DNA of 64,000 bases, taken from sequence record PZ445450.1; one strand, written 5' to 3'. How positions within the stretch are numbered: the stretch's first letter is position 1; every line of letters starts with the position of its first letter. The stretch comes from a phage. Position numbers and translations under genes: made by a program. Shown here piece after piece: positions 1 to 64,000 of the stretch. Under the pieces are notes generated by a model. The model worked only from the letters and a program-made list of their open reading frames with translations, did no database searches and was not told where the DNA came from.

Positions 1-2206
1 CGATCTTCCGCTGTGGAAATATGTGGATCGTGTGTTCGAGGACGTTATCATCCAGGAGTTGCTCTGGAAAGAGTTGGTAGCGGAATCAAAAGGTGTATTC
101 TACGGCAAATCTGACATGCAGAACTTTATGTATGACCCTGCCAAAGAGAAGCCTAAAGGATTCAAGAAGATTACCTGGAAGAATGCATTACGCCGAGGCA
201 TGCTGCAGCATTTCCTGATGGAGTTGCAGGCTCGACAGGGTGTGTATTTCGACATAGATGGGGCTATTGCTTTACGTGACCGCTGCGATGCGTGGATGAA
301 AGAGATCGCTGATCGTGTTGAACCACAACTTCCTTTAAAAGAGTTATCAATGTCTCAGCGGCCTAAGTTCCCTGAAAAGCCGTTTAACCAGGATGGGACA
401 ATCTCCAATAATGGTTGGAAATGGTTAAAAGACAAGCTTGGCTACCCTGTGGACATGAGTGCTTTAGAATTCAAAGCTCCTCCTAAGCGAGCATTTACCT
501 CCACAGGAGATGTCAGTAAGATGGGGATAAAATGGTGTGAAGAGATGGGCTGTAAAGACCCTGATAAGATGGCGGATTTCTTGAGGGGCTATATCAAGGG
601 CACCTCCACACCACAACCTTTACCTAAAGAGCTAATGGATCAGGCAATAAGCGATCTACAGCAGAAGCGAATGCCTGACTGCAAGATACCTATGAAAATC
701 AGCAATCAGGACGATATTAAGCGATACCTGATCAGTGCTGGTTGGCTTCCGACAATGTGGAGAACTAAGGATGTAACTAAAGACAGCAAGAAGAAAGCTC
801 TACCTGATGCAGATGTTGATGCACGAGTGTATGCATATATGGACGAGCTTTTAGAGTCAGAGTATTGTGACCTAATTATCAACTTCTGGAACAAAACTGA
901 TGCTAAGTTCCAGACAACCGTGCACAAGTTCCGAAGCTTTCCTAACTCCGAAAGGATTAAAAAGGAAGTATTCGGGAAAATACGTAGAAAAGCTAGGGCA
1001 CTTATTACTTCTCCGCAACTGAAAGATACGTTTGGACACCTATGCCCGAATCTTGAAAAATTGAACGGAGAGATGGCTAAAGATATCGTCTTGTGGTTAT
1101 CATTGCGAAACCGCAGATCGGTCCTTGATCCAATCAAGGAGGATAAGGTTGATACTGGTCTTCTTAATCACCCACGTTTGAAGATTGACCATAAGCTTCC
1201 TGCTAAAAGTTCTGGATTAACAAACACTTCCCGACAGAAACACAGTATTTGTGCAAACATGCCTAAACCATCTCCTAAAGTGGTTATGGGTAAAGAGATG
1301 CGTAGTCTGTGGGGTGTTCCTCCAGGATACTTTGAGATCGGTATTGACGGGTCCAACTTAGAGCAGCTTATCGGGGCTTGGGGTGCCTTTGAGTTCGACA
1401 ACGGCTTGTACTATGATGTTGTAAGTAACGGAGACGCACACCAAAACAATGCTGAGGCATATACAAAAGTAGCAGGCAAAGAGGTGTCTCGTAACGACGG
1501 TAAACCTATCACGTATGGGGTTATGTACGGGGCACAAAAAGATAAAGTTGCAGATATGCTGGATATCTCCCCAGAGTTGGGGCAAAGGGTGATCGATGCA
1601 CTTTGGGATGCCAACCCCGGTCTTAAGGGGCGCAAAGAGGATCTGGAGAAATTCTGGGAAGCAACAGGTAAGAAGTTTATCTACTCTTTTGATGGTCATG
1701 CTATCTGGACCCGATCTAAACACTCTTTACTTAATGCATACCAACAAAATGGTGGTGCATCGCTGTGTGACTTAGTTGGGATACTCATGCACCACCAAAT
1801 GGTGAAGCGTGGGTGGTACGATGAAGGTGTCCGTCGTATTATTTATTACCATGATGAGTACCAACTTCAGGTCCCTGACACACCTAAGTATAAGACTGTG
1901 TACACCTTCGACACAATTGAAGAATTGGAAGCATTTAAGGCAGAGCAGGAGGCCAAACTTCATGTGTTCGACGGTCATAAGTACAAAAAGGCACGCAAGG
2001 ATGAAAACGGAAACGAAGTGGTTGACAGAGACGGAAACACGGTGTACGATCCTATCCTGAACGATGACGGAAAGCTTGAACTTATCTGGAGCCCTGTGGG
2101 TGAAATGGTGGTGCATTGCTTCTGGCAAGCTTCTAAAATGATGGGCGTTCCATTCCAGATCACAGGTGAATACTTGTGCGGTCGTAACTGGGGTGATTGT
2201 CACTAA
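1..2206 (+). CDS. DNA polymerase, family A (Pol I-like), C-terminal part; 5' end lies outside the window
   Basis: ORF open from window start in frame 2. Motif A-like DGSNLEQL, motif B K...YGVMYG, motif C YYHDEYQ. Confidence 0.9.
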   Translation, partial: DLPLWKYVDRVFEDVIIQELLWKELVAESKGVFYGKSDMQNFMYDPAKEKPKGFKKITWKNALRRGMLQHFLMELQARQGVYFDIDGAIALRDRCDAWMKEIADRVEPQLPLKELSMSQRPKFPEKPFNQDGTISNNGWKWLKDKLGYPVDMSALEFKAPPKRAFTSTGDVSKMGIKWCEEMGCKDPDKMADFLRGYIKGTSTPQPLPKELMDQAISDLQQKRMPDCKIPMKISNQDDIKRYLISAGWLPTMWRTKDVTKDSKKKALPDADVDARVYAYMDELLESEYCDLIINFWNKTDAKFQTTVHKFRSFPNSERIKKEVFGKIRRKARALITSPQLKDTFGHLCPNLEKLNGEMAKDIVLWLSLRNRRSVLDPIKEDKVDTGLLNHPRLKIDHKLPAKSSGLTNTSRQKHSICANMPKPSPKVVMGKEMRSLWGVPPGYFEIGIDGSNLEQLIGAWGAFEFDNGLYYDVVSNGDAHQNNAEAYTKVAGKEVSRNDGKPITYGVMYGAQKDKVADMLDISPELGQRVIDALWDANPGLKGRKEDLEKFWEATGKKFIYSFDGHAIWTRSKHSLLNAYQQNGGASLCDLVGILMHHQMVKRGWYDEGVRRIIYYHDEYQLQVPDTPKYKTVYTFDTIEELEAFKAEQEAKLHVFDGHKYKKARKDENGNEVVDRDGNTVYDPILNDDGKLELIWSPVGEMVVHCFWQASKMMGVPFQITGEYLCGRNWGDCH

Positions 2207-2255
2207 TGTAAACTATCAGCACAGGGAGGTGCTGTTGAGCAAAGAGGAGACTTTT

Positions 2256-2540
2256 ATGGTAGTAGAGCCAACAAAAACATTTACATCCATGACCATTCCT
2301 GTTATTATGCAGGTGGAGTGTGTTCAGGTATCTCAAGTGTGGCCTGGCACCAAAATCCCAACAGGGCCTGATTTCTTTCAGGTTGGGAAAGTGTACAATG
2401 TCTGGAAGGCACCAGATTGTTACCCTTTCATTAAAGATGACCGTGGGATGCTGTGGTATCTTGGAAATGACTTGACACTGCACCTTGGGAATGCTATTAT
2501 TGCAGTATTCAGACTTAACAAGAAGGAGACCGATCAATGA
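2256..2540 (+). CDS. hypothetical protein
   Basis: ATG preceded by agaggag RBS; track ORF 2166..2540 trimmed to the RBS-supported internal start. Confidence 0.5.
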   Translation: MVVEPTKTFTSMTIPVIMQVECVQVSQVWPGTKIPTGPDFFQVGKVYNVWKAPDCYPFIKDDRGMLWYLGNDLTLHLGNAIIAVFRLNKKETDQ

Positions 2541-2764
2541 CGACTTTGGTTAAAGCTACCTTTGTAGAAGAAAAGATGACAGACCTGTCATTCTTTAAAG
2601 AAGGAAAGACCTACGAGGTTTATTACGATAAAGCTCGTGCAAACAAAATGATTAAAGACGAGGAAGGGGTTGCCTGGTATATCTCTCACCTGGCAAACGG
2701 TGAGTATCATATCTACGGAACCACTTTGCTTGCCAAGTTTGTAGTTGTTGAAGAGGACCTATGA
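2537..2764 (+). CDS. hypothetical protein
   Basis: ATGA stop/start overlap with upstream gene; aaggagacc RBS. Confidence 0.5.
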   Translation: MTTLVKATFVEEKMTDLSFFKEGKTYEVYYDKARANKMIKDEEGVAWYISHLANGEYHIYGTTLLAKFVVVEEDL

Positions 2765-2955
2765 AAGTAAAGTATCTTGCTGAAGGTATGAATAGGTATT
2801 TTACCCTTGGTGAAGAATATTGGCCCTTTACAAACAACGGTGATGTCTACGTGAAAGATAATTTCGGCACGCCGTGGTTTCTGCACTCTAATGGGCTGGG
2901 ATACTCCATTTACTGCGGTGCAGTGAACAACACAACTCTTGCAGAGTTCGTTTAG
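2761..2955 (+). CDS. hypothetical protein
   Basis: Start overlaps upstream stop (ATGA); operon context. Confidence 0.45.
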   Translation: MKVKYLAEGMNRYFTLGEEYWPFTNNGDVYVKDNFGTPWFLHSNGLGYSIYCGAVNNTTLAEFV

Positions 2956-2965
2956 AGGAGGTAGG

Positions 2966-3337
2966 ATGTTAGTAAAAGGTACCCACACAGTCAAACAACG
3001 TATTGAAGTTGAGATTGATGATTGTGAGCTGAAGCATATTTTACGGTCATGCTCCAACGTTTTGCTCCTTAGTATTCTCCAGGAGCGAGCGGAGAACGAG
3101 TTCTTAAATGCACTGGCAGGCCGCCCTGGTGATTTCTGTGTGCGTAAGCGTGGTGACAACAAGTCATGGCTGTGGGAGATAGACGCAGAATGGGATTACC
3201 ATAAAAATGAGGGTATAGATGAACCTATTCGTGAATTGACGGACAACGAGGTTCAGATGTACAATGAAGTTTGTCAGTGGGCAAAAAGTCAACAAACTTA
3301 TCTTGATCCTTGGTGGATGATCGAAAATAGTCGTTGA
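2966..3337 (+). CDS. hypothetical protein
   Basis: gaggagg RBS before internal ATG of track ORF 2939..3337. Confidence 0.5.
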   Translation: MLVKGTHTVKQRIEVEIDDCELKHILRSCSNVLLLSILQERAENEFLNALAGRPGDFCVRKRGDNKSWLWEIDAEWDYHKNEGIDEPIRELTDNEVQMYNEVCQWAKSQQTYLDPWWMIENSR

Positions 3338-3362
3338 CAGGAAGTAAGATTAGATATAAGAT
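3334..3362 (+). promoter_or_regulatory. sigma70-like promoter (TTGACA-N17-TAAGAT)
   Basis: -35 TTGACA at 3334-3339, -10 TAAGAT at 3357-3362; upstream of gene 3414. Confidence 0.5.
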
Positions 3363-3413
3363 GCTTCACACAAACAGAGCGTTGATTGTTTAACACTTAA
3401 GGAGACCGCTAAG

Positions 3414-3668
3414 ATGAAAATTACTCTGAAGCCAGAATGCGTTGAAAATGACCGAGCTTTTAAAGATTGCACAATCGGTGCAATTTATGAAGCAGAGTTT
3501 TGTGAGAACCCTTTGGTAAAAGCCCTTCTGGAAGAAGGAGCTCCTCTATCACAGGAAGAGCTTGATGAGTTGGAAAACTCAGCACAGTGCCTTACCTTTA
3601 AAGATGATGAAGGAGACTCTGTCTGGTGCACTGTTAATGAAGTAGTTTTTGTAAAACCTGAACATTAA
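3414..3668 (+). CDS. hypothetical protein, paralogue of 3732..4004
   Basis: RBS taaggagacc; shares KP(E/D)..E.D.AF(K/R)DCT and KDD(E/Q)GD motifs with the next gene. Confidence 0.55.
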   Translation: MKITLKPECVENDRAFKDCTIGAIYEAEFCENPLVKALLEEGAPLSQEELDELENSAQCLTFKDDEGDSVWCTVNEVVFVKPEH

Positions 3669-3671
3669 TGC

Positions 3672-3700
3672 TTGACAACAGTCATAGGGCTTACTATAAT
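3672..3700 (+). promoter_or_regulatory. consensus sigma70 promoter (TTGACA-N17-TATAAT)
   Basis: -35 TTGACA 3672-3677, 17-nt spacer, -10 TATAAT 3695-3700. Confidence 0.6.
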
Positions 3701-3731
3701 GGCCCTATCAAAACGAAAGGGGACCACAGCA

Positions 3732-4004
3732 ATGACCAAACAATATCAACGAATTAAAGCCAAGGTTAAGCCAGACTATCTGGAGAAGGACTCTGCTTTT
3801 CGGGACTGCACAGCTGACAAAGTTTACACAGGGGCCGTCCTGTTGAACGATGAACTTGAAGTAGATATTCTGGGTAAAGAGGCCACTATTAAGGACGACC
3901 AAGGCGATTATGTTTGCTGCACCACACGTGAGCTAGAAATCTTAGAATACTTCGGTGAAATCTTCACCTCTCTTGATGATTACTTAGATGATGAGGAAGC
4001 GTGA
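3732..4004 (+). CDS. hypothetical protein, paralogue of 3414..3668
   Basis: aaagggga RBS before internal ATG; the longer track ORF start lies inside the promoter. Confidence 0.55.
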   Translation: MTKQYQRIKAKVKPDYLEKDSAFRDCTADKVYTGAVLLNDELEVDILGKEATIKDDQGDYVCCTTRELEILEYFGEIFTSLDDYLDDEEA

Positions 4005-4393
4005 TGAAAAATATTTGGGATATCGATATCTTTGAAGCCTCTAAGCTTGATGGTGCTGATGGAGTGATTATGGTGTCTGATGGCAAGGCAACACTAACTT
4101 CCGGAGATATCATCTATGCCTTGGACGAGCTGGCGCTTCTGAAATCTACCGGTAACACTTTAGAGGAGCGTCTTCAAGGCTTCGCCTTCAAAGAAGGCAC
4201 AAATACCGCCATGATGTGCACCACACGGACAGTTCAAGTTGGTAACGGTGTCTATATGATCATTGCTGTGTGTCCTAAATTCAGCAACGTCAACAAAGAT
4301 GATGCTGACGCTGTCAACGATGTGGTTGTTCTCTTCGTGGGTGACGCTATGGCAGATCTGATGAATGCAGGAGAAGCAGCAAATGAAGACTGA
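4001..4393 (+). CDS. hypothetical protein
   Basis: ATGA overlap with upstream stop; 130-aa ORF. Confidence 0.5.
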   Translation: MMKNIWDIDIFEASKLDGADGVIMVSDGKATLTSGDIIYALDELALLKSTGNTLEERLQGFAFKEGTNTAMMCTTRTVQVGNGVYMIIAVCPKFSNVNKDDADAVNDVVVLFVGDAMADLMNAGEAANED

Positions 4394-4685
4394 AAACATC
4401 ACCCCCGCAGGGTTCTTAAAAGTATACCGTGAACTGCTATATACTACAGAGGACAGTGTTCTAGAGTATCCAGAATATCTTTTGCTGTATAAGTATCTGC
4501 AGGAGGCTGGTGAAAATCTGCCAGTTAGTGCAGAAGGTGGTCCGAACTGGATATACAGCGCATGGAGAAAGGTTGACATTCTCCCCGACCCAGGTAAAGA
4601 TATGGTAGTTTGGCAGCTTATTAACAACATCGGGATTCCAATCTTTGATGAAGCTGTTAAAATCTATTTTGAACTTGACGATTAA
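4383..4685 (+). CDS. hypothetical protein
   Basis: caggagaag RBS lies between first and second ATG, so the second ATG is taken as start. Confidence 0.5.
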   Translation: MKTENITPAGFLKVYRELLYTTEDSVLEYPEYLLLYKYLQEAGENLPVSAEGGPNWIYSAWRKVDILPDPGKDMVVWQLINNIGIPIFDEAVKIYFELDD

Positions 4686-4702
4686 TATCAGGAGACCTTA
4701 AG

Positions 4703-4948
4703 ATGACTGAAGTAGTTGCTCGCGCAGGACAGAAAGTACGTTGTGTTGAAGTAGGTTTTGGTGGCAAAGGGTGTCAAAACTTGACTCAAGGTAAGGAATA
4801 CGCTGTTATTTCTGGTGGTGGCGACGAAAGTATTGTGTTCGAGGGCCACATCCTGGATGCTGAAAACTTTGAAATCTTTGACGACGATGGGGATCCGATC
4901 ACCTGCCTGCTGGACGGGAATTGGGGAACTTTCGAAGTGATTGGCTAA
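4703..4948 (+). CDS. hypothetical protein
   Basis: caggagacc RBS; Gly-rich acidic 81-aa ORF. Confidence 0.5.
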   Translation: MTEVVARAGQKVRCVEVGFGGKGCQNLTQGKEYAVISGGGDESIVFEGHILDAENFEIFDDDGDPITCLLDGNWGTFEVIG

Positions 4949-5031
4949 CAAATACCTATTGTAATTTACAGAAGGAGATGCTAAAATAGTGTCTCCTTCT
5001 ATGTTGTTCAAATAAAATCGGAGATTCCATA

Positions 5032-5397
5032 ATGGAACAAATGAACGATCAAGCGTCGGTTGCGATGAACGAGCAAGAACAACCTCAAGAATTTTTCTTA
5101 GGGTTAAGTAAAGATCAAGTGTCTCTTTTGCTAGTGCTTTCTTCTTTCATGGGAAGACTTCAGGAGCTCACACAACAACCGGAGGCTGAACAATTATTTC
5201 AGGCTCTGCGTGAAGAAGAAAAATATCGTCGTTTGGACTATGCCTTAGGTTGGGTAGCTCAACAACGAGATATGCTGATGGCCCTCTCTGGGACCACAAG
5301 TTTTGCAATGGGCCTGTTGGCTCAAGTTCAGGACAAATTAATTCAAGCAGGGTTTGCACACACGGCAAACACTAACGAAGAACAAGGAGACAAATAA
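5032..5397 (+). CDS. hypothetical Gln/Glu-rich protein
   Basis: RBS ggaga; 121-aa ORF. Confidence 0.5.
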   Translation: MEQMNDQASVAMNEQEQPQEFFLGLSKDQVSLLLVLSSFMGRLQELTQQPEAEQLFQALREEEKYRRLDYALGWVAQQRDMLMALSGTTSFAMGLLAQVQDKLIQAGFAHTANTNEEQGDK

Positions 5398-6626
5398 TGA
5401 GCGTTATTCAACAATTCGCTAACCCGATGAATCCGCGTGAAACTGTTTTACTGGCTCACGGCATGATTAAACGCGTCAGCATCAAGCCTATCAAAGGTGC
5501 TGATCCTACAACAGGTATTAAAACCACTGTGTGGCAAGGTAAGAAAATTGAGTCCAGCCACACCATCTCTTTACTGATTTCTGAACTGGATTCCTCTGAT
5601 AACCTGCTTCAAGGTGGTGAAGAAGTCTGGATCAGCATGGGTGATAAACTGCTTAAACCGGGTCATCAAGACTCTGTCTCTGTTAAGATTGATGACAAGT
5701 GGGAAACCGTAACGCCAGGATGGATCGTAAATATCCCTTTGAAGGCAAACGAGCATAACGGTAAGACCTACTACAAAGGCTCACTGGCTAAGATGGTTAA
5801 GCTGGGCGCAGGAGAGGCTCCAGCAGCGACTCAGCAGCAAAAACAGCAACAAGGTGCACAATCACAAGGCCAGAAGCAGAAACCTCAGCAGAATGCCAAT
5901 CAGGACGTTTTACGCATCTATGGTGATGTGACTCAGATTGTTGGCAACGTGGTTACTGTAAATGACCACAAGATTGGCGAAGGTGCTATGGTTGTAACTG
6001 ATGAGCAGCTTAAAGACCTGGTGGTAGGCGGTCGTGTTGCAGCCATTGTGGACAAAGACACCGGAAACATTATCAGTGGTTTCAAAGCCTACCCACCTAA
6101 GGCAGAGAACGGCACTCAAGGCCCTGGTGGCAAGCGTAAATCCTCTTACGACCCTATTGGTGTGGAGACGGGGCATAGCATCAATGCGTTGCAGATCATC
6201 CTGGATCGTGGGTTTAAGGTAGACGACCCACTAGGCGTGGCTAAAACACTGCACGTAGTCACCATCGAGCTTAAGAAAGAGTATGCTCAAGCCACCAACC
6301 GAACTGAAGATGAAGTAGGTGCCAGTGTCGGTAATGCGGTGTTGAACGCTTGTCGCCGTATTGACAAGAAAACGAAAGTTGATGATTTTGCAGCGGCAAT
6401 TACTGCAGAAGCAAAAGATGTTTTGACTAATCTGGCTGAGCCGTTGTACGATTGGATCAAGAACGGTGCTGAGTCCACTGACCATCAAGAACCTCAAGCT
6501 GCCAAACAGGAAGAAGCCGCTCCACAGCAAAACACTGTAGACGCCCCTCCTGTAAATGATGAGGAAGATGACCCGATGGATCAGAATCCAGCACAGTACG
6601 CCTTTGATGATGACATCCCTTTTTAA
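5397..6626 (+). CDS. ssDNA-binding-like protein with bacterial SSB-type C-terminal acidic tip
   Basis: Ends AFDDDIPF, as E. coli SSB ends DFDDDIPF; Gln-rich linker QQQKQQQGAQSQGQKQKPQQ; RBS aaggagac; start overlaps upstream stop. Confidence 0.6.
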   Translation: MSVIQQFANPMNPRETVLLAHGMIKRVSIKPIKGADPTTGIKTTVWQGKKIESSHTISLLISELDSSDNLLQGGEEVWISMGDKLLKPGHQDSVSVKIDDKWETVTPGWIVNIPLKANEHNGKTYYKGSLAKMVKLGAGEAPAATQQQKQQQGAQSQGQKQKPQQNANQDVLRIYGDVTQIVGNVVTVNDHKIGEGAMVVTDEQLKDLVVGGRVAAIVDKDTGNIISGFKAYPPKAENGTQGPGGKRKSSYDPIGVETGHSINALQIILDRGFKVDDPLGVAKTLHVVTIELKKEYAQATNRTEDEVGASVGNAVLNACRRIDKKTKVDDFAAAITAEAKDVLTNLAEPLYDWIKNGAESTDHQEPQAAKQEEAAPQQNTVDAPPVNDEEDDPMDQNPAQYAFDDDIPF

Positions 6627-6642
6627 CATCTAGTCAACATGG

Positions 6643-6669
6643 CCCTGCCCGAAAGGGTGGGGCATTTTT
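6643..6669 (+). terminator. rho-independent terminator
   Basis: ccctgccc-GAAA-gggtgggg hairpin followed by cattttt. Confidence 0.55.
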
Positions 6670-6688
6670 GTATAAGGAGATCTGAAAA

Positions 6689-7105
6689 ATGACATTAGAA
6701 GATATCATTGTTAAGCCTGAGAACTATGACCAATACAACCTGTCAACTCAATCTGTAGACCTTGGATGCGCCACGGTCAGTGCGTGGCTGGTTAACGGAA
6801 AAGAGTTGGATAAATGCTTGGAAGCCCACATGTCTGTTAACAAGTTCCTGGATGAAAACACTCACTGGCTTGAGGGTGCAGGCGTATATGCTTCATGGTT
6901 GGAGAGTATGGGATTCGACTACCAATCTGAAGAGGGGTGGTGGAGCTATTTAGCTATCTGCCCAGAGACGCTACAATGCTTCATGAAATATTCTGAAGAT
7001 TTGGAGTACCGTGCGGTGGTTGATAGTGCTATTGCCCGTTATAGCCGTAAACCTTTTTCCCACGACATTAAAACTGTGGAAGAATTTGTTGAAGTTTTCT
7101 GTTGA
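6689..7105 (+). CDS. hypothetical protein
   Basis: aaggaga RBS; 138-aa ORF. Confidence 0.5.
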   Translation: MTLEDIIVKPENYDQYNLSTQSVDLGCATVSAWLVNGKELDKCLEAHMSVNKFLDENTHWLEGAGVYASWLESMGFDYQSEEGWWSYLAICPETLQCFMKYSEDLEYRAVVDSAIARYSRKPFSHDIKTVEEFVEVFC

Positions 7106-7130
7106 CACGGATTGAAAGGTGTGCAATTAT
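7102..7130 (+). promoter_or_regulatory. sigma70-like promoter
   Basis: -35 TTGACA 7102-7107, about 17-nt spacer, A/T-rich -10. Confidence 0.4.
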
Positions 7131-7201
7131 AACTTCATAGAACGGGAGGACGTGATGAACGAAGAAAACTGGGATGTATAACTAACAGGAGGCCACTGCC
7201 C

Positions 7202-7399
7202 ATGATTTATCGAATCCGTGTAAGAGAAGATGCACCAGGCTGTTACTTTGACTGGCGTGGGTGGTGGTTTCTCCACCCGATGGATGGACTCACAGATAGA
7301 ATGCTGGATGCTGCCCTTTATACAGATACCGATATAGAATATAATCTCTATCTGAAGGACGGTATAGATAACGGTCTATTTGAAGCAATTCCTGTGTAA
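7202..7399 (+). CDS. hypothetical protein
   Basis: aggagg RBS; 65-aa ORF. Confidence 0.45.
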   Translation: MIYRIRVREDAPGCYFDWRGWWFLHPMDGLTDRMLDAALYTDTDIEYNLYLKDGIDNGLFEAIPV

Positions 7400-7467
7400 G
7401 AGACTGTGATAGCCATGTTTTATGATCTTCCTGTAGCACCACCACCTGTTGAACCCGGAGAACTAAG

Positions 7468-7893
7468 ATGATCTATGAAATGCCAAAACTGATTCGTGAC
7501 GATGCCCAAAACGCTCACACCATTATTATGGGCAAACGCATGGATATTATTTGTCATAAAGATTTCTGGGAAGGAAGTTACTTCACAGAGTATTTTGGTA
7601 AACTGGACAATGGTCTGCTGATCCAGTTCTACACCGATGCGGAAAACAACATTCACTGGGAGTTCGAAACTGAAGATATCCATAAACTTTTCACCTTCCT
7701 CGGTATTAAGGTTGAGGCCAAGTTTGAAGAAGGTGAGTGCGACGATTGTGGATTCTATGAGGTAACAGATTTCTACCTTCCAAGTGGTAAAAATCTCTAC
7801 TACGAAAGCCACTTCGGCAACTCAAATATGCCACAGGGTTGGGATGAGTTTTTGGAAATTGCAGAAGAGGAGCTGGAATACCGTGATTATTGA
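7468..7893 (+). CDS. hypothetical acidic protein
   Basis: ggaga RBS; 141-aa ORF. Confidence 0.5.
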   Translation: MIYEMPKLIRDDAQNAHTIIMGKRMDIICHKDFWEGSYFTEYFGKLDNGLLIQFYTDAENNIHWEFETEDIHKLFTFLGIKVEAKFEEGECDDCGFYEVTDFYLPSGKNLYYESHFGNSNMPQGWDEFLEIAEEELEYRDY

Positions 7894-8341
7894 TACTGTA
7901 AAGGGAGATCTAATCTCCATTTTCAAGAAAGGGTCAGGCCACATGATCCACGGTTGTAACTGCTTTCACACAATGGGTGCAGGTATAGCGAAAGATATTG
8001 CCCGTGAGTTCCCTCAAGCACTGGCAGCCGACAAAGAGACTGCTTATGGTAATCTAGACAAGCTGGGTATGTTTTCTTGTTGGGAGCATTTTGCCAAGGC
8101 CAGGGTCGTATATGGAATCAACCTGTATACCCAGTTCTACCCAGGGCCCAATGCTGAATACTTCTCAATCATGAAAGGTTTTGAGCGAGTCAACGAGGTA
8201 TTCAAAGGTATGTCATTGCCGTTCTACATTCCTAAAATCGGATGCGGTATTGGAGGTCTAAAGTGGGAACATGTAGAAGATGTAATTAATCTTGCAACCA
8301 CAGATATTGATGTGGTTGTAGTAGAGTACAAAAAGTGTTGA
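7883..8341 (+). CDS. macro domain protein, TARG1/OARD1-like (ADP-ribose hydrolase/deacylase family)
   Basis: VKGDLISIF...HGCNCFHTMGAGIA...PKIGCGIGGLKWEHV resembles the TARG1/OARD1 signature. GTG at 7883 chosen as start; the longer track ORF from 7784 lies inside the upstream gene. Confidence 0.7.
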   Translation: MIIDTVKGDLISIFKKGSGHMIHGCNCFHTMGAGIAKDIAREFPQALAADKETAYGNLDKLGMFSCWEHFAKARVVYGINLYTQFYPGPNAEYFSIMKGFERVNEVFKGMSLPFYIPKIGCGIGGLKWEHVEDVINLATTDIDVVVVEYKKC

Positions 8342-8366
8342 CGACCATCTTCTGAGGTGATATAGT
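8338..8366 (+). promoter_or_regulatory. sigma70-like promoter (TTGACG-N17-TATAGT)
   Basis: -35 8338-8343, -10 8361-8366. Confidence 0.45.
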
Positions 8367-8395
8367 TTCCACAACAACTAAGAGAGGAGAGCACT

Positions 8396-8566
8396 GTGGA
8401 GACTAAAATCTTAATTCTTGCTGTGGTAGATACAACCGAAGGAGCTATATTCGAATCTGCAGGAGGGTATTTCTACCTACCATACGGAAAAAGAACTTCC
8501 GAGCCAAGTAAAGATTCAATCCTCAAAGTGTTCCCGTGTGCTTTCTGGCTGGAGATTTTGGTATAA
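8396..8566 (+). CDS. small hypothetical protein (56 aa, GTG start)
   Basis: agagaggagag RBS 6 nt upstream of GTG; below the ORF-track size cut-off. Confidence 0.35.
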   Translation: METKILILAVVDTTEGAIFESAGGYFYLPYGKRTSEPSKDSILKVFPCAFWLEILV

Positions 8567-8592
8567 GATTGCAGATGATTTGGGAGAGAATT

Positions 8593-8787
8593 ATGAGAAA
8601 CAAGAAAGAACTTTACTCTGGTGAGTGGATCAACGATCAACAGGTGGGAGAGGTAACCTGCTTCCGATGTTTTACCAGGTACAATCTTAAAACTGCACCA
8701 AAAAGTGTTCCAAAGACTGATGGTTATTATATAAAAGAACCCCATTGCCCAAAATGTAAATGCCGATTGTACTGGAGCAATCTGTAA
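8593..8787 (+). CDS. zinc-ribbon protein (CxxC...CxxC)
   Basis: CFRCF...CPKCKC; ggagag RBS before internal ATG of track ORF 8536..8787. Confidence 0.45.
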   Translation: MRNKKELYSGEWINDQQVGEVTCFRCFTRYNLKTAPKSVPKTDGYYIKEPHCPKCKCRLYWSNL

Positions 8788-8791
8788 GAGG

Positions 8792-8819
8792 TTGACATCT
8801 GAAAACTGCAGTGTATAAT
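8792..8819 (+). promoter_or_regulatory. consensus sigma70 promoter (TTGACA-N16-TATAAT)
   Basis: -35 8792-8797, -10 8814-8819. Confidence 0.6.
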
Positions 8820-8850
8820 ATACGCATAAACTAACAGAGAGCGATGTATT

Positions 8851-9042
8851 ATGGTAATTTTTAACCGAGATGGTATCATAGTTAGACAGCACCCGTTCCT
8901 TGAATACTATCAAATTGAGCAATGGTGCTACGGGGATTGCAGTCACTCCTATGGGCAAAGTTGGGGATACCGTACAGTTTTTGAATCCACAGACCTTGAC
9001 AAAGTAAGACAGAAAGTTTTAGAACTTATTAACAACAAGTGA
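8851..9042 (+). CDS. hypothetical protein
   Basis: Downstream of consensus promoter; 63-aa ORF. Confidence 0.45.
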   Translation: MVIFNRDGIIVRQHPFLEYYQIEQWCYGDCSHSYGQSWGYRTVFESTDLDKVRQKVLELINNK

Positions 9043-9049
9043 GTATGAT

Positions 9050-9382
9050 ATGGTAACATTGGAAAGACGTAAAGCTATCGCCGCCACACTGGCAGACATC
9101 TTTTGGGATTGCAACTTAAAAGATACCAGAAATTGTGGCGCATCTGTAGATGTATTATTCTCACGGCCCACCATTGTTGCAATGGGAAACCTGTTAAACG
9201 TAGTGTACGGAGCATGGGATAAAGAGGGTGGATTTTACATCTGGCAACCTGACTACGGGACCTGGAAAGAGGTAAGGGGTGCGGATGACTTTGGGCCTGC
9301 AGCTGCTAAGATGGATGGCTGGCAAATTTATGTTGGAAACGACATGAAGCTGAAAGGCGAGATTGTTTACTGGTTACCTTAA
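9050..9382 (+). CDS. hypothetical protein
   Basis: 110-aa ORF in operon context. Confidence 0.45.
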   Translation: MVTLERRKAIAATLADIFWDCNLKDTRNCGASVDVLFSRPTIVAMGNLLNVVYGAWDKEGGFYIWQPDYGTWKEVRGADDFGPAAAKMDGWQIYVGNDMKLKGEIVYWLP

Positions 9383-9402
9383 GAGAATGCAGGAGATAAA
9401 GT

Positions 9403-9648
9403 ATGAACAAAGGGTGGACATTTGTAGACGGCGTTAAAAACATGCCTCTAGGGAAGTATATTGTAGCCATGGCAGATGAGAATGGCAAGGTGGATTTCGG
9501 AGTTTGCGAGGTTGTTCTTGCAGGATCTGGTGACTATGCTCACAAAACTGGGATAATTAACGGTCATTTCTACTTTGATTACAACCCTGTTGTGGCGTAT
9601 ATGGCTATGCCAGAGTTAGAGCTCCCAAAGGAGGGTGCAGATGTTTAA
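9403..9648 (+). CDS. hypothetical protein
   Basis: gcaggagataaag RBS. Confidence 0.45.
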   Translation: MNKGWTFVDGVKNMPLGKYIVAMADENGKVDFGVCEVVLAGSGDYAHKTGIINGHFYFDYNPVVAYMAMPELELPKEGADV

Positions 9649-9838
9649 GCTTAAATCTGCATGGAACATCGCTGTGGGGGACGAGATCCGCATCCCAGGT
9701 GGAAAGACCATTATGAAGATATCACGTATCGAGTATGAAGGTGATCGTGTATTTCATATCTTTGCAGAAGATGGTCGAGAAATTTATATACAGGCAGGCT
9801 CTCACATCTATATCCGTAAGAAAGGGGACGACAAATGA
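9635..9838 (+). CDS. hypothetical protein
   Basis: ggaggg RBS; short overlap with upstream gene. Confidence 0.45.
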   Translation: MQMFKLKSAWNIAVGDEIRIPGGKTIMKISRIEYEGDRVFHIFAEDGREIYIQAGSHIYIRKKGDDK

Positions 9839-10167
9839 CAGAGATCATCGTTTCAACTGCAGGGTATGTATTCCTGACAATCATTGCGTTGGCTATTCTG
9901 GTGGCGGTGTATGGATTTGTTATCCTGCCTATTCTTGAGACATTTAGTTTGTGTCGGTGTTGGAGAAAAGCTTACGGACCACAACCGTGGAAAGACTGGT
10001 TCCATTTGGTGCGTATAGCGTTCTCTTATGCCTATGACCACTCTAGCAGTGCATGCGTAACCGGGTACCATGCCTACAACTGGAACTGGGAAGGGCTGGG
10101 GAGATGGACTGTTACAAAAACTATACCCTTACGGTTGTATAAAGGAAAGAACAAACTGGGCACCTGA
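9835..10167 (+). CDS. hypothetical membrane protein
   Basis: ATGA overlap; hydrophobic helix VFLTIIALAILVAVYGFVILPIL. Confidence 0.45.
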   Translation: MTEIIVSTAGYVFLTIIALAILVAVYGFVILPILETFSLCRCWRKAYGPQPWKDWFHLVRIAFSYAYDHSSSACVTGYHAYNWNWEGLGRWTVTKTIPLRLYKGKNKLGT

Positions 10168-10197
10168 TATTTTTAAGTTATCAGGTTGCTAGAGATC

Positions 10198-10229
10198 AGG
10201 AGGATTTCTAAAATGGATTTCCTCCTTTT
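10198..10229 (+). terminator. rho-independent terminator
   Basis: aggagga ... tcctcct stem followed by ttt; ends plus-strand block 1. Confidence 0.5.
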
Positions 10230-10478
10230 GATATTTCACCGGACCAGATATTTTAAAATTCTTAGAAAATCAGAAAATGGATCGAAAACTAAAATGGATT
10301 TTTCAGAGTAGGCGCGACAAGCTGAATCGCTCATCCTATCGTTTGCACCATATTCTAGACCACCATTACAGATTTCCCGCACATGCTCACATCCTTCTAC
10401 TAGAACTTCCTCCACTTACCCTTGACTTTTTATGGTAATAGTCTAACCACTATCTTGAGGTTGCGGTACAGCTTTCCG

Positions 10479-10640
10479 GGTACTCGATCTGTTTTTCGTT
10501 TCAAAGATTGAATTTTCTGAAAATTTTTCTCGATAAATTTCTCAGTACTCGATCTGTTTTTCGTTTTCTGAATCGGATTTTCTGGAAATCGTTCCGGAGC
10601 TCGACCTGAAATTTTTGGGGACGAAATCGATTTTTCGTTT
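10479..10640. repeat. AT-rich tandem direct repeats
   Basis: gtactcgatctgtttttcgttt occurs identically at 10479 and 10548; flanking gattttctg(a/g)aaat and aaatggat(t) motifs recur 3-4 times between 10200 and 10680. Confidence 0.6.
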
Positions 10641-10772
10641 TCAGAAATGGATTTTTAAAATTTCTATATGGGAATATTTTATAGGATACTGTTTTATAGG
10701 AAATTGTTACGGAGGGTAATTAGCATGCTAATTAAATTTATTAAATGCGAGGAGTTCTCATTTAGAATTTTG

Positions 10773-10927
10773 AATGATAATCATTCTCGTTTGCAGAATA
10801 ACGGGCAGGCCCGGTGATTGTCTCCCGGCCCCTGTTGCCCCGGCTTGTTATTATAGTATCACACAGGACAAAGAAAGCAAGGACTTTTTGCATAAATTTT
10901 TAAATGATAATGATAACCGTTCTCATT
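10773..10927. promoter_or_regulatory. Fur-box-like palindromes next to a GC-rich hairpin element
   Basis: aatgataatcatt (10773-10785) and aatgataatgataaccgttctcatt (10903-10927) resemble the Fur box GATAATGATAATCATTATC; GC-rich elements at 10806-10846 and 10941-10980. Confidence 0.4.
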
Positions 10928-11149
10928 TTATGCAGCGCCCATCCCCGGTGGTTGTCTCCCCCGTCACCGGTGCCTGCCGTCCTTTCGATAGGTATATTGT
11001 GCCACCTGGCGGGGCCGCTGTCAACACTTTTCAAAAAATTTTTCTAACCTGATGCGCTAACCGTTGCAACCTGGCGGGGCCAGCCTGGCAGGGGGGTGAA
11101 AGCTTGCAAACCTGGTAGTAGGGTAAACAATTGAAGAGGAGGTACAAAA

Positions 11150-11323
11150 ATGAAAGGTAATGCTACTCACCTGGAGAATGTAGCGATTAATGACGCTGAG
11201 GCTATCGCCCTGGTTGAAAAGGCTATGGCGGGAGCGTTGGAACATAAAGAAGAGTACGAAAAAATGGTGGTTAACCTAGCGGGGGCGGCAGGTGGATTCT
11301 ATCATAAAAATAATTTAAAATAG
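11150..11323 (+). CDS. small hypothetical protein (57 aa)
   Basis: Strong RBS gaagaggagg 7 nt upstream; not in ORF track (under 60 aa). Confidence 0.45.
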   Translation: MKGNATHLENVAINDAEAIALVEKAMAGALEHKEEYEKMVVNLAGAAGGFYHKNNLK

Positions 11324-11326
11324 TCG

Positions 11327-11354
11327 TTGACAACAAGGTTAATCATGGTATTAT
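11327..11354 (+). promoter_or_regulatory. sigma70-like promoter (TTGACA-N16-TATTAT)
   Basis: -35 11327-11332, -10 11349-11354. Confidence 0.5.
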
Positions 11355-11404
11355 TACCCTACAAGGTGAACAACACCGCACTAACCAGTAAAGAGGATAA
11401 ATTT

Positions 11405-11602
11405 ATGAACGCATACGGGATCAAAGTACGTTGCAACACTCGCCAGGTGGTCACCAATCAAGTGATTTGCCGGGTGGATGTAACCATCAACAACGGGCAA
11501 GGCCTTTATAAATTTCGTCGCGGTCATAGCTATACCCTGCAACAGCTTAATCGTTGCGCCCTGACAAAAGGTCAGATCAACCACTGGTTTAATAAAAAAT
11601 AA
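11405..11602 (+). CDS. hypothetical protein
   Basis: aagagga RBS before internal ATG; the longer track ORF overlaps the promoter. Confidence 0.5.
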   Translation: MNAYGIKVRCNTRQVVTNQVICRVDVTINNGQGLYKFRRGHSYTLQQLNRCALTKGQINHWFNKK

Positions 11603-11605
11603 ATA

Positions 11606-11634
11606 TTGACATGTAGTCTGAAACAAAATATACT
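11606..11634 (+). promoter_or_regulatory. sigma70 promoter (TTGACA-N17-TATACT)
   Basis: -35 11606-11611, -10 11629-11634. Confidence 0.6.
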
Positions 11635-11666
11635 GAAAGCACAAAAGACACTAAGAGGATAAAATC

Positions 11667-12065
11667 ATGAAAACCACAACCTTTAATTTTGACAATGCTG
11701 ACTTCTCTTTTTCTGATGTTAAAAGCTGCCGCCGTGATCGCGGATTCTACAAGGCCTATAATCTGGTTGGCCTGGACGATGATAATAATTTGCACGAAGT
11801 AGCGGAGATCCGGTACTATGCCGCCGCCAGCGGTAACACTCACTACTGTGTATTTTGGATTCACGACAACAAGAACAATAAGTACGGTTATACTGGCGGC
11901 AAGGCGAGCGGTCACGGTTATGATAAAGCCAACGCTGCACTTGAAAGCGCATTAAGTGCCATGGGAATCACTGCCGACGGCTGGATCTATGAAGAAGAGT
12001 TTTTGGCGGCACTTGCTAACCACCTGGGCTATAAAAAGCACATTGTAACATGTGCCCACGAATAA
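11667..12065 (+). CDS. hypothetical protein
   Basis: aagaggataaaa RBS; 132-aa ORF. Confidence 0.55.
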   Translation: MKTTTFNFDNADFSFSDVKSCRRDRGFYKAYNLVGLDDDNNLHEVAEIRYYAAASGNTHYCVFWIHDNKNNKYGYTGGKASGHGYDKANAALESALSAMGITADGWIYEEEFLAALANHLGYKKHIVTCAHE

Positions 12066-12073
12066 AAAAATTA

Positions 12074-12102
12074 TTGACACGCTGCAAAATTCAAGTAAAC
12101 TA
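12074..12102 (+). promoter_or_regulatory. sigma70-like promoter (TTGACA, -10 TAAACT)
   Basis: -35 12074-12079; followed by 5' hairpin ggcggga-atgt-ttcccgcc at 12112-12130. Confidence 0.5.
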
Positions 12103-12149
12103 TACACAAAAGGCGGGAATGTTTCCCGCCAACACAAAGGAAAAAGATC

Positions 12150-12545
12150 ATGAATAAGAACGTACGCCGCATCATGAACGAACTGGCAAACGATGAAAAA
12201 ATTATTGACATGCATTTAGTCAACATTTGCCGCCGTTGTGTAACATATAACAACCGCGCCGCAAAAGCGCGTGAGATGAACGCAAAAGGCACCTTAAAGC
12301 CTTTTCAGGTGGTTGTAAAATCTATAACTAATGCAGCAGGCCAGGCGCATGACCACAACAACGAGAGCACTAATATTGATCCGTCTTACGTAATGAAACG
12401 GATCCGGACTTGCAAGAATAAAGAGCAGGTGTATAACGTCATAGATTGGCTGGACTCCCTGGGCGATGTGGTTTACAATAGGTTTTCTGCAGCCATCGAG
12501 ATCCAGCTTGACAGATTGGACGGGAAAGTACTAAAAACTTATTGA
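12150..12545 (+). CDS. hypothetical protein
   Basis: Leader caacacaaaggaaaaag then ATG; 131-aa ORF. Confidence 0.55.
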   Translation: MNKNVRRIMNELANDEKIIDMHLVNICRRCVTYNNRAAKAREMNAKGTLKPFQVVVKSITNAAGQAHDHNNESTNIDPSYVMKRIRTCKNKEQVYNVIDWLDSLGDVVYNRFSAAIEIQLDRLDGKVLKTY

Positions 12546-12547
12546 GT

Positions 12548-12591
12548 TTATTTTTAGATGGCCTTGACTCCAGGGCCATCAATAAAGTAAA
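12548..12591 (+). repeat. 44-nt intergenic element, copy 1 of 3 identical
   Basis: ttatttttagatggccttgactccagggccatcaataaagtaaa; hairpin GATGGCC/GGCCATC with TTGACT in the loop; begins 3 nt after the stop codon. Confidence 0.8.
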
Positions 12592-12625
12592 CTAACCACA
12601 ATTAAGCGGAAAAGGAGGCTTAAAG

Positions 12626-12745
12626 ATGAGCACTACACGCCAGCACACAAAGGTAACTATTATCGTTTGCATCATTGGTTACATCCTGGCGCAAATGTTG
12701 ATGGGTAGCGCCAACGGTGTAGCAAAATTTTTCTTAAACTTTTAA
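12626..12745 (+). CDS. small hydrophobic peptide (39 aa)
   Basis: aaaaggaggc RBS; sequence VTIIVCIIGYILAQMLMG. Confidence 0.4.
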   Translation: MSTTRQHTKVTIIVCIIGYILAQMLMGSANGVAKFFLNF

Positions 12746-12773
12746 TTGACAAGCTAACTTAGATCAGTATACT
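12746..12773 (+). promoter_or_regulatory. sigma70 promoter (TTGACA-N16-TATACT)
   Basis: -35 12746-12751, -10 12768-12773; 5' hairpin gggaa-aac-ttccc follows. Confidence 0.6.
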
Positions 12774-12824
12774 AAGCACATAGACGGGAAAACTTCCCCA
12801 GACACACGAAAGGAGAAAAACACC

Positions 12825-13166
12825 ATGACTACTATGACCGCCGAAGAAAAAGCCCTGCAGATCGCCGCTCTGAAAAAACAGATCGCAGACCTTGAGAATA
12901 AGATCGATAACTTTGAAATCGACGAGGACAAGTACGACGAAAACTATGATGAATGGCTAGACGAGGTTTATGGCGAAATTATGATCGGAAACATTTCTTT
13001 TCTTCCGTCGCGTATCCTCAAGGAGTTAGATCCTATCGCTTACCGCTGCGGATTTAGCGACTACATCGACAGCCTGGATATTGAGGACGATGAAGAATAC
13101 CGGGAATTACAGACAGAGTTGGAAGAAGCAAAAGAAGAGCTTGCGGAGCTGGAAGAAAACGAGTAA
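12825..13166 (+). CDS. hypothetical acidic coiled-coil protein
   Basis: aaaggagaaaaa RBS; very acidic 113-aa protein. Confidence 0.55.
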   Translation: MTTMTAEEKALQIAALKKQIADLENKIDNFEIDEDKYDENYDEWLDEVYGEIMIGNISFLPSRILKELDPIAYRCGFSDYIDSLDIEDDEEYRELQTELEEAKEELAELEENE

Positions 13167-13168
13167 GA

Positions 13169-13212
13169 TTATTTTTAGATGGCCTTGACTCCAGGGCCAT
13201 CAATAAAGTAAA
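13169..13212 (+). repeat. 44-nt intergenic element, copy 2 of 3 identical
   Basis: Identical 44-mer to 12548..12591; begins 3 nt after the stop codon. Confidence 0.8.
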
Positions 13213-13255
13213 CTTTATACTGTTAACACTGAACTAATGCATAGGAGTTAAAACC

Positions 13256-13501
13256 ATGGCAGCACTAATCACTAAATATTACGCCCCTACCAACACCAAA
13301 AGCGCCCGTATCATGGTAAAAGGCTTCGGACGTAAAAAGGTTTACACCTGGGATTATGCCTTAGACACGGAAGACAACTACACCAACGCGATGACAGATT
13401 TTATTAATGAGCTGAACACGCGGATCTTGACAAATTATAAAATTACCGATATTGCCTATATAGGGGAAGGCGGGATCTGTTTTGTCGGTATCGTCAAATA
13501 A
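13256..13501 (+). CDS. hypothetical protein
   Basis: aggag RBS; 81-aa ORF. Confidence 0.5.
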   Translation: MAALITKYYAPTNTKSARIMVKGFGRKKVYTWDYALDTEDNYTNAMTDFINELNTRILTNYKITDIAYIGEGGICFVGIVK

Positions 13502-13577
13502 ACTGTTTTTTCGGTGGTCCTGGTAGCAGGGCCATCTATAAAGATAGTTTATCAATACAATGAAAGGAGAAAGTAAC

Positions 13578-13925
13578 ATGATCAGTGGGGCAAGTTTTAT
13601 TATTGGCGCTATTGCTACGGCTTTAATTGTAAACAAGATCCAATCTAAAAACGAAAAAGAGAGCAACGCGCTCACAGAATACCCATTTTGGATATTCAAC
13701 GACAATGAAGACTACATTATCAAGTACAAGAATGAGAAGGGCGACCAGGTAACACCGCGACCGATCCCGGCCTACAAGATGCAAGAAACACTATACCGCC
13801 TAAAGGCTGGAGGCGCAAAAATCGTAGACTTTTGGGGATATGATTGCAAGGATCAGGAGGTTATAAAACGGCGTATCCGGGCTATTCAGGCCAATATTGA
13901 AGTTAGCAAGGGGGGGAATATATGA
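13578..13925 (+). CDS. hypothetical membrane-anchored protein
   Basis: aaaggagaaag RBS before second ATG; N-terminal helix ISGASFIIGAIATALIV. Confidence 0.5.
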   Translation: MISGASFIIGAIATALIVNKIQSKNEKESNALTEYPFWIFNDNEDYIIKYKNEKGDQVTPRPIPAYKMQETLYRLKAGGAKIVDFWGYDCKDQEVIKRRIRAIQANIEVSKGGNI

Positions 13926-14119
13926 AGATTAATTTTGAGAAGATTGTAAAGCGATCTCATGTTTCCGAAGAGCTGCCGGAACGACGCCAGCGTAACAATA
14001 AACTGAATAAGCCAAAAAGATTTGGAAAGATCTGGCGAAATCATTATGATCGTAAATTGCCTGGCCTACTTTTGGAACGTGAACGACAGGCAGAACGATA
14101 CCGCCATAAAGACAAATAA
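13922..14119 (+). CDS. hypothetical basic protein
   Basis: ATGA overlap; Arg/Lys-rich 65-aa ORF. Confidence 0.45.
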   Translation: MKINFEKIVKRSHVSEELPERRQRNNKLNKPKRFGKIWRNHYDRKLPGLLLERERQAERYRHKDK

Positions 14120-14127
14120 CAACCAAC

Positions 14128-14153
14128 GCCCCGCCATTGTGCGGGGCTTTTTA
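14128..14153 (+). terminator. rho-independent terminator
   Basis: gccccgc-cattgt-gcggggc then ttttta. Confidence 0.7.
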
Positions 14154-14300
14154 TTTCTATCCTACGAATAGCGCCCCTGGTTGGCCCTGTAAGCGCCAAA
14201 AAGGCCCCACCTATGCAATCGCCCCCCTTTAACCTGAAAACATCGCTTAGGGCCGTTTTATGGCGTTAAAAATATCATTGACAGTGATTTTATTTAAAGC

Positions 14301-14328
14301 TTGACATCTTAAACAGGTTAGCTATACT
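14301..14328 (+). promoter_or_regulatory. sigma70 promoter (TTGACA-N16-TATACT)
   Basis: -35 14301-14306, -10 14323-14328. Confidence 0.6.
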
Positions 14329-14360
14329 AACCACATCAAAGAGAGAAAGGAGTAAACGCC

Positions 14361-14621
14361 ATGCGTAAATTAAAAAATTTTGATAAAGTTGATGTTGTCC
14401 TGAATAATTTTTACTACTGCAACAACAAGGCCATTTGGTGGCGTGATAGTTCCACCGATAAAGTCAAGGCGCGCTTTCTCCAGGGGCACTGGCAAGGCCG
14501 CCCAGTGATTAAAATCATGGGGCAATTGGTAGCGTTTAAAAATTGCCGCCGTGTTGATGACGTTGAGGAGATTTTAAACATTTTGCGCCACAATAATTTA
14601 AAAAATAGTGTTGACAAGTAA
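14361..14621 (+). CDS. hypothetical protein
   Basis: aaggag RBS; 86-aa ORF. Confidence 0.5.
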   Translation: MRKLKNFDKVDVVLNNFYYCNNKAIWWRDSSTDKVKARFLQGHWQGRPVIKIMGQLVAFKNCRRVDDVEEILNILRHNNLKNSVDK

Positions 14622-14638
14622 ATCTCAATAAGTATAAT
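14611..14638 (+). promoter_or_regulatory. consensus sigma70 promoter (TTGACA-N16-TATAAT)
   Basis: -35 14611-14616, -10 14633-14638; 5' hairpin ggcgg-gaaaactta-ccgcc at 14649-14667. Confidence 0.65.
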
Positions 14639-14695
14639 TAAACACACAGGCGGGAAAACTTACCGCCACTAACAAAGAAAACAGGAGAAAATATC

Positions 14696-15319
14696 ATGAC
14701 CACCGTTAACATTACCACAGGTTACAATTTATCTTTCGACGTGCTGACCGACGAACAAAAAGAAAAAGCCATTGAAATGGTACGCGAAAGAGAAGAACAC
14801 AGCGGGGATGACTTTTTTGCAGAAAGTGTAATTGAACACTACAAAGAATATATCTTTCCAGAGTACGGCCTTGAAGATACCGAAGTACATTGGTCCGGCT
14901 TTTGGTGCCAGGGTGACGGCGCGTCAATCAGTGCTGAAAACGTGGATTTAGAAAAATTTTTGCGTAAAGTAAAGGCCCTGACCAAGTTCCGATCAATTCG
15001 TCACTTGTTCGGCACAATGCACGATGGCGAGTTATCAGCCAGTGTTGAACGCGACAAGTACAGCCATTACAGCCATGAAAACACTGTAAGCGGATACATT
15101 GATACCACCTGGCTAGATCTGACCGCCAAACAAGAAAACAAAGTGGAAGACCTGGAAGAGCTGATCACCGAGACGGTACGGGAGCTATCCCGCAAGGTTT
15201 ACGTAGACCTGGAGGAGGCCTATCTAGAACAGTTCACTACCGAAAACCTGATCGGCCTTATTGAGGCCAATGATTGGCGGTTTGATGTGGATGAATATGG
15301 AGAGATGAGTTTTTCATAA
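14696..15319 (+). CDS. hypothetical acidic protein (207 aa)
   Basis: Leader ctaacaaagaaaacaggagaaaat then ATG; largest protein of the cassette array. Confidence 0.55.
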   Translation: MTTVNITTGYNLSFDVLTDEQKEKAIEMVREREEHSGDDFFAESVIEHYKEYIFPEYGLEDTEVHWSGFWCQGDGASISAENVDLEKFLRKVKALTKFRSIRHLFGTMHDGELSASVERDKYSHYSHENTVSGYIDTTWLDLTAKQENKVEDLEELITETVRELSRKVYVDLEEAYLEQFTTENLIGLIEANDWRFDVDEYGEMSFS

Positions 15320-15327
15320 ATAAAGTG

Positions 15328-15355
15328 TTGCAATAATCTAAAAACCTGCTATATT
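15328..15355 (+). promoter_or_regulatory. sigma70-like promoter (TTGCAA-N16-TATATT)
   Basis: 5' hairpin ggggcaa-gacg-tttgcccc at 15365-15384 follows. Confidence 0.5.
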
Positions 15356-15408
15356 AAAACTCAAGGGGGCAAGACGTTTGCCCCACACAAAACAAAGAGG
15401 AAAACATT

Positions 15409-15789
15409 ATGAAAAACACTACTAAAGCTATTGACACCGTTATGTTTAACCTGGTTACCTTTCGCGAGGATATGAAAGATCTTCCACGTGAAACAGTGTG
15501 CGATCACATTGAAAACTATCGCAAACTAATCAAAGAGTTGCCTTTAAAACGTGACCAGTATGCGGCTAACGCTATGCTCAACGCCATGATCAAAAAGATG
15601 ATTCAGTGTGATTTAACCCTGGCCTATGATTATGCAGGTGGTCGTTTTGCAGTATACAATCAGCCCGTGCCTGGTATGGGCACCACTGAAGAATTGCACG
15701 CGCTCAATCTAAAACAAGACGTGTGGGATAGTATGCCCCGCGTGGTGGTGTGGGCAGAAAGCGGAAAGATTTACGGCGATAATTTTTAA
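15409..15789 (+). CDS. hypothetical protein
   Basis: cacaaaacaaagaggaaaac leader; 126-aa ORF. Confidence 0.55.
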   Translation: MKNTTKAIDTVMFNLVTFREDMKDLPRETVCDHIENYRKLIKELPLKRDQYAANAMLNAMIKKMIQCDLTLAYDYAGGRFAVYNQPVPGMGTTEELHALNLKQDVWDSMPRVVVWAESGKIYGDNF

Positions 15790-15853
15790 TCAGGTAACAG
15801 GCGGCATATTTGCCGCCTTATTGTTAAACAGAACTGCAAAAGAGGTACATAGA

Positions 15854-16225
15854 ATGGAATTTATTATTTTGGCCGTATTAGTTGCCTTGTTTAACGCCTG
15901 GATCGCTGGCAAGATGGGTAGATCCGCCTTTTTATGGTTTATTATATCTATTTTCCTGGGGGTGGTTGCAACTATTGTACTTGTTATCCTTGCAATTGTT
16001 GACAAAGGCGATAATAGAAAGGGTAAAGTATTTTCCGACCTGTATGACGCGCAAACATTTGTCAACGCCTATTATAGTGATCTTCCAGTCTCCCTACGCT
16101 GCAGCCTTGCACAACAGGTTTTCGATGAAGCTAAAACCAGAGATCACGCCCATGAGATTTGTTTAACTGAGGCGGATCGCCTATTTGAGAGGAATAGAAA
16201 ATATGTGGGCCAGCCGTTTAAATAA
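15854..16225 (+). CDS. hypothetical membrane protein (2 predicted TM helices)
   Basis: aaagaggtac RBS before internal ATG; IILAVLVALFNAWIAG and FLWFIISIFLGVVATIVLVILAIV. Confidence 0.5.
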   Translation: MEFIILAVLVALFNAWIAGKMGRSAFLWFIISIFLGVVATIVLVILAIVDKGDNRKGKVFSDLYDAQTFVNAYYSDLPVSLRCSLAQQVFDEAKTRDHAHEICLTEADRLFERNRKYVGQPFK

Positions 16226-16448
16226 TACCACGTTAATTAATCCCTTTGATGAAGATTTGAAGCCAGCCGCCTGGCGTGATGGATTCAATAACGAACGCTT
16301 TATTTTCAGGCCTGATCTTAAGGAATTTTATAACAATGGATCGAACAACGACAGAGATAATTTTTCTTGTGATGTGCGTGGTGATGGTACTCCTGGGGGC
16401 CATTGTAAACCACGTCACTACTACCAGGATGAAAGGGGGAGACGATGA
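16203..16448 (+). CDS. hypothetical protein
   Basis: gagagg RBS; its stop forms an ATGA overlap with the next ORF, supporting this frame. Confidence 0.4.
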   Translation: MWASRLNNTTLINPFDEDLKPAAWRDGFNNERFIFRPDLKEFYNNGSNNDRDNFSCDVRGDGTPGGHCKPRHYYQDERGRR

Positions 16449-16564
16449 CAACCAAGGATAAGCCCCGCACCGATAAGGTGCGCCGGGTTATGGTATGGCT
16501 TGAGATCATCGCCCTTGAAATATTGTTAGGCGTAGGGATGTATTTTATCGCTGTAAGTAACTGA
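16445..16564 (+). CDS. small membrane peptide (39 aa)
   Basis: aagggggagacg RBS; WLEIIALEILLGVGMYFIAV. Confidence 0.4.
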   Translation: MTTKDKPRTDKVRRVMVWLEIIALEILLGVGMYFIAVSN

Positions 16565-16568
16565 TAAC

Positions 16569-16598
16569 GGCCCCCGATCCCTGGGGGCCTAACTTTTT
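16569..16598 (+). terminator. rho-independent terminator
   Basis: ggccccc-gatccct-gggggcc followed by taacttttt. Confidence 0.65.
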
Positions 16599-16621
16599 CA
16601 AAAAATTTTTCTTCCGGGGTG

Positions 16622-16650
16622 TTGCAATCCGGTCCGAAATATGGATAATA
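16622..16650 (+). promoter_or_regulatory. sigma70-like promoter (TTGCAA-N17-ATAATA)
   Basis: Followed by 5' hairpin gggga-gctaa-tcccc at 16663-16677. Confidence 0.5.
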
Positions 16651-16708
16651 ATAATAATCAACGGGGAGCTAATCCCCACCAACACAAAAACCAGAAAGGA
16701 GAAACAAA

Positions 16709-16909
16709 ATGAGCAACAATATCCGCGTTATTAACTTCAAAAAAGAAGAAAAAATTGCCGTGCTGATTGACGGTCAAGAAATCTTCAAGGGCGACTATGA
16801 AGATCATCAAACGGCGATTAGTATCACTCGCGTGATTGGTTACCATAATTTTTACCCCCAAGGCGCTGAGGCAGCTGTTAAACGAATCAAAGAGATTGTA
16901 GGCCTGTAA
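16709..16909 (+). CDS. hypothetical protein
   Basis: Leader ccaacacaaaaaccagaaaggagaaac then ATG. Confidence 0.55.
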   Translation: MSNNIRVINFKKEEKIAVLIDGQEIFKGDYEDHQTAISITRVIGYHNFYPQGAEAAVKRIKEIVGL

Positions 16910-16912
16910 AAT

Positions 16913-16956
16913 TTATTTTTAGATGGCCTTGACTCCAGGGCCATCAATAAAGTAAA
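16913..16956 (+). repeat. 44-nt intergenic element, copy 3 of 3 identical
   Basis: Identical 44-mer to copies at 12548 and 13169; begins 4 nt after the stop codon. Confidence 0.8.
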
Positions 16957-16993
16957 TTTAAACCCTGTTAAAATACCACGCAGTTAACAAGGA

Positions 16994-17302
16994 GTGATAG
17001 ACATGTTTATCCAGGCTAATAATCTTTATTTCTTTGATGGTCAGATCGTAGACGGCGTGGAAGTAGAGATCACCGGGTGCCCTGGCGGTCAGGTTATGAC
17101 TTTTCGGAATAATGCCTTTGATGATTCTCATATCGTTATGAGAATGGAAGTTAGTAAGCTGGACGATAAGAAAACACTCATTGATTATTCCGTGAAAGAT
17201 CATCCAGACTACCACATGATCTATGGCGATTTGTGCATTGTTGACCGTGACAAGGTGAACGGCATTGTGATCGCTATTGTGAACGATGTTTTCTCAAACT
17301 AG
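16994..17302 (+). CDS. hypothetical protein
   Basis: aacaaggagtgatagac RBS. Confidence 0.55.
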   Translation: MIDMFIQANNLYFFDGQIVDGVEVEITGCPGGQVMTFRNNAFDDSHIVMRMEVSKLDDKKTLIDYSVKDHPDYHMIYGDLCIVDRDKVNGIVIAIVNDVFSN

Positions 17303-17319
17303 TTTCAGCAGGTTATTTT

Positions 17320-17670
17320 ATGAAAGTAAAACTATATTACCTTAATGAGCTTAACCCCCTTGCCCAGGTCCGCGCCCTGGCTAATACCTTGATTTGTGAG
17401 AAATCTGTATATTGTGTTGAGATTAACGCCATGCGTGAACGTCTCAAAGGTGGTTACTTTGACATCCATGCTGCAATCAACGGCCTGAATATGGAATTTA
17501 TCCGCTTACGTAACAGCCGCCAGAGTCTGGCAAGAATGGAACAAGATCCGGCCCACCTTCGTAAGCTGGTTATTGAAAACCATCTGATGTTCAATGCCGA
17601 TGGCGATTATTACCATTTTCACCGTAAACGCTGGTACCGTAGCGGCAATATAGGAAATAATGCAAAATAA
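17320..17670 (+). CDS. hypothetical protein
   Basis: 116-aa ORF; weak RBS. Confidence 0.45.
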   Translation: MKVKLYYLNELNPLAQVRALANTLICEKSVYCVEINAMRERLKGGYFDIHAAINGLNMEFIRLRNSRQSLARMEQDPAHLRKLVIENHLMFNADGDYYHFHRKRWYRSGNIGNNAK

Positions 17671-17707
17671 GGCCCCCGGCAGGGCCTACAGCGATATAAT
17701 CATCTAA

Positions 17708-17739
17708 AGGCTATGCAACCGCATGGCCTTTATTATTTT
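17708..17739 (+). terminator. rho-independent terminator
   Basis: aggctatgc-aacc-gcatggcct then ttattatttt. Confidence 0.6.
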
Positions 17740-17871
17740 GGCGTTACAGCGGCCCCAAGGCGCTTAAAAATTTTTTTAAAGAAGTGCTTGCATCAAGTCC
17801 TACAATATGGATAATAGGACGTGTCAGGGGGCGGCCCCCAATCATTAACCGGATAGATAGGAGTTAAAACT

Positions 17872-18156
17872 ATGGCTATTGTTACCGTTGGCGATGTAGT
17901 AGAAATGGAAGCCAAATACTTAAAAGCGGGTATGCATATCCTACGCAACGATCTTGAGCTAGTCCTGACAATGGTCGACTATAATCCCGGCCAGGATTAT
18001 CCAAGCATCGACTACTTTTTTGAGTATGTTGATGAAGAGCTAAAAGAAGACGAAGCCTATTGCGGTGAATTTTGCAACTTCTTTTGCCCTGATGAGGTTG
18101 TAAAAGTTATCTATCAACCTGGCGTACCTTTCCCGTTGCACGCCATCAATAAATAA
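17872..18156 (+). CDS. hypothetical acidic protein
   Basis: Promoter-like TTGCAT with 5' hairpin ggggg-cgg-ccccc at 17827-17839; aggag RBS. Confidence 0.5.
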   Translation: MAIVTVGDVVEMEAKYLKAGMHILRNDLELVLTMVDYNPGQDYPSIDYFFEYVDEELKEDEAYCGEFCNFFCPDEVVKVIYQPGVPFPLHAINK

Positions 18157-18218
18157 GCCTAGCGGGGCCGAAAAGGCCCCTCCTGAAATTATGAAAAAAT
18201 AAAGAGGGGTAAATCATC

Positions 18219-18455
18219 ATGATTGAACAAATTAAAAGCACTAAACCGAACGTTAACGGCAATGTTTCTCACTTTATTGGTGATAATGAAAGAGGGACAC
18301 CGTACGCTGCGGTAACAGTTCAACCGAACGGGGATTATTGGTTTACTGTATACGGATCTTATTCTTTTGGGCGTCCGGTGCATGATAGAATTTTAAAAGT
18401 AGCTAATCCGACCGGGAAGAATATCACAGCAGAAAAATTTTTTGAAAATAGTTGA
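18219..18455 (+). CDS. hypothetical protein
   Basis: aaagagggg RBS. Confidence 0.5.
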   Translation: MIEQIKSTKPNVNGNVSHFIGDNERGTPYAAVTVQPNGDYWFTVYGSYSFGRPVHDRILKVANPTGKNITAEKFFENS

Positions 18456-18479
18456 CATGACCGTATAAGACTGTAGTAT
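18452..18479 (+). promoter_or_regulatory. sigma70 promoter (TTGACA-N16-TAGTAT)
   Basis: 5' hairpin ggggc-aa-gcccc at 18490-18502, then ccaaccacaaagaggataaaaatc. Confidence 0.55.
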
Positions 18480-18527
18480 ATAAATCAAAGGGGGCAAGCC
18501 CCACCAACCACAAAGAGGATAAAAATC

Positions 18528-18707
18528 ATGGCTATTATTGCAAAGACCGAGATTGTAGGGTTAGATTCTATTCTCCTGGCATATGAGGAAGCTATAGAAA
18601 TGTATGTGGTTTCCTACGGTGAGTATATCCGTGAATATAAATCTGTTGATCTAGCTTTTGAATGTTATATTCGCCAGGTCAATAAAGCATATGATGATTA
18701 TCGTTAA
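18528..18707 (+). CDS. small hypothetical protein (59 aa)
   Basis: Full promoter-hairpin-RBS cassette upstream; below ORF-track size cut-off. Confidence 0.5.
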   Translation: MAIIAKTEIVGLDSILLAYEEAIEMYVVSYGEYIREYKSVDLAFECYIRQVNKAYDDYR

Positions 18708-18713
18708 AATAGT

Positions 18714-18741
18714 TTGACAACAATTATAAATCGGGTAGAAT
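18714..18741 (+). promoter_or_regulatory. sigma70 promoter (TTGACA-N16-TAGAAT)
   Basis: -35 18714-18719; 5' hairpin ggcggca-atga-tgccgct follows. Confidence 0.55.
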
Positions 18742-18792
18742 GTATTTCGTAGGGCGGCAATGATGCCGCTCACAACTAGAAGAGGGGTCATC

Positions 18793-18987
18793 ATGGCGCT
18801 TAAAAAACTAACAAGCAATACTCGTTGGGATGAAATCGACGGGGAAGTTTACATTTTCGCCCGTAAACCAGGGGATCAAAAATGGTCAAAGGCTTTTACT
18901 TGCCACCCTGCAACAATAGACCTGATAAAAAGGGAAGGTCTACGTGAAGCAGTATCAAGAAGCCTACTGATCCCTTGTAAAAAATAG
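18793..18987 (+). CDS. hypothetical protein
   Basis: agaagagggg RBS before internal ATG. Confidence 0.5.
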   Translation: MALKKLTSNTRWDEIDGEVYIFARKPGDQKWSKAFTCHPATIDLIKREGLREAVSRSLLIPCKK

Positions 18988-19068
18988 TTGGACAATACGC
19001 GGTTACCTGGTAAAGTGTACGACATAGGGCGGGGCAATAAGGCAACGCCCATTAATGAGGGTGGAATC

Positions 19069-19173
19069 ATGTTAGAGAAAATTTTCACGGTTGTAGTAGT
19101 GGGCCTGGCGTTATCGGTTGGAGTAGTTGCAACTATGGCTAACATGATCCTATCTTCCCACGGTATTGGATAA
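19069..19173 (+). CDS. small membrane peptide (34 aa)
   Basis: aatgagggtgg RBS; IFTVVVVGLALSVGVVATMANMIL. Confidence 0.4.
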   Translation: MLEKIFTVVVVGLALSVGVVATMANMILSSHGIG

Positions 19174-19183
19174 GGTGAATCAA

Positions 19184-19399
19184 ATGATCACGAATAAAAC
19201 AGGTAAAACAGAATTTTTACGCGGCTTGCAGATCGGCAAGCCTGAGATCTGGTATTGCACTAAAACACCACGTGACGAAATGAAAGACTTCACCGCCACG
19301 CTACAACGGGTAAAGATATCCATCACACAGAAAAAGGCCTTGATAGTGGTGGAAGGTGAGATCCCCCAAGCCGTTGTTATAGTTGAGCGTACAGCATAG
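19184..19399 (+). CDS. hypothetical protein
   Basis: aaggtg RBS before second ATG. Confidence 0.45.
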   Translation: MITNKTGKTEFLRGLQIGKPEIWYCTKTPRDEMKDFTATLQRVKISITQKKALIVVEGEIPQAVVIVERTA

Positions 19400-19488
19400 T
19401 TTAATCTATACCGTACACCCCATTAACTAACAAAGCATAAACAGGCGGCGGTGACCGCCTTAAACGCAACAGAAAGAGGATAGACACA

Positions 19489-19773
19489 ATGAAAAAGATG
19501 ATCGCAGTGGTTGCCCTGGTTGTTGGACTTAATGCGCCTGCAATGGCTAAAGAGCTGGCAAAAGAGGTAGATCTAACTGATATCCATGCCGTCAATCAAA
19601 TCGGGGTTACTTATCGCTTATGCCTTGCCGCTAAAACTTTTAAGGACGGCACTACAGAGTACTACGGATTCGAGGGCGTCCGGTGCGGTGAACTTGCTCG
19701 CGACCTTAAAGAAGATCCAGACCTGGAGGATCTGCCGATAACCGTAAACGGGAAAACTTACGTGAACCGTTAA
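19489..19773 (+). CDS. hypothetical secreted/periplasmic protein with signal peptide
   Basis: MKKMIAVVALVVGLNAPAMA then K; aaagagga RBS; 5' hairpin ggcgg-cggtga-ccgcc at 19444-19459. Confidence 0.55.
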   Translation: MKKMIAVVALVVGLNAPAMAKELAKEVDLTDIHAVNQIGVTYRLCLAAKTFKDGTTEYYGFEGVRCGELARDLKEDPDLEDLPITVNGKTYVNR

Positions 19774-19775
19774 CC

Positions 19776-19910
19776 ATGAGAAAGATAATTATTACCATAG
19801 GGATCGTGGCGGCAATGTTGGCGATCTTTCCCCTTATGGTTAGGTATGTGCTGATCAGTGTTGTCCTGGTAGTCAGCGATCTAATGTTATATATTAACTC
19901 ATTGTTTTAG
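19776..19910 (+). CDS. small membrane peptide (44 aa)
   Basis: Hydrophobic ORF IIITIGIVAAMLAIFPL...VLISVVLVV; weak RBS. Confidence 0.3.
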   Translation: MRKIIITIGIVAAMLAIFPLMVRYVLISVVLVVSDLMLYINSLF

Positions 19911-19918
19911 GTGGAATA

Positions 19919-20110
19919 ATGACAGCAGAAGAAGTTAAAAAAGTACTGGCAGTACTACGTTACCATAATCATTGCAAGGTGAAGAATGATCCTGATTATC
20001 TCGATTCATCCCTTGAAGAGGATACACTGCAAGCCATAAGCAACATGCAAGAATTGCTTAAGCGTATGACAGAGAAAAACCGACCGGACTATATAGGCGA
20101 AAAAATATAA
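19919..20110 (+). CDS. hypothetical protein
   Basis: aggtgg RBS; 63-aa ORF. Confidence 0.45.
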   Translation: MTAEEVKKVLAVLRYHNHCKVKNDPDYLDSSLEEDTLQAISNMQELLKRMTEKNRPDYIGEKI

Positions 20111-20126
20111 TCTTTATAAACCATAA

Positions 20127-20156
20127 AACAGGGCTTGTAATGGTCCTGTTTTTTGT
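20127..20156 (+). terminator. rho-independent terminator
   Basis: aacagggc ... gtcctgtt stem followed by ttttttg. Confidence 0.55.
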
Positions 20157-20170
20157 TATACTTATTTCAC

Positions 20171-20217
20171 GGCAGGCACCTGGCGACGGGGGGAGACAAT
20201 CACCGGGGGTGCCTGTC
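20171..20217. repeat. GC-rich element, inverted copy of the element at 10941..10980
   Basis: Reverse complement reads ccccggtgattgtctcccccc...ggtgcctgcc, matching 10941-10980 and, partly, 10806-10846. Confidence 0.7.
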
Positions 20218-20239
20218 ATATAAAAAACTATAAAAACCG

Positions 20240-20268
20240 TTGACACCTGCCAGGCGGTGGGGTAACAT
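20240..20268 (+). promoter_or_regulatory. sigma70-like promoter (TTGACA-N17-TAACAT)
   Basis: -35 20240-20245, -10 20263-20268. Confidence 0.5.
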
Positions 20269-20322
20269 TTATCTTGAAGGGGCAAAAGTGCTCACACAAC
20301 AACCAGAAGAGAGGAAAACGCC

Positions 20323-20595
20323 ATGTTAAGCTGGATTAACCAAGAAGTCGAATCACGTTTTAATACTATTTAGGATCTCATCGAAAAAGAGGACGGAACA
20401 TCAAGCCCTTATCTCAATAATCTTGAATTCCATTTCGTGGAAGCGATGAACGCAGAACATGATCACGAAGGTGGTGCGGACGAGTTCGCTAAAGGGTATG
20501 GCTTCAACAATGCCAACGAAATGATCGAGGCGGTTGTACTCCAGGCTGAGGAAGATTATCAATTAAAAACGCTTGAATTCTGCCGCCGTAAGTAA
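20323..20595 (+). pseudogene. cassette gene interrupted by an in-frame amber (TAG) codon at 20371-20373
   Basis: Promoter, CA-rich leader and agaagagaggaaaacgcc RBS precede ATG 20323; codon 17 is TAG, after which the same frame stays open for 73 more codons to TAA at 20593-20595. Confidence 0.45.
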
Positions 20596-20657
20596 TAAGA
20601 TAATGACACGGGCCAAAAGGCCCACTAATCAGAACCGCACAAAAAGAGAGAAAGAAA

Positions 20658-20876
20658 ATGGCAACCCGTAAAATTAAAGTTGTTTGCATTGAATCAACTG
20701 GTAGCGCTTTTGTAGTTGGTCAGAAATATAATGCGGTTTTAATGGGTACGGATTGGAAGGTTAAAGGCCTTGATGGTTACGAATACGGCACTACTCGGGG
20801 ATTGCGTGGTCGAATCGGATACGTGAGTTTTGACAACAAAGAAAAATTTGTTTTCGATATTGTTGTGAGTAAATAG
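20658..20876 (+). CDS. hypothetical protein
   Basis: 5' hairpin gggcc-aaaa-ggccc, leader cacaaaaagagagaaagaaa then ATG. Confidence 0.5.
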   Translation: MATRKIKVVCIESTGSAFVVGQKYNAVLMGTDWKVKGLDGYEYGTTRGLRGRIGYVSFDNKEKFVFDIVVSK

Positions 20877-20932
20877 CAATTCATGCTATATTATCAACTA
20901 ATCAAAACGAACCGCATAAAGAGGAAAACATC

Positions 20933-21196
20933 ATGAAACGTCTTGACCAGCTCAAACTAGTTCAGTACATGGCTTACAGAATTCTTGAAGTCCAAAAAGG
21001 TAGCAAAAAAGAAGTTTGCGAGAAAGCGTACAAGATCTTTACTCGCAAAAAAGACGATTGGATGTTACGCCAGACCAAAAAAGCCGATATCTTGGGGTAC
21101 CTGGAAGAAGAGATCCGGCTTGAAGAACAAGAAGAGATCCGCCGTAGTGAGGCAGATTATCAGGCAGCTTGGGAAAACTGGATGAGCAACAAATAA
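20933..21196 (+). CDS. hypothetical charged protein
   Basis: aaagaggaaaac RBS. Confidence 0.5.
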   Translation: MKRLDQLKLVQYMAYRILEVQKGSKKEVCEKAYKIFTRKKDDWMLRQTKKADILGYLEEEIRLEEQEEIRRSEADYQAAWENWMSNK

Positions 21197-21262
21197 TACA
21201 ACAGGTTGCATGGTCAGGGGCGATAAAGCCCCTTGATCACATAAAAATTATGCTATCCCTTG

Positions 21263-21291
21263 TTGACAGGGATCGGCAGTTTTGCTATATT
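21263..21291 (+). promoter_or_regulatory. sigma70 promoter (TTGACA-N17-TATATT)
   Basis: -35 21263-21268, -10 21286-21291. Confidence 0.55.
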
Positions 21292-21340
21292 CTTTTTTGA
21301 AGGGAAGTTGTAAGAAAATTAACTAAGAGGTAAAAACACC

Positions 21341-21760
21341 ATGAACATTAAATCTGATAATCCGGCATATAGCTTTGATAACGCTTTTTGTCACGGTCCG
21401 GCGGCGAAAGGATTCGAAATCGATGGTAAACTAATTATTGTCAATGTTGACGGGGAAGAGGTTGCAGTATATCCGGTGGCAGACGTTAAAAGCCGTCTAC
21501 AATGCCGCATAGATGTTACCGCCTATCAGCTTGATCCGGTCCGGGTAGTTGCCCTGGTCCTGGAAGAAGAAATTAAAGCAATGCACCACAGCAACAAGTT
21601 TATTGGTGACGCTCAAGATAATATGCAGGTATGCCGCTATAAAGTTAATGAAGTGCTTAAAGAGTACGGCTATAAGGATTTAATGATCAAGCGCGATGAA
21701 AAATTCCGCTACCGTAACAACCTGGCAAATCGGATTTTTGAAATATACGAATCATTATAA
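21341..21760 (+). CDS. hypothetical protein
   Basis: aagaggtaaaaac RBS; last gene of plus-strand block. Confidence 0.55.
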   Translation: MNIKSDNPAYSFDNAFCHGPAAKGFEIDGKLIIVNVDGEEVAVYPVADVKSRLQCRIDVTAYQLDPVRVVALVLEEEIKAMHHSNKFIGDAQDNMQVCRYKVNEVLKEYGYKDLMIKRDEKFRYRNNLANRIFEIYESL

Positions 21761-21780
21761 TTTCTTAACTGAATTATCAA

Positions 21781-21806
21781 GGGGCTTAAAGGCCCCTTTC
21801 TTTTTG
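21781..21806 (+). terminator. rho-independent terminator
   Basis: ggggc-ttaaag-gcccc followed by tttctttttg. Confidence 0.7.
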
Positions 21807-22421
21807 TCTGCTCTTCTCCTACCATAAACGGCCCTACCTGGCAAGTGGAATAATTGACTAGCCATCAATCCCACATACTGTACAAATATACATGGAAAAT
21901 AACTATTGCATAATCTTTCATTGTGCGGTAGCAGGGCCATTTTTACCCGTTTTCTCTCCCAAAAGTGCACGTAATGCCGCTATTGCACAAATTTTAACCT
22001 GATGCACATATCCAATATCTTGTCAACAACTAAAAATCTTTATAAGTCATACACTTATACAGCATCGAAAGCGTGTTCTACGTGAAAAATCGAGTATAAC
22101 TATAGCCGCCAGATCTCAGAATTCACGTACGCACGCCATTCTATAGCCTGCAAAGTATTTATTCCAACCACAGAATAACGGAATAGTCAATACCTGCATA
22201 AAATAATTATTCGTGTAAACTGCATAACATAAATCAGCTCAGGTGTCAACATTTTTCGTAAACAGTCCGAAATTATCACGATGAGTTATCATAAACAGAG
22301 AAATCTTTAGTCGTCTAATGTTTACTGTACATTACTATACTGACTGGAATCATTAGATGACTAAGAAAAAGATAAGAAATAATTAATAATGTAATTGTTT
22401 TATCTGTAACAATAAGGCAAC

Positions 22422-22700
22422 CATGCAAACGAATGTCATGGCGCGACGGAGTCGCGACATAATATAAAAGCAGTAACCATCACCCCCGTGATAGTTTGTC
22501 TGCAATCTATTATTCAGATCATAGTTGCCTTGTATTTAGTTAATCATGACATAACAAGCAAGGCAACTATAGCTCTGATAATAGTTGCCCTGCTTTTATA
22601 TTATGTCATAGATTGTTAGCTTGTTAACTGTCAGCCTGTTGGCTGTTAGCTTGTCAATTATTAAATTGCTAATCTTTATCATGCAAACGAATGTCATGGC
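22422..22700. repeat. Composite repeat locus: 21-bp direct repeats flanking nested inverted repeats
   Basis: catgcaaacgaatgtcatggc at 22422-22442 and 22680-22700; 18-bp inverted repeat gacataatataaaagcag (22456-22473) / ctgcttttatattatgtc (22580-22597); inner palindromes cgcgac/gtcgcg and atagttgccttg/caaggcaactat. Confidence 0.8.
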
Positions 22701-22711
22701 TTATCATCTCT

Positions 22712-22767
22712 GTGTAAACAGTTTGGGCGTAAACTATTCAGGCGTAAACAGTCTATGCGTAAACAGT
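22712..22767. repeat. Four tandem iterons with 15-bp period (G[CT]GTAAAC[AT][AG]T)
   Basis: gtgtaaacagt, gcgtaaactat, gcgtaaacagt, gcgtaaacagt at 15-bp spacing; tgttagcttgt/tgtcagcctgt repeats sit just upstream and tgtgtc repeats downstream. Confidence 0.8.
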
Positions 22768-23141
22768 GAGATATGGAATAGTAACAGCCGTTATTGTGTC
22801 ATATTGTGTGACATTGTGTCCGGTGTCTGGTGTCCAGTGTGTCAGACAAGTTTTTCTCCTCTTTGTCAAGTGCTGCATGAAAAATTTACAAACTGGTATG
22901 GTAGCATTTTTGCGGCCCTGTTTACATTCAGTTGTGTATGTATAACCCTTGTTGTGTGGGCGTTTAGACGTCTAGACGGTTGGAAGTCTGCAGGTCAATA
23001 TCTAATCTATCGGCTGCTAACTATATCCCACACAAATAGTAAGAAATATAATTGTTATGTGCGTAAACAGTAACTCATGTTATCAATCCCTGTATGTATC
23101 GCCAGTGGTGCGCATAATGGGTATTATGTTAAATTGCCCGT

Positions 23142-23178
23142 AATGATAATGGTTCTCACAATGATAGGTATTCTCATT
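23142..23178. promoter_or_regulatory. Fur-box-like palindromic motifs
   Basis: aatgataatggttctcacaatgataggtattctcatt; same motif family as 10773 and 10903. Confidence 0.35.
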
Positions 23179-23420
23179 CATCCACACAAAATAGGTTGCA
23201 AATGTTGTGCCACTGTGTGAACGGCCTGGCCTATTAATTTCCCTCACTGCCTCGATATTTGAGAATTGTTATAAGAATGAGAAGTATTCCCATTTCGTCC
23301 GCCTGGCAGCACTCCTGTAGTCCTACAAGGACTCTAGCTGAAAGCTAGACCCTTCGGGCCTCCCTGCAGGTCAGGTCAAAATCGTGGTAGAATTGGGCTT
23401 ATTCAGATATTTCTGGCCGA

Positions 23421-23961
23421 CTCTTCAGGTCTGTGTGGGAAAAGCCAACCTCTCCGGCGGGGCAGGGGGAGGTCAATTAAAAAATTTACGTGGTGTATGA
23501 AGCGCTCTTCAGGTAAGGCAGGTATTATGGGATGAAACCCTCTTCAGGCAATGATATTTGTGGGTGTGATATTTGCTGGAAAGCCAGATATGACGGGACT
23601 CCCGGCGGGGATGGGGCAGTACAGACAGGGAAAATATGGGGATGTAGTTGGGTAAATTGATCAGACAGGTAGAGTATGGAATATGTTACAAGTATGTTAA
23701 ATATGGAGGGTGAATATCTGTAGGATTTGTGTGTAAAATCAAAGACTTAAGCGGTGTTGTGGTATTTTCTATAAATAATTCAAGTTTAATAGGTAATATT
23801 TGTCTCTATCCACTCTGTGTGGTAAACAGATTCAGATGATATTGGTTTGCAAGTGTATACATAATATACAAATTAAAGATACAAGAAACCCCCCTCCCCC
23901 TTCGGCTACCATTCACCTTTTCCTCTGACTGGTACTTAAACACTTATTCAGACTCTTCAGG
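23421..23961. repeat. Dispersed direct repeats of CTCTTCAGG with degenerate ~110-bp units
   Basis: CTCTTCAGG at 23421, 23505, 23540 and 23953; ctccggcggggcaggggg and ctcccggcggggatgggg recur; no supported ORF. Confidence 0.7.
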
Positions 23962-24311
23962 TTATCACCCATATATCATATGGCAGTGACTGGTGTCCTC
24001 CGGCCCCTCTTTCGTCACCCGTCCGCTTCGCCATGCTAATGCCATAGCCAAATGTTCGGTTGTTCACCCTGTTCACTCAGGTGTATCTCCATACCCCTTC
24101 AAACCGAAGAGAACAGAAAACCCGAATTACTCGGTAAAAGAAAAGAGAAGAACTTAATTTTATCATGATAGGCAAGAATGTCAAGGCATGACTGCTCACT
24201 AAACAAGCAAACAGTCATGTGTGGAAGGTAAGTGATTGTGGTGGTAGGAAATTTAGTTGAAAGATGTGTTATAGGTGCTCCCAGCACTTTAGCCGGGTAG
24301 CTAATTGTGTG

Positions 24312-24527
24312 TCAGTCCAGTGGTTCATCACCTACTTCACTGAAATCAATGTTCATGGTCTCCTCCCAACCATCAATCTCAGCACCAGAGTAGAGATCTT
24401 TAGGACTTACTCCCAAAGCCTCAGCAACAGAGTCTATATTTAACACCTCTGGCAGGTATGATTCATCGAATTCAAGGTAAATCAGGCCACGAGTGTTGTC
24501 AGCTCCACCAAATATTTCTATCTTCAT
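24312..24527 (-). CDS. hypothetical acidic protein
   Basis: cagaggagat RBS before internal ATG of track ORF 24312..24593; last gene of minus-strand block. Confidence 0.5.
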   Translation of the reverse strand: MKIEIFGGADNTRGLIYLEFDESYLPEVLNIDSVAEALGVSPKDLYSGAEIDGWEETMNIDFSEVGDEPLD

Positions 24528-24647
24528 GAAATCTCCTCTGGAAATGAGAATGTGAACAGGGTTTATATGTTCCAATGCACTGGAATTATGCACGTTTGCC
24601 TCTTCAGGCCATGCTTTAGCATGAGGAACCTGTGTGGGCTCGGTGCT

Positions 24648-24860
24648 TCATAGTCTACCACCTCTGAACTCTTCGTGCTCAGGCATAATAGAGAACCAGA
24701 TATCTACGATGTCTTCCCACGTTAGGTCATCAGCCTCAGGATCTACCTGGAGCGAAGATGGAGAATCTTCAGAATTGAAGTTTTCCTCTTGCACTGGCTC
24801 AGTCAAGGGACATATAGTCACTCCTTTGGATGTCTCTTCAGACGCATGTGTGGTAGTCAT
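24648..24860 (-). CDS. hypothetical acidic protein
   Basis: 70-aa ORF; start overlaps stop of upstream small ORF. Confidence 0.45.
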   Translation of the reverse strand: MTTTHASEETSKGVTICPLTEPVQEENFNSEDSPSSLQVDPEADDLTWEDIVDIWFSIMPEHEEFRGGRL

Positions 24861-24946
24861 GTTCCACCCGTGAGTATTCCGGCAACAGCCGCTATGGAAG
24901 TAATGATCATCAGGATCACCACTAAAACTTCAGACAATGTTCTCAT
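24857..24946 (-). CDS. small membrane peptide (29 aa)
   Basis: ggaga RBS; LVVILMIITSIAAVAGIL; its TGA overlaps the ATG of the downstream gene. Confidence 0.3.
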   Translation of the reverse strand: MRTLSEVLVVILMIITSIAAVAGILTGGT

Positions 24947-25226
24947 TGTGTATTCCATATTCTCCAAACTGTGTGTGGATACTATCACGGGAGCGGTAAT
25001 GTGTCAACAGCAACGCCGCGAGGGTTTGGTTAAAATCCGAGCGTATGGTGATTTGGGTCAAAACGGACGTGCGTTCTCGCTACGCTCGAAAGAGAGGTTT
25101 GTTTATAGACCGTCCTTAAACGCTCTGTAACGAGATTATCTGTCCAAGGTATGCAATCGTGCACCAGATAAAGAAAAGGACGCCATAGAGCGTCCTAGGT
25201 GTCTTAAATTTGATATTTTGCTATAC

Positions 25227-25532
25227 CTATGAGGGCTTATCAAGGTTGGAGTAGCTGAAAGGTGTCAAAAGGTGATTGTCAAAATCTCTCAAACTGTCCA
25301 GATCTTTTTCCTCGTCCTGACACCATCTGTGCCTACATTTATTGTTGTAGTGCATAGAATGCATAGCGTTCTGCAACTTAACAGGCACAAGTGATTCAGG
25401 AGTGGATAGTATTGTTGGGTATGCCAGAACCACCTCAAATAGTGGGAACACATCGAAACTAAAGTCTACCTCTGCAGAGGTTGATGGCATGTAGGAGTAT
25501 TTAGCCGCCTTTGTAGACATAATCCACCTCAC
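25227..25532 (-). CDS. hypothetical protein
   Basis: 101-aa ORF; 4-nt overlap with upstream gene. Confidence 0.45.
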   Translation of the reverse strand: MRWIMSTKAAKYSYMPSTSAEVDFSFDVFPLFEVVLAYPTILSTPESLVPVKLQNAMHSMHYNNKCRHRWCQDEEKDLDSLRDFDNHLLTPFSYSNLDKPS

Positions 25533-25855
25533 ACAGGTTTGATAATACCTTTACCGAATAATTCTTCGTATCTAATCTTATCCGGATCCCACTCCTGGAT
25601 AATTTCGAAGACAATATCCAACCCAGGGATAATCACTTCTCCAGTGTCAAGTTTGGCAAGAACAAAACCAGAAGGCTGAATGGTTTCCCAGTTGCGACGA
25701 TTGGAATAGAAGACCTCGAAAATATCACCGACCTTGATCTGTTGATCAAGATGTTCAAGATTCTCTTTCATATAGATGCAGCGGATTTTTCGTGCAGGCC
25801 ATAGACCGCCTGCATCACGTTCATTTAGTTCTTTTACAGTAATCGGTATACCCAT
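25529..25855 (-). CDS. hypothetical protein
   Basis: 108-aa ORF in operon. Confidence 0.5.
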   Translation of the reverse strand: MGIPITVKELNERDAGGLWPARKIRCIYMKENLEHLDQQIKVGDIFEVFYSNRRNWETIQPSGFVLAKLDTGEVIIPGLDIVFEIIQEWDPDKIRYEELFGKGIIKPV

Positions 25856-25907
25856 CTCAAATCTCCTTCATGGATAGTAAAAGAGGGGCTTGGGCCCCTC
25901 TTTGTCA

Positions 25908-26213
25908 TTATTCTACAGAGCGTTTGAACAGAATGTCTGCCTCAGACATGTGCTCAACCTCTTCTTCGATTTTAGCTCGACGTTTTTCAGCCTCATAGCG
26001 AATATCGAACTCGGTAGCCACCAGAGATTTGATGAATTTAGGAGAATACAGATGATCCTGCTTCTCAACAAGAATGATATCCTTGATGGCATCTTTCAGA
26101 TCTTTAATCTGAAGCTGGAGTTCCACCAGTTCTTCGATTGTTTTGCGAAGGCGATCACGTTCTGCAGTGTCAGAAGGAAGAGAGGTGAACAGTTCAACTT
26201 TAGATTTAGCCAT
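25908..26213 (-). CDS. hypothetical charged helical protein
   Basis: 101-aa ORF. Confidence 0.5.
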   Translation of the reverse strand: MAKSKVELFTSLPSDTAERDRLRKTIEELVELQLQIKDLKDAIKDIILVEKQDHLYSPKFIKSLVATEFDIRYEAEKRRAKIEEEVEHMSEADILFKRSVE

Positions 26214-26241
26214 AGTAGGAGTCTCCTTATGTTGTTTTAAA

Positions 26242-26493
26242 TTAACGTTCTACAAAAATACCATTCAGTTCAATAACCAGGAATTTCTGGTCTTCACTAT
26301 CGTCTCGTGCCAGTACCTCACAGACGTATCGGTCATCCCCATCATCATCGCAGTCAAATACAAGACTGAGGACTTTATCATGGTAAACCTTCGCCACTAC
26401 CGCCTCGTAAGTATTGCCGATTGTGAATCCAAGATAATCTCCGATGCATTTGACAACAACATGGTCTCCAGCATTTAAGTCAATCTTTGTCAT
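26242..26493 (-). CDS. hypothetical protein
   Basis: aaggagcgcag RBS before internal ATG of track ORF 26242..26559. Confidence 0.5.
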   Translation of the reverse strand: MTKIDLNAGDHVVVKCIGDYLGFTIGNTYEAVVAKVYHDKVLSLVFDCDDDGDDRYVCEVLARDDSEDQKFLVIELNGIFVER

Positions 26494-26648
26494 TACTGCG
26501 CTCCTTGGGTAATAATACTGTATGTAAAACTTTAACCAGAGATGTGAATAACGCCCCAAAACACACCGATAGCACTAAAACAGACAAGGCCATCATTAAA
26601 GCTTCAGTAAAATCAGTCACTCCTCACCTCTTGTTAGTCACTATACTG

Positions 26649-26912
26649 TCATTTATCCTTGCCGTCAAGAACTTTTTTAAATCTTTCAGGGATATCTCCT
26701 GTTCTTAGATAGTTCATGACCTCGCAAGGTTCCCACTTGAATTTCTTACAGAGCAGGACGGCTGAGATTGTTTCATTGCGAAAAGAAAGGATATTAATAT
26801 CCCACTCTGAGAACCCCAACTTCCGAAGGGTAGCTATAGAAATCCTCACCGCAACCCAGCAGCAAAAACATGCAACAAACGCCACTGCTACAACCCACAT
26901 CAGGATGTTCAT
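26649..26912 (-). CDS. hypothetical membrane protein
   Basis: N-terminal helix ILMWVVAVAFVACFCCWVAV. Confidence 0.45.
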   Translation of the reverse strand: MNILMWVVAVAFVACFCCWVAVRISIATLRKLGFSEWDINILSFRNETISAVLLCKKFKWEPCEVMNYLRTGDIPERFKKVLDGKDK

Positions 26913-27001
26913 ACAAGCACCTTACTGAAATACAAGACACAGTGTTAAGGTTACTGACCAGCAAATAATTAACAGAACTGTTGCAACCTTGGCAAGATTT
27001 A

Positions 27002-27289
27002 TCATAGTGCCTCTAAGATTTCATATCCATCTGGTCGGAATACAAGCCACTCCGTGGCTCCGTTTGGTCGATACGCTTTATACAGAACAACCTGATCTCG
27101 GCACATGCACATAGCTACATAGTTTTCATCCACACCTGCAGCCTGCATTGCAGCTTCTTCTCCGGCAACTGCTTTGCTTACAACCTCCTTGGTAGGCAGG
27201 TGTGCGATCAGTTCGTCACCATCATTAACTCCAAAATGGCTGAGCTCCCCATTGGTATCTTTAATCTTAATCTTAACCAGATCTTTCAT
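27002..27289 (-). CDS. small acidic protein, possible member of the MK(I/V)K...EVVEE family
   Basis: Starts MKDLVKIKIK; acidic; contiguous with family members. Confidence 0.45.
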   Translation of the reverse strand: MKDLVKIKIKDTNGELSHFGVNDGDELIAHLPTKEVVSKAVAGEEAAMQAAGVDENYVAMCMCRDQVVLYKAYRPNGATEWLVFRPDGYEILEAL

Positions 27290-27618
27290 TAGTCTTCCTC
27301 CAGGTTCAAAGGCCCTAAGATTTCATATGCCAGATTAGAAGTTACCAGAGGGTCTTCTGCATCTTTAGTATTATACCACCCGTGAATAACCAGAGTCCCA
27401 CTCTGTTTCATATCCAACTGGAACTGTTCTGCAGTTTCCTCCTCCATCTCTAAGATTTCCATAAGGTATTTGATGTTAGGAAGGTATGCAGCTGTTACAG
27501 TCCCCTCTACCAGACCTTCAGGCCAACCTACATCTGGATGACAAGTAGGAACCAGGTTGGTCAGCTTAATGGTGTACGCTTTTTCTGCACGAGCCTTCAG
27601 TAACGGGTCAATCTTCAT
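27289..27618 (-). CDS. hypothetical acidic protein
   Basis: 109-aa ORF; starts 1 nt after the upstream stop. Confidence 0.5.
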   Translation of the reverse strand: MKIDPLLKARAEKAYTIKLTNLVPTCHPDVGWPEGLVEGTVTAAYLPNIKYLMEILEMEEETAEQFQLDMKQSGTLVIHGWYNTKDAEDPLVTSNLAYEILGPLNLEED

Positions 27619-27968
27619 TATTCGTCCTCCTCTTCGGTGCCTGCTTCCAGTAATAAGTTAAGAATATCTTCTGCACAAGGCTCATAGAACTCTTGGCCTT
27701 CATTATCGATGATTTTGTAGTCATCTCCACGAATAATCAGGGGATCACTCTCAAAATTATCGAGACCTTTAACAACGACAACACGATCGATTGCCATCAT
27801 TGTAAGAACTTTATCGACATCTTCCTCTGCTACACCATACTGCAGCAGAATGTCCTTGGTAGGAGGAACAGCATCCACCACAACACCGTTACCAAAACCT
27901 TCCGGCAAGTTAGCTAAAATATCTTCCGGAACCACATTAGTATCAAAACCGGTAATTTCTACTTTCAT
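27618..27968 (-). CDS. small acidic protein, family member
   Basis: Starts MKVEITG; acidic C-terminus EAGTEEEDE. Confidence 0.5.
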   Translation of the reverse strand: MKVEITGFDTNVVPEDILANLPEGFGNGVVVDAVPPTKDILLQYGVAEEDVDKVLTMMAIDRVVVVKGLDNFESDPLIIRGDDYKIIDNEGQEFYEPCAEDILNLLLEAGTEEEDE

Positions 27969-28229
27969 TTACAGCACCTCTTCGTCAACTACTTCATAAA
28001 AATGGCCTGGGATTGCAATAGCGTTCTCACCTTCACCTACAAACACAGTTCCATCAAGAATCAACATCATAAGAATTTCTGTAATATCCTCTTCCGGAAC
28101 GTTGCCAAAACCTTTAATCAGCTCGTAGGTTGGGAGATTTACCTCTAAGATGTCACCATCTTTAGAACGGAAATCAACACCGTCCTGAATCTCTGCCGTT
28201 TCAAGGTTTTTCAATTTAATCTTCATCAA
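27969..28229 (-). CDS. small acidic protein, family member
   Basis: MMKIKLKNLE ... FYEVVDEEVL. Confidence 0.55.
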   Translation of the reverse strand: MMKIKLKNLETAEIQDGVDFRSKDGDILEVNLPTYELIKGFGNVPEEDITEILMMLILDGTVFVGEGENAIAIPGHFYEVVDEEVL

Positions 28230-28305
28230 TCAGTCTCCTGTCTTGTTAAGATGAAGGTATTATTTCACACAGGGTTGGCGTTGTCAACACCTGTGTGCAA
28301 GAAAA

Positions 28306-28701
28306 TTACTGAAACAGTGTGAATAAATTACCTTCCGGTGGGAACTTATCTGCCAAAAACGGTGTTAGCACAGTAGCCTTCTGAAGATCTGGGGTCCACT
28401 CGTTGTTCAGAACATCCCAATAGTACGCAATGTTGCTGTGTGGGTGCCGCATTACGAACTTTTTCCCTTCGTAGTCAGTTGAAACCTCTACAGAAGAAAT
28501 AACAACAGAATCTTCAAGAGTTTCTTCATAGAAAGATCCGCCCTCGAATTTCCAACGAGATGCAAGAGCTCCTGCCTTAAACGCTGCAGATAACGGACTG
28601 TCTGCAAGAACATACATTTCTTGCACTCTGTCACTGCGATCTTTGCTTCTTACGTTGTATACAGTGTCTGAGCTATACTCAACACGGTATAGACTTACCA
28701 T
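28306..28701 (-). CDS. hypothetical protein
   Basis: 131-aa ORF. Confidence 0.5.
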   Translation of the reverse strand: MVSLYRVEYSSDTVYNVRSKDRSDRVQEMYVLADSPLSAAFKAGALASRWKFEGGSFYEETLEDSVVISSVEVSTDYEGKKFVMRHPHSNIAYYWDVLNNEWTPDLQKATVLTPFLADKFPPEGNLFTLFQ

Positions 28702-29033
28702 TACCGAACCTCCTCAATAACTTCCACATCTGAACCTACTATAAATGCAAAAGGACAGGTTTCAGGAAAGACATCCGGATCGCCGCCAAGCTTGCTAACA
28801 ATTTCTCCACCACTAATAAACACAAGCTCACCGATATTCATCAGGTTGCTGAAATAGTACCCATAATGATTAAAGAATGCAGCAGGGTCAGGTAGACTAG
28901 TGGCCTCAAGCTCTACATCGGTTGAGGTTACTTTCTTATCATAACCTCTCGCCTTTTGAGATGCAAGATCTGCAGAATCCTCAGGCGACCGGAGATGCAC
29001 AGGAATTGTTTCACCAATAAAACGTACTTTCAT
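28701..29033 (-). CDS. small acidic protein, family member
   Basis: Internal ATG (MKVRFIG) chosen; track start is TTG inside the upstream gene; ends DVEVIEEVR. Confidence 0.45.
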   Translation of the reverse strand: MKVRFIGETIPVHLRSPEDSADLASQKARGYDKKVTSTDVELEATSLPDPAAFFNHYGYYFSNLMNIGELVFISGGEIVSKLGGDPDVFPETCPFAFIVGSDVEVIEEVR

Positions 29034-29037
29034 ATTA

Positions 29038-29301
29038 TCACCCAACAACCATAGCTTCAAAAGGAGTCATGAACGAATAAACGGCATCATCATCTGCTTC
29101 AGGGAATGCTCCCAATGACTTCAGGTCTAAGCCCTTGACAAATACAAGGTTTTGATCAAAAGCTTCTTGCGGATCAATCCGATACATATCCCGTAGGATA
29201 TCGCTTACCTCCTCATCAAGAGGTGAGTATGCTGTGCACGTTTTTCCGATCAAGCTTTGAGAATCAGGGTATCCACCTGAAGTTTTAAAATAAACAATCA
29301 T
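29038..29301 (-). CDS. small acidic protein, family member
   Basis: LVFVKGLDLKSLGAFPE core shared with paralogues. Confidence 0.5.
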   Translation of the reverse strand: MIVYFKTSGGYPDSQSLIGKTCTAYSPLDEEVSDILRDMYRIDPQEAFDQNLVFVKGLDLKSLGAFPEADDDAVYSFMTPFEAMVVG

Positions 29302-29394
29302 ATAGTATCACCTCTGGCAAGAATGGGGATTCCTTTCCCACAAGTAATTACAAACTTTTCTTCTTATTGAGGCAGTATGCTAATCCAAGCAGGA

Positions 29395-29664
29395 TTATTC
29401 CTCTACAACCTCATACACATCAGGAGTTACAATCAACTCTTCTCCGTTACCCGGTGCAACAAACACCACCAAACCTTCAGGTGTGTGCTTTTTAGCCATC
29501 TCGATAACATCTTCTCGCAGAGCTGGCTCCATCAGATCAAAACCTTCACCCAGGGCATCACGAACCACCTTCATGTAGTCTACTGGTTGTGCTTCAACGA
29601 TCATGCCTTCAACCAGTCCACAGTTTTTGTCTGCCAGCTCAGTTTTGAATAATTTAATTTTCAT
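29395..29664 (-). CDS. small acidic protein, family member
   Basis: MKIKLFKTEL ... DVYEVVEE. Confidence 0.55.
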   Translation of the reverse strand: MKIKLFKTELADKNCGLVEGMIVEAQPVDYMKVVRDALGEGFDLMEPALREDVIEMAKKHTPEGLVVFVAPGNGEELIVTPDVYEVVEE

Positions 29665-29801
29665 TTAGAGGTCTCCTCAATTATTTGATATTAATAGCCG
29701 TAACCTAACACATTAACTACAACTGCGATTGCAAACATAATTTCAAAGCATGCAATCTCTACATTTGGGACTAGTTTCTTAATCACGCCCATTGTAGCAC
29801 C

Positions 29802-30119
29802 TCATTCTCCAAAGTCAATCTTTACTTTGCCTTTCCCCTTACCTTTCTTTCCACCACATTTAGCCAACTGACGTGCTGCAACATCTACCATACGGTCAGT
29901 TGCCTCGTAAGCATCACTGCCTTTAGCTTTGGCAATAACTTCTTTTCCGGAAGTGTCAAAAATGAACGCCATAACTTCCTGGTGATCATTTTCAACTTTT
30001 ACACTCACACGTGCATAGTTGGCAGAGGGGTGCAAACGCTCCAGCTTAGACATTTTGTGGGAAATGAAAGACACCATACCTTCAGTGATTTCTACGTTGC
30101 CAGTGATTTCAATTTGCAT
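29802..30119 (-). CDS. hpf: ribosome hibernation promoting factor / RaiA (YfiA) family homologue
   Basis: MQIEITGNVEITEGM...KLE...VKVE...AKAKGSDAYEATDRMVDVAARQLAK parallels E. coli HPF MQLNITGNNVEITEAL...KLE...LKVE...ASAEGQDMYAAIDGLIDKLARQLTK; Lys/Gly-rich tail. Confidence 0.75.
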   Translation of the reverse strand: MQIEITGNVEITEGMVSFISHKMSKLERLHPSANYARVSVKVENDHQEVMAFIFDTSGKEVIAKAKGSDAYEATDRMVDVAARQLAKCGGKKGKGKGKVKIDFGE

Positions 30120-30201
30120 AACGTGTTCCTTTTAAAGAAGAGGGAACCAAACCCTCTTTGAAAACAATGATACTAAATCTGAAGCGTTGTGTCAACAGTT
30201 T

Positions 30202-30492
30202 TTACAGCTTGTTGTCGATAGTTTTTAAAATATCTACAGCAAGATCTGCCATTTTTCGAACATACTCTGCAAACTCAACAGGATCCTTGATCAAAGAATT
30301 CACAGGGTCGTACCCTAGAGCGTTCAAAATGGCTGCAGCATCTACAACCTTCTCATCATTTGCGAAGATCTCTCCGTCAAACTTGTAGGTCCATTTTGAG
30401 TCAACCTTAGCAGAGCAGGGTTTGTCCATGCTTGTTACACCATCGTCTTTAAACTCTCCTGCGTTATCCATATTCAGAACTAAATCCATCAT
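30202..30492 (-). CDS. hypothetical acidic protein
   Basis: 96-aa ORF. Confidence 0.5.
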   Translation of the reverse strand: MMDLVLNMDNAGEFKDDGVTSMDKPCSAKVDSKWTYKFDGEIFANDEKVVDAAAILNALGYDPVNSLIKDPVEFAEYVRKMADLAVDILKTIDNKL

Positions 30493-30509
30493 AGTGGCAC
30501 CTCACTGTT

Positions 30510-30986
30510 TCAGTTTAGCTTTTCTTCAACAACCCCATAGCTTGGGACAGAGTCAAGAGCTTTCTGGTTTAAAAGTGGTGTAGCAGGATCTGCAATGACA
30601 TCCCAAGTCTCATACAGACCGCACTCATGATACCCCCAACGCTGCTCAATTGTCAAGCTGAGTGGCAAATCTTTACCGTCACAAACAACCTTCCATCTAC
30701 AAATGCTGGTATCTGGGCGTATCTGTGCACGGTATATCTGTACAAAATCCAATTTGAATTTGAGGTACTCGTCATACAATTTAAGCACAAAGCTCTCGAT
30801 TTGTGGAGACACTTTTGCAGCAAACTGTGCGTATTTGTACTTGCACTGGATGATCTTTCTGCGTTTTGCAGTTAAATTTTTTGCCGCCAGTTGTTCTTCA
30901 GTGTATCTCCACCTACGATCAACAAACGCAACAGGGTCTTTGTCCCCATAGAGGTCTTCCCAGTTAATCAGAAGCATACCTGTCAC
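30510..30986 (-). CDS. hypothetical protein
   Basis: 158-aa ORF. Confidence 0.5.
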   Translation of the reverse strand: MTGMLLINWEDLYGDKDPVAFVDRRWRYTEEQLAAKNLTAKRRKIIQCKYKYAQFAAKVSPQIESFVLKLYDEYLKFKLDFVQIYRAQIRPDTSICRWKVVCDGKDLPLSLTIEQRWGYHECGLYETWDVIADPATPLLNQKALDSVPSYGVVEEKLN

Positions 30987-31216
30987 TCCTCCACAACTTC
31001 AAGGCCTTTACCGCCTCGCTCTGGCAGATTACTTAAAGATAGGTAATACATATAATCAGGAGAGATCCTGCCAGACTCTGCACCTGCAGCTAGTAAATCC
31101 TTCCCTTTAACCAGGACAACATTCTCGTTTGCAGATAGCCGTTTTGCTTCCACAATTTTACCAACACAGTCAACCAAGGAAGGGTACCCTAAATCTGTAA
31201 GAAATTTAACTTTCAT
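30983..31216 (-). CDS. small acidic protein, family member
   Basis: MKVKFLTDLGYPSLVD ... GLEVVEE. Confidence 0.55.
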   Translation of the reverse strand: MKVKFLTDLGYPSLVDCVGKIVEAKRLSANENVVLVKGKDLLAAGAESGRISPDYMYYLSLSNLPERGGKGLEVVEE

Positions 31217-31255
31217 GCTACCTCCTGCTTCTACCGTCCCTGGTAAGATAAATTA

Positions 31256-31657
31256 TTACTGAACAGAGCGCGGGGCTGGGAAGGATAACTCTTCTAAAGA
31301 GAAGATTTCATTTCCTACCACCCAAGTTGCTGGATCATCTGGGTCAACAGGCTGGATAATCATTACCTCATCCGCCTCGCACACACGTTTCCCACCTATA
31401 GTAGCGGAGTCAGCCACTAGCATACGAGGCTCTTCAGAAATGCACAGGTAACCTCCTCGGCCCACTGTTCCTTCCACAGGATCCTGCCCTTTGACCACAA
31501 TGAATACCTTCTCTCCTGTGGCGATATTACTTTGCACACTAACAGTTTGACCAACTTTAGATGTACCGATCTTAGTGGCTTCAAACATTAAATCCCGAAT
31601 TACTGTTGCATAGTTGCCGGACACTTTCTTACCTTCTTTAGTAATCTCAATCTTCAT
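31256..31657 (-). CDS. hypothetical protein, possibly a distant family member
   Basis: Starts MKIEITKEG, same N-terminal pattern. Confidence 0.45.
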   Translation of the reverse strand: MKIEITKEGKKVSGNYATVIRDLMFEATKIGTSKVGQTVSVQSNIATGEKVFIVVKGQDPVEGTVGRGGYLCISEEPRMLVADSATIGGKRVCEADEVMIIQPVDPDDPATWVVGNEIFSLEELSFPAPRSVQ

Positions 31658-31929
31658 AATCTAGGCTCCTTAAATGAATCTATGTAATCAATTAAATCCC
31701 AAACATCGCGATGGGCTGTCAGAGGGTATACTTCTCCGAGAGGGATCATAGCAATAAGTCTATCAAAAACCCAGTCTGGACGCAACATTTTATGGTGATA
31801 TTCCCACTCACCTTCCACAGATTTTTTCTGAGTGATCAGGATCTCTGTGTAGTGTTTCGCCTGTCTTGAGTAGATTGAAAATGACTTGTACATAAATGAC
31901 CCCCTCTTGTTGAAAACAACAATACACAA
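31654..31929 (-). CDS. hypothetical protein
   Basis: 91-aa ORF; overlaps neighbour by 4 nt. Confidence 0.45.
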   Translation of the reverse strand: MCIVVFNKRGSFMYKSFSIYSRQAKHYTEILITQKKSVEGEWEYHHKMLRPDWVFDRLIAMIPLGEVYPLTAHRDVWDLIDYIDSFKEPRL

Positions 31930-32244
31930 CTACCAGGTTACTGTCAAGTAGGCAACCGTATTATTTTTCTCTGGGGAGATGCCAACAACATCTACCTGCA
32001 GACCTCCTGCCCTTAAATCTCCAACAATGTGCGGGAAGTAATCTGAGAGATGCGAGGGTAGATTTATCGAAAATCCGCACCCCAGAAAGCCTGCTAACGC
32101 TTTATTTTGTATCTCTCCTACAATCGCATCATAAATGGAGTTAAGCTCGTCAGGAAGCGTTACAGGACGTTTTAGCGCTAACTGGTGTAATTTGTCCTTA
32201 GCACTCATTTTCATTTCAGGTCTACCTCTGGGGGTGCCAACCAC
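31930..32244 (-). CDS. hypothetical protein
   Basis: 104-aa ORF. Confidence 0.45.
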   Translation of the reverse strand: MVGTPRGRPEMKMSAKDKLHQLALKRPVTLPDELNSIYDAIVGEIQNKALAGFLGCGFSINLPSHLSDYFPHIVGDLRAGGLQVDVVGISPEKNNTVAYLTVTW

Positions 32245-32744
32245 ATAAACGGCGGCAAGTCTAAACGGTTTTTCTTATCCCACACAAAATATGCATATGC
32301 TTGCCCGTCAGTTCTGCCGTTTGATTGAAATGATGGACGCTTAGATATTGTGATCACAGTAGTAGGTGCATTATCAAGCCACCATTCAAATCTGGCTTTG
32401 CTTTCCAGAAAATTAAGACGCAAAAGCATAATAACTACGTCAGCATCTTTCAACGCCTTGTCTACAAACTCACGAGCCAGGCTGTATGGTGGGTTGGTGA
32501 TAATACAGTCAACATGGTTGTATTCTGTATTCAGATAGTCAACACCTTCTTGGATTTCTCCCCATGCAGATCCTAACGGCATACGGGAGTAGAACACACC
32601 TGAGGCACTATTCCTGCAAGGCTCTAAGTAGGTCCAGTCTTCTGGGAACGGAATAAGGTCATACAGCCCTTCTGCACACCACTCCGGTGTCACATACTCA
32701 TCGTAGGCGTTACGTTGTTCATCAGGTTTTCGAGCACAAGTCAT
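32211..32744 (-). CDS. DNA methyltransferase (amino-methyltransferase, NPPY motif)
   Basis: VDCIITNPPYSLAREF catalytic motif; Dam-like size. Confidence 0.7.
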   Translation of the reverse strand: MTCARKPDEQRNAYDEYVTPEWCAEGLYDLIPFPEDWTYLEPCRNSASGVFYSRMPLGSAWGEIQEGVDYLNTEYNHVDCIITNPPYSLAREFVDKALKDADVVIMLLRLNFLESKARFEWWLDNAPTTVITISKRPSFQSNGRTDGQAYAYFVWDKKNRLDLPPFMWLAPPEVDLK

Positions 32745-32795
32745 GCAAATCTCCAGATCATAAAAGCCCTCCGAAGAGGGCTTTAGAATTAATGT

Positions 32796-33845
32796 TTAAG
32801 CTTCTTCGATAATTCCTGCACCCAGGATTTTTTCATTGAGCTCTTTTGCTGTTTTAATAATATTGTCCACCAGACGCTTGCGAGTCTTATCTTTTACCTT
32901 AACCTCTTCACCGCCGTTCAGGGTTGTCTTCAATTGGGACAGAATGTCTTGAAGTTCAACGACAGAGAATCGCTGCAGATCTTCTGAGGTAATCTCGCCT
33001 AAGGCAATCTTAACGGTCTCACCACTTTCCATCTGCAGGTTCAGGAACACAGTGTGAACATCACCTTTCGAACCACCCGCTTTTGCAGATTCAACAGCAT
33101 GAACTAGCTCATCTAAAGAGGTGCACTGGTGAATCTCCGGAAGACCTGCTTCACCTAGCACACCTTCTTCATCACCTTTTGCCAAAAGCTTTTTAGGTTT
33201 TTGTCCGTTCTGGATGCGTTGTATGTTGCCTTCATCCAGAATAATAGCTCCAGTACGTGCTGCCAGCTCTTCTCCGTCCAACCACACTTCGCCACCAGCT
33301 GTGATGGATGCGATCTCATCTTCTGTCAGCACTCCACCGTAGTATTTTTCAATCAGGCGTTCAAAACGTTTTTTCCAGTAGCTGACCTGAGTATTCATGT
33401 TCACACCGTTACCATAAGTGCCACCTTGATAGTAGTGGAACATAAATTCTGTGTCCGGAGCCACAGTGCGTTCTTTGCAACCCAGCCATAAGATTGTTCC
33501 CGCAGAGCAGCACATCCCTTCAGCATGTGCAACAACGCTTGCCTGAGACTCGCGGAATGCCTGTAGATAAGCCATTGCAATGTGCACGCAACCCCCAGGG
33601 CTATTGATGATCACCCGAATGCTTTCTTCCGGCTGAGCCATACGGATCGTCTGCAGACGAGACATATGATCCTGCAGGTCTTCCAAATCGTCGATATAAA
33701 GAACGTGGTCAACAACAGGTGTTGGGTAGCTGTATGTTTCCATGATACCGCCCGGCATACCAAACATTTTATTACTCATAGGTTCGAAACCGTTCTGTTT
33801 TTCTTTCATGCCGTGTACCATGGTGCTGCGAGGTGTTAAATTCAT
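32796..33845 (-). CDS. ClpP/S14-like serine peptidase with C-terminal extension
   Basis: INSPGGCVHIAMAYL and GMCCSAGTILWLG resemble the ClpP oxyanion and active-site Ser regions. Confidence 0.6.
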   Translation of the reverse strand: MNLTPRSTMVHGMKEKQNGFEPMSNKMFGMPGGIMETYSYPTPVVDHVLYIDDLEDLQDHMSRLQTIRMAQPEESIRVIINSPGGCVHIAMAYLQAFRESQASVVAHAEGMCCSAGTILWLGCKERTVAPDTEFMFHYYQGGTYGNGVNMNTQVSYWKKRFERLIEKYYGGVLTEDEIASITAGGEVWLDGEELAARTGAIILDEGNIQRIQNGQKPKKLLAKGDEEGVLGEAGLPEIHQCTSLDELVHAVESAKAGGSKGDVHTVFLNLQMESGETVKIALGEITSEDLQRFSVVELQDILSQLKTTLNGGEEVKVKDKTRKRLVDNIIKTAKELNEKILGAGIIEEA

Positions 33846-33905
33846 GAGAAATCCTTAATATTGGAAGTTGAAAGCTATTTATTTAAACCTGATTCACATT
33901 TACCT

Positions 33906-34340
33906 TTATTTAGCAATCACTATAGAATACTTACGATTGTCAGAAGCATCACAACTCAATGATTGCCAGTCTACCACATACCACGTATCATTGTCAACAA
34001 TTACTTTATCGCCTGTTCTGTAGCAAGTGCTGCTTTCAATAATGCGAGACTCGATAAAGAATCTGTGTCGGCGCTCACGTAGCAACGCTAAGTTGATTAT
34101 ATTACCACCGCTGTCCTTGGTCCACACATTCTTGGATCCTTTATTTGCCAAAATTGTCTCGCCGTTATAGACAAACAGGCAGTATATTTTATTCAGTTTC
34201 TCTTGTATTGTAGCCATACTGTCCTTCTCCTTGTTTTGTCCGATAATAATATCTAAAGCTTGCCTATTTGTCAACAACTGTTTTAGATATTTAAGGGTGG
34301 AATAACCACCCTTCTGTATTACTCGGAAACAGGGGTCCAA
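33906..34340 (-). CDS. hypothetical protein
   Basis: 144-aa ORF. Confidence 0.45.
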   Translation of the reverse strand: MDPCFRVIQKGGYSTLKYLKQLLTNRQALDIIIGQNKEKDSMATIQEKLNKIYCLFVYNGETILANKGSKNVWTKDSGGNIINLALLRERRHRFFIESRIIESSTCYRTGDKVIVDNDTWYVVDWQSLSCDASDNRKYSIVIAK

Positions 34341-35107
34341 ATATGATTTGCACGATCCTCGATAAGATTGAGTGCGATCTGACGACCCAACCCGGAACGA
34401 ACGACATCGTCTGGACTATCAAAGCTGATCATTCCAACCTCAGGATCTGGATGGCGAGTAAAGAAATCCGTCACCCATGCAAGGCCAGATTTGCCAGGGA
34501 TGTCACGTTGGCTATTATCACCCATAATTACAAGAGTGGCCTGATCAGAGATCCTTGTGATAATTGACAACATTTCTTCAGGGTTAGTTTGCTGTGCCTC
34601 GTCAATCAGAACAAAGCATCGCTCATCGAAACTACGACCACGAATGCTTTCAACTTCACAAATCTCGATACGACTGTTCTGACCGTCTCCCAGCATTGCG
34701 GCAAAAGCACCTTTGCCAACACGACGACAAATCGTGTCCATCATGCTTCGAAGATAGGGCCACAGTTTCTGCATTGCATTCCCTGGTTTAAATCCTGAAG
34801 TTTTTCCTGTCTGGACGTAAGGACGTGCAACAATAATCTTATCAATCTCGTTCTTACGCAGAAGATCACCTGCATATGCAGATGCCATGAATGTCTTACC
34901 GGATCCAAACACACCGTTTACAATAATAATCTTACGTGACCCTAGATAATCAAGATACTTTTGCTGCTTCTTATTCATTGGTCGGAGAGCTGGAGCGGTG
35001 TGCTCTCTTTCGTCAGCAAATTTCTCAGCAGCCTTACGCAGGCGATCAGATTTGCGAGCCTCTCTAGCTTCATCACGCATGCGTTTTGTTTCTTTAGCTC
35101 GACCCAT
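34319..35107 (-). CDS. phoH: PhoH-like ATPase
   Basis: Walker A GVFGSGKTFMA; PhoH-like length and layout. Confidence 0.75.
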   Translation of the reverse strand: MGRAKETKRMRDEAREARKSDRLRKAAEKFADEREHTAPALRPMNKKQQKYLDYLGSRKIIIVNGVFGSGKTFMASAYAGDLLRKNEIDKIIVARPYVQTGKTSGFKPGNAMQKLWPYLRSMMDTICRRVGKGAFAAMLGDGQNSRIEICEVESIRGRSFDERCFVLIDEAQQTNPEEMLSIITRISDQATLVIMGDNSQRDIPGKSGLAWVTDFFTRHPDPEVGMISFDSPDDVVRSGLGRQIALNLIEDRANHIWTPVSE

Positions 35108-35145
35108 GTTGGGACTCCTTTCAGATTGAGATGTGCCAAGTACTT

Positions 35146-35496
35146 TTACTGCAACAGTTTTTCAATAGCCGCTTCCATGCTGCTTGCAACAGCCTGAACT
35201 CGGATATTCATCTCTTCTTGGTGGATCAGCTCCTTAAGCTCTTTAATGGTAAATTCTTTAGAGAAACCTTCCACCATAATCTTGTGCAAGGCTTCTTGCG
35301 TGTCTACTTGCAAGAACTTTTCCAGTTTGTTGGCAGAGGCTTCTAAATCAGCCCGAATACGAGGGTCATCTGTGCGATTCAGCATTAGGCGTAAGCCATC
35401 AAGATTAGTAGAAATAGCATCTGCATGTTGAGTAACTAACCGTGGCAAAATGAGATCTACAAACTTATTAGCCAAATCGATACGTTCTTGTGTCAC
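35146..35496 (-). CDS. hypothetical protein (GTG start)
   Basis: 116-aa ORF; GTG start overlaps stop of upstream small ORF. Confidence 0.45.
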   Translation of the reverse strand: MTQERIDLANKFVDLILPRLVTQHADAISTNLDGLRLMLNRTDDPRIRADLEASANKLEKFLQVDTQEALHKIMVEGFSKEFTIKELKELIHQEEMNIRVQAVASSMEAAIEKLLQ

Positions 35497-35606
35497 TGTT
35501 GCACCCCCTCTTCATCTTCATGATGTTTCTTTTCACGCTTGTGTTTTTTCTTAAGCTCAAGCGCAATCTCTTTCTTGTACGCCTTCTTCAAGGCTTTTTT
35601 AGCCAT
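35493..35606 (-). CDS. small highly basic protein (37 aa)
   Basis: Strong RBS cagaggaggtg; MAKKALKKAYKKEIALELKKKHKREKKHH; not in ORF track. Confidence 0.4.
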   Translation of the reverse strand: MAKKALKKAYKKEIALELKKKHKREKKHHEDEEGVQQ

Positions 35607-35668
35607 TTGGCACCTCCTCTGCTTTCATTACGACAATTATAACCAACTTAACAAAGATTTGTCAACAA

Positions 35669-36142
35669 CTAGTCTACCTGAACCCAACCGCCTGATACTT
35701 TTTTAAACATTCTTTGGTTATCACTACCTCGGAACGGTTTCTTGGTTGGTAAATCTTTTACATACTTACCGTCAATGATGATATCAGCCAGTTTAAGAAC
35801 ATCACTAGAGATATGGTCAAATGTGAACCCAGTATATACAAGAATAGTTTTCTTGTCACCAAATTTTTCCTTAATTTTCTCCATCAGGCTAATAATATCT
35901 GGCTCATTATAGTATGCTAAGGGTTCTCCACCCAGCAGAGAGATACCGCACACAGACGGGTTATCTAAATCTGACAAGATTTTTTGCAAGTCTTCTTCAG
36001 TGAACTCCCTCCCCTTATCTTTTGACCAAAATGCCTGATTAAAGCAACCATGGCAAGCGTGTGGGCACCCAGATACCCACAAGGCAGTTCTAATACCTGG
36101 CCCTTCGGTGTAAGATATTTCTGTGTATCCGACAATGTTCAT
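35669..36142 (-). CDS. nrdG: anaerobic ribonucleotide reductase activating protein (radical SAM)
   Basis: CPHACHGCFN radical-SAM cysteine motif; directly downstream of nrdD. Confidence 0.85.
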   Translation of the reverse strand: MNIVGYTEISYTEGPGIRTALWVSGCPHACHGCFNQAFWSKDKGREFTEEDLQKILSDLDNPSVCGISLLGGEPLAYYNEPDIISLMEKIKEKFGDKKTILVYTGFTFDHISSDVLKLADIIIDGKYVKDLPTKKPFRGSDNQRMFKKVSGGWVQVD

Positions 36143-36255
36143 AGATACTCCGCATCACATTTAGGGCAATGCCAAATAAAATCGTCTAGTGCCTTGCACC
36201 AACGAAGATTGCAACTACAGCCGCACTTGCAAATTTTATAAATACCTGATGACAT
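36139..36255 (-). CDS. small Cys-rich protein (38 aa, 8 Cys), translationally coupled to nrdG
   Basis: RBS gctaggaggtg; MSSGIYKICKCGCSCNLRWCKALDDFIWHCPKCDAEYL; its TGA overlaps the nrdG ATG. Confidence 0.45.
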   Translation of the reverse strand: MSSGIYKICKCGCSCNLRWCKALDDFIWHCPKCDAEYL

Positions 36256-36318
36256 ACTGCACCTCCTAGCTCACTGTGTGTCAATAATATGCCACATCCT
36301 TGTGGCTTTTGTCAAGTA

Positions 36319-38442
36319 TCAGCAACTACAACTTCCATAGTGCTTAACTCGCTCGATAACTTCCGCTTGCTTACCTTTATTGTAAGGACGGGAGTTAGGA
36401 CTGGAAAGGTATCCAGACACACGTCGAATTACACTGATCGTTCCCTCTTCATGGTTTCCACACTCTGGGCACACAAAGCCTTTAGCTGTTGCACTGAACT
36501 CACCAGAGAAACCACACTTAAGACATTTATCCACAGGTTGGTTAATACCAAAATACATAATGTGTTTATACCCGAAGTCAACAAGAGCCTCTAAAGCATC
36601 AAGGTTGTTTTTCAGGTTAGGTGTCTCTACGTATCCGATGTTGCCACCGGAGGAGATCATAGCAAAACCTTCCTCATACTCCCACTTATCAAAAGGAGAG
36701 CTATTGATCCATACTGGCTGATGGAAACTGTTGGTGAGATATTCATGCTCGTGCTTTAACACTTCTGGATATTCACGATCCAGACAGGTTGCAGCTTTAT
36801 AGCATAGACTCTCAGAAGGAGTGCCGTACAAGCTAAATGCTAGTCTACTTTCCTTCTTGTATCGCTCACAAGCATCTCTCATGTGCTGAAGGATTCCAAG
36901 AGCTAAAGCCTTGTCACCCTCTCTACCCAAAATCTGACAGGTTTCATACACACCGATATACCCAATACTAATGGAAGCGTACCCGTCATAGAAGAGTTTA
37001 TCAATACTCTCTTCAGGATCCAGGCGAGCAAGAGCGCCTTCACACCACATGATGGGATTCTGCCCTGCCTTTGTTCCTTTTAGACGATTAACCCTTACAA
37101 GGTGAGCCTCGTATGCAAGATCCAAGTATTCGTCAAGAACTGCAAAGAAATCAACACCTTCCGTCTTGGCTTTTGCCGCAATCATTGGCAGGTTAAGGCT
37201 AACAACGCCTAAGTTAAATCTGCCAAGGTATTTCTCCTCACCTGTTTCCAAGTCATTGTATTTGCTAAGAAAACTCCGGCAACCCATGCTCGTTACTTTG
37301 CCATCTGTCGAGCCTGTCACTTTTCTATTTAGTGGTACAGATACGAAGTCAGGGTAGATACGTTCTGCACAGCATTCCAGAGCTAATCGTTTCAAATCAT
37401 AGTTAGGATCCCCAGGGTTCATGTTGACACCCTCTTCTAGGAAGAACAGCACTTTAGGGAACACAGGTGTAATACGTTCTTCACCAAGACCCATTTTGTG
37501 GACTTTCAGGTAGTTTTTGGTAATCATTCTACCAAAGACCGAGGTATCCAGTCCTAAACTTAATGTGATAAATGGAGTTTGCCCGTTGACAGAAGTTAAC
37601 GTATTGATTTGATAGAGCAAAGTCTGCATGCTGTCAAATACGTCTTTATCTGTCATTTGCATTGCAACAGTCTCAGCATCCGGCAACCAATGTTCCTGGC
37701 AAAATTTAAGGTTCTTCTCATAGGTTGCTTCAGCATACTGTGCCAGATAATGATCAATATGGCTCATAGTCTGACCACCATATTGAGCACTAGCTACCGC
37801 ACTAGAGATTTGGCTAAGGATTGTTGTTGCAACCCCTATTGACTTCGGCTTACTGACATGGGCGTTACCAATGTTGAATCCGTTTTCCAACATATCTGGA
37901 TAATTTACCAAACAACAGTTTGTTAACGGACTGATCAAGTAGTCAAGATCATGCACATGGATGAAGCCTTTATTGTGCTCTTCGGAGACACGGTCTGGCA
38001 GGATCTGTGTTGATGCAAGGTGTTTGCTAAGAATACCTGCAAGCAGGTCGCGATGAGTGTGTACATGATTAGTAGGCTTATTTGCGTTTTCTTTTGTAAA
38101 TTCATCACAAGTTCGATCCAAGAAGCCACTAATATCTGCAAGCAGTTTTCCACCTGCCTCTCTGTTATTATCTCTTGTCTGTCTATACTGGATGTATTCT
38201 CTGGCTGCACATTTTAAACCCATATCCATAAGAGCATCTTCAACAAGGATATGGATATTTTTTACAGAGATCGTGCACTGGTCGGTTGGTAGATTGTTAG
38301 CCACAACTTCATTAACCGCGCAGGCGATCCGGTAAGCTTCTTCTTCAGTATGTCCAGACTCAAGTAAGGCGGACTCTGCCGCCTTGATCACCTTAATTCC
38401 GTTATAGAACTCTTCTCTACCGTCCCGTTTTACAACTTTCAC
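36319..38442 (-). CDS. nrdD: anaerobic (class III) ribonucleoside-triphosphate reductase
   Basis: 707 aa; C-terminal glycyl-radical region RRVSGYLS and Cys-rich zinc site CLKCGF...CPECG. Confidence 0.85.
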   Translation of the reverse strand: MKVVKRDGREEFYNGIKVIKAAESALLESGHTEEEAYRIACAVNEVVANNLPTDQCTISVKNIHILVEDALMDMGLKCAAREYIQYRQTRDNNREAGGKLLADISGFLDRTCDEFTKENANKPTNHVHTHRDLLAGILSKHLASTQILPDRVSEEHNKGFIHVHDLDYLISPLTNCCLVNYPDMLENGFNIGNAHVSKPKSIGVATTILSQISSAVASAQYGGQTMSHIDHYLAQYAEATYEKNLKFCQEHWLPDAETVAMQMTDKDVFDSMQTLLYQINTLTSVNGQTPFITLSLGLDTSVFGRMITKNYLKVHKMGLGEERITPVFPKVLFFLEEGVNMNPGDPNYDLKRLALECCAERIYPDFVSVPLNRKVTGSTDGKVTSMGCRSFLSKYNDLETGEEKYLGRFNLGVVSLNLPMIAAKAKTEGVDFFAVLDEYLDLAYEAHLVRVNRLKGTKAGQNPIMWCEGALARLDPEESIDKLFYDGYASISIGYIGVYETCQILGREGDKALALGILQHMRDACERYKKESRLAFSLYGTPSESLCYKAATCLDREYPEVLKHEHEYLTNSFHQPVWINSSPFDKWEYEEGFAMISSGGNIGYVETPNLKNNLDALEALVDFGYKHIMYFGINQPVDKCLKCGFSGEFSATAKGFVCPECGNHEEGTISVIRRVSGYLSSPNSRPYNKGKQAEVIERVKHYGSCSC

Positions 38443-38717
38443 TTTTTCTCTCCAAAACCATTCTTAACAAAAGAGATGAAATCGTCGGCACCGCCTATAT
38501 GGACACTGTCAAGATCGCTTTCTAAGAAGATCTGCGGCAACGTTCTGGGGACAATTGGACTGCACTTCTCAATAAGCTCTTCTTTTGTGTAGCCCTCGCC
38601 AAGTGTCTTATATACAAAAGGCAGACCTTTGCTGATTGCAAATTCTTTTGCTCTGACACAATGTGGGCAGTTATCCTTACCGTAAATGATGATGAAAAAA
38701 GATTTTTCGCAGCTCAT
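38439..38717 (-). CDS. glutaredoxin/NrdH-like redoxin
   Basis: CPHC active site in GKDNCPHCVRAKEF. Confidence 0.7.
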   Translation of the reverse strand: MSCEKSFFIIIYGKDNCPHCVRAKEFAISKGLPFVYKTLGEGYTKEELIEKCSPIVPRTLPQIFLESDLDSVHIGGADDFISFVKNGFGEKK

Positions 38718-38720
38718 ATA

Positions 38721-39809
38721 TTAAAACTCCCAAATTTCTTCTTCAGCGTCGTTAACAGTTGTGTTGACGCGGTAGTCAGTGTTCGACATTTCTTGGTTCG
38801 CCGTCTGTTGCAATGAAGGTTTCATCCACACCTGCATAAACGGTAGCGGGTCCTTTGTTGGCGGCACAAAGTCTTTGTCGATGTCGTAGTAATCATAAAT
38901 CGGTGAGCAGTTATAGTCAACCCACTCTTTAAGCAACGGTGAGTTAAGACCTATAATCGCTCTTCCTTCGCTGAAAATATAGTCACTCCAACCGTACTCT
39001 TTGGTTCGTACTTCATCAAGAATCTCTTTTAACTCCCCCTTTATCTCAAGGAAGCTTTTCTCCCATGCGGGATCATTAAGCAGGATATCAATGATGGCAA
39101 AATCACCTTTCGAATGTAGCATTTCGTCAAGCATGATTTTTTGAACAAGCTGCGCCACCTGAACAAAGATACCCTGTTCAGCTACTGCGAAAGTGCATGC
39201 AAAACTTGCAATAAACTCAATACTTTCCAGAGCTAAAAGTGCAAAAAGCGCTCTAAGAATGCATTTCCGCACAACATCTTCTTCAACACTAGAAGGATCC
39301 AGTCGATATTTTGCACCAATAACCTCAAGCTCTTGCATGTATTTAACAATAACGCCGGATCTGCTCAGAACGTTTTGGTTTTCCTGAATCTCTTCTATAA
39401 TCTCACGGGCATTGGGGAGGCATTGTCTAACAATCTCTGAGTAAGTTAGTGCGTGAAGAACTTCAATCTCTGACTGTTTCATCAATAGAGTGAAAAGCTC
39501 ACTATTAGTGATGAATGGTGAAAAGAGGCAGATGATCGATCTTGCCGCAACGCTATCAGCCTCCCATTGCCACATCAAGGTCTGCACCATTACATCATAA
39601 GTTGACTTGGAGCATGTTACAAAATCTGAAATAGATTGCGACAAATCCACTTCATCCTCTGCCCAGTCTTGTTCTTTTTGTTTTTTGTACAGTTCGAACA
39701 GTTGTGGATATTTTTTGTTGATAGAGTCGTACATACCCATTTGCTGTCCCAGAAACAGCGGATAGTCACCAGTTTTATGAGCGGTGTTCTCAGCATTAAA
39801 TACAGCCAT
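38721..39809 (-). CDS. nrdB: ribonucleotide reductase class I beta subunit
   Basis: Follows nrdA; gaggtag RBS before internal ATG (MAVFNAEN); di-iron helix region E..H motifs; UUCG-loop hairpin ggggc-ttcg-gcccc between nrdA and nrdB. Confidence 0.8.
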   Translation of the reverse strand: MAVFNAENTAHKTGDYPLFLGQQMGMYDSINKKYPQLFELYKKQKEQDWAEDEVDLSQSISDFVTCSKSTYDVMVQTLMWQWEADSVAARSIICLFSPFITNSELFTLLMKQSEIEVLHALTYSEIVRQCLPNAREIIEEIQENQNVLSRSGVIVKYMQELEVIGAKYRLDPSSVEEDVVRKCILRALFALLALESIEFIASFACTFAVAEQGIFVQVAQLVQKIMLDEMLHSKGDFAIIDILLNDPAWEKSFLEIKGELKEILDEVRTKEYGWSDYIFSEGRAIIGLNSPLLKEWVDYNCSPIYDYYDIDKDFVPPTKDPLPFMQVWMKPSLQQTANQEMSNTDYRVNTTVNDAEEEIWEF

Positions 39810-39847
39810 TATTCTACCTCTAAAATGGGGCCGAAGCCCCTTTAAAA

Positions 39848-42163
39848 TTATAGTGCACAGCTTTCGCAATACGGATCTTCAACTGAACTATCTGCAATCA
39901 AAGGATAGTTCTTTCTGGTTTCATCTTCAGCCTGTTTCTTGGCATGAAGTTCCTCTGCCAAGGAGTCACCCGCACCAACCCTAGAGTTTAAATAATACCA
40001 TGTCTTCATTCCGAATTTAGTGGCACGGATAAGGTACCCTAGCTGCTCCTTCATTGAAATTTTACCATCTTTCAACTTGGTGTAGTCTATGTATAAATCC
40101 GCGCTGATTGCCTGACCTGTGAATTTTTGAATCACAGCATACATATCGATCATGTCGTTAGTATCAACGTCCCAAGCCGAAGTGTAATACTCTTTCAACT
40201 CATCATAGTCAGGAACGATAAACAGCACCTGCCCTTGTGGCGACTTTTTAAAGATAATGTGCTCACGGACAGGATAAACCCCGTTAGTGGTGTTTGTTGC
40301 CAGCGAAGAGCTTTCATTAGGCATGTATGCTTCAAGAACGCTATTACGTAGCCCACCATTTTCAACGATTTCTTTACGTAACCCTTCCCAATCCTGCTTA
40401 AGAGAAGGATCTTTCACCACACTATCGACCTCTTTGTTATAAGTATCGATTGGTAACCAACCCTCTGGGTATTTTGTTTTATGCATCCACTCGCAGACAC
40501 CACGCTCTTTTGCCAATCGTAAACTTGCCTTATGCAAGCTGTAGCTGTGGAGCTCTGCAAGATCGTGAACAAGCTGTTTACTTTCAGGAGACCCGTAAGC
40601 AACCTTGTGGCTGGCAATAAAATGTGCAACATTGGTAAGGCCAACCCCGATGGATCTGCGTTTTTTAACAGTGCTCTCCATATTTTCATACGGATATGTC
40701 ATGATTTCCATAACATTGTCAATCATAAGCACAGTGTAGTATGCAACATCCTCATACTCCTCTGGAGTAACCCTTCCAGCTACAAGAGATGACAGGAAGC
40801 ACAATGCAACTTCGCCATCATCAACATCGTACTTGAAGATATTACGCATATCTGAATAGCCTTTTGTCGGGAGGGCTATTTCTGCACACAGGTTACTTGA
40901 ATAGATCACATCTTTAAAAGGTGTATGTCTATTCATCTCATCTGTCCAGTACACATACAGCCTGCCAACCTCGGTACGCTGAGTGATCAGCTCAACAGCA
41001 AGATCTCTAGCTCGGATCCATGTTTTAGGAATACTGTCATCTTTAGCGATACGATCAACCTCTGCATCGAACTCCTCCATAGACATGGTGAAGATACCCT
41101 CATGCAGTTGAGGCGCGTGCTTATAAGAAACAAGCATCCAATCCAAATTCTTAGCCACACGGTTGATAAACGACCTATTAATACCTATAGAGTAGTCCAT
41201 GGTGTTGATTCTTTTTGAAGCAACAGTCATAGGGTTTCTCAAACGGATTAGCTCATCAATCTGCGGGTCCAGTGCAAGGAATGATACTGTTGCAGAACCG
41301 CCACGTGATTGTTGTCTGTTCTCCTTAACCCCAGCATCAATACCTCGATAATATGGAATCTTGCCCATATGTTTAATAGTGTTACCACGAACACCATCAC
41401 CTGCAGATCTTGATGATAAATAGTAGCCAATACCTGCTTGGTTAACCGTCATTGTGTATGCAACTTCACGTGCCACACCAATAGATTTTGCTGTATCGTC
41501 AGCTTTTATTACACAACAAGATGCATACCCTGTCTTGCCTGTGCGTAGACCGTTTAAGTACGGTGTCGGGGCATTGATCTTTAAGTCTGACAGATAAGTG
41601 TATAATTTTACAACATCTTCAATACGGCGTTCTTTCGGCATATTTTTCATGACAGCCATCGCTATCCCCATAAACATCATCTGTGGAGATTCGAACAGGG
41701 TGTCTTTAAGAGTATCCTTGATCCCGTATTTGTCTCGAAACTGTTTAAGGACTGCATAGCCATAACCAAGGTCTTTACTGTGATCAATAACAGTGTCTAA
41801 AGTGTTTAACTCGGTAAAGCTATATCCCATATCCTCCCAATACCCTTTATCAACCATGGTATTGTAAAATGATGGTAAGGAAGGGATCTTTGTGAATCCT
41901 CCAAAAGCCTCTTTATAAATCTGACCGATAAGAACACGACCAGCCATACGAGAATGTGCTTCGTCCTTACGGCTAACACAGGAGTCTATAATAGCTTGGT
42001 TAACTTCTTTGGTTGTGCATCCATCATACAGCCGTTTGTATGCATCAAGTGCAATATGTGACCAATTGCCGTTACCGTCGTCACCGAAAATAGCTGCCTT
42101 ATTTAAACGTTCCGGATCGAATGCTACTTCACATCCGTTGCTTTTAATTACCTTGGTGATCAA
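39848..42163 (-). CDS. nrdA: ribonucleotide reductase class I alpha subunit
   Basis: 771 aa; N-terminal ATP-cone-like VIKSNGCEVAFDPERL; active-site SNLCAEIALPT. Confidence 0.9.
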   Translation of the reverse strand: MITKVIKSNGCEVAFDPERLNKAAIFGDDGNGNWSHIALDAYKRLYDGCTTKEVNQAIIDSCVSRKDEAHSRMAGRVLIGQIYKEAFGGFTKIPSLPSFYNTMVDKGYWEDMGYSFTELNTLDTVIDHSKDLGYGYAVLKQFRDKYGIKDTLKDTLFESPQMMFMGIAMAVMKNMPKERRIEDVVKLYTYLSDLKINAPTPYLNGLRTGKTGYASCCVIKADDTAKSIGVAREVAYTMTVNQAGIGYYLSSRSAGDGVRGNTIKHMGKIPYYRGIDAGVKENRQQSRGGSATVSFLALDPQIDELIRLRNPMTVASKRINTMDYSIGINRSFINRVAKNLDWMLVSYKHAPQLHEGIFTMSMEEFDAEVDRIAKDDSIPKTWIRARDLAVELITQRTEVGRLYVYWTDEMNRHTPFKDVIYSSNLCAEIALPTKGYSDMRNIFKYDVDDGEVALCFLSSLVAGRVTPEEYEDVAYYTVLMIDNVMEIMTYPYENMESTVKKRRSIGVGLTNVAHFIASHKVAYGSPESKQLVHDLAELHSYSLHKASLRLAKERGVCEWMHKTKYPEGWLPIDTYNKEVDSVVKDPSLKQDWEGLRKEIVENGGLRNSVLEAYMPNESSSLATNTTNGVYPVREHIIFKKSPQGQVLFIVPDYDELKEYYTSAWDVDTNDMIDMYAVIQKFTGQAISADLYIDYTKLKDGKISMKEQLGYLIRATKFGMKTWYYLNSRVGAGDSLAEELHAKKQAEDETRKNYPLIADSSVEDPYCESCAL

Positions 42164-42390
42164 TTTGCTTCCTCCACTTCATCAACGTATTTATCAAGGC
42201 AGGTATCAGTATCTTGTTGGGTAAAGGTATCCTCTTCTACAGAGATATTTATAATTTTACCTGTATACTCGTCATAATAAACATCATCATACATTTTAAT
42301 ATCGTTTGTCAGGCCATTGAACCAAAGCCAACCAACATATTCTGCCCGACTTGCAAAACCAAGATCCTTCCACTTGGAGTTATGACTCAT
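42160..42390 (-). CDS. hypothetical acidic protein
   Basis: aaggtgg RBS before internal ATG (MSHNSKW). Confidence 0.45.
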   Translation of the reverse strand: MSHNSKWKDLGFASRAEYVGWLWFNGLTNDIKMYDDVYYDEYTGKIINISVEEDTFTQQDTDTCLDKYVDEVEEAN

Positions 42391-42400
42391 CTTCACCACC

Positions 42401-42862
42401 TTAGCTTTCAATACCGAATAATTTTTCCAGGCGATGCAGATCTTCAAAATTGAAAGGTTCATCAACAATATGAATATCTTCAGCCTTTTCAGATTGTTTT
42501 GTATACTTTCTTACATTGACACGATCCTCTACGGGGATATCATACGGAAGATCTTGAACAAGCATTGTCTCACCGGGTGCTTTATCTACATCTAGAATAT
42601 CTACACCATTATACATTTGTGGGTATCTAAAGTCTGCACGCATGACACCAGCAAATACATCGGCCTTTCGATAATGAGTTGGTTTATTTTTGCATCTAAC
42701 GTTTTTTCCACGAAGAACATCAATATTTTTTAAATCAAACCCTACGGCAAAGAGTGCAGCTCGAAGACCGTTTCGTGTGCGAACGTTAAACCCAGGAACG
42801 GTAGATAGGAAATCTAAAGTAACTGAAATAAATGTCTTTTTAGGAATCATAACATCACTCAT
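42401..42862 (-). CDS. hypothetical protein in nucleotide-metabolism operon
   Basis: aagggagacag RBS before internal ATG (MSDVMIPKK); no recognisable motif. Confidence 0.45.
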   Translation of the reverse strand: MSDVMIPKKTFISVTLDFLSTVPGFNVRTRNGLRAALFAVGFDLKNIDVLRGKNVRCKNKPTHYRKADVFAGVMRADFRYPQMYNGVDILDVDKAPGETMLVQDLPYDIPVEDRVNVRKYTKQSEKAEDIHIVDEPFNFEDLHRLEKLFGIES

Positions 42863-42960
42863 ATCTGTCTCCCTTTCTGGCTCACCAACAAAGTGAGCCA
42901 CTATTATAGATTATCTAATGCTATTAGTCAACACAAAAATTACCTATCGCTGTGATAGGC

Positions 42961-43944
42961 TTACCCTTTCATGAAGTGGTTATTAAGCAACTGTCTGTGC
43001 TGAACCCACCCACAAAAGTTGGCAGACCAGAATTTACCATCACGGTCTTGATGGGTTACACCTTCCTGCCAAACACAACTATCTTGTGTGATTTCACATG
43101 AAGACAGGTAGTAGTTTAAACGTTCCATTGCATTATCGTGATCCATAGGTGTCGCCTGGTGCTCGTAAGGGCTTGCATGAATACGATCCCCACCAATCAA
43201 TTTTTTAGCCACACTATCTGCTTTTTCAAACGTGCTGTCAATATTGCGATAAGATACTTGTGCACAGCAGCTCGCACTAATAGATAGAGCTTCTCCAGTA
43301 TCGAGAATGCATAGCTTCCCTTCTGTGTCACGCACGGCATAGTTAAACTCACCGTCCAAATAAACGTGCTCTACATATGGGGTGTGCCATTGGCCTGGTT
43401 TAAGGGTTTCAGGAGTGCTATTCATAAGAGCATCCCACATACAATTAGCCAGCATCTGAATCGTAGGATCAGCATCGTGCCAGCAACGCAGATGGAAAAA
43501 ATTATTCCACTCGGTGCTTGTTACAACTGTTTTCATGCGCTGAAACGGCTCCACTAAGCGATTACATACTTGCTTATGGTAACCAGCAAGGGCGAACTTC
43601 TCTGCATGCCACGCGGCGTTTTTTGCAGCTTCTTTCCAAAACTCTTCAGGAGTTAACTCCATGTCGGTATACTCTACACGGATCTTTTGATCGTGTTCCC
43701 CACCATCTTCCATCCCTCGCTTATTTACACCGAAGCGAACTGGCATTGCCGGATTCTCCACGATCTGCTGCAGCATCTTACCGACAGGAACTGCACGAGA
43801 AGACATGGCGTTTCGGCTGAACACTCGATGTGTCATAAGCTCTGAGTGAATAATTCGAGGATACTCTAGCTCAAAAGTGGTGATACGCTTACCTTTCTCG
43901 GAAATGCTGTCGGCAATAATCTTTGCAGTGCACAGTTTTAGCAT
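42961..43944 (-). CDS. thyX: flavin-dependent thymidylate synthase
   Basis: ThyX-type signature HRVFSRNAMSSR (RHR...S.N..S.R pattern). Confidence 0.75.
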   Translation of the reverse strand: MLKLCTAKIIADSISEKGKRITTFELEYPRIIHSELMTHRVFSRNAMSSRAVPVGKMLQQIVENPAMPVRFGVNKRGMEDGGEHDQKIRVEYTDMELTPEEFWKEAAKNAAWHAEKFALAGYHKQVCNRLVEPFQRMKTVVTSTEWNNFFHLRCWHDADPTIQMLANCMWDALMNSTPETLKPGQWHTPYVEHVYLDGEFNYAVRDTEGKLCILDTGEALSISASCCAQVSYRNIDSTFEKADSVAKKLIGGDRIHASPYEHQATPMDHDNAMERLNYYLSSCEITQDSCVWQEGVTHQDRDGKFWSANFCGWVQHRQLLNNHFMKG

Positions 43945-44144
43945 TATTTAGCTCTCCTTGTTTTAATTTTGGAAATTTCGTCTGGGTTTATGTTGGCCTT
44001 AAATGCAAGGTATCTGTTAAACATATCAGAGCACATGTCTTGGGTGATCCTGGAGGCATACACTAGCTTACCTCCAAGATCATATACCTCTAGCCAGTCA
44101 CCGTATCTGACTACAGGATCGCCACCTTTAGAACATCTGCCCAT
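43944..44144 (-). CDS. hypothetical protein
   Basis: 66-aa ORF; start overlaps the upstream stop by 1 nt. Confidence 0.4.
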   Translation of the reverse strand: MGRCSKGGDPVVRYGDWLEVYDLGGKLVYASRITQDMCSDMFNRYLAFKANINPDEISKIKTRRAK

Positions 44145-44145
44145 T

Positions 44146-44739
44146 TCAAATACCTTCTAAAAACTTTCCTATTTTATACCAACTATTGGTGGTATAGTCA
44201 ACACTGACCTTCAACTCCTCGAATTGCTCATAAGGAGTGTCTTTTAAGATTTTAATAACTTCAGGGCGTGAAGCGAATTGGTTCAGGTATTCATGCCTGT
44301 CGTCAATTATAACATCTACAGCCACATTCCCTTTGAAATGTGTGGCGTAGAAGCCGTGGCCCTGGGTGTGATCGTCCAGATCCATAAAATCGCTGGTCCA
44401 ACGCTTTAAGAACCTTGATTTAGATGCAAGGTGACCTTTCTTGCATACCGAGATAAATGCAAGCTTGTGACCACGAGCAACCAAATCTTTCATAACCTCA
44501 ATAGCCCCCTCTTCAGGCTTAAGAAAGTCGTAGAGGAACGGATCACTCCAGAAATCAAAAGGTCCTATGATGTTTTCTTTGGGGCGATCAGGCCAATACT
44601 TTGACAGATCGTAATACATCAGTCCGTTAGAAGGTTTAGCGACTGTCTTACTGGCTGGACCATACAAACGCTCCAACCACTCCCACCATGCTGTTCCTGA
44701 ATCTACCAGTGTCAAATCTACATCAATTCCGATTAACAT
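44146..44739 (-). CDS. HAD-family phosphatase, likely 5'(3')-deoxyribonucleotidase
   Basis: N-terminal IGIDVDLTLVD (DxDxT nucleophile motif). Confidence 0.6.
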   Translation of the reverse strand: MLIGIDVDLTLVDSGTAWWEWLERLYGPASKTVAKPSNGLMYYDLSKYWPDRPKENIIGPFDFWSDPFLYDFLKPEEGAIEVMKDLVARGHKLAFISVCKKGHLASKSRFLKRWTSDFMDLDDHTQGHGFYATHFKGNVAVDVIIDDRHEYLNQFASRPEVIKILKDTPYEQFEELKVSVDYTTNSWYKIGKFLEGI

Positions 44740-45347
44740 TCTTCTTGGGCCTCTTTAGCATCAATATACTTGCACACAATCTCCGATGCACATTCCCAAG
44801 GTGCACCTTCAGGGTTTACAACATCGAACTCAATTCCTTTTATTCCGTTCTTTTCCAGGCTTAGATAGGTTCTGGAATCATTTCCCCAGTCATATCCGGC
44901 CCGGTGAATACGGAACAACAACAGATCTCCACCTGTGCTGTATGCGTACTCGCTAAGGCATGCCAGCTCCTCTTTGAAGCCACCATCGGAGTAAACAACA
45001 ACCCCTTTACCTTCTGGGAAATCTTTCTCCAGAGAAGCAACACTGGCCTTTCCGAAGGCATCACTGCCGAATACAGGTTTAATCAGGGCCTCGCTACAAT
45101 GGATCATCCACTCACGAGGAGAAACGTGCTTGCCATCGATCATCAAGAACGGGCACGGCTCTTCTTTATAGCGGCGATCATAGAATGCATTCCACAACTG
45201 TGGTGAAATACCTGCTGCCTTAATTGCCACGCTGAATAGCATTTCCTTTACCTCGCGGTGATGCGAGTTTGGAATAGCTTCCAACAAAAGATCTGCGATA
45301 TGGTCTTTTCCAGAACTTGGTGGAGCATTAAGAACAATAATATCCAT
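44733..45347 (-). CDS. deoxynucleoside monophosphate kinase-like P-loop protein
   Basis: LNAPPSSGKDHIADL P-loop at N-terminus; T4 gp1-like length. Confidence 0.55.
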   Translation of the reverse strand: MDIIVLNAPPSSGKDHIADLLLEAIPNSHHREVKEMLFSVAIKAAGISPQLWNAFYDRRYKEEPCPFLMIDGKHVSPREWMIHCSEALIKPVFGSDAFGKASVASLEKDFPEGKGVVVYSDGGFKEELACLSEYAYSTGGDLLLFRIHRAGYDWGNDSRTYLSLEKNGIKGIEFDVVNPEGAPWECASEIVCKYIDAKEAQEEC

Positions 45348-45550
45348 TAAAAACCTCCGTGATATTCTTCGACTGCATCAATAATACTTTTACACTTATC
45401 TACCAGCTCGTTAGCCACTACAGCATCATCTTCCCAAACAGCCTCCTCAATCTGATCAAGCAGTGATCGCATCTTCCCCATCATCTCTGGAACAAAGTCT
45501 TCTGAAAAGCTGTCTGGAATTGTTAACTCTGGTGTCATTGCGGTCTCCAA
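45347..45550 (-). CDS. hypothetical acidic protein
   Basis: 67-aa ORF. Confidence 0.4.
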   Translation of the reverse strand: METAMTPELTIPDSFSEDFVPEMMGKMRSLLDQIEEAVWEDDAVVANELVDKCKSIIDAVEEYHGGF

Positions 45551-45565
45551 TCATACTGTGCGTTA

Positions 45566-46024
45566 TTAGAAGTTTGTTTTTACACGTCCCTTTTCATCTA
45601 CTTCGTTGTTAGCTAAAAGCGTTACAAAGTCTGTAAAACGAACATGAAGAACTCTTTTCTTATCTAGATATCCTAAAGCCACACCTGAGAAATTTATCAT
45701 CAAAGGGGCTAAAGAAGCTCTAGCATTAAAATGCTGCTGCTCCACTCTCCCAACACCCTTAGTATAAGAAGGGTTGAGATTGTAAGTTCTGAATCCAAGT
45801 TTTGTTGGAGCTTTAGAATTAAAAACAACTTTATAACGTTTCTTACTCAGCTTATGTTCCAGAATAAGCATACCCTTTTCACCTCGGATAAGCTGAAAAT
45901 CTGTAAAATGCTCTTTTAAGACAAAAGGTAGTGCCAGCCCCATAGCCTGCCCCCTTTGCACGGCTGTCTCACCAAAAGCTTTTGCATCGGTAAGCTCTTT
46001 AGTCAAGTCTATGCTTTTGATCAT
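45566..46024 (-). CDS. hypothetical protein
   Basis: 152-aa ORF. Confidence 0.45.
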   Translation of the reverse strand: MIKSIDLTKELTDAKAFGETAVQRGQAMGLALPFVLKEHFTDFQLIRGEKGMLILEHKLSKKRYKVVFNSKAPTKLGFRTYNLNPSYTKGVGRVEQQHFNARASLAPLMINFSGVALGYLDKKRVLHVRFTDFVTLLANNEVDEKGRVKTNF

Positions 46025-46835
46025 ACCTGGTCTCCAAAATGTATTGTAGTTCTTTCTTGCCTATACTCTTCATTCCAGCAGTCTTACCTGCTTCTTCTTG
46101 AAAAGAAGAATAGCACTCAACAAACACTCTGTCAACACCATCAACTAAAGATTTTATGAAATATGTTGATTCTTCAGATTTTGGGTCATCATCTCCCAAT
46201 ACTTTCCCAGCATTATACCCAACACGTCTTATACAGAAGTCGTAATCGTCCGGTGTGCTAAAAGAAAATAACTTATTCTCCCCGATCTCTACAGGGTCCC
46301 TATTGCACACCTTTTTCTCCCAAATTTGGAAAACACATGGCACGTCATAAGGTTTGCCGTTAAGTAAAAACGAGTTCTTGGGGCACCTTTCGCTGTAAAT
46401 AAGGTGCATCGACATGTCCAGTTTGTTTGCAAAAAATATTTTTTCAAAAGTTCGTGGCAAGATGAAGGCTATAGCTCCACCAGGCTCTAGCAATGATGCA
46501 CAGTGGTTAAAGAACTTGCAAGCTAAAGACGAATTTTTGCCGAATGGAGGATTACCTATGAATACATCAGCCTTGGGATACACCTCTAAGAAGTTTGCCT
46601 TAATACACGGGGTTGGGCCTTCAAATTCAGGATCTGGTACCAAATCATACGACAGTATCTCTGAAAATAGTTTTGAAAAAGAACCCTTTCCAGCAGAAGG
46701 CTCAACGTATGCACAATTCCCATACTTACCTTTTACTTTACCAACAAGATATTCTGCATACTCGGGGTCTGTGTAATATTTGTCGTTGGACTCTTTCTTG
46801 CTCAAAGTACCTCCAAAAGGAAAAGGGAGGCGCAA
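45999..46835 (-). CDS. DNA N6-adenine methyltransferase (NPPF motif)
   Basis: EPSAGKGSF (AdoMet motif I) and DVFIGNPPFG (motif IV). Confidence 0.7.
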   Translation of the reverse strand: MRLPFPFGGTLSKKESNDKYYTDPEYAEYLVGKVKGKYGNCAYVEPSAGKGSFSKLFSEILSYDLVPDPEFEGPTPCIKANFLEVYPKADVFIGNPPFGKNSSLACKFFNHCASLLEPGGAIAFILPRTFEKIFFANKLDMSMHLIYSERCPKNSFLLNGKPYDVPCVFQIWEKKVCNRDPVEIGENKLFSFSTPDDYDFCIRRVGYNAGKVLGDDDPKSEESTYFIKSLVDGVDRVFVECYSSFQEEAGKTAGMKSIGKKELQYILETRYDQKHRLD

Positions 46836-46850
46836 GCCTCCCTCTATTTG

Positions 46851-47834
46851 TTAGATTATCTGAATAAGGGTGTTTTTCATCTCTTCCCTAGTACGGATGT
46901 TGTTACGATCACGAACAACAGATCCACAACCTTCGCAGCGGTATGTTTTAAATGCACTCAGCTGAGTATACGCCAAAGCTTCTTCCTCGTGAAGGTGTTC
47001 TCCACCACAACGTGGGCAACGAACTTTTGACTCCTCATCTTGGTAGTACAACGACATGTTAGGGTGCTGCTTAGCAAACGGACGCGCCAGCAAATACAGG
47101 CCTTCAAGAGACAAGATGTCCCCAACATTATACTCCCGCATCTGTTTAAACGCATCAAGATCACCATGAACACACTTGATCCACATTTCAAATGTGTGGT
47201 CAATCAGCTTCTGTCGGGCCAGTTGGAAGTATTTACATGCATACTCTAACGTGTTTGCATTCAAACGGAATGCCTTTTTAATCATCTTGAGGGTGTCAAC
47301 CTCTTTGTATGGACTTGTTGGCGGTAAGCCGTGAAATGCAAATCGTTGGTTGGCCCATCCACAGTCAAAACCAGAGTTGTGCGCTACTGCAACATCACAT
47401 TTATCCAGATAATACCACAAATCTTGAATCAGTTCAAGATCGTTGTGGATATCCTCGCCCCACATTTTGTAATCAGGAAGAGCACAGTCAACCACGCTAG
47501 GGCTGTCTAACCATTTACCTGCGAAAGTTAGCATATAAGGCATAATTTCAATACCGCAGGTTTGAATGTTGGTCTTATAGTGCCCAAAGAACCAGCCGTT
47601 TGTTGGGGATGTCTCTGTATCATACACCCAAACTTTAGCGCCTTTGTGTTCTTCAAGGAAGCGCTCCGTTGCCTCTCCTACAATCTCTGACATATTCTCT
47701 TGTGCACGTTTAAGCTGTAGTCGGATCCAGCTCTCACGCGACTCACGCCCTAAAAATTCACGAGCAATTTGTCTATTAGTGTATCCCTGTTGCTTTAGTG
47801 TTAAAATTTGCTCAAGAGTTAACTTTGTCATCAT
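46851..47834 (-). CDS. DEDD-family 3'-5' exonuclease with N-terminal HTH and C-terminal zinc ribbon
   Basis: VWVYDTETS (Exo I), AVAHNSGFD (Exo II), YNVGD (Exo III); CPRCGG...CEGCGS. Confidence 0.7.
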   Translation of the reverse strand: MMTKLTLEQILTLKQQGYTNRQIAREFLGRESRESWIRLQLKRAQENMSEIVGEATERFLEEHKGAKVWVYDTETSPTNGWFFGHYKTNIQTCGIEIMPYMLTFAGKWLDSPSVVDCALPDYKMWGEDIHNDLELIQDLWYYLDKCDVAVAHNSGFDCGWANQRFAFHGLPPTSPYKEVDTLKMIKKAFRLNANTLEYACKYFQLARQKLIDHTFEMWIKCVHGDLDAFKQMREYNVGDILSLEGLYLLARPFAKQHPNMSLYYQDEESKVRCPRCGGEHLHEEEALAYTQLSAFKTYRCEGCGSVVRDRNNIRTREEMKNTLIQII

Positions 47835-47846
47835 CGTTAAGATTCC

Positions 47847-48068
47847 TTAGTAAAACTGAAGAATGTCTTTTAAAGCGAAGTCACGGTATTCGCCCTTATC
47901 TACGTCAAATGCATGCATCAACCACTGCTCTTCTTTATGATACTCTGTAGAGCCAAACCATAAATTAGGCTCAGTAACGCAGCGATCTGCAACAACACCT
48001 TTCCAGTTACGGTATTTCATCCTGATCAGAACTGAATAGCAAGGATTGAATACCTTTTTCGTCCCCAT
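47847..48068 (-). CDS. hypothetical protein
   Basis: 73-aa ORF; 3' end overlaps next gene. Confidence 0.4.
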   Translation of the reverse strand: MGTKKVFNPCYSVLIRMKYRNWKGVVADRCVTEPNLWFGSTEYHKEEQWLMHAFDVDKGEYRDFALKDILQFY

Positions 48069-48486
48069 AGAAATCTCTCTCCTCAGTTTTCTTTATAAAC
48101 TCCTGCATGTAGGCCTCAATAGCCTCATGCTTGGTATACTCTGAATTAATGACAAGACCGAGATCCGATTCTGCACGTGCAATAATCGTAGCTTTAGAGC
48201 ATCTCCTCAAGAACTTTGTCATATCATCTCTGTAATTTTTGTGGAGCGGGAAGTCGCTGTAGTCTTTCTCCAGATAGTCAGCCATCCGGCGTAACGCCTC
48301 TGATAAACTGCAATCTGTATACTCGTTACAGTATTTCATCCAGTATTTAAGCACATACCCCTCAAAGGTATTAGTGCATTGGGACAAAACACCCCTGCAA
48401 CGACCAGTCAGATGATCATGATCTAAACAAGGCTTACGAAGTGGTTCGCACAAGATTGGATCAAGACCATCCTGCTCTTCTGACAA
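48007..48486 (-). CDS. recombination endonuclease VII (T4 gp49-like Holliday junction resolvase)
   Basis: CLDHDHLTGRCRGVLSQCTN matches the endo VII HLDHDH..G..RG.LC..CN zinc/catalytic motif. Confidence 0.75.
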   Translation of the reverse strand: MSEEQDGLDPILCEPLRKPCLDHDHLTGRCRGVLSQCTNTFEGYVLKYWMKYCNEYTDCSLSEALRRMADYLEKDYSDFPLHKNYRDDMTKFLRRCSKATIIARAESDLGLVINSEYTKHEAIEAYMQEFIKKTEERDFYGDEKGIQSLLFSSDQDEIP

Positions 48487-48563
48487 TTCTTTCCGAAAGT
48501 CGGCTATGTCCTTAGAATCTTTTAGCCACCCGCTATGGACGGGGGCTTTGACAGCTTTCTTTC

Positions 48564-49193
48564 TTATTTTACGCTTTGCGATAATCCCTCCAGATGCGCC
48601 CTACCTATCCAATAAGCATCTGCGAGATCGGCCTTACCTTGTACCAAGTTGATCCCATCCAGGAACCCAGGTTCAGATACTTCGCAGGCCTTAACCATCA
48701 ACTTTTTATCCATCGTAACAGGTTTCTTCACAGTATGCTCTTTACCTGTCCTTTTGTCAAGCTTTTTCTTCTCCTCAAAAGCAAGTTCTTCAGGAAGATG
48801 ACTACGAGCAAACTTTTTGGCAGTTGTTGGTGTCACTGTGTGAACCTTAAACAGGCCGTCATTTTCACAATCTGCTAAAGCATCCCAAAGCATAACTTCA
48901 AGACCGTAAAACAACCCAGCCAGCTCACGTGTGGCATCACCTCGCGATCCAAAGGAAAGCCCTTCCATAACCACAGTATCGACTCCGTGCGTGTGGATAT
49001 AATATCTAACCTGTTTGCAGATCCAGTCAATACGCTCAGCAGCTGTTGCAAAAGAAACCGTCCCTGGTTTCTTCTCTTTTGCAGATGAGCTTTGTGTGCG
49101 TAACACAACCTTATGAACAGGCCTACCATCGTCCCATACAACACAGGCTGTGTGGGTAAGAGACTGGTCTATAGACAGCAGTCTTTCTCTCAT
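48564..49193 (-). CDS. RuvC/RNase-H-fold nuclease-like protein
   Basis: SIDQSLTHTACVV and DTVVMEGLSFG resemble RuvC-family acidic motifs; weak. Confidence 0.45.
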   Translation of the reverse strand: MRERLLSIDQSLTHTACVVWDDGRPVHKVVLRTQSSSAKEKKPGTVSFATAAERIDWICKQVRYYIHTHGVDTVVMEGLSFGSRGDATRELAGLFYGLEVMLWDALADCENDGLFKVHTVTPTTAKKFARSHLPEELAFEEKKKLDKRTGKEHTVKKPVTMDKKLMVKACEVSEPGFLDGINLVQGKADLADAYWIGRAHLEGLSQSVK

Positions 49194-49516
49194 GCTGTTT
49201 CCTCTTCATCTGGAGAATAAGCTTTGTCTTTGAATAGCACAAGAGAGCAAAGCTTAACGTCTGTTTCCACGCTGGTAAACATGCATAACCGCTCGCCCTC
49301 AATCAGCTCGCAATCCTCTTTTAAAACAGCAGACCATACACGATCATCTGCGTAATCATCAGTATACAGGATGTATGCAATAGTGTCATCTTCATACAAC
49401 CGCCACATACCTGTGGCAACAATAAATGTATTTTTTGTTTTAAGGGTCCCTGTTGTATGATCATCCTCAAAAACAGCTTCCATAATTGCATTATCTACAG
49501 AATTTTTAGTCATCAA
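49190..49516 (-). CDS. hypothetical protein
   Basis: 108-aa ORF; 4-nt overlaps both sides. Confidence 0.45.
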   Translation of the reverse strand: MMTKNSVDNAIMEAVFEDDHTTGTLKTKNTFIVATGMWRLYEDDTIAYILYTDDYADDRVWSAVLKEDCELIEGERLCMFTSVETDVKLCSLVLFKDKAYSPDEEETA

Positions 49517-50652
49517 ATTGCTCCAACATTTCTAAGAACGTTAACAAGTTTTGTTTGATCATTGAATGTTCGCTTCATATACAAACAGTCAAAAATTATA
49601 CTCATCCACTGACCTACGGAAATCCTACGGTCGATACCATTGAAATCAGTATACTTAACAGCACCTTTCGGAAACCATTTTTTATACTGATCAATGATTG
49701 TTAACCACATCTCTTTCGGTGTGCTGCACTGGGACAGCAAGGAGAATGCAGATGCATCTCCAAACTTCCCTTTACCAATAAGACCTTGGTAAGGCTTAAT
49801 ATTGTCAGCTGAGTCACCACATAGCATTTGATAACCGAAGAACAACATTCCATACCCACCAACATCGCCGTTTGGTTTCATGAATATGTTACCCATACCG
49901 TTATCAATGAGCATAGGTGTCTCTCTTACAAAATCACCTTTATCGTTCCTCATCGGATCGAATACAAGCCCAGGAAGTGTTCGCTGGTCCTTATCTATAG
50001 AGATAATAAACTTGTTGAACTTGCCTGTTTTCTGGTAGTGGTTCCAACCTTCAAATTGCTGGATAGCTAACCAGTCGTCAGCTTCAATACCGTTGATCAC
50101 TTGAGCGTTATATTGCTTTTGGAGATACTGTCTTGCATCTTCAAGCAATAGTGGTCGAAGAGTATTGTTACGGTTGGCTTTATATCGTTCCGGCATGGGA
50201 AGATCTAGTCTGAAATTACCAGTACCCCCAAGCACTCCTACGCACCGATCTTCAGGAATACCGAGATAGTTAAGGACTGCATTAGCTTTACACTTAATTG
50301 TGTGCAAGCAGTTCTCTACAGGATCAGGGGTTTGGATATCCAAGACATCGAAATCTTCTCGTGTCCACGGAATAAACTCCTTGCCAGCTTTTTTACATGC
50401 AGCTTCACGGTTGGTGTTCTCAGCCTTTAACCAACCACCAACTGCGTTCTTCTGCCTCCCCCAAAACTCTGTTCGTGTTTTAAACACCTTCTTACGTCCT
50501 GAGGCTTTATGTGTTACCTCAATTGTCCTTTTTTCACAACTTGCTGCAGCTTGGTATGCAACCTGATCGAAGTCATAATAAACTATAGCGTCAGGTTCAA
50601 GAAGATCAGCTAGACAATCTATGGACTCAATAAGCGGATATTCTCTACTCAA
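49513..50652 (-). CDS. 5'-3' exonuclease / flap endonuclease (FEN family)
   Basis: GIEADDWLA and LCGDSADNIKPYQGLIGKGK (H3TH-like) motifs. Confidence 0.75.
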   Translation of the reverse strand: MSREYPLIESIDCLADLLEPDAIVYYDFDQVAYQAAASCEKRTIEVTHKASGRKKVFKTRTEFWGRQKNAVGGWLKAENTNREAACKKAGKEFIPWTREDFDVLDIQTPDPVENCLHTIKCKANAVLNYLGIPEDRCVGVLGGTGNFRLDLPMPERYKANRNNTLRPLLLEDARQYLQKQYNAQVINGIEADDWLAIQQFEGWNHYQKTGKFNKFIISIDKDQRTLPGLVFDPMRNDKGDFVRETPMLIDNGMGNIFMKPNGDVGGYGMLFFGYQMLCGDSADNIKPYQGLIGKGKFGDASAFSLLSQCSTPKEMWLTIIDQYKKWFPKGAVKYTDFNGIDRRISVGQWMSIIFDCLYMKRTFNDQTKLVNVLRNVGAI

Positions 50653-50953
50653 AGACCCTCCTGTTAGTTATTCTGCAAGATGGTTGGATGCTGTAATGGA
50701 ATGCATCATCACTCTCTGCAATAAGCGACTCAACATCCCAATATTTTTCAAAAAGGAACGGATTAGACCCCCAGTGGTGGGTTATTTTCATCAAGGAGTC
50801 TGGTATCAGATAGCCACAGATCTTAATTACATCGCCAGGTTGAATTGTGTTTTCATGAAGGTTGCTTGCCTTCTTCAGAATCATACCTTTATGATTCTCG
50901 TTTGCATACAACTGGACAATATCTTTATCTTCAACAATAAAAATTTTAAGCAT
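50645..50953 (-). CDS. hypothetical protein
   Basis: 102-aa ORF. Confidence 0.45.
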   Translation of the reverse strand: MLKIFIVEDKDIVQLYANENHKGMILKKASNLHENTIQPGDVIKICGYLIPDSLMKITHHWGSNPFLFEKYWDVESLIAESDDAFHYSIQPSCRITNRRVFE

Positions 50954-51012
50954 ATCTAGTTCTCCTAGTTTATAGATATCTGACCGATAATATCAGATTA
51001 ATAACACTTTTG

Positions 51013-51306
51013 TCAAGACTTTTTAGTCTTTCTTGGAGAGCTTTTTGTTGATCTTTTCCTTTTGTGGTAGATTCCAAGTGCAGCATTTTCTTGGGCGCAC
51101 GTTTTAACAGTTCTCAGACAAGAACTTTCAGCTTTAGGCAGGTTTAACTCCCACCAACCAAGCCAGTAAAGTTCTGATTCAGACAACTGCTCAGATTCAG
51201 CCTTCCGATACAAGGCTTGCATACCTCTGATGATATCGTCCAGAGGTGTATCGAATACAAAAGCTGTCTTATCGAATTTCTCTTTTACAGGTCTCTTAGC
51301 CATCAA
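51013..51306 (-). CDS. hypothetical protein with basic C-terminus
   Basis: 97-aa ORF. Confidence 0.45.
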   Translation of the reverse strand: MMAKRPVKEKFDKTAFVFDTPLDDIIRGMQALYRKAESEQLSESELYWLGWWELNLPKAESSCLRTVKTCAQENAALGIYHKRKRSTKSSPRKTKKS

Positions 51307-51760
51307 GGTAACCCTCTATCCACGAAAAGTCAGTCTTCCATTCTGGAACTTTACTAAGCTCACGCCATTCTGCAAAGCAGTCTCGGTAATACGCCTCTGC
51401 CATACCCTTGGTGATCTTATTCACCTTAGCCAACTGATTAACTGCCTGAGCATACTTTCCACGAATATTTGCTAACCCAGGATGCACCGATGTGTGACAA
51501 TCTGGGCACAACGCTATCAGTCCGACAAGCCGGATCACTCCCTCTTCGAAAGTGTAAAGTTCATGACACTCCACTGGATGTTTGCTGCCTTTACCTCCGC
51601 ACACCTCACAAGTGTAGTTGGCTTCTCTATAGCACTTCTTTCGGATCTTATCCCACTCGCTCTTCTTCACAGCGTTCCGGAGGTTATTATACCAAGCTGT
51701 TTCTGGGATCAGCTGCACAATAAGCCTGCGTTCAGACTTCATTAAACGTCCGTCTTCCAC
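51296..51760 (-). CDS. zinc-finger HNH-like nuclease (putative)
   Basis: CEVCGG...HPVECHELY...CPDCH...H arrangement. Confidence 0.45.
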   Translation of the reverse strand: MEDGRLMKSERRLIVQLIPETAWYNNLRNAVKKSEWDKIRKKCYREANYTCEVCGGKGSKHPVECHELYTFEEGVIRLVGLIALCPDCHTSVHPGLANIRGKYAQAVNQLAKVNKITKGMAEAYYRDCFAEWRELSKVPEWKTDFSWIEGYLDG

Positions 51761-51769
51761 GTATCCCCC

Positions 51770-51976
51770 TTATTCAAAGAAATGGGTGCGAGGGCAGGAA
51801 CCTGCCTCGCCTTGTTTCACAAGCTCGTAGAGCTCACCTTGGCTTGTCTCATAAAGGCAAATACGTTTACCATTGTCCCGATATACATCGACAAGATACG
51901 CTGTTTCACCTGCAAACACGACACCACAGGCCAGACATGCTACCATGAACAAAATTGCCAACAGAAAATCTTTCAT
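51770..51976 (-). CDS. small lipoprotein (signal peptide with lipobox)
   Basis: MKDFLLAILFMVACLACGVVFAG; just downstream of the endolysin. Confidence 0.5.
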   Translation of the reverse strand: MKDFLLAILFMVACLACGVVFAGETAYLVDVYRDNGKRICLYETSQGELYELVKQGEAGSCPRTHFFE

Positions 51977-52039
51977 GGTTAAACCCTCCCAAACATTTTA
52001 TGAGGTGACAATACCACGTCCGTGTGGTTATGTCAACCA

Positions 52040-52519
52040 TTAATCCAGTACTGTGCCTCCGGCTTTTCGGAAGACGTCCAGCATCTTCTCTATGTTTTCT
52101 ACACGCTGATCATACAGTTTACCAGCCCCCGGTGGTGGTGGGAAACTTGCCCAACGGCTACGGCATTTATAGATAGCTGAACGGATCCTTCCTTCATAAA
52201 TGTCATCAAGGGCTTTACATTCGCGGATCAACTGTTTTGCTATGGCATCCTGACTTGCCGGACCAAAATCTCTTAAGCCAAGCTGCTTCATGTAATGCTT
52301 AGCGTATTTCTCCAGAATTTGGTATCTGCCAAATGCTGAAGAGGTAAGGCCTGGTCTTAATTTGACATAAATACCGGGATGCCTGCTGAGATCCTCTATG
52401 TATTTTCCACCAACAAGGATGTGGTACGAAGCATCTTCGCCACCATACCTGTCAGTACCTTCTGAATGTGAAATCATCGAAAAAAATGCTCTCAATTGTA
52501 CATTTTTATCTAGCTTCAT
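52040..52519 (-). CDS. endolysin, lambda R-like lytic transglycosylase
   Basis: LRAFFSMISHSEGTD...ILVGG...GRYQIL...KQLGL...GGTV closely parallels lambda R (AFLDMLAWSEGTD...VIVGG...GRYQLL...KQLGL). Confidence 0.9.
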   Translation of the reverse strand: MKLDKNVQLRAFFSMISHSEGTDRYGGEDASYHILVGGKYIEDLSRHPGIYVKLRPGLTSSAFGRYQILEKYAKHYMKQLGLRDFGPASQDAIAKQLIRECKALDDIYEGRIRSAIYKCRSRWASFPPPPGAGKLYDQRVENIEKMLDVFRKAGGTVLD

Positions 52520-53232
52520 TTAAACCTCCGATTAAACCACTCTTCCAACGAATCATCATGTTTTGCATATTCTGCGGATTTTCTGACGCATACAGCATCC
52601 CACCACTCCGTGTATTGCCCCAAATGATACCTTTTGCTGTTTTCAGCAATCTGAACTTGCCACTTGTCAGTATCGTGTCTCCATTTAACACCTGTACACC
52701 CAGATGTGTTATTAAGTTTTAGTATTTTGCCTTTATAAGTACCTGAAACTAGCTGTTTTCTTGCCTCTACAGCCTCATCTTTGGTCTTAAAGTACCCAGC
52801 AAACCTATCTCCTTCGAGGGTGTTATATACTGCATACCATAAACCACATTTCTTATAAACGCCTAAGTTACCGTGCGGGTTATTTTTCGGGAGTAAATTA
52901 TTTCTTATGCGGTCCTTGTTGTTATCACTGTAGGTGCCCATAGAAAGATTTTCTATATTATCCTGGCCTTTTATATCATTTAAATGCCTGACAAGAAAGT
53001 TTTTTGTTAAAGAGTTATAAAACATGTCGTAAATAATTCTATGACGCTTCTTATCACCACCTTTATGAGAGTTGATTATAACATACCCTTGTGCATCATT
53101 ACAACCAGCTTTTGTGCCAGCTTTTATGAAGAGTTGATTTTTACCTCGGCCTCTATAATGATTCTTTGTCCAAACTAGCTCCCCATCTTTGTACCAAAAT
53201 GCAAAATTATCATTGAAGAAGAAATTAATCAT
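52516..53232 (-). CDS. HNH-AP2 homing endonuclease (free-standing)
   Basis: HNH core HRIIYDMF...VRHLNDIKGQDNIENLSMGTYSDNN plus two AP2-like repeats (GVYKK..GLWYAV...F.TKDEA; TGVKWRHDTDKWQVQI...LGQYTEWWDA). Confidence 0.75.
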   Translation of the reverse strand: MINFFFNDNFAFWYKDGELVWTKNHYRGRGKNQLFIKAGTKAGCNDAQGYVIINSHKGGDKKRHRIIYDMFYNSLTKNFLVRHLNDIKGQDNIENLSMGTYSDNNKDRIRNNLLPKNNPHGNLGVYKKCGLWYAVYNTLEGDRFAGYFKTKDEAVEARKQLVSGTYKGKILKLNNTSGCTGVKWRHDTDKWQVQIAENSKRYHLGQYTEWWDAVCVRKSAEYAKHDDSLEEWFNRRFK

Positions 53233-53385
53233 TTTTTTTACTCTCCAATCTACTTATAGCATATCCGATCAACAACACTGTACAGCATGGTTATATTGCA
53301 CAGTGCGAATATCAAGGCATATGCAGGTGCCAATTGAAAAAACCCTCATTCAATTGGCTACCGTTACCTACTGAACCTTCCTACA

Positions 53386-54669
53386 TCATTCCAGCACCTC
53401 CCAAGTGTCTGGGTCAACATTTCGGACGCAGATACCGACAGGGAATTGGTAGTTGTTGTCTTCTGTCCTTGATTGATATTTGAAGGTGACAAACTTGCCG
53501 ATCATTTCCTGCATCCTGTCATAGCTACGCTCCTCGTGCGTGCCTTTCATCTTCATTTTAACAACTATACCTTCCTTGTCAACGCAGATAAGAACACCTT
53601 CATCATTCTTATCTTTCTCAACGTCAATAACTTTCACCTCAGCATCGTTGAACTTTTTCCATTTCAATGCTTCAGATGTTCGCTGACCATATTCATATTT
53701 ACCACAGAAGTTACGCATGATAGTACCTTCATATCCTTCGGACATGAATACACCAACAGATTCTTCGCAATGATCAACTGTGTACGCAAGCTCTGCGTCA
53801 ACAACCTTGATATGGTCAAGCATCAGGGTGGTAATGGTATCTTCTGCATCCATAAGATCCTTGCATCGTCCAGATTCTGTTTCCGGATCCCACCATACCT
53901 TGTCACTAGGAATGTCGAAAATATGATACTCTAAGTCATAGCTACAGTACCCTCCGTAACGCAAATCATCACGAACAGGCTCAACATCAACAGGAATATC
54001 TACCTTATTGAAGTTTTTGTATGTTGATAAGCCTGCCTTAATTGCGGCATGACGGCGTTTTTTATCTGCCTCGTAGTCTTTATCGATCTCGGCCTGAATC
54101 TCTTCCTGTGTGCGCCAACGTTTAGCAAGAGACACTATTTTCTGCAGAGGCAGACCATGAATATAGATCTCTCCGTCGAGCTGTTTAATCCCGGTGGTGA
54201 AGTGGAAAGAACGAAGTTGCTCCAGAAGCTTTCCTTGAATAGGGTAGGACTTATTACCACGGGAAATAAATTTAGGCTCACCGTTTTGGAAAACAACCAG
54301 TAGACGAAGGCCATCTAACTTACGCAAGATCCAGCAGGGTAATTTAAGTGCCTTTCCACGCTTCAGGTAGTCATGCACCAGCATGGGTAAAAGGTCAACA
54401 CCCTGCTCGCAATCTTCCATATTTTCAACATACCCCAGACGGACTTGTTTTTCCCACTTACTGATCGCTTCCAGCTCAGCCTGTTGCTCAGCTGTAGTTT
54501 CATTGGCACGGCCCACGTTCTTAGGTGTGCAGATCGTCTCTTTGTATTGCAGTTTACCATCAAGCTTGCCAAACTCTACGATAACCTTATCACCATCCGT
54601 GAATACTTTCCACTGTTGGTAGCTGCCATCTTTGTTCAGTGCGTACAGTGTTGTTTTGATCTGATGCAT
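53386..54669 (-). CDS. DNA ligase (nucleotidyltransferase superfamily)
   Basis: Motif I KLDGLR, motif IV-like EGYEGTIMRN, motif V-like KMKMKG. Confidence 0.7.
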   Translation of the reverse strand: MHQIKTTLYALNKDGSYQQWKVFTDGDKVIVEFGKLDGKLQYKETICTPKNVGRANETTAEQQAELEAISKWEKQVRLGYVENMEDCEQGVDLLPMLVHDYLKRGKALKLPCWILRKLDGLRLLVVFQNGEPKFISRGNKSYPIQGKLLEQLRSFHFTTGIKQLDGEIYIHGLPLQKIVSLAKRWRTQEEIQAEIDKDYEADKKRRHAAIKAGLSTYKNFNKVDIPVDVEPVRDDLRYGGYCSYDLEYHIFDIPSDKVWWDPETESGRCKDLMDAEDTITTLMLDHIKVVDAELAYTVDHCEESVGVFMSEGYEGTIMRNFCGKYEYGQRTSEALKWKKFNDAEVKVIDVEKDKNDEGVLICVDKEGIVVKMKMKGTHEERSYDRMQEMIGKFVTFKYQSRTEDNNYQFPVGICVRNVDPDTWEVLE

Positions 54670-54938
54670 TACTCGGCCTCTTCCTTAAAAATTTTAAACA
54701 TCTCTTCTTTGCTCATTACCAACCAGTCTCCCATAAAGTCAACTAGCCAATCTCCCTGGTACAAGACAAGGTTACCAAAAGGCTCGACAAGCTCACACAT
54801 GCGACGAAGATCTCTGGTCCGAACAGGTGACGATGTAAACACACCTGTATCAATCCACCGTTGCAGATCAGATACTGATGAAGAGCTTCCGTCAAACTGA
54901 TGTGCTTCTACAGGTTTAGCAAGATTAAATAACGGCAT
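54669..54938 (-). CDS. hypothetical protein
   Basis: 89-aa ORF. Confidence 0.45.
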   Translation of the reverse strand: MPLFNLAKPVEAHQFDGSSSSVSDLQRWIDTGVFTSSPVRTRDLRRMCELVEPFGNLVLYQGDWLVDFMGDWLVMSKEEMFKIFKEEAE

Positions 54939-55233
54939 TGCAGTCCTCCTTCTGTAGTAGGTCTTTTATAGGATAAACAAGTAAGTGTGGGTCGTAATAA
55001 CGTATAGTCCTATTCTGCCACACTATGAACTTTATTACAACCAAATTTACAATATCTTTATCACCATGTAGCCCAACACACACATTTGTCCATATTTTGT
55101 GGTTGAAGACCTTGCTATCGATGTAGATTTTAGTGTCAAACTTATCTTCCATTCTACCAATAAGTTTGATCAGCTCCTTCATCTGGTCGCCAAACACAGC
55201 ATCTTTTTCAAGATCTCTGGAATGCTTGTACAT
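54925..55233 (-). CDS. hypothetical protein
   Basis: 102-aa ORF. Confidence 0.45.
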   Translation of the reverse strand: MYKHSRDLEKDAVFGDQMKELIKLIGRMEDKFDTKIYIDSKVFNHKIWTNVCVGLHGDKDIVNLVVIKFIVWQNRTIRYYDPHLLVYPIKDLLQKEDCNAVI

Positions 55234-55295
55234 AACTGACTACCTCACTGCATACTTTCCATAATAAGTAAAGCCGGGTAATCCCGGCTATGTTG

Positions 55296-56009
55296 TTAAA
55301 TATACTCTGTTACATCCTTGAAGCTCGAAGGCTTCATAATCTTACCTTTACTGTCAAGGAATATAATAACTTTATTGCCGTTGTAGAACTCCTCTTTAGC
55401 AACGAAACCTTCGTAGCGACCACCAAAACGACGCTCAAGATCTTTAATCTCCAACTCGATGAGTTGTTCAGCAGGCATATCTGCACTGGCACCGTGTGAA
55501 TGCCGTAGATGGTTGATCCGTGCAAACTTACTGTCATTAGATTTTAGAACCTTCCGCATCATCCCACACACATCCCCGCTAAGCTGGAACAGTAAAGCTG
55601 TTGATAACTCCGCTAGTCGGTAAGCTGACGCTCTTTGCTTGGATGTGTTTTTCGCAGCGATCAGTGTATCATAGAACTCACCGATCTTGAACTTAAGACC
55701 TCGCGGATTATCAAACAGGTTTGACCACTTTTCGTGGTTATCATTAACAAGATAAGCTGCATAACTTGTGACAACGTGAAGATCGCAGGCCTCTTTTAGC
55801 AGGTGATCTCCACCATCACCTTTCTCCAGCTCTTCCAAAACCTCATTGAACTCTTCCTCAATGAAGCTAAGCTGTAATTCGAATGGTGTGTATGATTTTT
55901 TCACTTTAGCTGCCACACGGTTCCAGTTTTCCACCCAGTTGGCAGACCAAAGGTAGTTTTCAGGCTGGGACAGTTTTTCCAGGTTGTCGATCAGTTTAGT
56001 ATTCAGCAT
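55296..56009 (-). CDS. MazG-like nucleotide pyrophosphohydrolase (putative)
   Basis: FIEEEFNEVLEELEKGDGGDHLLKEACDLHVV resembles the MazG EExxE...D metal-binding helix pair. Confidence 0.5.
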   Translation of the reverse strand: MLNTKLIDNLEKLSQPENYLWSANWVENWNRVAAKVKKSYTPFELQLSFIEEEFNEVLEELEKGDGGDHLLKEACDLHVVTSYAAYLVNDNHEKWSNLFDNPRGLKFKIGEFYDTLIAAKNTSKQRASAYRLAELSTALLFQLSGDVCGMMRKVLKSNDSKFARINHLRHSHGASADMPAEQLIELEIKDLERRFGGRYEGFVAKEEFYNGNKVIIFLDSKGKIMKPSSFKDVTEYI

Positions 56010-56022
56010 TAAAGGTCTCCTT

Positions 56023-56784
56023 TTAAAGTTCCATAAAGTTTTCTACAGTTTCAATAAATGCTTTATCAGAGAAAGCGTCAACAGCACCGTTAAACCATAC
56101 AGGGATCCCGCGATCCTCATATTGATAAAGGTCGCTACGTGAAATGCCACTTCCATCTGCACTCTGCGAATCATACTTGTTTACAATCAGCAGTTTTGTG
56201 CCTTTACAAGTAGCAGGAAACAATTCCCAGTTAAAATTAATAACTGTGTTAGAACAACCTACCAGGATCACCATATCATTGCTTGTGAGAGATGTCAACA
56301 GGTCATACATGTCTGTATACTTAGGAGCAACCTCACCGAAGAACACTACATTGGGCTTAACCCAGGTATACTTGCCTGTATCTACCTCCGTGTATCCGAT
56401 ATTTTTAATTACATCATTACCTTCAGCATCTTCGTAGGTGATTTCAGGCAAATACCCGTGGACATGTAAAATATCTTCATGTTTTACACCAGCACGCTCC
56501 AGCAAATCATCTACATTGGTAGTAAGGTTGATCACACGACCAGACCAGCGGGAATACCACTCAGCGATCCGAAGATGTGCAAGGTTAGGATCAACACTGC
56601 CCAGAGCTACACGACGTGCATTGTAAAAGTCATGCACCTTATAGTAGTTCTTGGCAAAGGTGTGGATGTTGCACACCTCATCGATGCTGAAATTCTCCCA
56701 CATTGCAGTGCTACCAGATCGGAAAGTGGGAATACCAGATTCAGCGCTCAAACCAGCACCGGAGATAATAATCAGTCGTCGCAT
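56023..56784 (-). CDS. Sir2 (sirtuin) family NAD-dependent protein
   Basis: GAGLSAESGIPTFRSG, TTNVDDLLERAG, HVHGYL, PNVVFFGE sirtuin motifs; no obvious CxxC zinc ribbon. Confidence 0.8.
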   Translation of the reverse strand: MRRLIIISGAGLSAESGIPTFRSGSTAMWENFSIDEVCNIHTFAKNYYKVHDFYNARRVALGSVDPNLAHLRIAEWYSRWSGRVINLTTNVDDLLERAGVKHEDILHVHGYLPEITYEDAEGNDVIKNIGYTEVDTGKYTWVKPNVVFFGEVAPKYTDMYDLLTSLTSNDMVILVGCSNTVINFNWELFPATCKGTKLLIVNKYDSQSADGSGISRSDLYQYEDRGIPVWFNGAVDAFSDKAFIETVENFMEL

Positions 56785-56792
56785 AAGTGTCC

Positions 56793-57143
56793 TCAGTAGA
56801 TGTTTTGTTTAATCTCTATTCCAAACTTCTTGAATGAGTCAGCAGCAAGCATAAATTTACGAGCTGCCGATGGATTAGAAGTATGCACGAAAATAATCAC
56901 GTTGTCAATAAGTGGTGGCTTTCCGAATACAAGTTTCTCCTCTAGCGCAGAGAAGCAGTCGTACCCTTCAAGCACTTCACCTAGATCATTGTCAAAATGC
57001 CACTCAGAAACGCTCCTGTAGAGCTTTCTATTATCGTTAATAAAATCCATGAACTCAGAAGAGTTCTTCAGCCAAAGAGCATCTTGGATTCCGTAATTTG
57101 ACGGATCTCTCAAGTCATCTAGCCACACAATCAACTTCTTCAT
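56793..57143 (-). CDS. hypothetical protein
   Basis: Internal ATG (MKKLIVWLDD) forms ATGA overlap with the RNA ligase stop. Confidence 0.45.
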   Translation of the reverse strand: MKKLIVWLDDLRDPSNYGIQDALWLKNSSEFMDFINDNRKLYRSVSEWHFDNDLGEVLEGYDCFSALEEKLVFGKPPLIDNVIIFVHTSNPSAARKFMLAADSFKKFGIEIKQNIY

Positions 57144-58075
57144 TGCATATAGTCCTCGTTGTGAAAATAGCAATCAAGTATCTCACGGCGTTCCTGCTCC
57201 AGGAGGCAGTTCCACACATCTTCTGTGTAATTGCTACGAATGAAGTTTACCATGCCATAAAACTCTTCGTCAATACGTTTAAAGATATCATCATCCCAAA
57301 TCTTCCAAGCTTTACCCCTCATTACGGCCTTCCGTGCCAAATAGTATGGAGACTTGATCTTCAGCTGCAGGTCATAAGGGTAGTAAGGCTTACGGATCAT
57401 ATACCCTTCGCCCCTTGTTTCTGCAGCTAATTCTTTTGCATAGCTGAACGGGATTTCACGCACAGTGTGAGGACGTTTTGCACCAAGGTATTTGGCAATT
57501 CCATCTAAAGCTGCTTCTGGTAGCATTATTCCAGAATCATTATATCTGCAACCTATCAAATATGCGCCATGGTCTTCTTGAACAATATGCGGATCTGAAG
57601 GGTGACAAATTTCAAACATGAATGTCATGTTTTCATTGCCCATAACCTTCTTGATAAGATCTAAATTACCACATTGCTCTTGGATGGTTTCCTTTGCAAG
57701 GTTACAATATGGAGAATCAAGAGACCCGGTTGTTGAGAACAATAGGTCACCTTTATGAGATGATACCACACCAAGGAATCCGTTCTTTTTCTCTACCGCA
57801 GTCACAAGCTTATTGTCAGGCAGGTTGGTGGAGTTTTCTCCCAAGTTAAACACTTTTGTGAAGGGCCATGCCACAACATTTCCTTCATTACCTACAACAA
57901 TGCCTCGGCACTCCAGTAAACGAGGGGACAAATGCCATAAATTGTTGTAAAATACTTTTCTAGCATATTTATAGATCTTTAACCCGAGATCTGGGTAATA
58001 CCTACTGGTTACAAGACCTTTGTCAACTAGGTCGTCTGCATTAAAATACTTCATCATACGTTCCTCATTTGTCAT
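57140..58075 (-). CDS. RNA ligase-like nucleotidyltransferase (Rnl family, putative)
   Basis: Motif I EKKNGF, motif IV EGYMIRK, motif V LKIKSPYY; divergent from kinase/phosphoesterase genes. Confidence 0.6.
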   Translation of the reverse strand: MTNEERMMKYFNADDLVDKGLVTSRYYPDLGLKIYKYARKVFYNNLWHLSPRLLECRGIVVGNEGNVVAWPFTKVFNLGENSTNLPDNKLVTAVEKKNGFLGVVSSHKGDLLFSTTGSLDSPYCNLAKETIQEQCGNLDLIKKVMGNENMTFMFEICHPSDPHIVQEDHGAYLIGCRYNDSGIMLPEAALDGIAKYLGAKRPHTVREIPFSYAKELAAETRGEGYMIRKPYYPYDLQLKIKSPYYLARKAVMRGKAWKIWDDDIFKRIDEEFYGMVNFIRSNYTEDVWNCLLEQERREILDCYFHNEDYMQ

Positions 58076-58118
58076 TTTGTCAGTCTATCCTGTCACACAA
58101 ATAACCTAGTGTCAACAC

Positions 58119-58147
58119 TTGAAATTAACAAAACAGTTAGATATACT
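58119..58147 (+). promoter_or_regulatory. sigma70-like promoter (TTGAAA-N17-TATACT) in divergent intergenic region
   Basis: -35 58119-58124, -10 58142-58147. Confidence 0.5.
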
Positions 58148-58175
58148 ATCGTTGAAATTAAAACGGAGGGTCACT

Positions 58176-58586
58176 ATGTCTAAAATGCTATATATCGTGC
58201 GTGGTCTACCAGGGTCTGGCAAATCAACACTGGCAAATGCGCTATCTTTAGAGGGTCTGTATCCACATTTTGAGAAAGACATGTTCTGGTATGACGATGA
58301 CGGCAATTACAACTGGGATGCAAGTAAAGTAACACTCGCAGCGAAATGGTGCAAAGATAACGTAGAAGATATGATGCGTATGGGATACGACCGTATCGTG
58401 GTAAGTAATACGTTTACAAAAGAAAAACATGTGCAGGAATATGTTGACATGGCAATCAGTCATGGGTATAGTTATACCGTGATCGTGGTTGAAAACCGCC
58501 ACGGTAATAAAAGCATTCATGATGTTCCAGACAAGGTTGTGGATCGTATGGAACGCCAGCTTAAAAACTGCATTAAACTTAAATGA
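58176..58586 (+). CDS. polynucleotide kinase-like P-loop kinase
   Basis: ggaggg RBS; MLYIVRGLPGSGKSTLA Walker A at extreme N-terminus, as in Pnk kinase domains. Confidence 0.65.
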   Translation: MSKMLYIVRGLPGSGKSTLANALSLEGLYPHFEKDMFWYDDDGNYNWDASKVTLAAKWCKDNVEDMMRMGYDRIVVSNTFTKEKHVQEYVDMAISHGYSYTVIVVENRHGNKSIHDVPDKVVDRMERQLKNCIKLK

Positions 58587-58593
58587 GGAATGT

Positions 58594-59148
58594 ATGAAAT
58601 ACTTTGTAACAAGCGACACACACTTTCTCCACCAGCGGGTCATGGAGTTTGATTCATGTCAAAAACACAGATCTCAGTATGATCACAATCTTGACAGTAT
58701 GAATGCGGGAATCATCGCCGAATGGAACTCTGTTGTGTCACCTGCAGACACTGTGTTCCACTTGGGAGATATTGCGTGCACTAATGATAAGAATATCAAC
58801 AACTTACTTCCAGATATTCTAAATATGTTGAACGGACATATTATTCTTGTTCGTGGCAACCATGACACAAGGACGACTGTCAGAATTATGAAAGAGTTCG
58901 GTCATGAGGTTGTAGATTATTACGAGCTTCGCCACAACAAGAATTTGATCTGTATGAGCCATTACCAATTTGCAAAGTGGAACAGAAAGCCTCACGGATC
59001 AGTCCAACTGTTCGGTCATGCTCACGGAACCACACAACAGTTGTTTGGCAGGCAGCTTGATGTCGGTTGGGATGTGTGGGGGAGACTCTTACCATTAGAA
59101 GAGGCATACCGTATTGCAATGAGTTTTGCTATTGACAGCGGGGAGTAA
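58594..59148 (+). CDS. calcineurin-like metallophosphoesterase
   Basis: SDTHF, GDI, VRGNHD, GHAH motifs; gagg RBS before internal ATG. Confidence 0.7.
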   Translation: MKYFVTSDTHFLHQRVMEFDSCQKHRSQYDHNLDSMNAGIIAEWNSVVSPADTVFHLGDIACTNDKNINNLLPDILNMLNGHIILVRGNHDTRTTVRIMKEFGHEVVDYYELRHNKNLICMSHYQFAKWNRKPHGSVQLFGHAHGTTQQLFGRQLDVGWDVWGRLLPLEEAYRIAMSFAIDSGE

Positions 59149-59195
59149 TCCCTGCTATTTTAAAGAAAATTGCCACACAAGGAGAATCAGGAGAT

Positions 59196-59546
59196 ATGAA
59201 AGATGGGGATAAGCTGCTATATCTTAAAGTCCCCCTTGAAATACTGTCTATGTCAAAAGTTTTGAATGACACAACTGGAGAGGTTGTTGTTCTTGACTTA
59301 TATGACAAGATCGTATACTGCTACCTGCACAACTGGTACAAGCTTGGAGGAAATTCACGCTTCACACCCAGCACAAGGAAAATTGCAGCAGATGTTGGGA
59401 TAAAGAAAACAAAAGCAGCAGCGTGCGTTAAAACTTTAGAATGTGCAGGAGTGGTTGAAATATCCACACAAGGGAGAGGTAAAAGATGCACATTTTCCAA
59501 AGTTTTGCCACCAGAAGAGGTTATTCGAATGTCAACAACTGGTTAG
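59196..59546 (+). CDS. winged-helix/HTH DNA-binding protein (putative initiator or repressor)
   Basis: aaggagaatcaggag RBS; HTH-like TRKIAADVGIKKTKAAACVKTLECAGVVEI; immediately upstream of iterons. Confidence 0.5.
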   Translation: MKDGDKLLYLKVPLEILSMSKVLNDTTGEVVVLDLYDKIVYCYLHNWYKLGGNSRFTPSTRKIAADVGIKKTKAAACVKTLECAGVVEISTQGRGKRCTFSKVLPPEEVIRMSTTG

Positions 59547-59620
59547 ACCAGTAAAAACTTAAATATCTGTACTATAAGGATTCGTATGTTTTATGTCCAC
59601 CCCAGAGCAGAGGATAGTAA

Positions 59621-59705
59621 CTGTCCGTGATACGGACACTACTGTCCGTCACGCGGACACATCTGTCCGTAATACGGACACTAACTGTCCGTGATACGGA
59701 CACAT
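59621..59705. repeat. Four tandem palindromic iterons CTGTCCGT-N4-CGGACAC
   Basis: Units at 59621, 59642, 59663 and 59686 at 21-23 bp spacing; each contains inverted half-sites GTCCGT/ACGGAC. Confidence 0.85.
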
Positions 59706-59893
59706 AAAGAATATAACTAAAATAACTAAATAATAAAAAAATAAAAGATCTAGTACTTATGGTACTAAAGTGCATATACTTAACTTATGTAGAATATACT
59801 AGATCCTAAGTACCATGTTTTAAATTTATTACTTATTGTTGGTAGTGTCGGCCCTTCATTGGCACTCGCCTACGAGGGGCGAGATGCCGGGCC
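59706..59893. other. AT-rich tract with nested palindromes followed by a long GC-rich hairpin
   Basis: 59706-59845 is strongly AT-rich with agtac-ttatg-gtact and agatctagta/tactagatc inverted repeats; hairpin 59850-59893 with ggccc/gggcc outer stem and ggca+ctcgcc / ggcgag+tgcc inner stem. Confidence 0.6.
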
Positions 59894-60208
59894 TCCATAG
59901 TGCACACAATGACAGAAGTGCATACATGCAGGACTGTTAACATGTGTGGGAGCGAAGCGATAGCGCAGGCCAAAGGCAGAGCACTAATGTTGACCACCGA
60001 CGAAAGCTTGCCAGCGCCGGAAGGAGTCGGTTGAGAGACTCCCGCGCGAGTTCTGATAAAGTTTATGTGTGGAAACTGACAAGAAGGCTCCTAAATCGCT
60101 CCACAGCTATATAAACTATACCAAGTAAGGCAATCGCACCAGTTTGATAGAAAAGCTCGTTACAAAGCGATACAGTGAGTTTTTCTATAACTTGAAGAGG
60201 AGGCTGCT

Positions 60209-60787
60209 ATGAGTTCACGCAAAGATGCCCGTGAAAAGATTGCAAAACGTTATCAGGATGAAGAACAGATGGAGAAAACTTTCAAGTGGAAGCCAGGTTT
60301 CCAGCGTAATCATTCTAACGCCCGTGATCGTAAGCATCCTGATAAGTGGCTAACACCGCCAAATGATGGCATGCAGGTTGGTGATGAGAAGGAGCTATCA
60401 CCTGGAAAAGATGGCAACTACATTCGCACTAAGGACGCCAGTCCAAAGGATGACAGCTATCTTGTAGATAAGGTTCTTGATGGTATTGATGTAGATGTTG
60501 ACACTGCACGAAACCTTTTTCTTGGTTGGTATCGTACAGGTTTTTTCGACATCGAGGCTATTCGTCGTGTTTGTGATATTAAAAAGTCTGCATATGATGA
60601 CGACTCGTTACATCGCACCCTGAGACAATATTCAGAAAGATATGGTCATCCGGTTATCACTCTTGACGATGTTAACGAAGTGATGTATCATGCAGAGGTT
60701 GTTGCAGGCAGATTTGGTGATGCATATCTTGATATCCTTTCTGCAAACGATGAGGTAATGTTGAATAAGATTTACTATGAACGTTGA
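60209..60787 (+). CDS. hypothetical protein
   Basis: gaagaggagg RBS; 192-aa ORF. Confidence 0.55.
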   Translation: MSSRKDAREKIAKRYQDEEQMEKTFKWKPGFQRNHSNARDRKHPDKWLTPPNDGMQVGDEKELSPGKDGNYIRTKDASPKDDSYLVDKVLDGIDVDVDTARNLFLGWYRTGFFDIEAIRRVCDIKKSAYDDDSLHRTLRQYSERYGHPVITLDDVNEVMYHAEVVAGRFGDAYLDILSANDEVMLNKIYYER

Positions 60788-60797
60788 GGAGAGCTTA

Positions 60798-60986
60798 ATG
60801 AACAATCCGGTAGCAAAGAACTGTAATAAGTTCAACAAGTCTGCAATTCACACCGACAGGAAAAAGAGCTGGTCACCGGACATTGACGAGGAGCTTGAGA
60901 ATTACTTTGAAGATCTAGTCACCAATGCAGGTGAGGTTGCGATTAAAGAATACGCAGACAGGAAGGATAAGGCCGGAATCTGTTGA
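60798..60986 (+). CDS. hypothetical protein
   Basis: gaggagag RBS before internal ATG. Confidence 0.45.
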   Translation: MNNPVAKNCNKFNKSAIHTDRKKSWSPDIDEELENYFEDLVTNAGEVAIKEYADRKDKAGIC

Positions 60987-61011
60987 CAAAAATAATGTTA
61001 CCTGATAAGAT
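60983..61011 (+). promoter_or_regulatory. sigma70 promoter (TTGACA-N17-TAAGAT)
   Basis: -35 60983-60988, -10 61006-61011. Confidence 0.55.
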
Positions 61012-61062
61012 CTGCAATATGATGTGATACAATTTTAACTTACGAGGTCTACAGGTAATGCT

Positions 61063-61305
61063 ATGTTTAAGGTTAAGCTCGTTTTCCGTTCCATGAATGA
61101 GGATTATTTAGAAGATGAAGGTGAATTTCGTGCACTAGATGATGCAATAGATTTTGCCAACGACTTAGCTTGTATGAATACTGGTTATGGTTTATGTTGT
61201 TGGGATGGTGGTGTTCAGATTGGTGATAGCAAGATCTTCTACTTCTACCCTGAGCCCGATAACAAACAAATTAAGTATGTTTTATTTATTTGTGCTTTAC
61301 AATGA
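61063..61305 (+). CDS. hypothetical protein
   Basis: 80-aa ORF downstream of promoter. Confidence 0.5.
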   Translation: MFKVKLVFRSMNEDYLEDEGEFRALDDAIDFANDLACMNTGYGLCCWDGGVQIGDSKIFYFYPEPDNKQIKYVLFICALQ

Positions 61306-61593
61306 GGTTGTTTTCGTGTATCATGATGAATATCCAATTTAAAGATGAGTTTGATGGCTTTATCTCCGGATGCTTTGAAACAGGGTTCGGAGAAGGCTGA
61401 GTTCCCCTTAGAGGGCTTGATAGTGCACCACACTTAAAATGGTAGGGGCAGCCAGCACATGACGATGTGACCCCAGCCAACCTGTAATAAGGTCGAGCCA
61501 GAGCGCGGTAATGGGTATCTGGTAACCCACTTGTTGGGTCTTGCTGGTCCAGGACGCTGGGCAAGTCGCAGGGAATACCACCCTGCGGCGAAC

Positions 61594-61640
61594 TTGACAA
61601 TCAGTATTTGCCGTGATAAAATCCACCTATCACGTGATAA
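61594..61640 (+). promoter_or_regulatory. sigma70 promoter (TTGACA-N17-TAAAAT) overlapped by operator-like repeats
   Basis: -35 61594-61599, -10 61617-61622; CGTGATAA direct repeat at 61612 and 61633 and GTGATA...TATCAC inverted repeat spanning the -10. Confidence 0.55.
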
Positions 61641-61650
61641 TGGAGGAAAC

Positions 61651-61989
61651 ATGGCGGATACAACTAAAAAGCGTCGCCGTAGAGGCAGACCTCTGAAAGA
61701 GGAGTCCAACGCCATTCAGCTAGAGAAGAACATTCTTGATATGAAGGAATCTTTTATAGCGATGGTTCCAGAAGCTCACAAAGTTTTAAGAGAGCTGATG
61801 TTGGACCCGAAAACCAAACAAAATATTCGTCAAAGCATTGCAGAGTATGTTCTTGATAAGGCAGACCGAATGCAGGAAGAATATGATGAGATGTTTGGTG
61901 AAGAGGAAGAGGTGGTAGTAGAAGAGGCTGAAAAACCAGCACCTTTTATGCCATTTACCACAGAAATACAGCCTGTTGGCAATAGTTAA
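61651..61989 (+). CDS. hypothetical protein, basic N-terminus and acidic C-terminus
   Basis: ggaggaaac RBS before internal ATG; MADTTKKRRRRGRPLKEE. Confidence 0.5.
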   Translation: MADTTKKRRRRGRPLKEESNAIQLEKNILDMKESFIAMVPEAHKVLRELMLDPKTKQNIRQSIAEYVLDKADRMQEEYDEMFGEEEEVVVEEAEKPAPFMPFTTEIQPVGNS

Positions 61990-62085
61990 AATATTTTCTT
62001 GACAAACTTTGCCTAACAGTGTAATATTATAAACATGGTCTCCCACCTTTTCTGGCGGCTCAGGTGTAAAAGAAAGCCACCCAGT

Positions 62086-62160
62086 GCCCTGTTAGCTTAG
62101 TGGATAAAGCAGCGGCCTTCTAAGCCGTTGACACTGGTTCGAGTCCAGTACGGGGTGCCA
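62086..62160 (+). tRNA. tRNA-Arg (anticodon UCU)
   Basis: Cloverleaf folded by hand: acceptor gccctgt/acggggt (one G-U), anticodon loop CUUCUAA, T-loop TTCGAGT, CCA encoded. Confidence 0.8.
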
Positions 62161-62164
62161 AATT

Positions 62165-62251
62165 GGGGAGTTATCCCGTAGAGGTAGCGGTGTAGACTGT
62201 AAATCTATTGTCATTGCGACTCGGGTGGTTCGACTCCACCACTCCCCACCA
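62165..62251 (+). tRNA. tRNA-Tyr (anticodon GUA), class II
   Basis: Acceptor ggggagt/actcccc, anticodon loop CUGUAAA, long variable arm, T-loop TTCGACT, CCA encoded. Confidence 0.75.
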
Positions 62252-62365
62252 AATTTATATTTTTAAATGCATAAATCATACAGATAATGACATTGATATT
62301 TATCGTCGTTTATACTAGTCACTAACTGCTCGAAAATCAGTGTCATTATCAGTGTAATTTATAAA

Positions 62366-62456
62366 GGAGGGTAGGGAGCAATGGTGCTCAAGCGGTCTTG
62401 AAAACCGTCCCGTTGAGGATGACTCGATGATGGTTCGATTCCATTACTCTCCGCCA
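62366..62456 (+). tRNA. tRNA-Ser (anticodon UGA), class II
   Basis: Acceptor ggagggt/actctcc, anticodon loop CUUGAAA, long variable arm, T-loop TTCGATT, CCA encoded. Confidence 0.75.
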
Positions 62457-62554
62457 CATTGTTGACCTTGTAATTAAGCGAAAGCCGGAAGCAGAACCGG
62501 ATTATCAAATGTTACAGTCGTCATCGCCGACTAGCCACATGGTCAACATATTGC

Positions 62555-62653
62555 GCTAGGTAAGCCCTTTGGCAAGGGCGAGGATTTTTAATCCTGAAAA
62601 TAGACGAGGTAGTCGTTGAATACATAGGTGGTTCGATTCCATCACCTAGCACC
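62555..62653 (+). tRNA. aberrant tRNA-like gene (candidate Lys-UUU-like anticodon loop; ~30-nt insertion before T-arm)
   Basis: Acceptor gctaggt/acctagc, D-arm gccc-tttggcaa-gggc, T-arm ggtgg-ttcgatt-ccatc. Anticodon region aggatttttaatcct gives UUUUUAA loop only with a 4-bp stem; ~30 nt lie between it and the T-arm; 3' CC only. Confidence 0.45.
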
Positions 62654-62657
62654 TTTT

Positions 62658-62733
62658 GCTGATGTAGCACAATTGGCAGTGCAATTGATTTGTAATCAAT
62701 AGGTTGCAGGTTCAAGTCCTGCCATCAGCACCA
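62658..62733 (+). tRNA. tRNA-Thr (anticodon UGU)
   Basis: Acceptor gctgatg/catcagc, D-stem gcac/gtgc, anticodon loop UUUGUAA, T-loop TTCAAGT, CCA encoded. Confidence 0.8.
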
Positions 62734-62734
62734 T

Positions 62735-62809
62735 GGCCCTGTAGCTGGAAGGTTCAAGCAAGCGACTCATAATCGCCAGACGGTGGTTCAATTCCACCCA
62801 GGGCCACCA
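62735..62809 (+). tRNA. tRNA-Met (anticodon CAU; elongator Met or Ile2 lysidine type)
   Basis: Acceptor ggccctg/cagggcc with G1-C72, anticodon loop CUCAUAA, T-loop TTCAATT, CCA encoded. Confidence 0.7.
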
Positions 62810-62820
62810 AATAATAAATA

Positions 62821-62897
62821 CTCCGCGTAGCTCAGCTTGGTAGAGCGCCTGATTTGGGATCAGGAGGTCGAGTGTTCGAATCACTCCGTGGAGACCA
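62821..62897 (+). tRNA. tRNA-Pro (anticodon UGG)
   Basis: C1-G72 acceptor typical of tRNA-Pro, anticodon loop UUUGGGA, T-loop TTCGAAT, CCA encoded. Confidence 0.8.
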
Positions 62898-62943
62898 CCT
62901 TTAGTTATACTTTAAATATATACACACAAAAGGAACCTTTAAA

Positions 62944-63213
62944 ATGTATACACTTAAAATTGTAGAACGTGTAAATCCAACCCATACTGTAGATTTTCGT
63001 GAAGATTTCAACCCTCTTGCTGTAAATCTTCGAGAGTCGTATCATGAACTAAGCTGCGATGCAGTTGTGGTCTTCTTTGAAGACAACTCTGAAGGGGCAG
63101 TAGCTTGTGTTGTTGATAGCGAGCAGAAGTTTTATATTTACAGAGATGTGGATGCTTACTTGATGAATGAGAATGCGGTTACTGTCAGAATCATCCACCG
63201 AGTGCCTCGATAA
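62944..63213 (+). CDS. hypothetical protein
   Basis: aaaggaacc RBS; 89-aa ORF followed by terminator. Confidence 0.5.
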   Translation: MYTLKIVERVNPTHTVDFREDFNPLAVNLRESYHELSCDAVVVFFEDNSEGAVACVVDSEQKFYIYRDVDAYLMNENAVTVRIIHRVPR

Positions 63214-63269
63214 GTATTAGTCTCCTTTTAGTTAGTTTCGATCTATTTAGGTTACTCAATTTTAACCCG

Positions 63270-63300
63270 CCCCGTTAGCTGTATAGCTGCGGGGTTTTTT
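63270..63300 (+). terminator. rho-independent terminator
   Basis: ccccg-ttagctgtatagctg-cgggg stem-loop followed by tttttt. Confidence 0.7.
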
Positions 63301-63318
63301 CGTTTCTGGAGCCTTAAA

Positions 63319-63717
63319 ATGATTTCAGTCTTAACATTGATGAGTAAATACAGAGGGATCATAAAAGGTTTAGTTTTTGCAGCGGCTATAGGCATGGCTT
63401 ATCTTGGGGCCGTGTATTGGTTTAACTCTAAGCTCAATGATGCTTATCAGGAAGGTGTGTCAGCAACAGAGTTGAAGTGGGAACGGATCCTTGACCAACA
63501 ACAAAAGCAAGCCGACAAAATTAAAATGGGCCACGCAGAGGAGGTTAAAAACCTTGAAAAATCTCTTTCTGATCTACAGGATAAATTAAATATGGCTGAG
63601 AAGGCAGGTAAAGAAAAGCAGATTATCTACCTCCAATCTCCTGAAGGTAAGAAGTCAACACTTCCTGATCAGCTAATAGATATTTATAATGAGAGTATCA
63701 ATCAGGAGGTTCGATGA
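63319..63717 (+). CDS. i-spanin-like protein (N-terminal TM helix plus coiled coil)
   Basis: TM segment GLVFAAAIGMAYLGAVYWF then charged helical region; stop overlaps next ATG (ATGA). Confidence 0.5.
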   Translation: MISVLTLMSKYRGIIKGLVFAAAIGMAYLGAVYWFNSKLNDAYQEGVSATELKWERILDQQQKQADKIKMGHAEEVKNLEKSLSDLQDKLNMAEKAGKEKQIIYLQSPEGKKSTLPDQLIDIYNESINQEVR

Positions 63718-64000
63718 GAGTTACTGCACTGGTTGTTTTGTGCTTGTTATTGTGTGGGTGTGCAACCAGCGTTGAGAGAGAATACAAGATTGACCCTCCG
63801 GATGTAGGAAGGTTGATTGTTAAACCTCCCGAGGGTGCTATGAAACCACCTGCTAAAGCTATCCCTTTGAAGAAAGGTGCGCCAGATGCGGTGAATTCTG
63901 GCATTATGAGGGATAATAACCTGTCTTGTAGTAATGATAGAGCTAAATTGATCATTTTGCAAGACTATATAAGAACACTGTTTCCAAAGGAGAGAGGTTA
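63714..64000 (+). CDS. o-spanin-like lipoprotein (proline-rich), 3' end outside the window
   Basis: caggagg RBS; MRVTALVVLCLLLCGC signal/lipobox-like; Pro-rich DPPDVGRLIVKPPEGAMKPPAKAIP. Confidence 0.45.
   Translation, partial: MRVTALVVLCLLLCGCATSVEREYKIDPPDVGRLIVKPPEGAMKPPAKAIPLKKGAPDAVNSGIMRDNNLSCSNDRAKLIILQDYIRTLFPKERG

Follow-up and report, generated by a model that had tools for sequence, protein, structure and literature searches.

The origin of bacteriophage lambda combines the O protein, four iterons with internal dyad symmetry, an AT-rich region and a GC-rich inverted repeat (a 28-bp palindrome). This origin lies inside the O gene, transcription reads through it, and the C-terminal domain of O binds P. 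Lambda relatives exchange the specificity module, which consists of the initiator DNA-binding domain and the iterons. The T7 primary origin, T4 oriF and oriG, and ColE1 RNA II are built from a promoter or transcript and an AT-rich unwinding element, with an RNA primer or R-loop.

Staphylococcal RepA_N initiators of pSK41 and pTZ2162 bind, as dimers, iterons with inverted sub-repeats (PMC7145576). In Vibrio cholerae, the RepA protein of the PLE satellite, whose N-terminal domain is PDB entry 4RO3, binds semi-palindromic iterons of the PLE origin in a non-coding region, as established by EMSA and genetics (PMC7145576, Barth et al. 2020). PLE replication depends on helper phage functions, namely a T7-like replisome and an SF1B helicase (PMC7145576).

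The window analyzed here, 64,000 nucleotides of record PZ445450.1, comes from a Vequintavirus, an rV5-like coliphage of E. coli. The origin of rV5 could not be located in its genome paper (PMC3606486). As in the PLE system, a T7-like replisome and an SF1B helicase are phage-encoded (PMC3606486); the phage studied here has its own gp4-type primase-helicase, PolA-type polymerase and SF1B helicase. Genome-wide counts were run on a composite genome of ~134 kb, made from the window and phage B9-1. On sequence grounds, we propose that one locus in the window is an iteron-type modular replication-origin unit of rV5-like phages, a reading to which we give about an even chance of being correct. The global minimum of cumulative GC skew lies 1.5 kb from this locus and coincides with the main divergent strand switch. 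Since skew follows the direction of transcription (PMC3606486 and the skew computed here), we dropped it as independent evidence for an origin.

A winged-helix protein gene and four palindromic repeats

The upstream part of the locus consists of a promoter-like site, a short gene, a spacer and four repeats:

59132 to 59161, + strand: promoter-like site of the sigma-70 type, TTGACA-18-TATTTT, from a consensus scan
59196 to 59546, + strand: HTH gene, an ORF of 116 aa encoding a winged-helix protein
59547 to 59620, no strand: spacer from the stop codon to the repeats, poorly conserved (28% of alignment columns variable in 11 genus members)
59622 to 59638, no strand: iteron 1, palindrome TGTCCG-TGATA-CGGACA
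59643 to 59659, no strand: iteron 2, palindrome TGTCCG-TCACG-CGGACA
59664 to 59680, no strand: iteron 3, TGTCCG-TAATA-CGGACA, with TGCCCG in most relatives
59686 to 59702, no strand: iteron 4, palindrome TGTCCG-TGATA-CGGACA

The promoter-like site, a predicted promoter here, occupies the position homologous to promoter P76 annotated in the rV5 RefSeq record. The ORF is the one that the initial annotation had named as an HTH protein gene. Its product matches PHROG 12838 (E 2.5e-80) and, more weakly, three further PHROGs labelled 'replication initiation protein', in their N-terminal part. A Pfam search left DUF6945 (27.1 bits, cut-off 28) and HTH_36 (24.5 bits, cut-off 25) just below threshold. 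Word-indexed and exhaustive protein searches returned almost an orphan, with only weak HTH_36/DUF6945 matches outside the genus; the matches P0007 and P0010 were artefacts (low-complexity or Ig-domain).

Among solved structures, 4RO3 was the best sequence match (E 1.4e-6 with the single sequence, 1.6e-5 with the family profile). It also ranked first (E 2e-5) when an AF2 model of the protein (pLDDT 79) was searched with Foldseek; an earlier model with pLDDT 48, from a shallow alignment, was discarded and left out of the fold search. By sequence and by predicted fold alike, no solved protein is closer to the phage protein than PLE RepA. Next came the staphylococcal RepA_N N-terminal domains 4PQL, 4PT7 and 5KBJ of pSK41/pTZ2162 RepA, which resemble the model in their winged-helix fold (E 4e-4 to 3e-3, TM about 0.55), and MarR-, LexA- and CodY-type regulators ranked behind them with E above 1e-2. 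The model thus has the RepA_N-type N-terminal winged-helix fold, and, judged by sequence and predicted structure, the characterised proteins nearest to the HTH protein are replication initiators, not regulators.

Because the protein has 116 aa and the N-terminal winged-helix model spans it from end to end, we describe it as a putative stand-alone RepA_N-like DNA-binding domain and not as a RepA_N family member. The host-specific C-terminal domain of that family is not present in it. PLE RepA, by contrast, has a C-terminal domain, and the pSK41 and pTZ2162 initiators carry a DnaD-like one. RepA_N (PF06970) is absent among the Pfam matches of the phage protein at E up to 1. Lambda O differs in having its P-binding domain, and the phage protein has no match to Phage_rep_O in Pfam. 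The architecture and the Pfam result argue against an origin; RepA_N initiators are thought to recruit other factors through the C-terminal domain.

The four palindromic units, spaced by 21, 21 and 22 bp, lie where they had been reported, and Tandem Repeats Finder describes them as 4.0 copies with a period of 21 (59620 to 59703). With up to two mismatches, TGTCCGTNNNACGGACA matches the window 4 times where 0.09 matches are expected, and at least four were found in none of 100 shuffles. The dyad repeats are therefore real, although the unit had been written slightly incorrectly as 'CTGTCCGT-N4-CGGACAC': comparison of relatives reveals conserved arms, TG(T/C)CCG and CGGACA, around a freely varying 5-nt centre. 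In the ~134-kb composite genome, TGYCCG-N5-CGGACA occurs at these four sites only, which argues against a multi-target regulator; a scan of IMG/VR for the palindrome gave isolated matches only, apparently by chance. The spacing of two helical turns puts the iterons on one face of the helix, and the array has the clustered, helically phased copies of one sequence, four in number, that mark iteron origins. Their sequence and number differ from those of the PLE repeats. In pSK41 and pTZ2162, by contrast, the iterons are part of the repA gene itself and are arranged convergently around a poly-A centre.

Winged-helix dimers on palindromes are also classic repressors, and the initial annotation had named an autoregulated operator array as the alternative to an origin. 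On that view, replication would not be involved: bound to the repeats, the HTH protein would shut down its own gene or act as a roadblock to read-through. The repeats do stand in the read-through path from the promoter at 59132 to 59161, and a promoter scan detected a weak minus-strand promoter-like site in the spacer (59599 to 59571). However, the repeats begin about 75 bp past the HTH stop codon and about 460 bp from the HTH promoter, and neither the scan nor the rV5 annotation places a + strand promoter-like site over 59621 to 59705, so that they neither overlap nor flank a regulated promoter. Moreover, the minus-strand site is degraded in rV5 and JEP1, and phased sites, a stability minimum and a conserved structured element exceed the needs of an operator. 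This alternative fits poorly, and we consider it highly improbable.

The AT-rich tract and the locus in related phages

The repeats are followed directly by an AT-rich tract:

59704 to 59845, no strand: A-rich tract, 21% GC, candidate DNA-unwinding element
59738 to 59750, - strand: GATCTTTTATTTT, which matches the oriC 13-mer consensus perfectly, as no other site in the genome does

An AT-rich stretch of ~140 bp with nested palindromes had been described here. The stretch is present (59706 to 59845 has 21% GC), and so are the palindromes, but the latter are weak, with arms only 71-73% complementary. In a nearest-neighbour ranking of the whole ~134-kb genome, the tract is the least stable duplex with windows of 60, 100 and 140 bp alike; the iterons are thus adjoined by an easily melted AT-rich region, as in an iteron origin. 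The second least stable segment falls in a repeat-rich, 2-kb non-coding stretch at about 21970 to 24100, which is a candidate for an alternative or additional origin by its sequence features.

The locus does not resemble E. coli oriC, with its DnaA boxes and several 13-mers. We take GATCTnTTnTTTT to be the oriC 13-mer consensus, and its one match, against 0.14 expected in the genome, is weak evidence. The iteron and AT-rich region contains no DnaA box or IHF site, a point against an origin; the nearest one-mismatch matches are downstream, at 60068 and 60137, that at 60068 being the only one-mismatch DnaA-box match in the scanned stretch. GATC sites are not significantly enriched, since 16% of 140-bp genome windows hold at least two.

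The core of the tract is nearly invariant within the genus, in sequence as well as in composition. Conservation beyond composition would suit the main rival reading, in which the locus is a control region of the downstream late unit. The HTH protein would then bind the four sites as a transcription factor, the AT-rich tract would be a non-canonical promoter or UP-like element, and the GC-rich sequence beyond it a cis-acting leader RNA for gp73 onward, such as a put-like processive antiterminator or an element controlling translation or stability. We regard this reading as possible, if somewhat unlikely. The promoter scan detected no sigma-70-like promoter in the tract, none is annotated there in rV5, and the nearest characterised relatives of the HTH protein, as noted above, are initiators.

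Related phages carry other versions of the protein and its repeats. At the same position, a divergent 137-kb rV5-like phage encodes an HTH protein of 143 aa, 27% identical, followed by five different palindromes (TCTGATnCA-N5-TGnATCAGA), an A-rich tract and then the GC-rich element. Seunavirus and Mydovirus have HTH homologues that are 23-27% identical, beside their own repeats and AT tract at the point of divergent transcription. In both, 13 nt separate the end of the repeats from the start codon of the HTH gene, where they would suit autoregulation and thereby a regulatory role for the protein. With a different HTH homologue and different repeats in each lineage, protein and repeats co-vary across three lineages, which recalls the exchanged specificity module of lambda. 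A search of viral contigs for loci related through the HTH protein confirmed none. The aligned similarity between the AT tracts of Vequintavirus and those of Seunavirus and Mydovirus was low-complexity only, and therefore we claim no homology between them. Short motifs common to the AT tracts (TAGAATAT and AAAGATCT) are over-represented too little to interpret.

A structured element on the + strand

Beyond the AT-rich tract lies a GC-rich element, followed by the first gene of the downstream block:

59846 to 60050, + strand: whole GC-rich element, ~205 nt, conserved, structured and non-coding
59850 to 59893, + strand: hairpin H1, first helix of the element, with a 5-bp outer stem, a 10-bp inner stem and one bulge
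59941 to 60050, + strand: 3' domain of the element, with helices P1, P2 and P3 from pair tables
59943 to 59952 with 60039 to 60048, + strand: P1, including three U.G pairs
59996 to 60001 with 60026 to 60031, + strand: P2, enclosing an invariant 24-nt loop
59975 to 59978 with 59991 to 59995, + strand: P3, from pair tables
60019 to 60022, + strand: GNRA tetraloop G(G/U)AA inside the P2 loop, varying at its N position
60209 to 60787, + strand: first downstream gene, 192 aa, PHROG 12226, function unassigned in PHROG

The hairpin H1 folds as the initial annotation had it, but its interpretation as a GC clamp does not hold: H1 forms the first helix of a larger structured element, which is conserved and lies on the + strand. 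Only 6% of its columns vary among the 11 genus members, and two compensatory G:C to U:A (T:A) changes preserve it in plasmid NZ_CP020521. Its stem is followed by TCCATAGTGC and not by a U-tract, and therefore H1 is not a terminator; the terminator scan listed none at this position.

Support for the structure required the homologues from the divergent phage (84.5% identity) and from plasmids in the alignment. RNAalifold on genus members alone found no covariation because their diversity is too low. In the 3' domain, 97.2% of alignment cells are paired, compared with 38-43% in slid controls; four pairs have changes on both sides, and the covariation score of 0.150, against 0.078, was reached in none of 500 shuffles. 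The element as a whole has seven compensatory pair changes. The fold exists on the + (sense) strand only, with the three U.G pairs, G.U alternates and the GNRA loop, and the element is most likely, from this pattern of substitution, an RNA read from the + strand.

At gathering thresholds, Rfam detected tRNAs only in the window and nothing for the GC-rich element; in E-value mode, the sole match, rli43, was spurious (22 bits against a threshold of 100). A covariance model of the 3' domain (R1) found no further homologues at the Seunavirus, Mydovirus and Justusliebigvirus loci, nor in unrelated contigs with the 21-mer core, which had a 20-nt word match only. The element shares no similarity with the other GC-rich non-coding region, at about 61350 to 61600. 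In rV5, ORF78 is annotated at this position, and we rejected its coding potential because, in our reading of the alignment, substitutions do not favour third codon positions.

The element heads a + strand block of lysis and structural genes of ~50 kb, which runs through gp73, tRNAs, spanins, terminase and structural genes to about 112 kb, and the PHROG 12226 gene adjoins it in all relatives. These observations bear again on the control-region reading. All downstream genes to about 112 kb are on the + strand, and sense-strand folding, U.G pairs, G.U alternates and a GNRA loop with a varying N are typical of RNA. The strand-specific fold and the position before the late block would be explained equally well by a transcriptional role, which counts against an origin. 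Against a leader RNA, the scan detected no nearby terminator for an antiterminator to overcome, and the sequence directly upstream of the element is not conserved when the window type is compared with the divergent phage and with the plasmids.

The plasmids in question are a family of 13-kb circular E. coli plasmids that carry a homologous GC-rich element together with phage capsid, baseplate and tape-measure or tail genes, and by this gene content they look like satellites. Palindromic repeat arrays, which differ between plasmids and from those of the phage, precede the element. A Rep-like HTH gene with weak matches to the 'replication initiation' PHROGs 428 and 391 follows it. As inferred from the sequence, the region with the element, repeats and Rep-like gene is the obvious candidate for the plasmid oriV. 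However, the element also heads an operon of the Rep-like gene and tail genes, as a leader RNA would.

Satellites commonly copy helper cis sites, as in the case of P4 and the P2 cos site. The locus could accordingly be a packaging or segregation site (pac or centromere) that plasmid-like elements have copied from a helper phage for mobilisation or partition. In favour of this, the phages have the element in common with satellite-like plasmids that encode capsid and tail proteins, and terminase is encoded about 4 kb further downstream. We nevertheless consider such a site quite improbable: compensatory changes, G.U pairs and the GNRA loop point to a single-stranded fold and not to a duplex recognition site, the repeats of phage and plasmids differ, and Pfam, PHROG and Foldseek searches found no likeness of the HTH protein to small terminases or ParB.

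A candidate origin and its implications

The layout proposed in the initial annotation, an initiator gene followed by iterons, an easily melted region and a GC clamp, has lost its last part. The remainder, an initiator-like gene, iterons and a meltable tract, is strengthened by RepA homology, co-variation of protein and repeats, uniqueness of the sites and the stability minimum. If the locus is an origin, the early sigma-70 promoter would express the 116-aa protein, a RepA_N-type winged-helix DNA-binding domain alone, and dimers of it would bind the four dyad-symmetric sites. The resulting nucleoprotein array may bend or strain the DNA and help to open the adjoining A-rich tract, where the T7-like replisome of the phage (gp4-type primase-helicase, PolA-type polymerase and SF1B helicase) would enter. 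Transcription reading through from the HTH gene may assist this entry. The structured + strand element may also help, either as an RNA that serves as primer or forms an R-loop, or as a signal for loading or priming.

In lambda, too, dyad iterons, four in number, precede an AT-rich tract and a GC-rich inverted repeat, and read-through transcription is a further likeness. Unlike lambda, where the origin is within the O gene, the iterons here are past the end of the HTH gene, and the GC-rich part is a structured element of ~205 nt instead of a 28-bp palindrome. The PLE module belongs to a satellite and not to the phage itself, and no structured GC-rich element has been described there. An RNA primer or R-loop, as in T7, T4 and ColE1, is a possible role of the structured element; those systems, however, have no iteron-binding protein, and the element has no sequence or Rfam similarity to them and no identified promoter.

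A more speculative extension, which we rate as fairly unlikely, treats the ~205-nt element as an undescribed structured RNA. It would be the constant core around which Vequintavirus and the 13-kb plasmids build a common, exchangeable module for replication or control. The plasmids would then be satellites or miniaturised rV5-like relatives that plug into helper or host machinery through the element, with initiator and iterons swapped freely for specificity.

Phages of the Vequintavirinae are often isolated and serve in cocktails for therapy and biocontrol, and their replication origin and initiator have not yet been defined. The candidate origin is precise: a single small protein, four sites, a putative unwinding tract and a structured element. 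As a module, it could serve the engineering of rV5-like phages. To our knowledge, the RepA_N-type initiator domains described so far come from plasmids of Gram-positive bacteria and from the PLE satellite of Vibrio. If our reading is correct, they would extend to lytic coliphages in stand-alone form, and the locus would show, in a natural setting, how origin specificity is swapped while the core stays constant. The occurrence of the element in small plasmids with phage structural genes points to an undescribed RNA and possibly to an undescribed type of phage satellite.

Layout and conservation of the locus

Given that 118 phage records, including rV5, FV3 and BASEL Vequintavirus isolates, are 90-99% identical to the 1.2 kb around the locus, we assign the window by similarity to Vequintavirus, as an rV5-like myovirus of ~135 kb. 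Eighteen MG0656xx records carry the name 'Campylobacter phage' and C. jejuni as host, a label that looks doubtful; at this locus they share at least 96% identity with rV5-like phages of E. coli. In the rV5 genome paper, AT- and GC-skew analysis, meant for origin finding, showed only switches in transcription direction, and the origin was left undefined (PMC3606486). We also searched the literature on rV5-like phages for transcriptome data, iterons or an origin, and nothing turned up beyond that paper. These phages encode a PolA-type polymerase, a gp4-like primase-helicase and an SF1B (RecD/Pif1-like) helicase.

The overall layout proposed in the initial annotation, an HTH gene followed by palindromic repeats, an AT-rich tract and a GC hairpin, was confirmed.

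Features of the locus, with the percentage of alignment columns that vary in 11 full-length intergenic sequences of the genus
59196-59546, + strand: ORF for the HTH protein (116 aa, winged helix)
Spacer after its stop codon: 28% of columns variable
59622-59702: four palindromic repeats; 6% variable
59704-59845: AT tract, candidate unwinding element; 15% variable, mostly at the edges
59846-60050, + strand: GC element
59850-59893: hairpin H1 of the GC element; 6% variable
59941-60050: 3' domain of the GC element
Spacer before gp73: 32% variable
60209-60787, + strand: gp73, first gene downstream

Tandem Repeats Finder placed 4.0 copies of a 21-bp period at 59620-59703, and a repeat search gave spacings of 21, 21 and 22 bp, with every unit itself palindromic. 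The four-unit array stood as first described, with a minor adjustment of the unit: among genus members the arms TG(T/C)CCG and CGGACA are fixed, while the 5-nt centre is free to vary. The palindrome has four matches in the window against 0.09 expected, and TGYCCG-N5-CGGACA, with one mismatch permitted, is confined to these four sites in a ~134-kb composite genome made of the window and the remainder of the 99%-identical phage B9-1. The adjacent AT tract (21% GC) is the least stable duplex genome-wide in windows of 60, 100 and 140 bp by nearest-neighbour energies. It also holds the only perfect genome match (0.14 expected) to what we take to be the oriC 13-mer consensus.

A promoter-like site, TGGACA-17-TATAGT (59599-59571, - strand), lies just upstream of the repeats and faces the 3' end of the HTH gene in antisense direction; the Aya lineage has an improved -10, and rV5 and JEP1 a degraded -35. 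Three rV5-like metagenome contigs from Logan (L113, L119, L120) terminate within or just past the iteron array, most simply as assembly breaks at the repeats. Elsewhere, a ~2-kb non-coding region (21970-24100) sits at a convergent strand switch, the maximum of cumulative GC skew, and adjoins the genome's second least stable duplex segment (~22270-22410). It carries the repeat families GCGTAAACAGT (~6 times), TTAGCTTGT, ATAGTTGCC and TATTGTGTCA and GTGTCCG-like 7-mers, and might represent a second origin, a packaging region or the ends of the genome.

A structured GC element shared with small plasmids

The hairpin had initially been regarded as a GC clamp; it proved to belong to a larger conserved structured block, extending from the hairpin to ~60050, whose helices are backed by compensatory changes. 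We regard this block as non-coding because, in our own reading of the genus alignment, substitutions show no third-codon-position preference in the ORF annotated there in rV5 (gp074), which is probably spurious. An Rfam search with the block found no match, and a terminator scan ruled out H1 as a terminator. The 18 nt at 59906-59923, between H1 and the 3' domain and flanked by direct repeats GTGCAC/GTGCAT, are dispensable, as they are absent from rV5.

Used as a query against E. coli genomes and plasmids, the GC block gave unexpected matches in small circular plasmids. This family occurs in seven of 5,426 complete E. coli genomes (NZ_CP020521.1, NZ_CP035869.1, NZ_CP178698.1, NZ_AP045055.1, NZ_CP074841.1, NZ_JBUCKS010000006.1 and NZ_CP043822.1), as circles of 13.3-13.7 kb or as a 39.6-kb record with three such places, and its hosts came from humans, cattle, pig and chicken on several continents. 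The plasmids encode major capsid, baseplate and tape-measure proteins. The window phage has counterparts of the baseplate protein and of a neighbouring protein at 44-50% identity, and of the tape-measure protein at 26%; the capsid protein has as its sole phage relatives the capsids of 140-150-kb myoviruses (22-25% identity). PLSDB lists the plasmid as non-mobilizable and nothing more, and a literature search on the family found no paper. These plasmids may be satellites of rV5-like phages in plasmid form, or miniaturised relatives of such phages.

Their ~3-kb non-coding region holds palindromic repeat arrays and, since any plasmid must have an origin, is the obvious candidate for one. It closely parallels the phage locus: in the orientation of the element, NZ_CP020521 has six copies of CGG(A/T)AATATTTACCG, the initial few 23 bp apart, then AT-rich palindromes, then the GC element. 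Beyond the element, the plasmids have two small ORFs and then an HTH protein of 288-306 aa that weakly matches 'replication initiation' PHROGs 428 and 391. Repeat types and HTH proteins differ among the plasmids, and the 3' domain of the element is common to all.

Once the plasmids and a divergent phage (contig IMGVR_UViG_3300010279_000001) were added to the alignment, four helices were backed. In NZ_CP020521 the H1 stem survives two double changes of G:C to U:A; in P2 (59996-60001 with 60026-60031) three of six pairs differ between phage and plasmid with all pairs retained; P3 has a C:G to A:U change found in the window only; and in P1, the closing helix, the divergent phage replaces a G:C pair by A:U. 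Across 13 distinct sequences, 97.2% of cells pair, versus 38-43% with the partners slid by 1-3 columns. Four pairs changed on both sides, and none of 500 shuffles reached the covariation score, which is to be read knowing that the structure was derived from the same, mutually related sequences. P1 contains three U.G pairs, A-U, G.U and G-C alternate at one position of P2, and P2 encloses an invariant 24-nt loop with a GNRA tetraloop in it, GGAA or GUAA, varying at N. Because the U.G and G.U pairs become A.C mismatches on the opposite strand and the GNRA loop varies at N, the patterns indicate that the + strand folds, most probably as RNA.

Two features lie farther downstream. A second GC-rich non-coding island (61350-61600, 53-58% GC) is followed closely by a strong sigma-70-like promoter (61594-61622) and an ORF at 61648. 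It neither matched Rfam nor resembled the 59846-60050 element, and could be a further structured RNA. Within the tRNA cluster at 62086-62897, ARAGORN called a 99-nt tRNA (62555-62653) with a four-base anticodon, atcc, and no amino acid assigned; Rfam gave it a weak tRNA score (35.5 bits), and it may be intron-containing, degenerate or unusual.

The HTH protein and its exchange together with the repeats

The HTH protein falls in PHROG 12838, labelled 'replication initiation protein', with weak matches to the N-terminal part of three further initiator PHROGs, and scores slightly below the Pfam cut-offs of DUF6945 and HTH_36. Its high-identity relatives are confined to the genus, and an exhaustive search of 1.8 billion representatives added weak HTH_36/DUF6945 relatives and nothing else. 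The sole significant PDB sequence match is 4RO3 (E 1.4e-6 with the single sequence, 1.6e-5 with the family profile). A first AF2 model was unusable; with Seunavirus-type homologues added to the alignment, a second reached pLDDT 79. Foldseek searches of the PDB with this model ranked 4RO3 top (E 2e-5), followed by RepA N-terminal domains of the staphylococcal plasmids pSK41 and pTZ2162 (E 4e-4 to 3e-3), including the RepA-iteron DNA complex 5KBJ; ordinary winged-helix regulators ranked lower (E > 1e-2). The protein is a DNA-binding domain alone, and we call it RepA_N-like without filing it in the RepA_N family. 4RO3 is the RepA N-terminal domain of the V. cholerae satellite PLE; PLE RepA binds semi-palindromic repeats of the PLE origin, which replication needs, and PLE relies on functions of its helper phage ICP1 (PMC7145576). 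The replication machinery encoded by rV5-like phages is of the same kind.

Seunavirus SPLA5a and Mydovirus VIK251 encode a homologue of 105 aa, which aligns over its full length at 23-27% identity, at an intergenic region of divergent transcription. Upstream of it lie an AT-rich tract and two ~20-bp repeats quite unlike those of the window in sequence (TATCAATTTGAG..TAGGCT in Seunavirus, GTGCTCAAATTGAGCA in Mydovirus). A few hundred bp away, both have a GC-rich non-coding stretch with CTCTGAGAG motifs repeated and inverted (3040-3150 in the L111 locus, 3170-3275 in L110), which may be a counterpart of the GC element; the covariance model of that element found no match there. The divergent rV5-like contig (137 kb) is syntenic with the window, with a phosphoesterase gene upstream and a gp73 homologue downstream, and has a different 143-aa HTH homologue (27% identity, E 5e-7) matching the same PHROG 8102 region. 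After this gene come five palindromes, TCTGATnCA-N5-TGnATCAGA, a spacer, a 70-bp A-rich tract (20% GC) and a GC element 84.5% identical to that of the window. The 13-kb E. coli plasmids, whose repeats and HTH proteins vary around a constant element, provide a third comparison with the same pattern. By these three independent comparisons, the DNA-binding protein and the neighbouring repeats are swapped as a unit, with the downstream element constant. Such co-variation is the best available support, short of experiment, for the predicted binding of the protein to the repeats. Lambdoid phages and iteron plasmids exchange origin specificity likewise, and the rV5-like locus resembles them in this respect.

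A candidate origin module

Our favoured reading, to which we give about an even chance on the sequence evidence, is that the locus is an origin module. Dimers of the RepA_N-like protein, expressed early, would occupy the four phased sites, and the array so formed would deform the DNA and help the AT tract beside it to open. This tract takes less energy to melt than any other genome segment, and the phage replisome would enter there. The GC element could supply an RNA that serves as primer or forms an R-loop, or could be a signal for priming or loading. Cumulative GC skew reaches its global minimum, at the main divergent strand switch, 1.5 kb from the locus; this position and the 13-mer match are compatible with an origin but weak evidence for one. 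Against it, the HTH protein has no recruitment domain, host-factor sites were not found in the iteron/AT region, and a second repeat-rich non-coding region exists at ~22-24 kb.

In the main rival reading, the HTH protein would be a regulator and the AT tract a promoter, and the GC element could be a leader RNA for the lysis and structural genes, which form a long block on the + strand. We consider this possible but rather unlikely: promoter-like sites are absent from the AT tract, the lineages share no conserved sequence immediately upstream of the element, and relatives of the HTH protein are initiators. The operator array initially offered as the alternative, taken as a plain operator, seems very improbable to us, and we would be similarly surprised by a packaging or partition site.

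The iteron-origin layout and the kind of protein domain were known already. What is new is that the rV5-like phages, so far without an origin, gain a concrete candidate for one. Also new are a stand-alone RepA_N-like domain in lytic coliphages; a conserved structured element without an Rfam counterpart; the presence of this element in plasmids with phage structural genes, a family for which we found no description in the searchable literature; and a documented exchange of the specificity unit.

What the first reader, a model, noticed from the sequence alone, without database searches (positions are those of the whole stretch)
61306..61650. 300-bp GC-rich non-coding stretch upstream of the tRNA cluster
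61320-61610 has no supported plus-strand ORF longer than 26 codons; three overlapping minus-strand track ORFs look like GC-driven artefacts. It contains strong stems (gcaggg-aatacca-ccctgc at 61568-61586) and ends at a consensus promoter whose -10 region is embedded in CGTGATAA direct and GTGATA/TATCAC inverted repeats. It may encode a structured RNA and contains a likely operator.
Basis: seen in the sequence. Interest (0 to 1): 0.45.

Follow-up and report, generated by a model that had tools for sequence, protein, structure and literature searches.

The report
Conserved structured RNA beside phage tRNAs
The GC-rich gap upstream of this E. coli phage's tRNA genes holds a folded RNA whose ~50-base core recurs almost letter for letter in phage T4 and several unrelated phages, matches no described RNA family, and has no known function.

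Summary
The window is a Vequintavirus (rV5/FV3-like E. coli phage). The minus-strand ORFs are artefacts.

The main result lies inside the stretch. Window 61470-61522 is a compact three-way-junction RNA motif: closing stem P1, hairpin ACCU-GUAAUA-AGGU, linker CGA, a mini-hairpin, and the strand GGUAA.

The same motif is found in:
- about 850 T4-like phage records, including T4 itself, where it is hidden inside the annotated 5' end of vs.8;
- an uncultured sister group of Vequintavirus;
- ~46-kb Klebsiella siphophages;
- four metagenomic lineages.

P1 covaries strongly. G·U pairs place the structure on the + strand. There is no Rfam 15 match, no tRNA or tmRNA call, no E. coli chromosomal copy, and no paper containing the sequence.

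Outside T4-likes the motif usually lies within 200-800 nt of same-strand tRNA genes, with its own promoter or terminator in some lineages.

Best reading: a gene for a stable non-coding RNA in the phage's tRNA/stable-RNA cluster, whose invariant core docks a conserved host factor. The function is inferred, not shown. A riboswitch-like leader is the main rival. The promoter-embedded repeats are real, but their operator role is untested.

The parts
61296..61324 (+). Upstream sigma-70-like promoter, TTTACA-17-TATCAT. It is a candidate start (about 61331) for a transcript covering the whole GC-rich stretch.
   Evidence: 10 of 12 matches. It is not conserved as such in the sister group, which instead has TTGACA-17-TATACT directly in front of the RNA.
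61302..61400 (+). Small ORF of 32 aa whose start overlaps the stop of gene 61063-61305 (ATGA). Its status is uncertain.
   Evidence: It is annotated as a CDS in relatives. Only the 21-nt block AAAGATGAGTTTGATGGCTTT (61341-61361) is conserved in the sister group, where the ORF is only 8 codons.
61398..61592 (+). Estimated extent of the Vequintavirus form of the RNA (about 195 nt). It runs from the position matching the sister group's transcription start to just before the next promoter.
   Evidence: Alignment with the sister group and the promoters found in L126. The ends are inferred, not mapped.
61404..61444 (+). Conserved 5' block: hairpin CCCC-UUAGA-GGG, then CUUGAUAGUGCACCACACU (AGUG-CACCA-CACU), then AAAAUGGUA.
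   Evidence: It is nearly invariant between Vequintavirus and the sister group, although the flanks diverge. The sister group repeats the box CCC-AUAGA-GGGCUUGAAAGUGC 3' of the core (two matches each in L126 and L134).
61445..61474 (+). Hairpin H0, just 5' of the core: GGGG [CAGCCAG] CACAU-GACG-AUGUG A CCCC.
   Evidence: An equivalent hairpin is present with different sequence in other lineages: GGGAA/UUCCC in T4, GGAAC/GUUCC in the sister group, GAGUG/CACUC and GAAUG/CAUUC in the Klebsiella phage group, GUGG/CCAC in L039, GAGG/CCUC in L057. These are read and predicted by folding for most of them.
61470..61522 (+). Conserved three-way-junction core. P1 is 61476-61479 paired with 61512 and 61514-61516. 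P2 is 61480-61483 paired with 61490-61493, with loop GUAAUA. J2/3 is CGA, 61494-61496. P3 is 61497-61499 paired with 61504-61506. J3/1 is GGUAA, 61507-61511.
   Evidence: Covariance model R1 scores 68.8 bits, E 2.5e-20, the only strong hit in the window. The same motif is found in other phage lineages.
61526..61538 (+). Hairpin P5, CCCA-CUUGU-UGGG. Its CCC can alternatively pair with GGG 61513-61515 (P4).
   Evidence: the flanking pair changes on both sides (A-U to U-A) in variant L392. The sister group has CCC-AUAGA-GGG at the same place.
61540..61565 (+). Hairpin P6, CUUGC...GCAAG, with inner stem UCCAG-GACG-CUGGG.
   Evidence: Compensatory changes among Vequintavirus variants: UCCAG/CUGGG, UCCAG/CUGGA, CUCAG/CUGAG.
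61567..61587 (+). Hairpin P7, CGCAGGG-AAUACCA-CCCUGCG. No run of U follows it.
   Evidence: I2. The stem is invariant and the loop varies among variants. It is absent from the sister group. No terminator-like site was found.
61594..61622 (+). Near-consensus promoter TTGACA-17-TAAAAT with an upstream TG, serving gene 61651-61989.
   Evidence: 11 of 12. It is conserved in the sister group as TTGACA-17-TAAACT.
61612..61640 (.). Repeats overlapping the -10 and +1: two CGTGATAA 21 bp apart, and three GTGATA half-sites in inverted orientation. This is a possible operator.
   Evidence: The 8-mer count is not significant. A related inverted repeat is present in the sister group. Function was not tested.
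61651..61989 (+). Gene for a 112-aa protein with a basic N-terminus (KKRRRRGRP) and an acidic C-terminus. It is a neighbour of the RNA, not shown to be part of it.
   Evidence: PHROG 3330, unknown function, no Pfam match. In GAP31-like relatives its homologue lies inside the tRNA cluster and the RNA motif is absent.
62086..62897 (+). tRNA cluster (Arg, Tyr, Ser, one odd tRNA, Thr, Met, Pro), 564 nt downstream of the core on the same strand.

Best explanation
The stretch is a gene for a structured non-coding RNA that belongs to the phage's stable-RNA (tRNA) cluster.

**Proposed mechanism**
1. It is transcribed on the + strand by host RNA polymerase from an early-type sigma-70 promoter. That is 61296-61324 here, and a consensus promoter directly in front of the RNA in the sister group.
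2. It folds into a row of hairpins around a ~50-nt three-way junction at 61470-61522.
3. The almost invariant loop and junction nucleotides (GURRNA, CGA, GGUAA) form a docking surface for a macromolecule that is conserved across gammaproteobacterial hosts. A component of the translation, tRNA or RNA-processing machinery is the most plausible partner.
4. The RNA accumulates either as the 5' part of longer transcripts or as a processed fragment, and acts in trans.

**Shown here**
- the motif;
- its covarying helices and its strand;
- its spread across unrelated phages;
- its neighbourhood (tRNA genes);
- promoters or terminators beside it in some lineages.

**Inferred, not shown**
- transcription in this phage;
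- the 5' and 3' ends;
- stability of the RNA;
- action in trans;
- the identity of the partner.
For: **1. Conservation across phage families**
- A 45-nt piece (61473-61517) matches a non-coding spacer in about 850 T4-like records at about 85-95% identity, while the rest of the stretch matches only 118 Vequintavirus records.
- T4 itself carries the motif between denV and vs.8.
- Further copies occur in an uncultured sister group of Vequintavirus, in ~46-kb Klebsiella siphophages, and in four metagenomic lineages.

**2. Structure**
- On 28 distinct sequences, 88.6% of cells pair, against 76.3% in shuffles.
- The covariation score is 0.293 against 0.071 in shuffles, reached by 0 of 500 shuffles.
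- Sliding the 3' partners by 1-3 columns lowers pairing to 24-48%.
- Three P1 pairs have no unpaired cell: CG 22 / GC 6; CG 21 / UA 3 / GC 2 / AU 1 / GU 1; AU 18 / UA 4 / CG 3 / UG 3.
- P3 swaps C-G to G-C in L392. P2 changes ACCU/AGGU to GCCU/AGGC in the second copy in L041.
- The Vequintavirus-specific hairpins P5 and P6 also show compensatory changes.

**3. Strand**
- The G·U and U·G pairs would be A·C mismatches on the other strand.
- All neighbouring genes and tRNAs are on the + strand.

**4. Family is sharply defined**
- The covariance model finds the true copies at 36-70 bits and nothing in between in 843 kb of other viral DNA.
- There is one strong hit in the window.

**5. Not coding**
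- In RB18 the T4-style reading frame through the element is closed by a stop codon.

**6. Looks like a separate RNA gene**
- Sister group: TTGACA-17-TATACT about 70 nt upstream of the core, and the next promoter directly after the RNA.
- L038: the core follows tRNA-Pro by 289 nt and is followed 17 nt later by an 11-bp terminator-like hairpin with a U tract.
- L057: by eye, a CATAAT -10-like hexamer lies just upstream of hairpin H0 and a hairpin with a U run lies about 130 nt downstream of the core, inside a ~980-nt stretch without ORFs. The consensus scan confirmed neither: its only + strand promoter-like site near the motif is a different one, and it found no + strand terminator.

**7. Association with tRNA genes**
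- Distance from the core to the nearest same-strand tRNA gene: window 564 nt; L126 512; L032 235; L045 352; L050 196; L036 332; L034 709; L038 289; L111 803.
- In GAP31-like relatives the equivalent position upstream of the 61651 homologue is occupied by tRNA genes.
Against: - No expression data for any copy were available here.
- In this phage no terminator follows the RNA, and the nearest good upstream promoter is 100 nt before the conserved part. The RNA may therefore exist only as part of longer transcripts.
- In T4-like phages the element is an intercistronic spacer directly upstream of one gene (vs.8 or a substitute), which looks like a cis-acting leader.
- Folding energy is not better than shuffles.
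- No partner is identified. Every specific idea tested (tRNA, rRNA or 4.5S mimicry) failed or was marginal.
- L057 and L039 show no tRNA in the short DNA held for them.
Confidence: 0.5

Rival explanations
1. The core is a cis-acting sensor, like a riboswitch or a protein-binding leader: an aptamer whose folding (P1 formed or not) sets read-through or translation of what lies downstream, with a different expression platform in each phage.
For: - It is a small junction with near-invariant unpaired nucleotides and short covarying helices, kept across phages while the flanks differ.
- In T4-likes it always sits in the spacer ending 15-25 nt before the ribosome-binding site of vs.8 or its substitute.
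- In L038 a terminator-like hairpin begins 17 nt after the core, and an ORF with a ribosome-binding site follows.
- The GGG of the P1 3' strand can alternatively pair with a downstream CCC: window GGGU/ACCC at 61513-61528, T4-like GGGU...GCCC. Mutually exclusive helices of this kind are typical of expression platforms (read).
Against: - The downstream genes share no function: vs.8, an unrelated small gene in L018, a promoter followed by the 112-aa protein gene, tRNAs, long hairpin arrays, a tail-fibre-sized ORF.
- In the window and the sister group a strong promoter lies between the RNA and the next gene.
- In L034 and L038 the element lies downstream of tRNAs.
- No ligand is suggested by the gene context.
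- P2 and P3 are very short for a metabolite pocket.
Confidence: 0.2
2. It is an RNA processing, stability or anti-termination element for untranslated stable-RNA operons. Examples would be a put-like RNA that makes RNA polymerase resistant to termination, or a folded block that defines or protects ends generated by RNase E or RNase P.
For: - It lies at the head of, or inside, non-translated tRNA/ncRNA islands.
- Tandem promoters bracket it in the sister group.
- Sequence conservation across hosts would fit binding to RNA polymerase or an RNase.
Against: - There is no boxA-like sequence near it in the window.
- In L038 it is followed at once by a terminator, which argues against anti-termination.
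- In T4-likes it is embedded among translated genes.
- The idea was not tested directly.
Confidence: 0.12
3. It is a decoy or mimic of a translation component. One version is a mimic of an anticodon stem-loop that titrates an anticodon nuclease or tRNA-guanine transglycosylase (P2 loop C-U-G-U-A-A). Another is a mimic of the 23S rRNA GTPase-associated centre or the 4.5S RNA decamer.
For: - The invariant U-G-U in the P2 loop is the element that tRNA-guanine transglycosylase is known to recognise. This recognition rule is from my own knowledge and was not tested here.
- The window RNA shares colinear short matches with 23S rRNA 973-1123, including CAGCCA, GUAAUA and GGUCGAG. The chain score is 45 against 32.5 ± 3.9, and 2 of 300 shuffles reach it.
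- Hairpin H0 aligns to 4.5S RNA 60-85 with score 24 against 16.5 ± 2.5, and 6 of 500 shuffles reach it.
- It is associated with tRNA clusters.
Against: - The covariance model does not find anything in the E. coli rrnH operon.
- Ordinary local alignments to rRNA lie within the shuffle distribution for all lineages.
- The chain and 4.5S signals are seen only for the window sequence, and they are no stronger than one clearly spurious result among the 16 tests.
- The loop has 6 nt, not 7, and one lineage has A in place of the G.
- Rfam's tRNA, SRP and L10-leader models give no hit.
Confidence: 0.08
4. It is not an RNA at all: either a DNA-level element (operator region, origin, recombination hotspot) or a real small protein gene on the minus strand.
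For: - Some GenBank records annotate a 72-aa minus-strand CDS here.
- Inverted and direct repeats are present at the 3' end.
- A putative origin lies 1.7 kb upstream.
Against: - The frames are not preserved among near-identical variants.
- G·U pairs make the structure strand-specific.
- The conserved part, 61470-61522, carries no repeats.
- The same motif sits in quite different DNA contexts in other phages.
Confidence: 0.03

Closest known systems
Phage T4 RNA C and RNA D (stable RNAs of the T4 tRNA gene cluster)
   Same: They are phage-encoded, non-coding, embedded among tRNA genes, presumably released from tRNA-containing transcripts, and of unknown function (PMC9697503 calls them RNAs of yet unknown function).
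   Different: I saw no sequence resemblance: the RNA C probe sequences printed in PMC9697503 do not contain the motif. This was by eye, and RNA D was not examined. In T4 the new motif lies elsewhere, between denV and vs.8, about 5 kb from the tRNA cluster by my recollection of the T4 map.
GOLLD and ROOL RNAs (large ornate RNAs of phages and prophages)
   Same: They are structured RNAs carried by phages, often next to tRNA genes, with no known biochemical function (the association is from my own knowledge; PMC12286853 came up).
   Different: They are 500-800 nt and form multimeric cages, and both are in Rfam. This RNA is about 150-200 nt with a ~50-nt core and gives no Rfam hit.
Three-way-junction riboswitch aptamers (for example the purine class)
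   Same: A closing helix P1 plus two hairpins. The junction strands are nearly invariant while the helices covary. The motif is reused upstream of different genes.
   Different: P2 and P3 are only 4 and 2-3 bp. There is no coherent set of regulated genes and no ligand. Several copies are not in a 5' UTR. No Rfam riboswitch model matches.
HK022 put RNA / lambda nut (boxA-boxB) anti-termination RNAs
   Same: A cis-encoded phage RNA near promoters, with hairpin loops of the GNRA-like kind. In this phage a protein with an arginine-rich N-terminus is encoded just downstream.
   Different: There is no boxA. A terminator directly follows the core in L038. The basic protein occurs without the RNA in GAP31-like phages.
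CsrB-like / TwoAYGGAY RNAs (hairpins presenting GGA to CsrA/RsmA)
   Same: The hairpins flanking the core carry AYGGAY or CAGGAC in or at their loops: AUGGAC and ACGGAA/AAGGAA in T4-likes, ACGGAC twice in the sister group, CAGGACG in the window at 61550-61556. These are read. The proposed Csr/Rsm link of the AYGGAY motif is discussed in bioRxiv 10.64898/2026.09.22.753630.
   Different: The conserved core itself has no GGA motif. Rfam's TwoAYGGAY model does not hit. I did not test whether GGA loops are enriched.

Membership tests
tRNA / tRNA-like | Cloverleaf recognised by ARAGORN or by the Rfam tRNA model | tested here: not met
   ARAGORN finds 7 tRNAs at 62086-62897 and none in 61306-61650. 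A permissive Rfam scan of 61390-61600 at E up to 10 gives no tRNA hit.
tmRNA | tRNA-like domain plus a tag reading frame (ARAGORN) | tested here: not met
   No tmRNA was called in the window.
Any Rfam 15 family (4227 models, including riboswitches, ribozymes, SRP, 6S, RNase P, GOLLD, ROOL, L10 leader, TwoAYGGAY) | Covariance-model match | tested here: not met
   Nothing in the stretch at E up to 1 in 6 kb. Only noise at E of 1.7 or more in 211 nt. Nothing at the T4, type B, type B' or sister-group copies. Only tRNAs and group I introns elsewhere in the other loci.
New motif family defined here (model R1) | P1-P2-CGA-P3-GGUAA three-way junction scoring well with the covariance model | tested here: met
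   The window scores 68.8 bits, E 2.5e-20, but this sequence was in the seed. Copies not in the seed score 36.6-68.4 bits (L071, L076, L085, L105, L121, L113, and the second copies in L041 and L046).
Structured RNA in general | Compensatory base changes that keep helices, above controls | tested here: met
   covariation score 0.293 against 0.071, reached by 0 of 500 shuffles, and slid controls give 0.009-0.062. The related sequences and the hand-derived structure inflate these figures somewhat. P2 never varies in the seed.
Structured RNA in general | Folding energy lower than shuffled sequence | tested here: inconclusive
   z = -2.26 for 61306-61650, + strand. z = -0.67 for 61398-61592, + strand, and -1.05 for the - strand.
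Independent sRNA gene | Own promoter and own terminator | tested here: inconclusive
   Window: a promoter-like site at 61296-61324 but no terminator. Sister group: a consensus promoter, no terminator, and the next promoter abuts. L038: a terminator-like hairpin right after the core. L057: promoter-like and terminator-like sequences seen by eye only; the scan confirmed neither. L039: the scan found none.
Riboswitch | Ligand-dependent conformational change that controls a downstream gene | not testable with these tools
   Only indirect evidence is available: the position in T4-likes and L038, and the alternative pairings.
Mimic of the 16S rRNA 530 loop or the 23S GTPase-associated centre | Similarity to the rRNA site beyond chance | tested here: not met
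   Model R1 finds nothing at those sites in rrnH. Local alignments lie within the shuffle range. The colinear k-mer chain to 23S 973-1123 is marginal, seen in the window only (2 of 300 shuffles), and no better than a spurious control. The identities that prompted the idea are real: GCCAG.AGC.GCGGUAAU in 16S, and GUAAUA and GGUCGAG in 23S.
Protein-coding gene on the minus strand (annotated in some records) | Reading frame kept among relatives | tested here: not met
   the three open frames are joined differently in window, L309, L392, L395 and L397, and are broken in the sister group.
Operator overlapping a promoter | Repeated or inverted half-sites at -10/+1, conserved, with a cognate DNA-binding protein | tested here: inconclusive
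   The half-sites are present. They are partly conserved in the sister group. The 8-mer count is not above chance. No binding protein is identified.
Solitary CRISPR repeat / RNA anti-CRISPR | Similarity to a host CRISPR repeat over most of its length | not tested
   Only GAGTTCCCC (61398-61406) resembles the start of the E. coli type I-E repeat, which I recalled from memory. The sister group has GCGTTCCCC or GCGTATCCC there, so I dropped the idea.

The most novel reading that the evidence does not exclude
The ~50-nt junction is a decoy that unrelated virulent phages of Gammaproteobacteria (T4-like, rV5-like, Klebsiella siphophages and others) have exchanged among themselves. It would capture one universally conserved component of the host translation or tRNA apparatus. 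One version is a mimic of the ribosomal GTPase-associated centre (H43-H44, GUAAUA loop, GGUCGAG) that titrates L11, L10 or a translational GTPase. Another is a mimic of an anticodon loop for a tRNA-targeting enzyme or immune nuclease. Either would be an RNA-based host-takeover or anti-defence device present, unnoticed, in T4.
Probability: 0.08. Interest if true: 0.85.

Novelty: new variant of a known kind. Interest (0 to 1): 0.6.

Why it matters
- T4 is the best-studied virulent phage, yet this element is hidden inside the annotated start of vs.8. In rV5-like genomes it is either unannotated or covered by spurious ORFs.
- A ~50-nt RNA core kept nearly identical in myoviruses and siphoviruses that share almost nothing else points to horizontal spread and to a strongly constrained interaction with something in the host.
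- That makes a concrete, cheap experimental question. T4 genetics, Northern blots and pull-downs could show what the RNA binds and what it does for the phage.
- It may also bear on the unresolved question of why phages keep non-tRNA stable RNAs in or beside their tRNA clusters.
- For annotation, it gives a covariance model. It also argues for removing the minus-strand hypothetical protein in Vequintavirus records and for moving the T4 vs.8 start codon.

Tried and rejected
1. **Rfam.** Four scans, including a permissive one. Nothing was found.
2. **Host origin.** No blastn match in 5,426 complete E. coli genomes. The only plasmid hit is a 137.6-kb record that looks like a Vequintavirus genome.
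3. **Bacterial genomes and metagenomes.** After filtering for the P2 hairpin, only phage-like copies remained and there were no new lineages.
4. **16S 530-loop mimic.** The idea came from GC-nnnn-GC-GGUAAU. The identity with E. coli rrsH is real. However, the model does not hit rRNA, and the alignment score of 23 sits within the null of 22 ± 2.2.
5. **23S GTPase-centre and 4.5S RNA mimic.** Marginal, seen in the window sequence only, and not robust to multiple testing.
6. **Lambda-N/nut-like pairing with the arginine-rich downstream protein.**
   - There is no boxA.
   - The protein exists without the RNA in GAP31-like phages.
   - The UGCUCUUU-like boxes in the Klebsiella phage group are the 3' strands of long hairpins.
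7. **Partnership with Vs.8.** There is no Vs.8 homologue in the window or in the non-T4 loci.
8. **CRISPR-repeat resemblance of GAGTTCCCC.** Not conserved, so dropped.
9. **First model of the helices.** I first took GGGU-AUCUGGUA-ACCC (61513-61528) and the T4-like GGGU...GCCC as a conserved helix P4. Variants such as naam and YN3 (AGGCC...) and the competing P5 made me demote it to a possible alternative pairing.
10. **RNAalifold on Vequintavirus variants.** It proposes a different closing helix that uses the GGU of GGUAA. That helix does not hold in type B or B' T4-likes, so I kept the P1.
11. **Literature.** No paper contains the motif sequence. The T4 omics paper mentions neither vs.8 nor this spacer. 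The catalogue of 10,006 viral candidate RNAs may include it but names nothing relevant.
12. **Second model hit in the window.** The hit at 53794-53845 (20 bits) is antisense inside a 427-aa ORF and is probably chance.
Full report
**What the window is**

Megablast of 61000-62100 finds 118 phage records at 95-100% identity. All are Vequintavirus (rV5/FV3-like E. coli myoviruses), and vB_EcoM-ECP32 is 100% identical. The stretch lies between small early-type genes and a cluster of seven tRNA genes at 62086-62897. All of these are on the + strand.

**Checking the observation**

- GC content rises to 0.47-0.53 across 61325-61700, against 0.35-0.41 on both sides.
- Plus-strand ORFs are short (30 and 36 codons). 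A 32-codon one from ATG 61302 is annotated in relatives.
- Three minus-strand ORFs of 72-104 codons overlap the stretch, and one is annotated as a CDS in some records.
- Among Vequintavirus variants that are 95-98% identical, small indels re-join these three open frames in different combinations. In the sister group they fall apart.
- The stem at 61567-61587, the near-consensus promoter at 61594-61622 (TTGACA-17-TAAAAT with TG, 11 of 12) and the CGTGATAA / GTGATA-TATCAC repeats at 61612-61640 are all present.
- Two cautions apply. The 8-mer count is not above chance. Folding energy is not convincing either: z = -2.26 for the whole stretch and -0.67 for the refined 195 nt.

**The lead**

A sensitive blastn of 61320-61600 against 50,697 phage records hit 976 records. 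Of these, 118 were Vequintaviruses matching over the full length. The rest were T4-like phages (Tequatrovirus, Mosigvirus, Moonvirus, Jiaodavirus and others) matching only 40-49 nt at 85-95% identity. In most listed records that match fell where nothing is annotated.

In RB18, Ge15, Merlin, Mineola, Ursula and phiC120 the match lies in a 150-210-nt spacer directly upstream of vs.8 or its counterpart.

T4 itself has it between denV and vs.8. There the annotated vs.8 start (219 aa, against about 175-180 aa elsewhere) runs across it. In RB18 the same frame is closed by a stop codon before the real start. The T4 extension is therefore probably an annotation artefact.

**More copies**

Pattern scans of IMG/VR brought in further lineages.

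- An uncultured sister group of Vequintavirus (L037, L126, L134, L137) has the same gene order but a much-diverged spacer. It has no counterpart among isolated phages.
- A further T4-like type (L033, L040 and others) includes genomes with two tandem copies (L041, L046).
- A group of ~46-70-kb contigs matches isolated Klebsiella siphophages such as VLCpiS13d, KlebP_265 and vB_KpnS_ZX4.
- Four other metagenomic lineages carry it (L038, L039, L057/L370, L111/L113). Their neighbours hint at Pseudomonas- or Pseudoalteromonas-type phages, though only through flanking sequence.
- No copy was found in complete E. coli genomes. The single plasmid hit is a 137.6-kb record that looks like a phage genome.
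After filtering they added only more phage copies.

**Anatomy of the core**

Forty-four distinct versions share this plan:

- a 3-6-bp closing helix P1, formed by the bases just upstream of P2 and the bases just after GGUAA, usually with one bulged purine;
- hairpin P2, ACCU-GURRNA-AGGU;
- linker CGA;
- mini-hairpin P3 (G-C, C-G, then a variable third pair, with a 3-4-nt loop);
- strand GGUAA.

On a 28-sequence alignment, counting pairs for this structure gave the following.

| Measure | Observed | Shuffles (500) | Partners slid by 1-3 columns |
|---|---|---|---|
| Cells forming a standard pair | 88.6% | 76.3 ± 1.3% | 24-48% |
| Covariation score | 0.293 | 0.071 (0 of 500 reach it) | 0.009-0.062 |

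Three P1 pairs have no unpaired cell and four to five pair types each. P1 sequences include GCC/GGU, ACC/GGU, ACU/AGU, GGC/GCC, GCA/UGU, CUGG/CCAG and GCACU/AGUGC.

P2 is invariant in the seed, but becomes GCCU/AGGC in the second copy of L041. P3 swaps C-G to G-C in the Vequintavirus variant L392. The G·U pairs fix the strand.

These counts lean somewhat toward the structure, because I derived it from the same sequences and they are related. The slid controls and the number of pair types argue that the signal is real.

A covariance model built from the alignment scores the window copy at 68.8 bits (61470-61522). Its next hit in 64 kb is 20 bits, antisense inside an ORF. In 843 kb of other viral loci it finds 26 copies at 36.6-70.5 bits and nothing else at E up to 0.01.

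**Around the core**

A hairpin, H0, immediately 5' of P1 is present in most lineages with unrelated stem sequences.

In Vequintavirus the RNA continues as follows.

- 5' of the core is a block that is almost invariant between Vequintavirus and the sister group (61404-61444).
- 3' of the core are three hairpins: P5 at 61526-61538, P6 at 61540-61565 and P7 at 61567-61587.
- P5 and P6 show compensatory changes among variants.

T4-likes instead carry a 3' domain with hairpins that present AUGGAC and A(C/A)GGAA. The sister group presents ACGGAC twice. These fit the AYGGAY/GGA pattern linked to CsrA-type proteins, but I did not test enrichment. Possible alternative pairings (GGGU with ACCC or GCCC) and a possible pseudoknot (GCCAG with CUGGU) remain unproven.

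**Context**

Outside the T4-likes the core lies 196-803 nt from same-strand tRNA genes in the window, the sister group, five Klebsiella-phage-type loci, L038 and L111. tRNA clusters occupy only a few percent of such genomes, so this is unlikely to be chance in five independent lineages. That last step is inference.

- In the sister group a consensus promoter (TTGACA-17-TATACT) lies about 70 nt upstream of the core, and the next promoter abuts the RNA's 3' end.
- In L038 the core follows tRNA-Pro and is followed 17 nt later by a terminator-like hairpin.
- L057 shows promoter-like and terminator-like sequences around it by eye, within ~980 nt free of ORFs. The scan confirmed neither.
- In the Klebsiella phage group it is one module of a ~1.1-kb untranslated island that ends in tRNAs.
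- The protein gene downstream in the window (61651-61989, no known domain) has homologues in GAP31-like Vequintavirinae. There it sits inside the tRNA cluster, the positions upstream are filled by tRNA genes, and the motif is absent. The RNA therefore behaves as a member of the stable-RNA cluster, not as a partner of that protein.

**What it most likely is**

I conclude with high confidence that the stretch encodes a conserved, structured, + strand RNA element of a family not in Rfam 15 and not found by sequence in the literature library.

How it works is inference. I favour a stable non-coding RNA, made from an early sigma-70 promoter and possibly processed from longer transcripts, whose invariant loop and junction bases bind a conserved host factor (confidence about 0.5). 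The rivals are:

- a riboswitch-like or protein-binding leader (0.2), best supported by the T4-like and L038 arrangements;
- a processing, stability or anti-termination element (0.12);
- a specific decoy of the translation or tRNA machinery (0.08);
- a DNA-level or coding explanation (0.03).

**Specific identities tested**

- tRNA and tmRNA: not met.
- 16S 530-loop mimicry: the local identity with rrsH is real but not above chance.
- 23S GTPase-centre and 4.5S RNA mimicry: colinear short matches (CAGCCA, GUAAUA, GGUCGAG) and a 25-nt alignment of H0 to 4.5S RNA reach about 1% of shuffles for the window sequence only. One obviously spurious comparison did as well. I therefore treat this as a lead, not a finding.
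- nut-like system: no boxA.
- Vs.8 partnership: no homologue outside T4-likes.

**The promoter repeats**

The three GTGATA half-sites and the 21-bp-spaced CGTGATAA copies overlap the -10 and +1 of a near-consensus promoter. The left arm is upstream of the expected start, so any function would be at the DNA level. The sister group keeps a related inverted repeat at the same place. This is compatible with an operator, but nothing here tests it.

**Novelty and interest**

The kind of thing, a phage non-coding RNA beside tRNA genes with unknown function, is known (T4 RNA C and D; GOLLD and ROOL). This family, its three-way-junction core and its distribution appear to be undescribed.

Its presence in T4, its near-identity across unrelated phages, and the ease of testing it make it moderately to highly interesting. 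The absence of any expression data or functional clue keeps the score below the top range.

Noticed in passing
window 59610-60130: Directly after a gene annotated in a relative as a replication initiation protein (59196-59546) there are four ~21-bp repeats, CTGTCCGTnAyrCGGACAC, each a palindrome GTCCGT/ACGGAC. An AT-rich stretch follows (59700-59830, GC 0.27), and then a second GC-rich patch free of ORFs (59840-60130, GC 0.52-0.56). It looks like an iteron-type origin. The GC-rich patch is conserved only within Vequintavirus.
   Followed up: partly
L030 (T4, NC_000866) about 64.85-64.93 kb, complementary strand: The annotated start of T4 vs.8 (219 aa) runs across the conserved RNA element. Other T4-likes start about 40 codons later (MRTFLTG...), and in RB18 the extended frame is closed by a stop. 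The T4 start codon is probably mis-assigned.
   Followed up: partly
window 62555-62653: ARAGORN calls a 99-nt 'tRNA-???' with a four-base anticodon (atcc). Rfam's tRNA model gives it only 35.5 bits. It may be a tRNA with an insertion or intron, or a pseudo-tRNA.
   Followed up: no
window 53794-53845 (+): This is a weak second hit of the motif model (20.1 bits, rough E of 5e-4). It lies antisense inside a 427-aa minus-strand ORF (53386-54669) and is probably chance.
   Followed up: partly
L036 8340-9480 (minus strand); also L032, L034, L045, L050: Klebsiella siphophage-type genomes carry a ~1.1-kb untranslated island between head-tail genes and the major tail gene. It has a promoter-like TTGACA-17-TAGATT, several long hairpin modules bounded by repeated GUGCYMUUUCCGUUGUGRYGA boxes, the motif studied here, and tRNA genes at the end. 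L034 also has an isolated tRNA T-arm-like GCGGUUCGAUUCCGC in one module.
   Followed up: partly
L401 5345 onward; L402 4092-5357; L403 5299 onward: In GAP31-like Vequintavirinae a gene with a Pfam Gad2 hit (PF26128, an anti-Gabija protein family) lies just beyond the tRNA cluster that contains the homologue of window gene 61651-61989.
   Followed up: no
L041 5090-5253 and L046 9018-9182: Some T4-like genomes carry two tandem, diverged copies of the motif about 60 nt apart. The second copy has CA instead of CGA and a GUC-CGC-GAC or GCC-CGC-GGC mini-hairpin.
   Followed up: partly
and one search hit lists: Eighteen records named 'Campylobacter phage', with host given as Campylobacter jejuni, match this E. 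coli Vequintavirus region; those listed are 96-99% identical. Most have no annotation. They are likely mislabelled or contaminant assemblies.
   Followed up: no
L126 3115-3418 and L038 12784-13079: Group I introns (Rfam RF00028, 81 and 54 bits) lie a few kb from the motif in the sister-group contig and in L038.
   Followed up: no
window 61341-61361: A 21-nt block, AAAGATGAGTTTGATGGCTTT, is conserved between Vequintavirus and the sister group although the small ORF around it is not. In the sister group it lies immediately upstream of the -35 of the RNA's promoter, so it may be a promoter-proximal DNA element.
   Followed up: no
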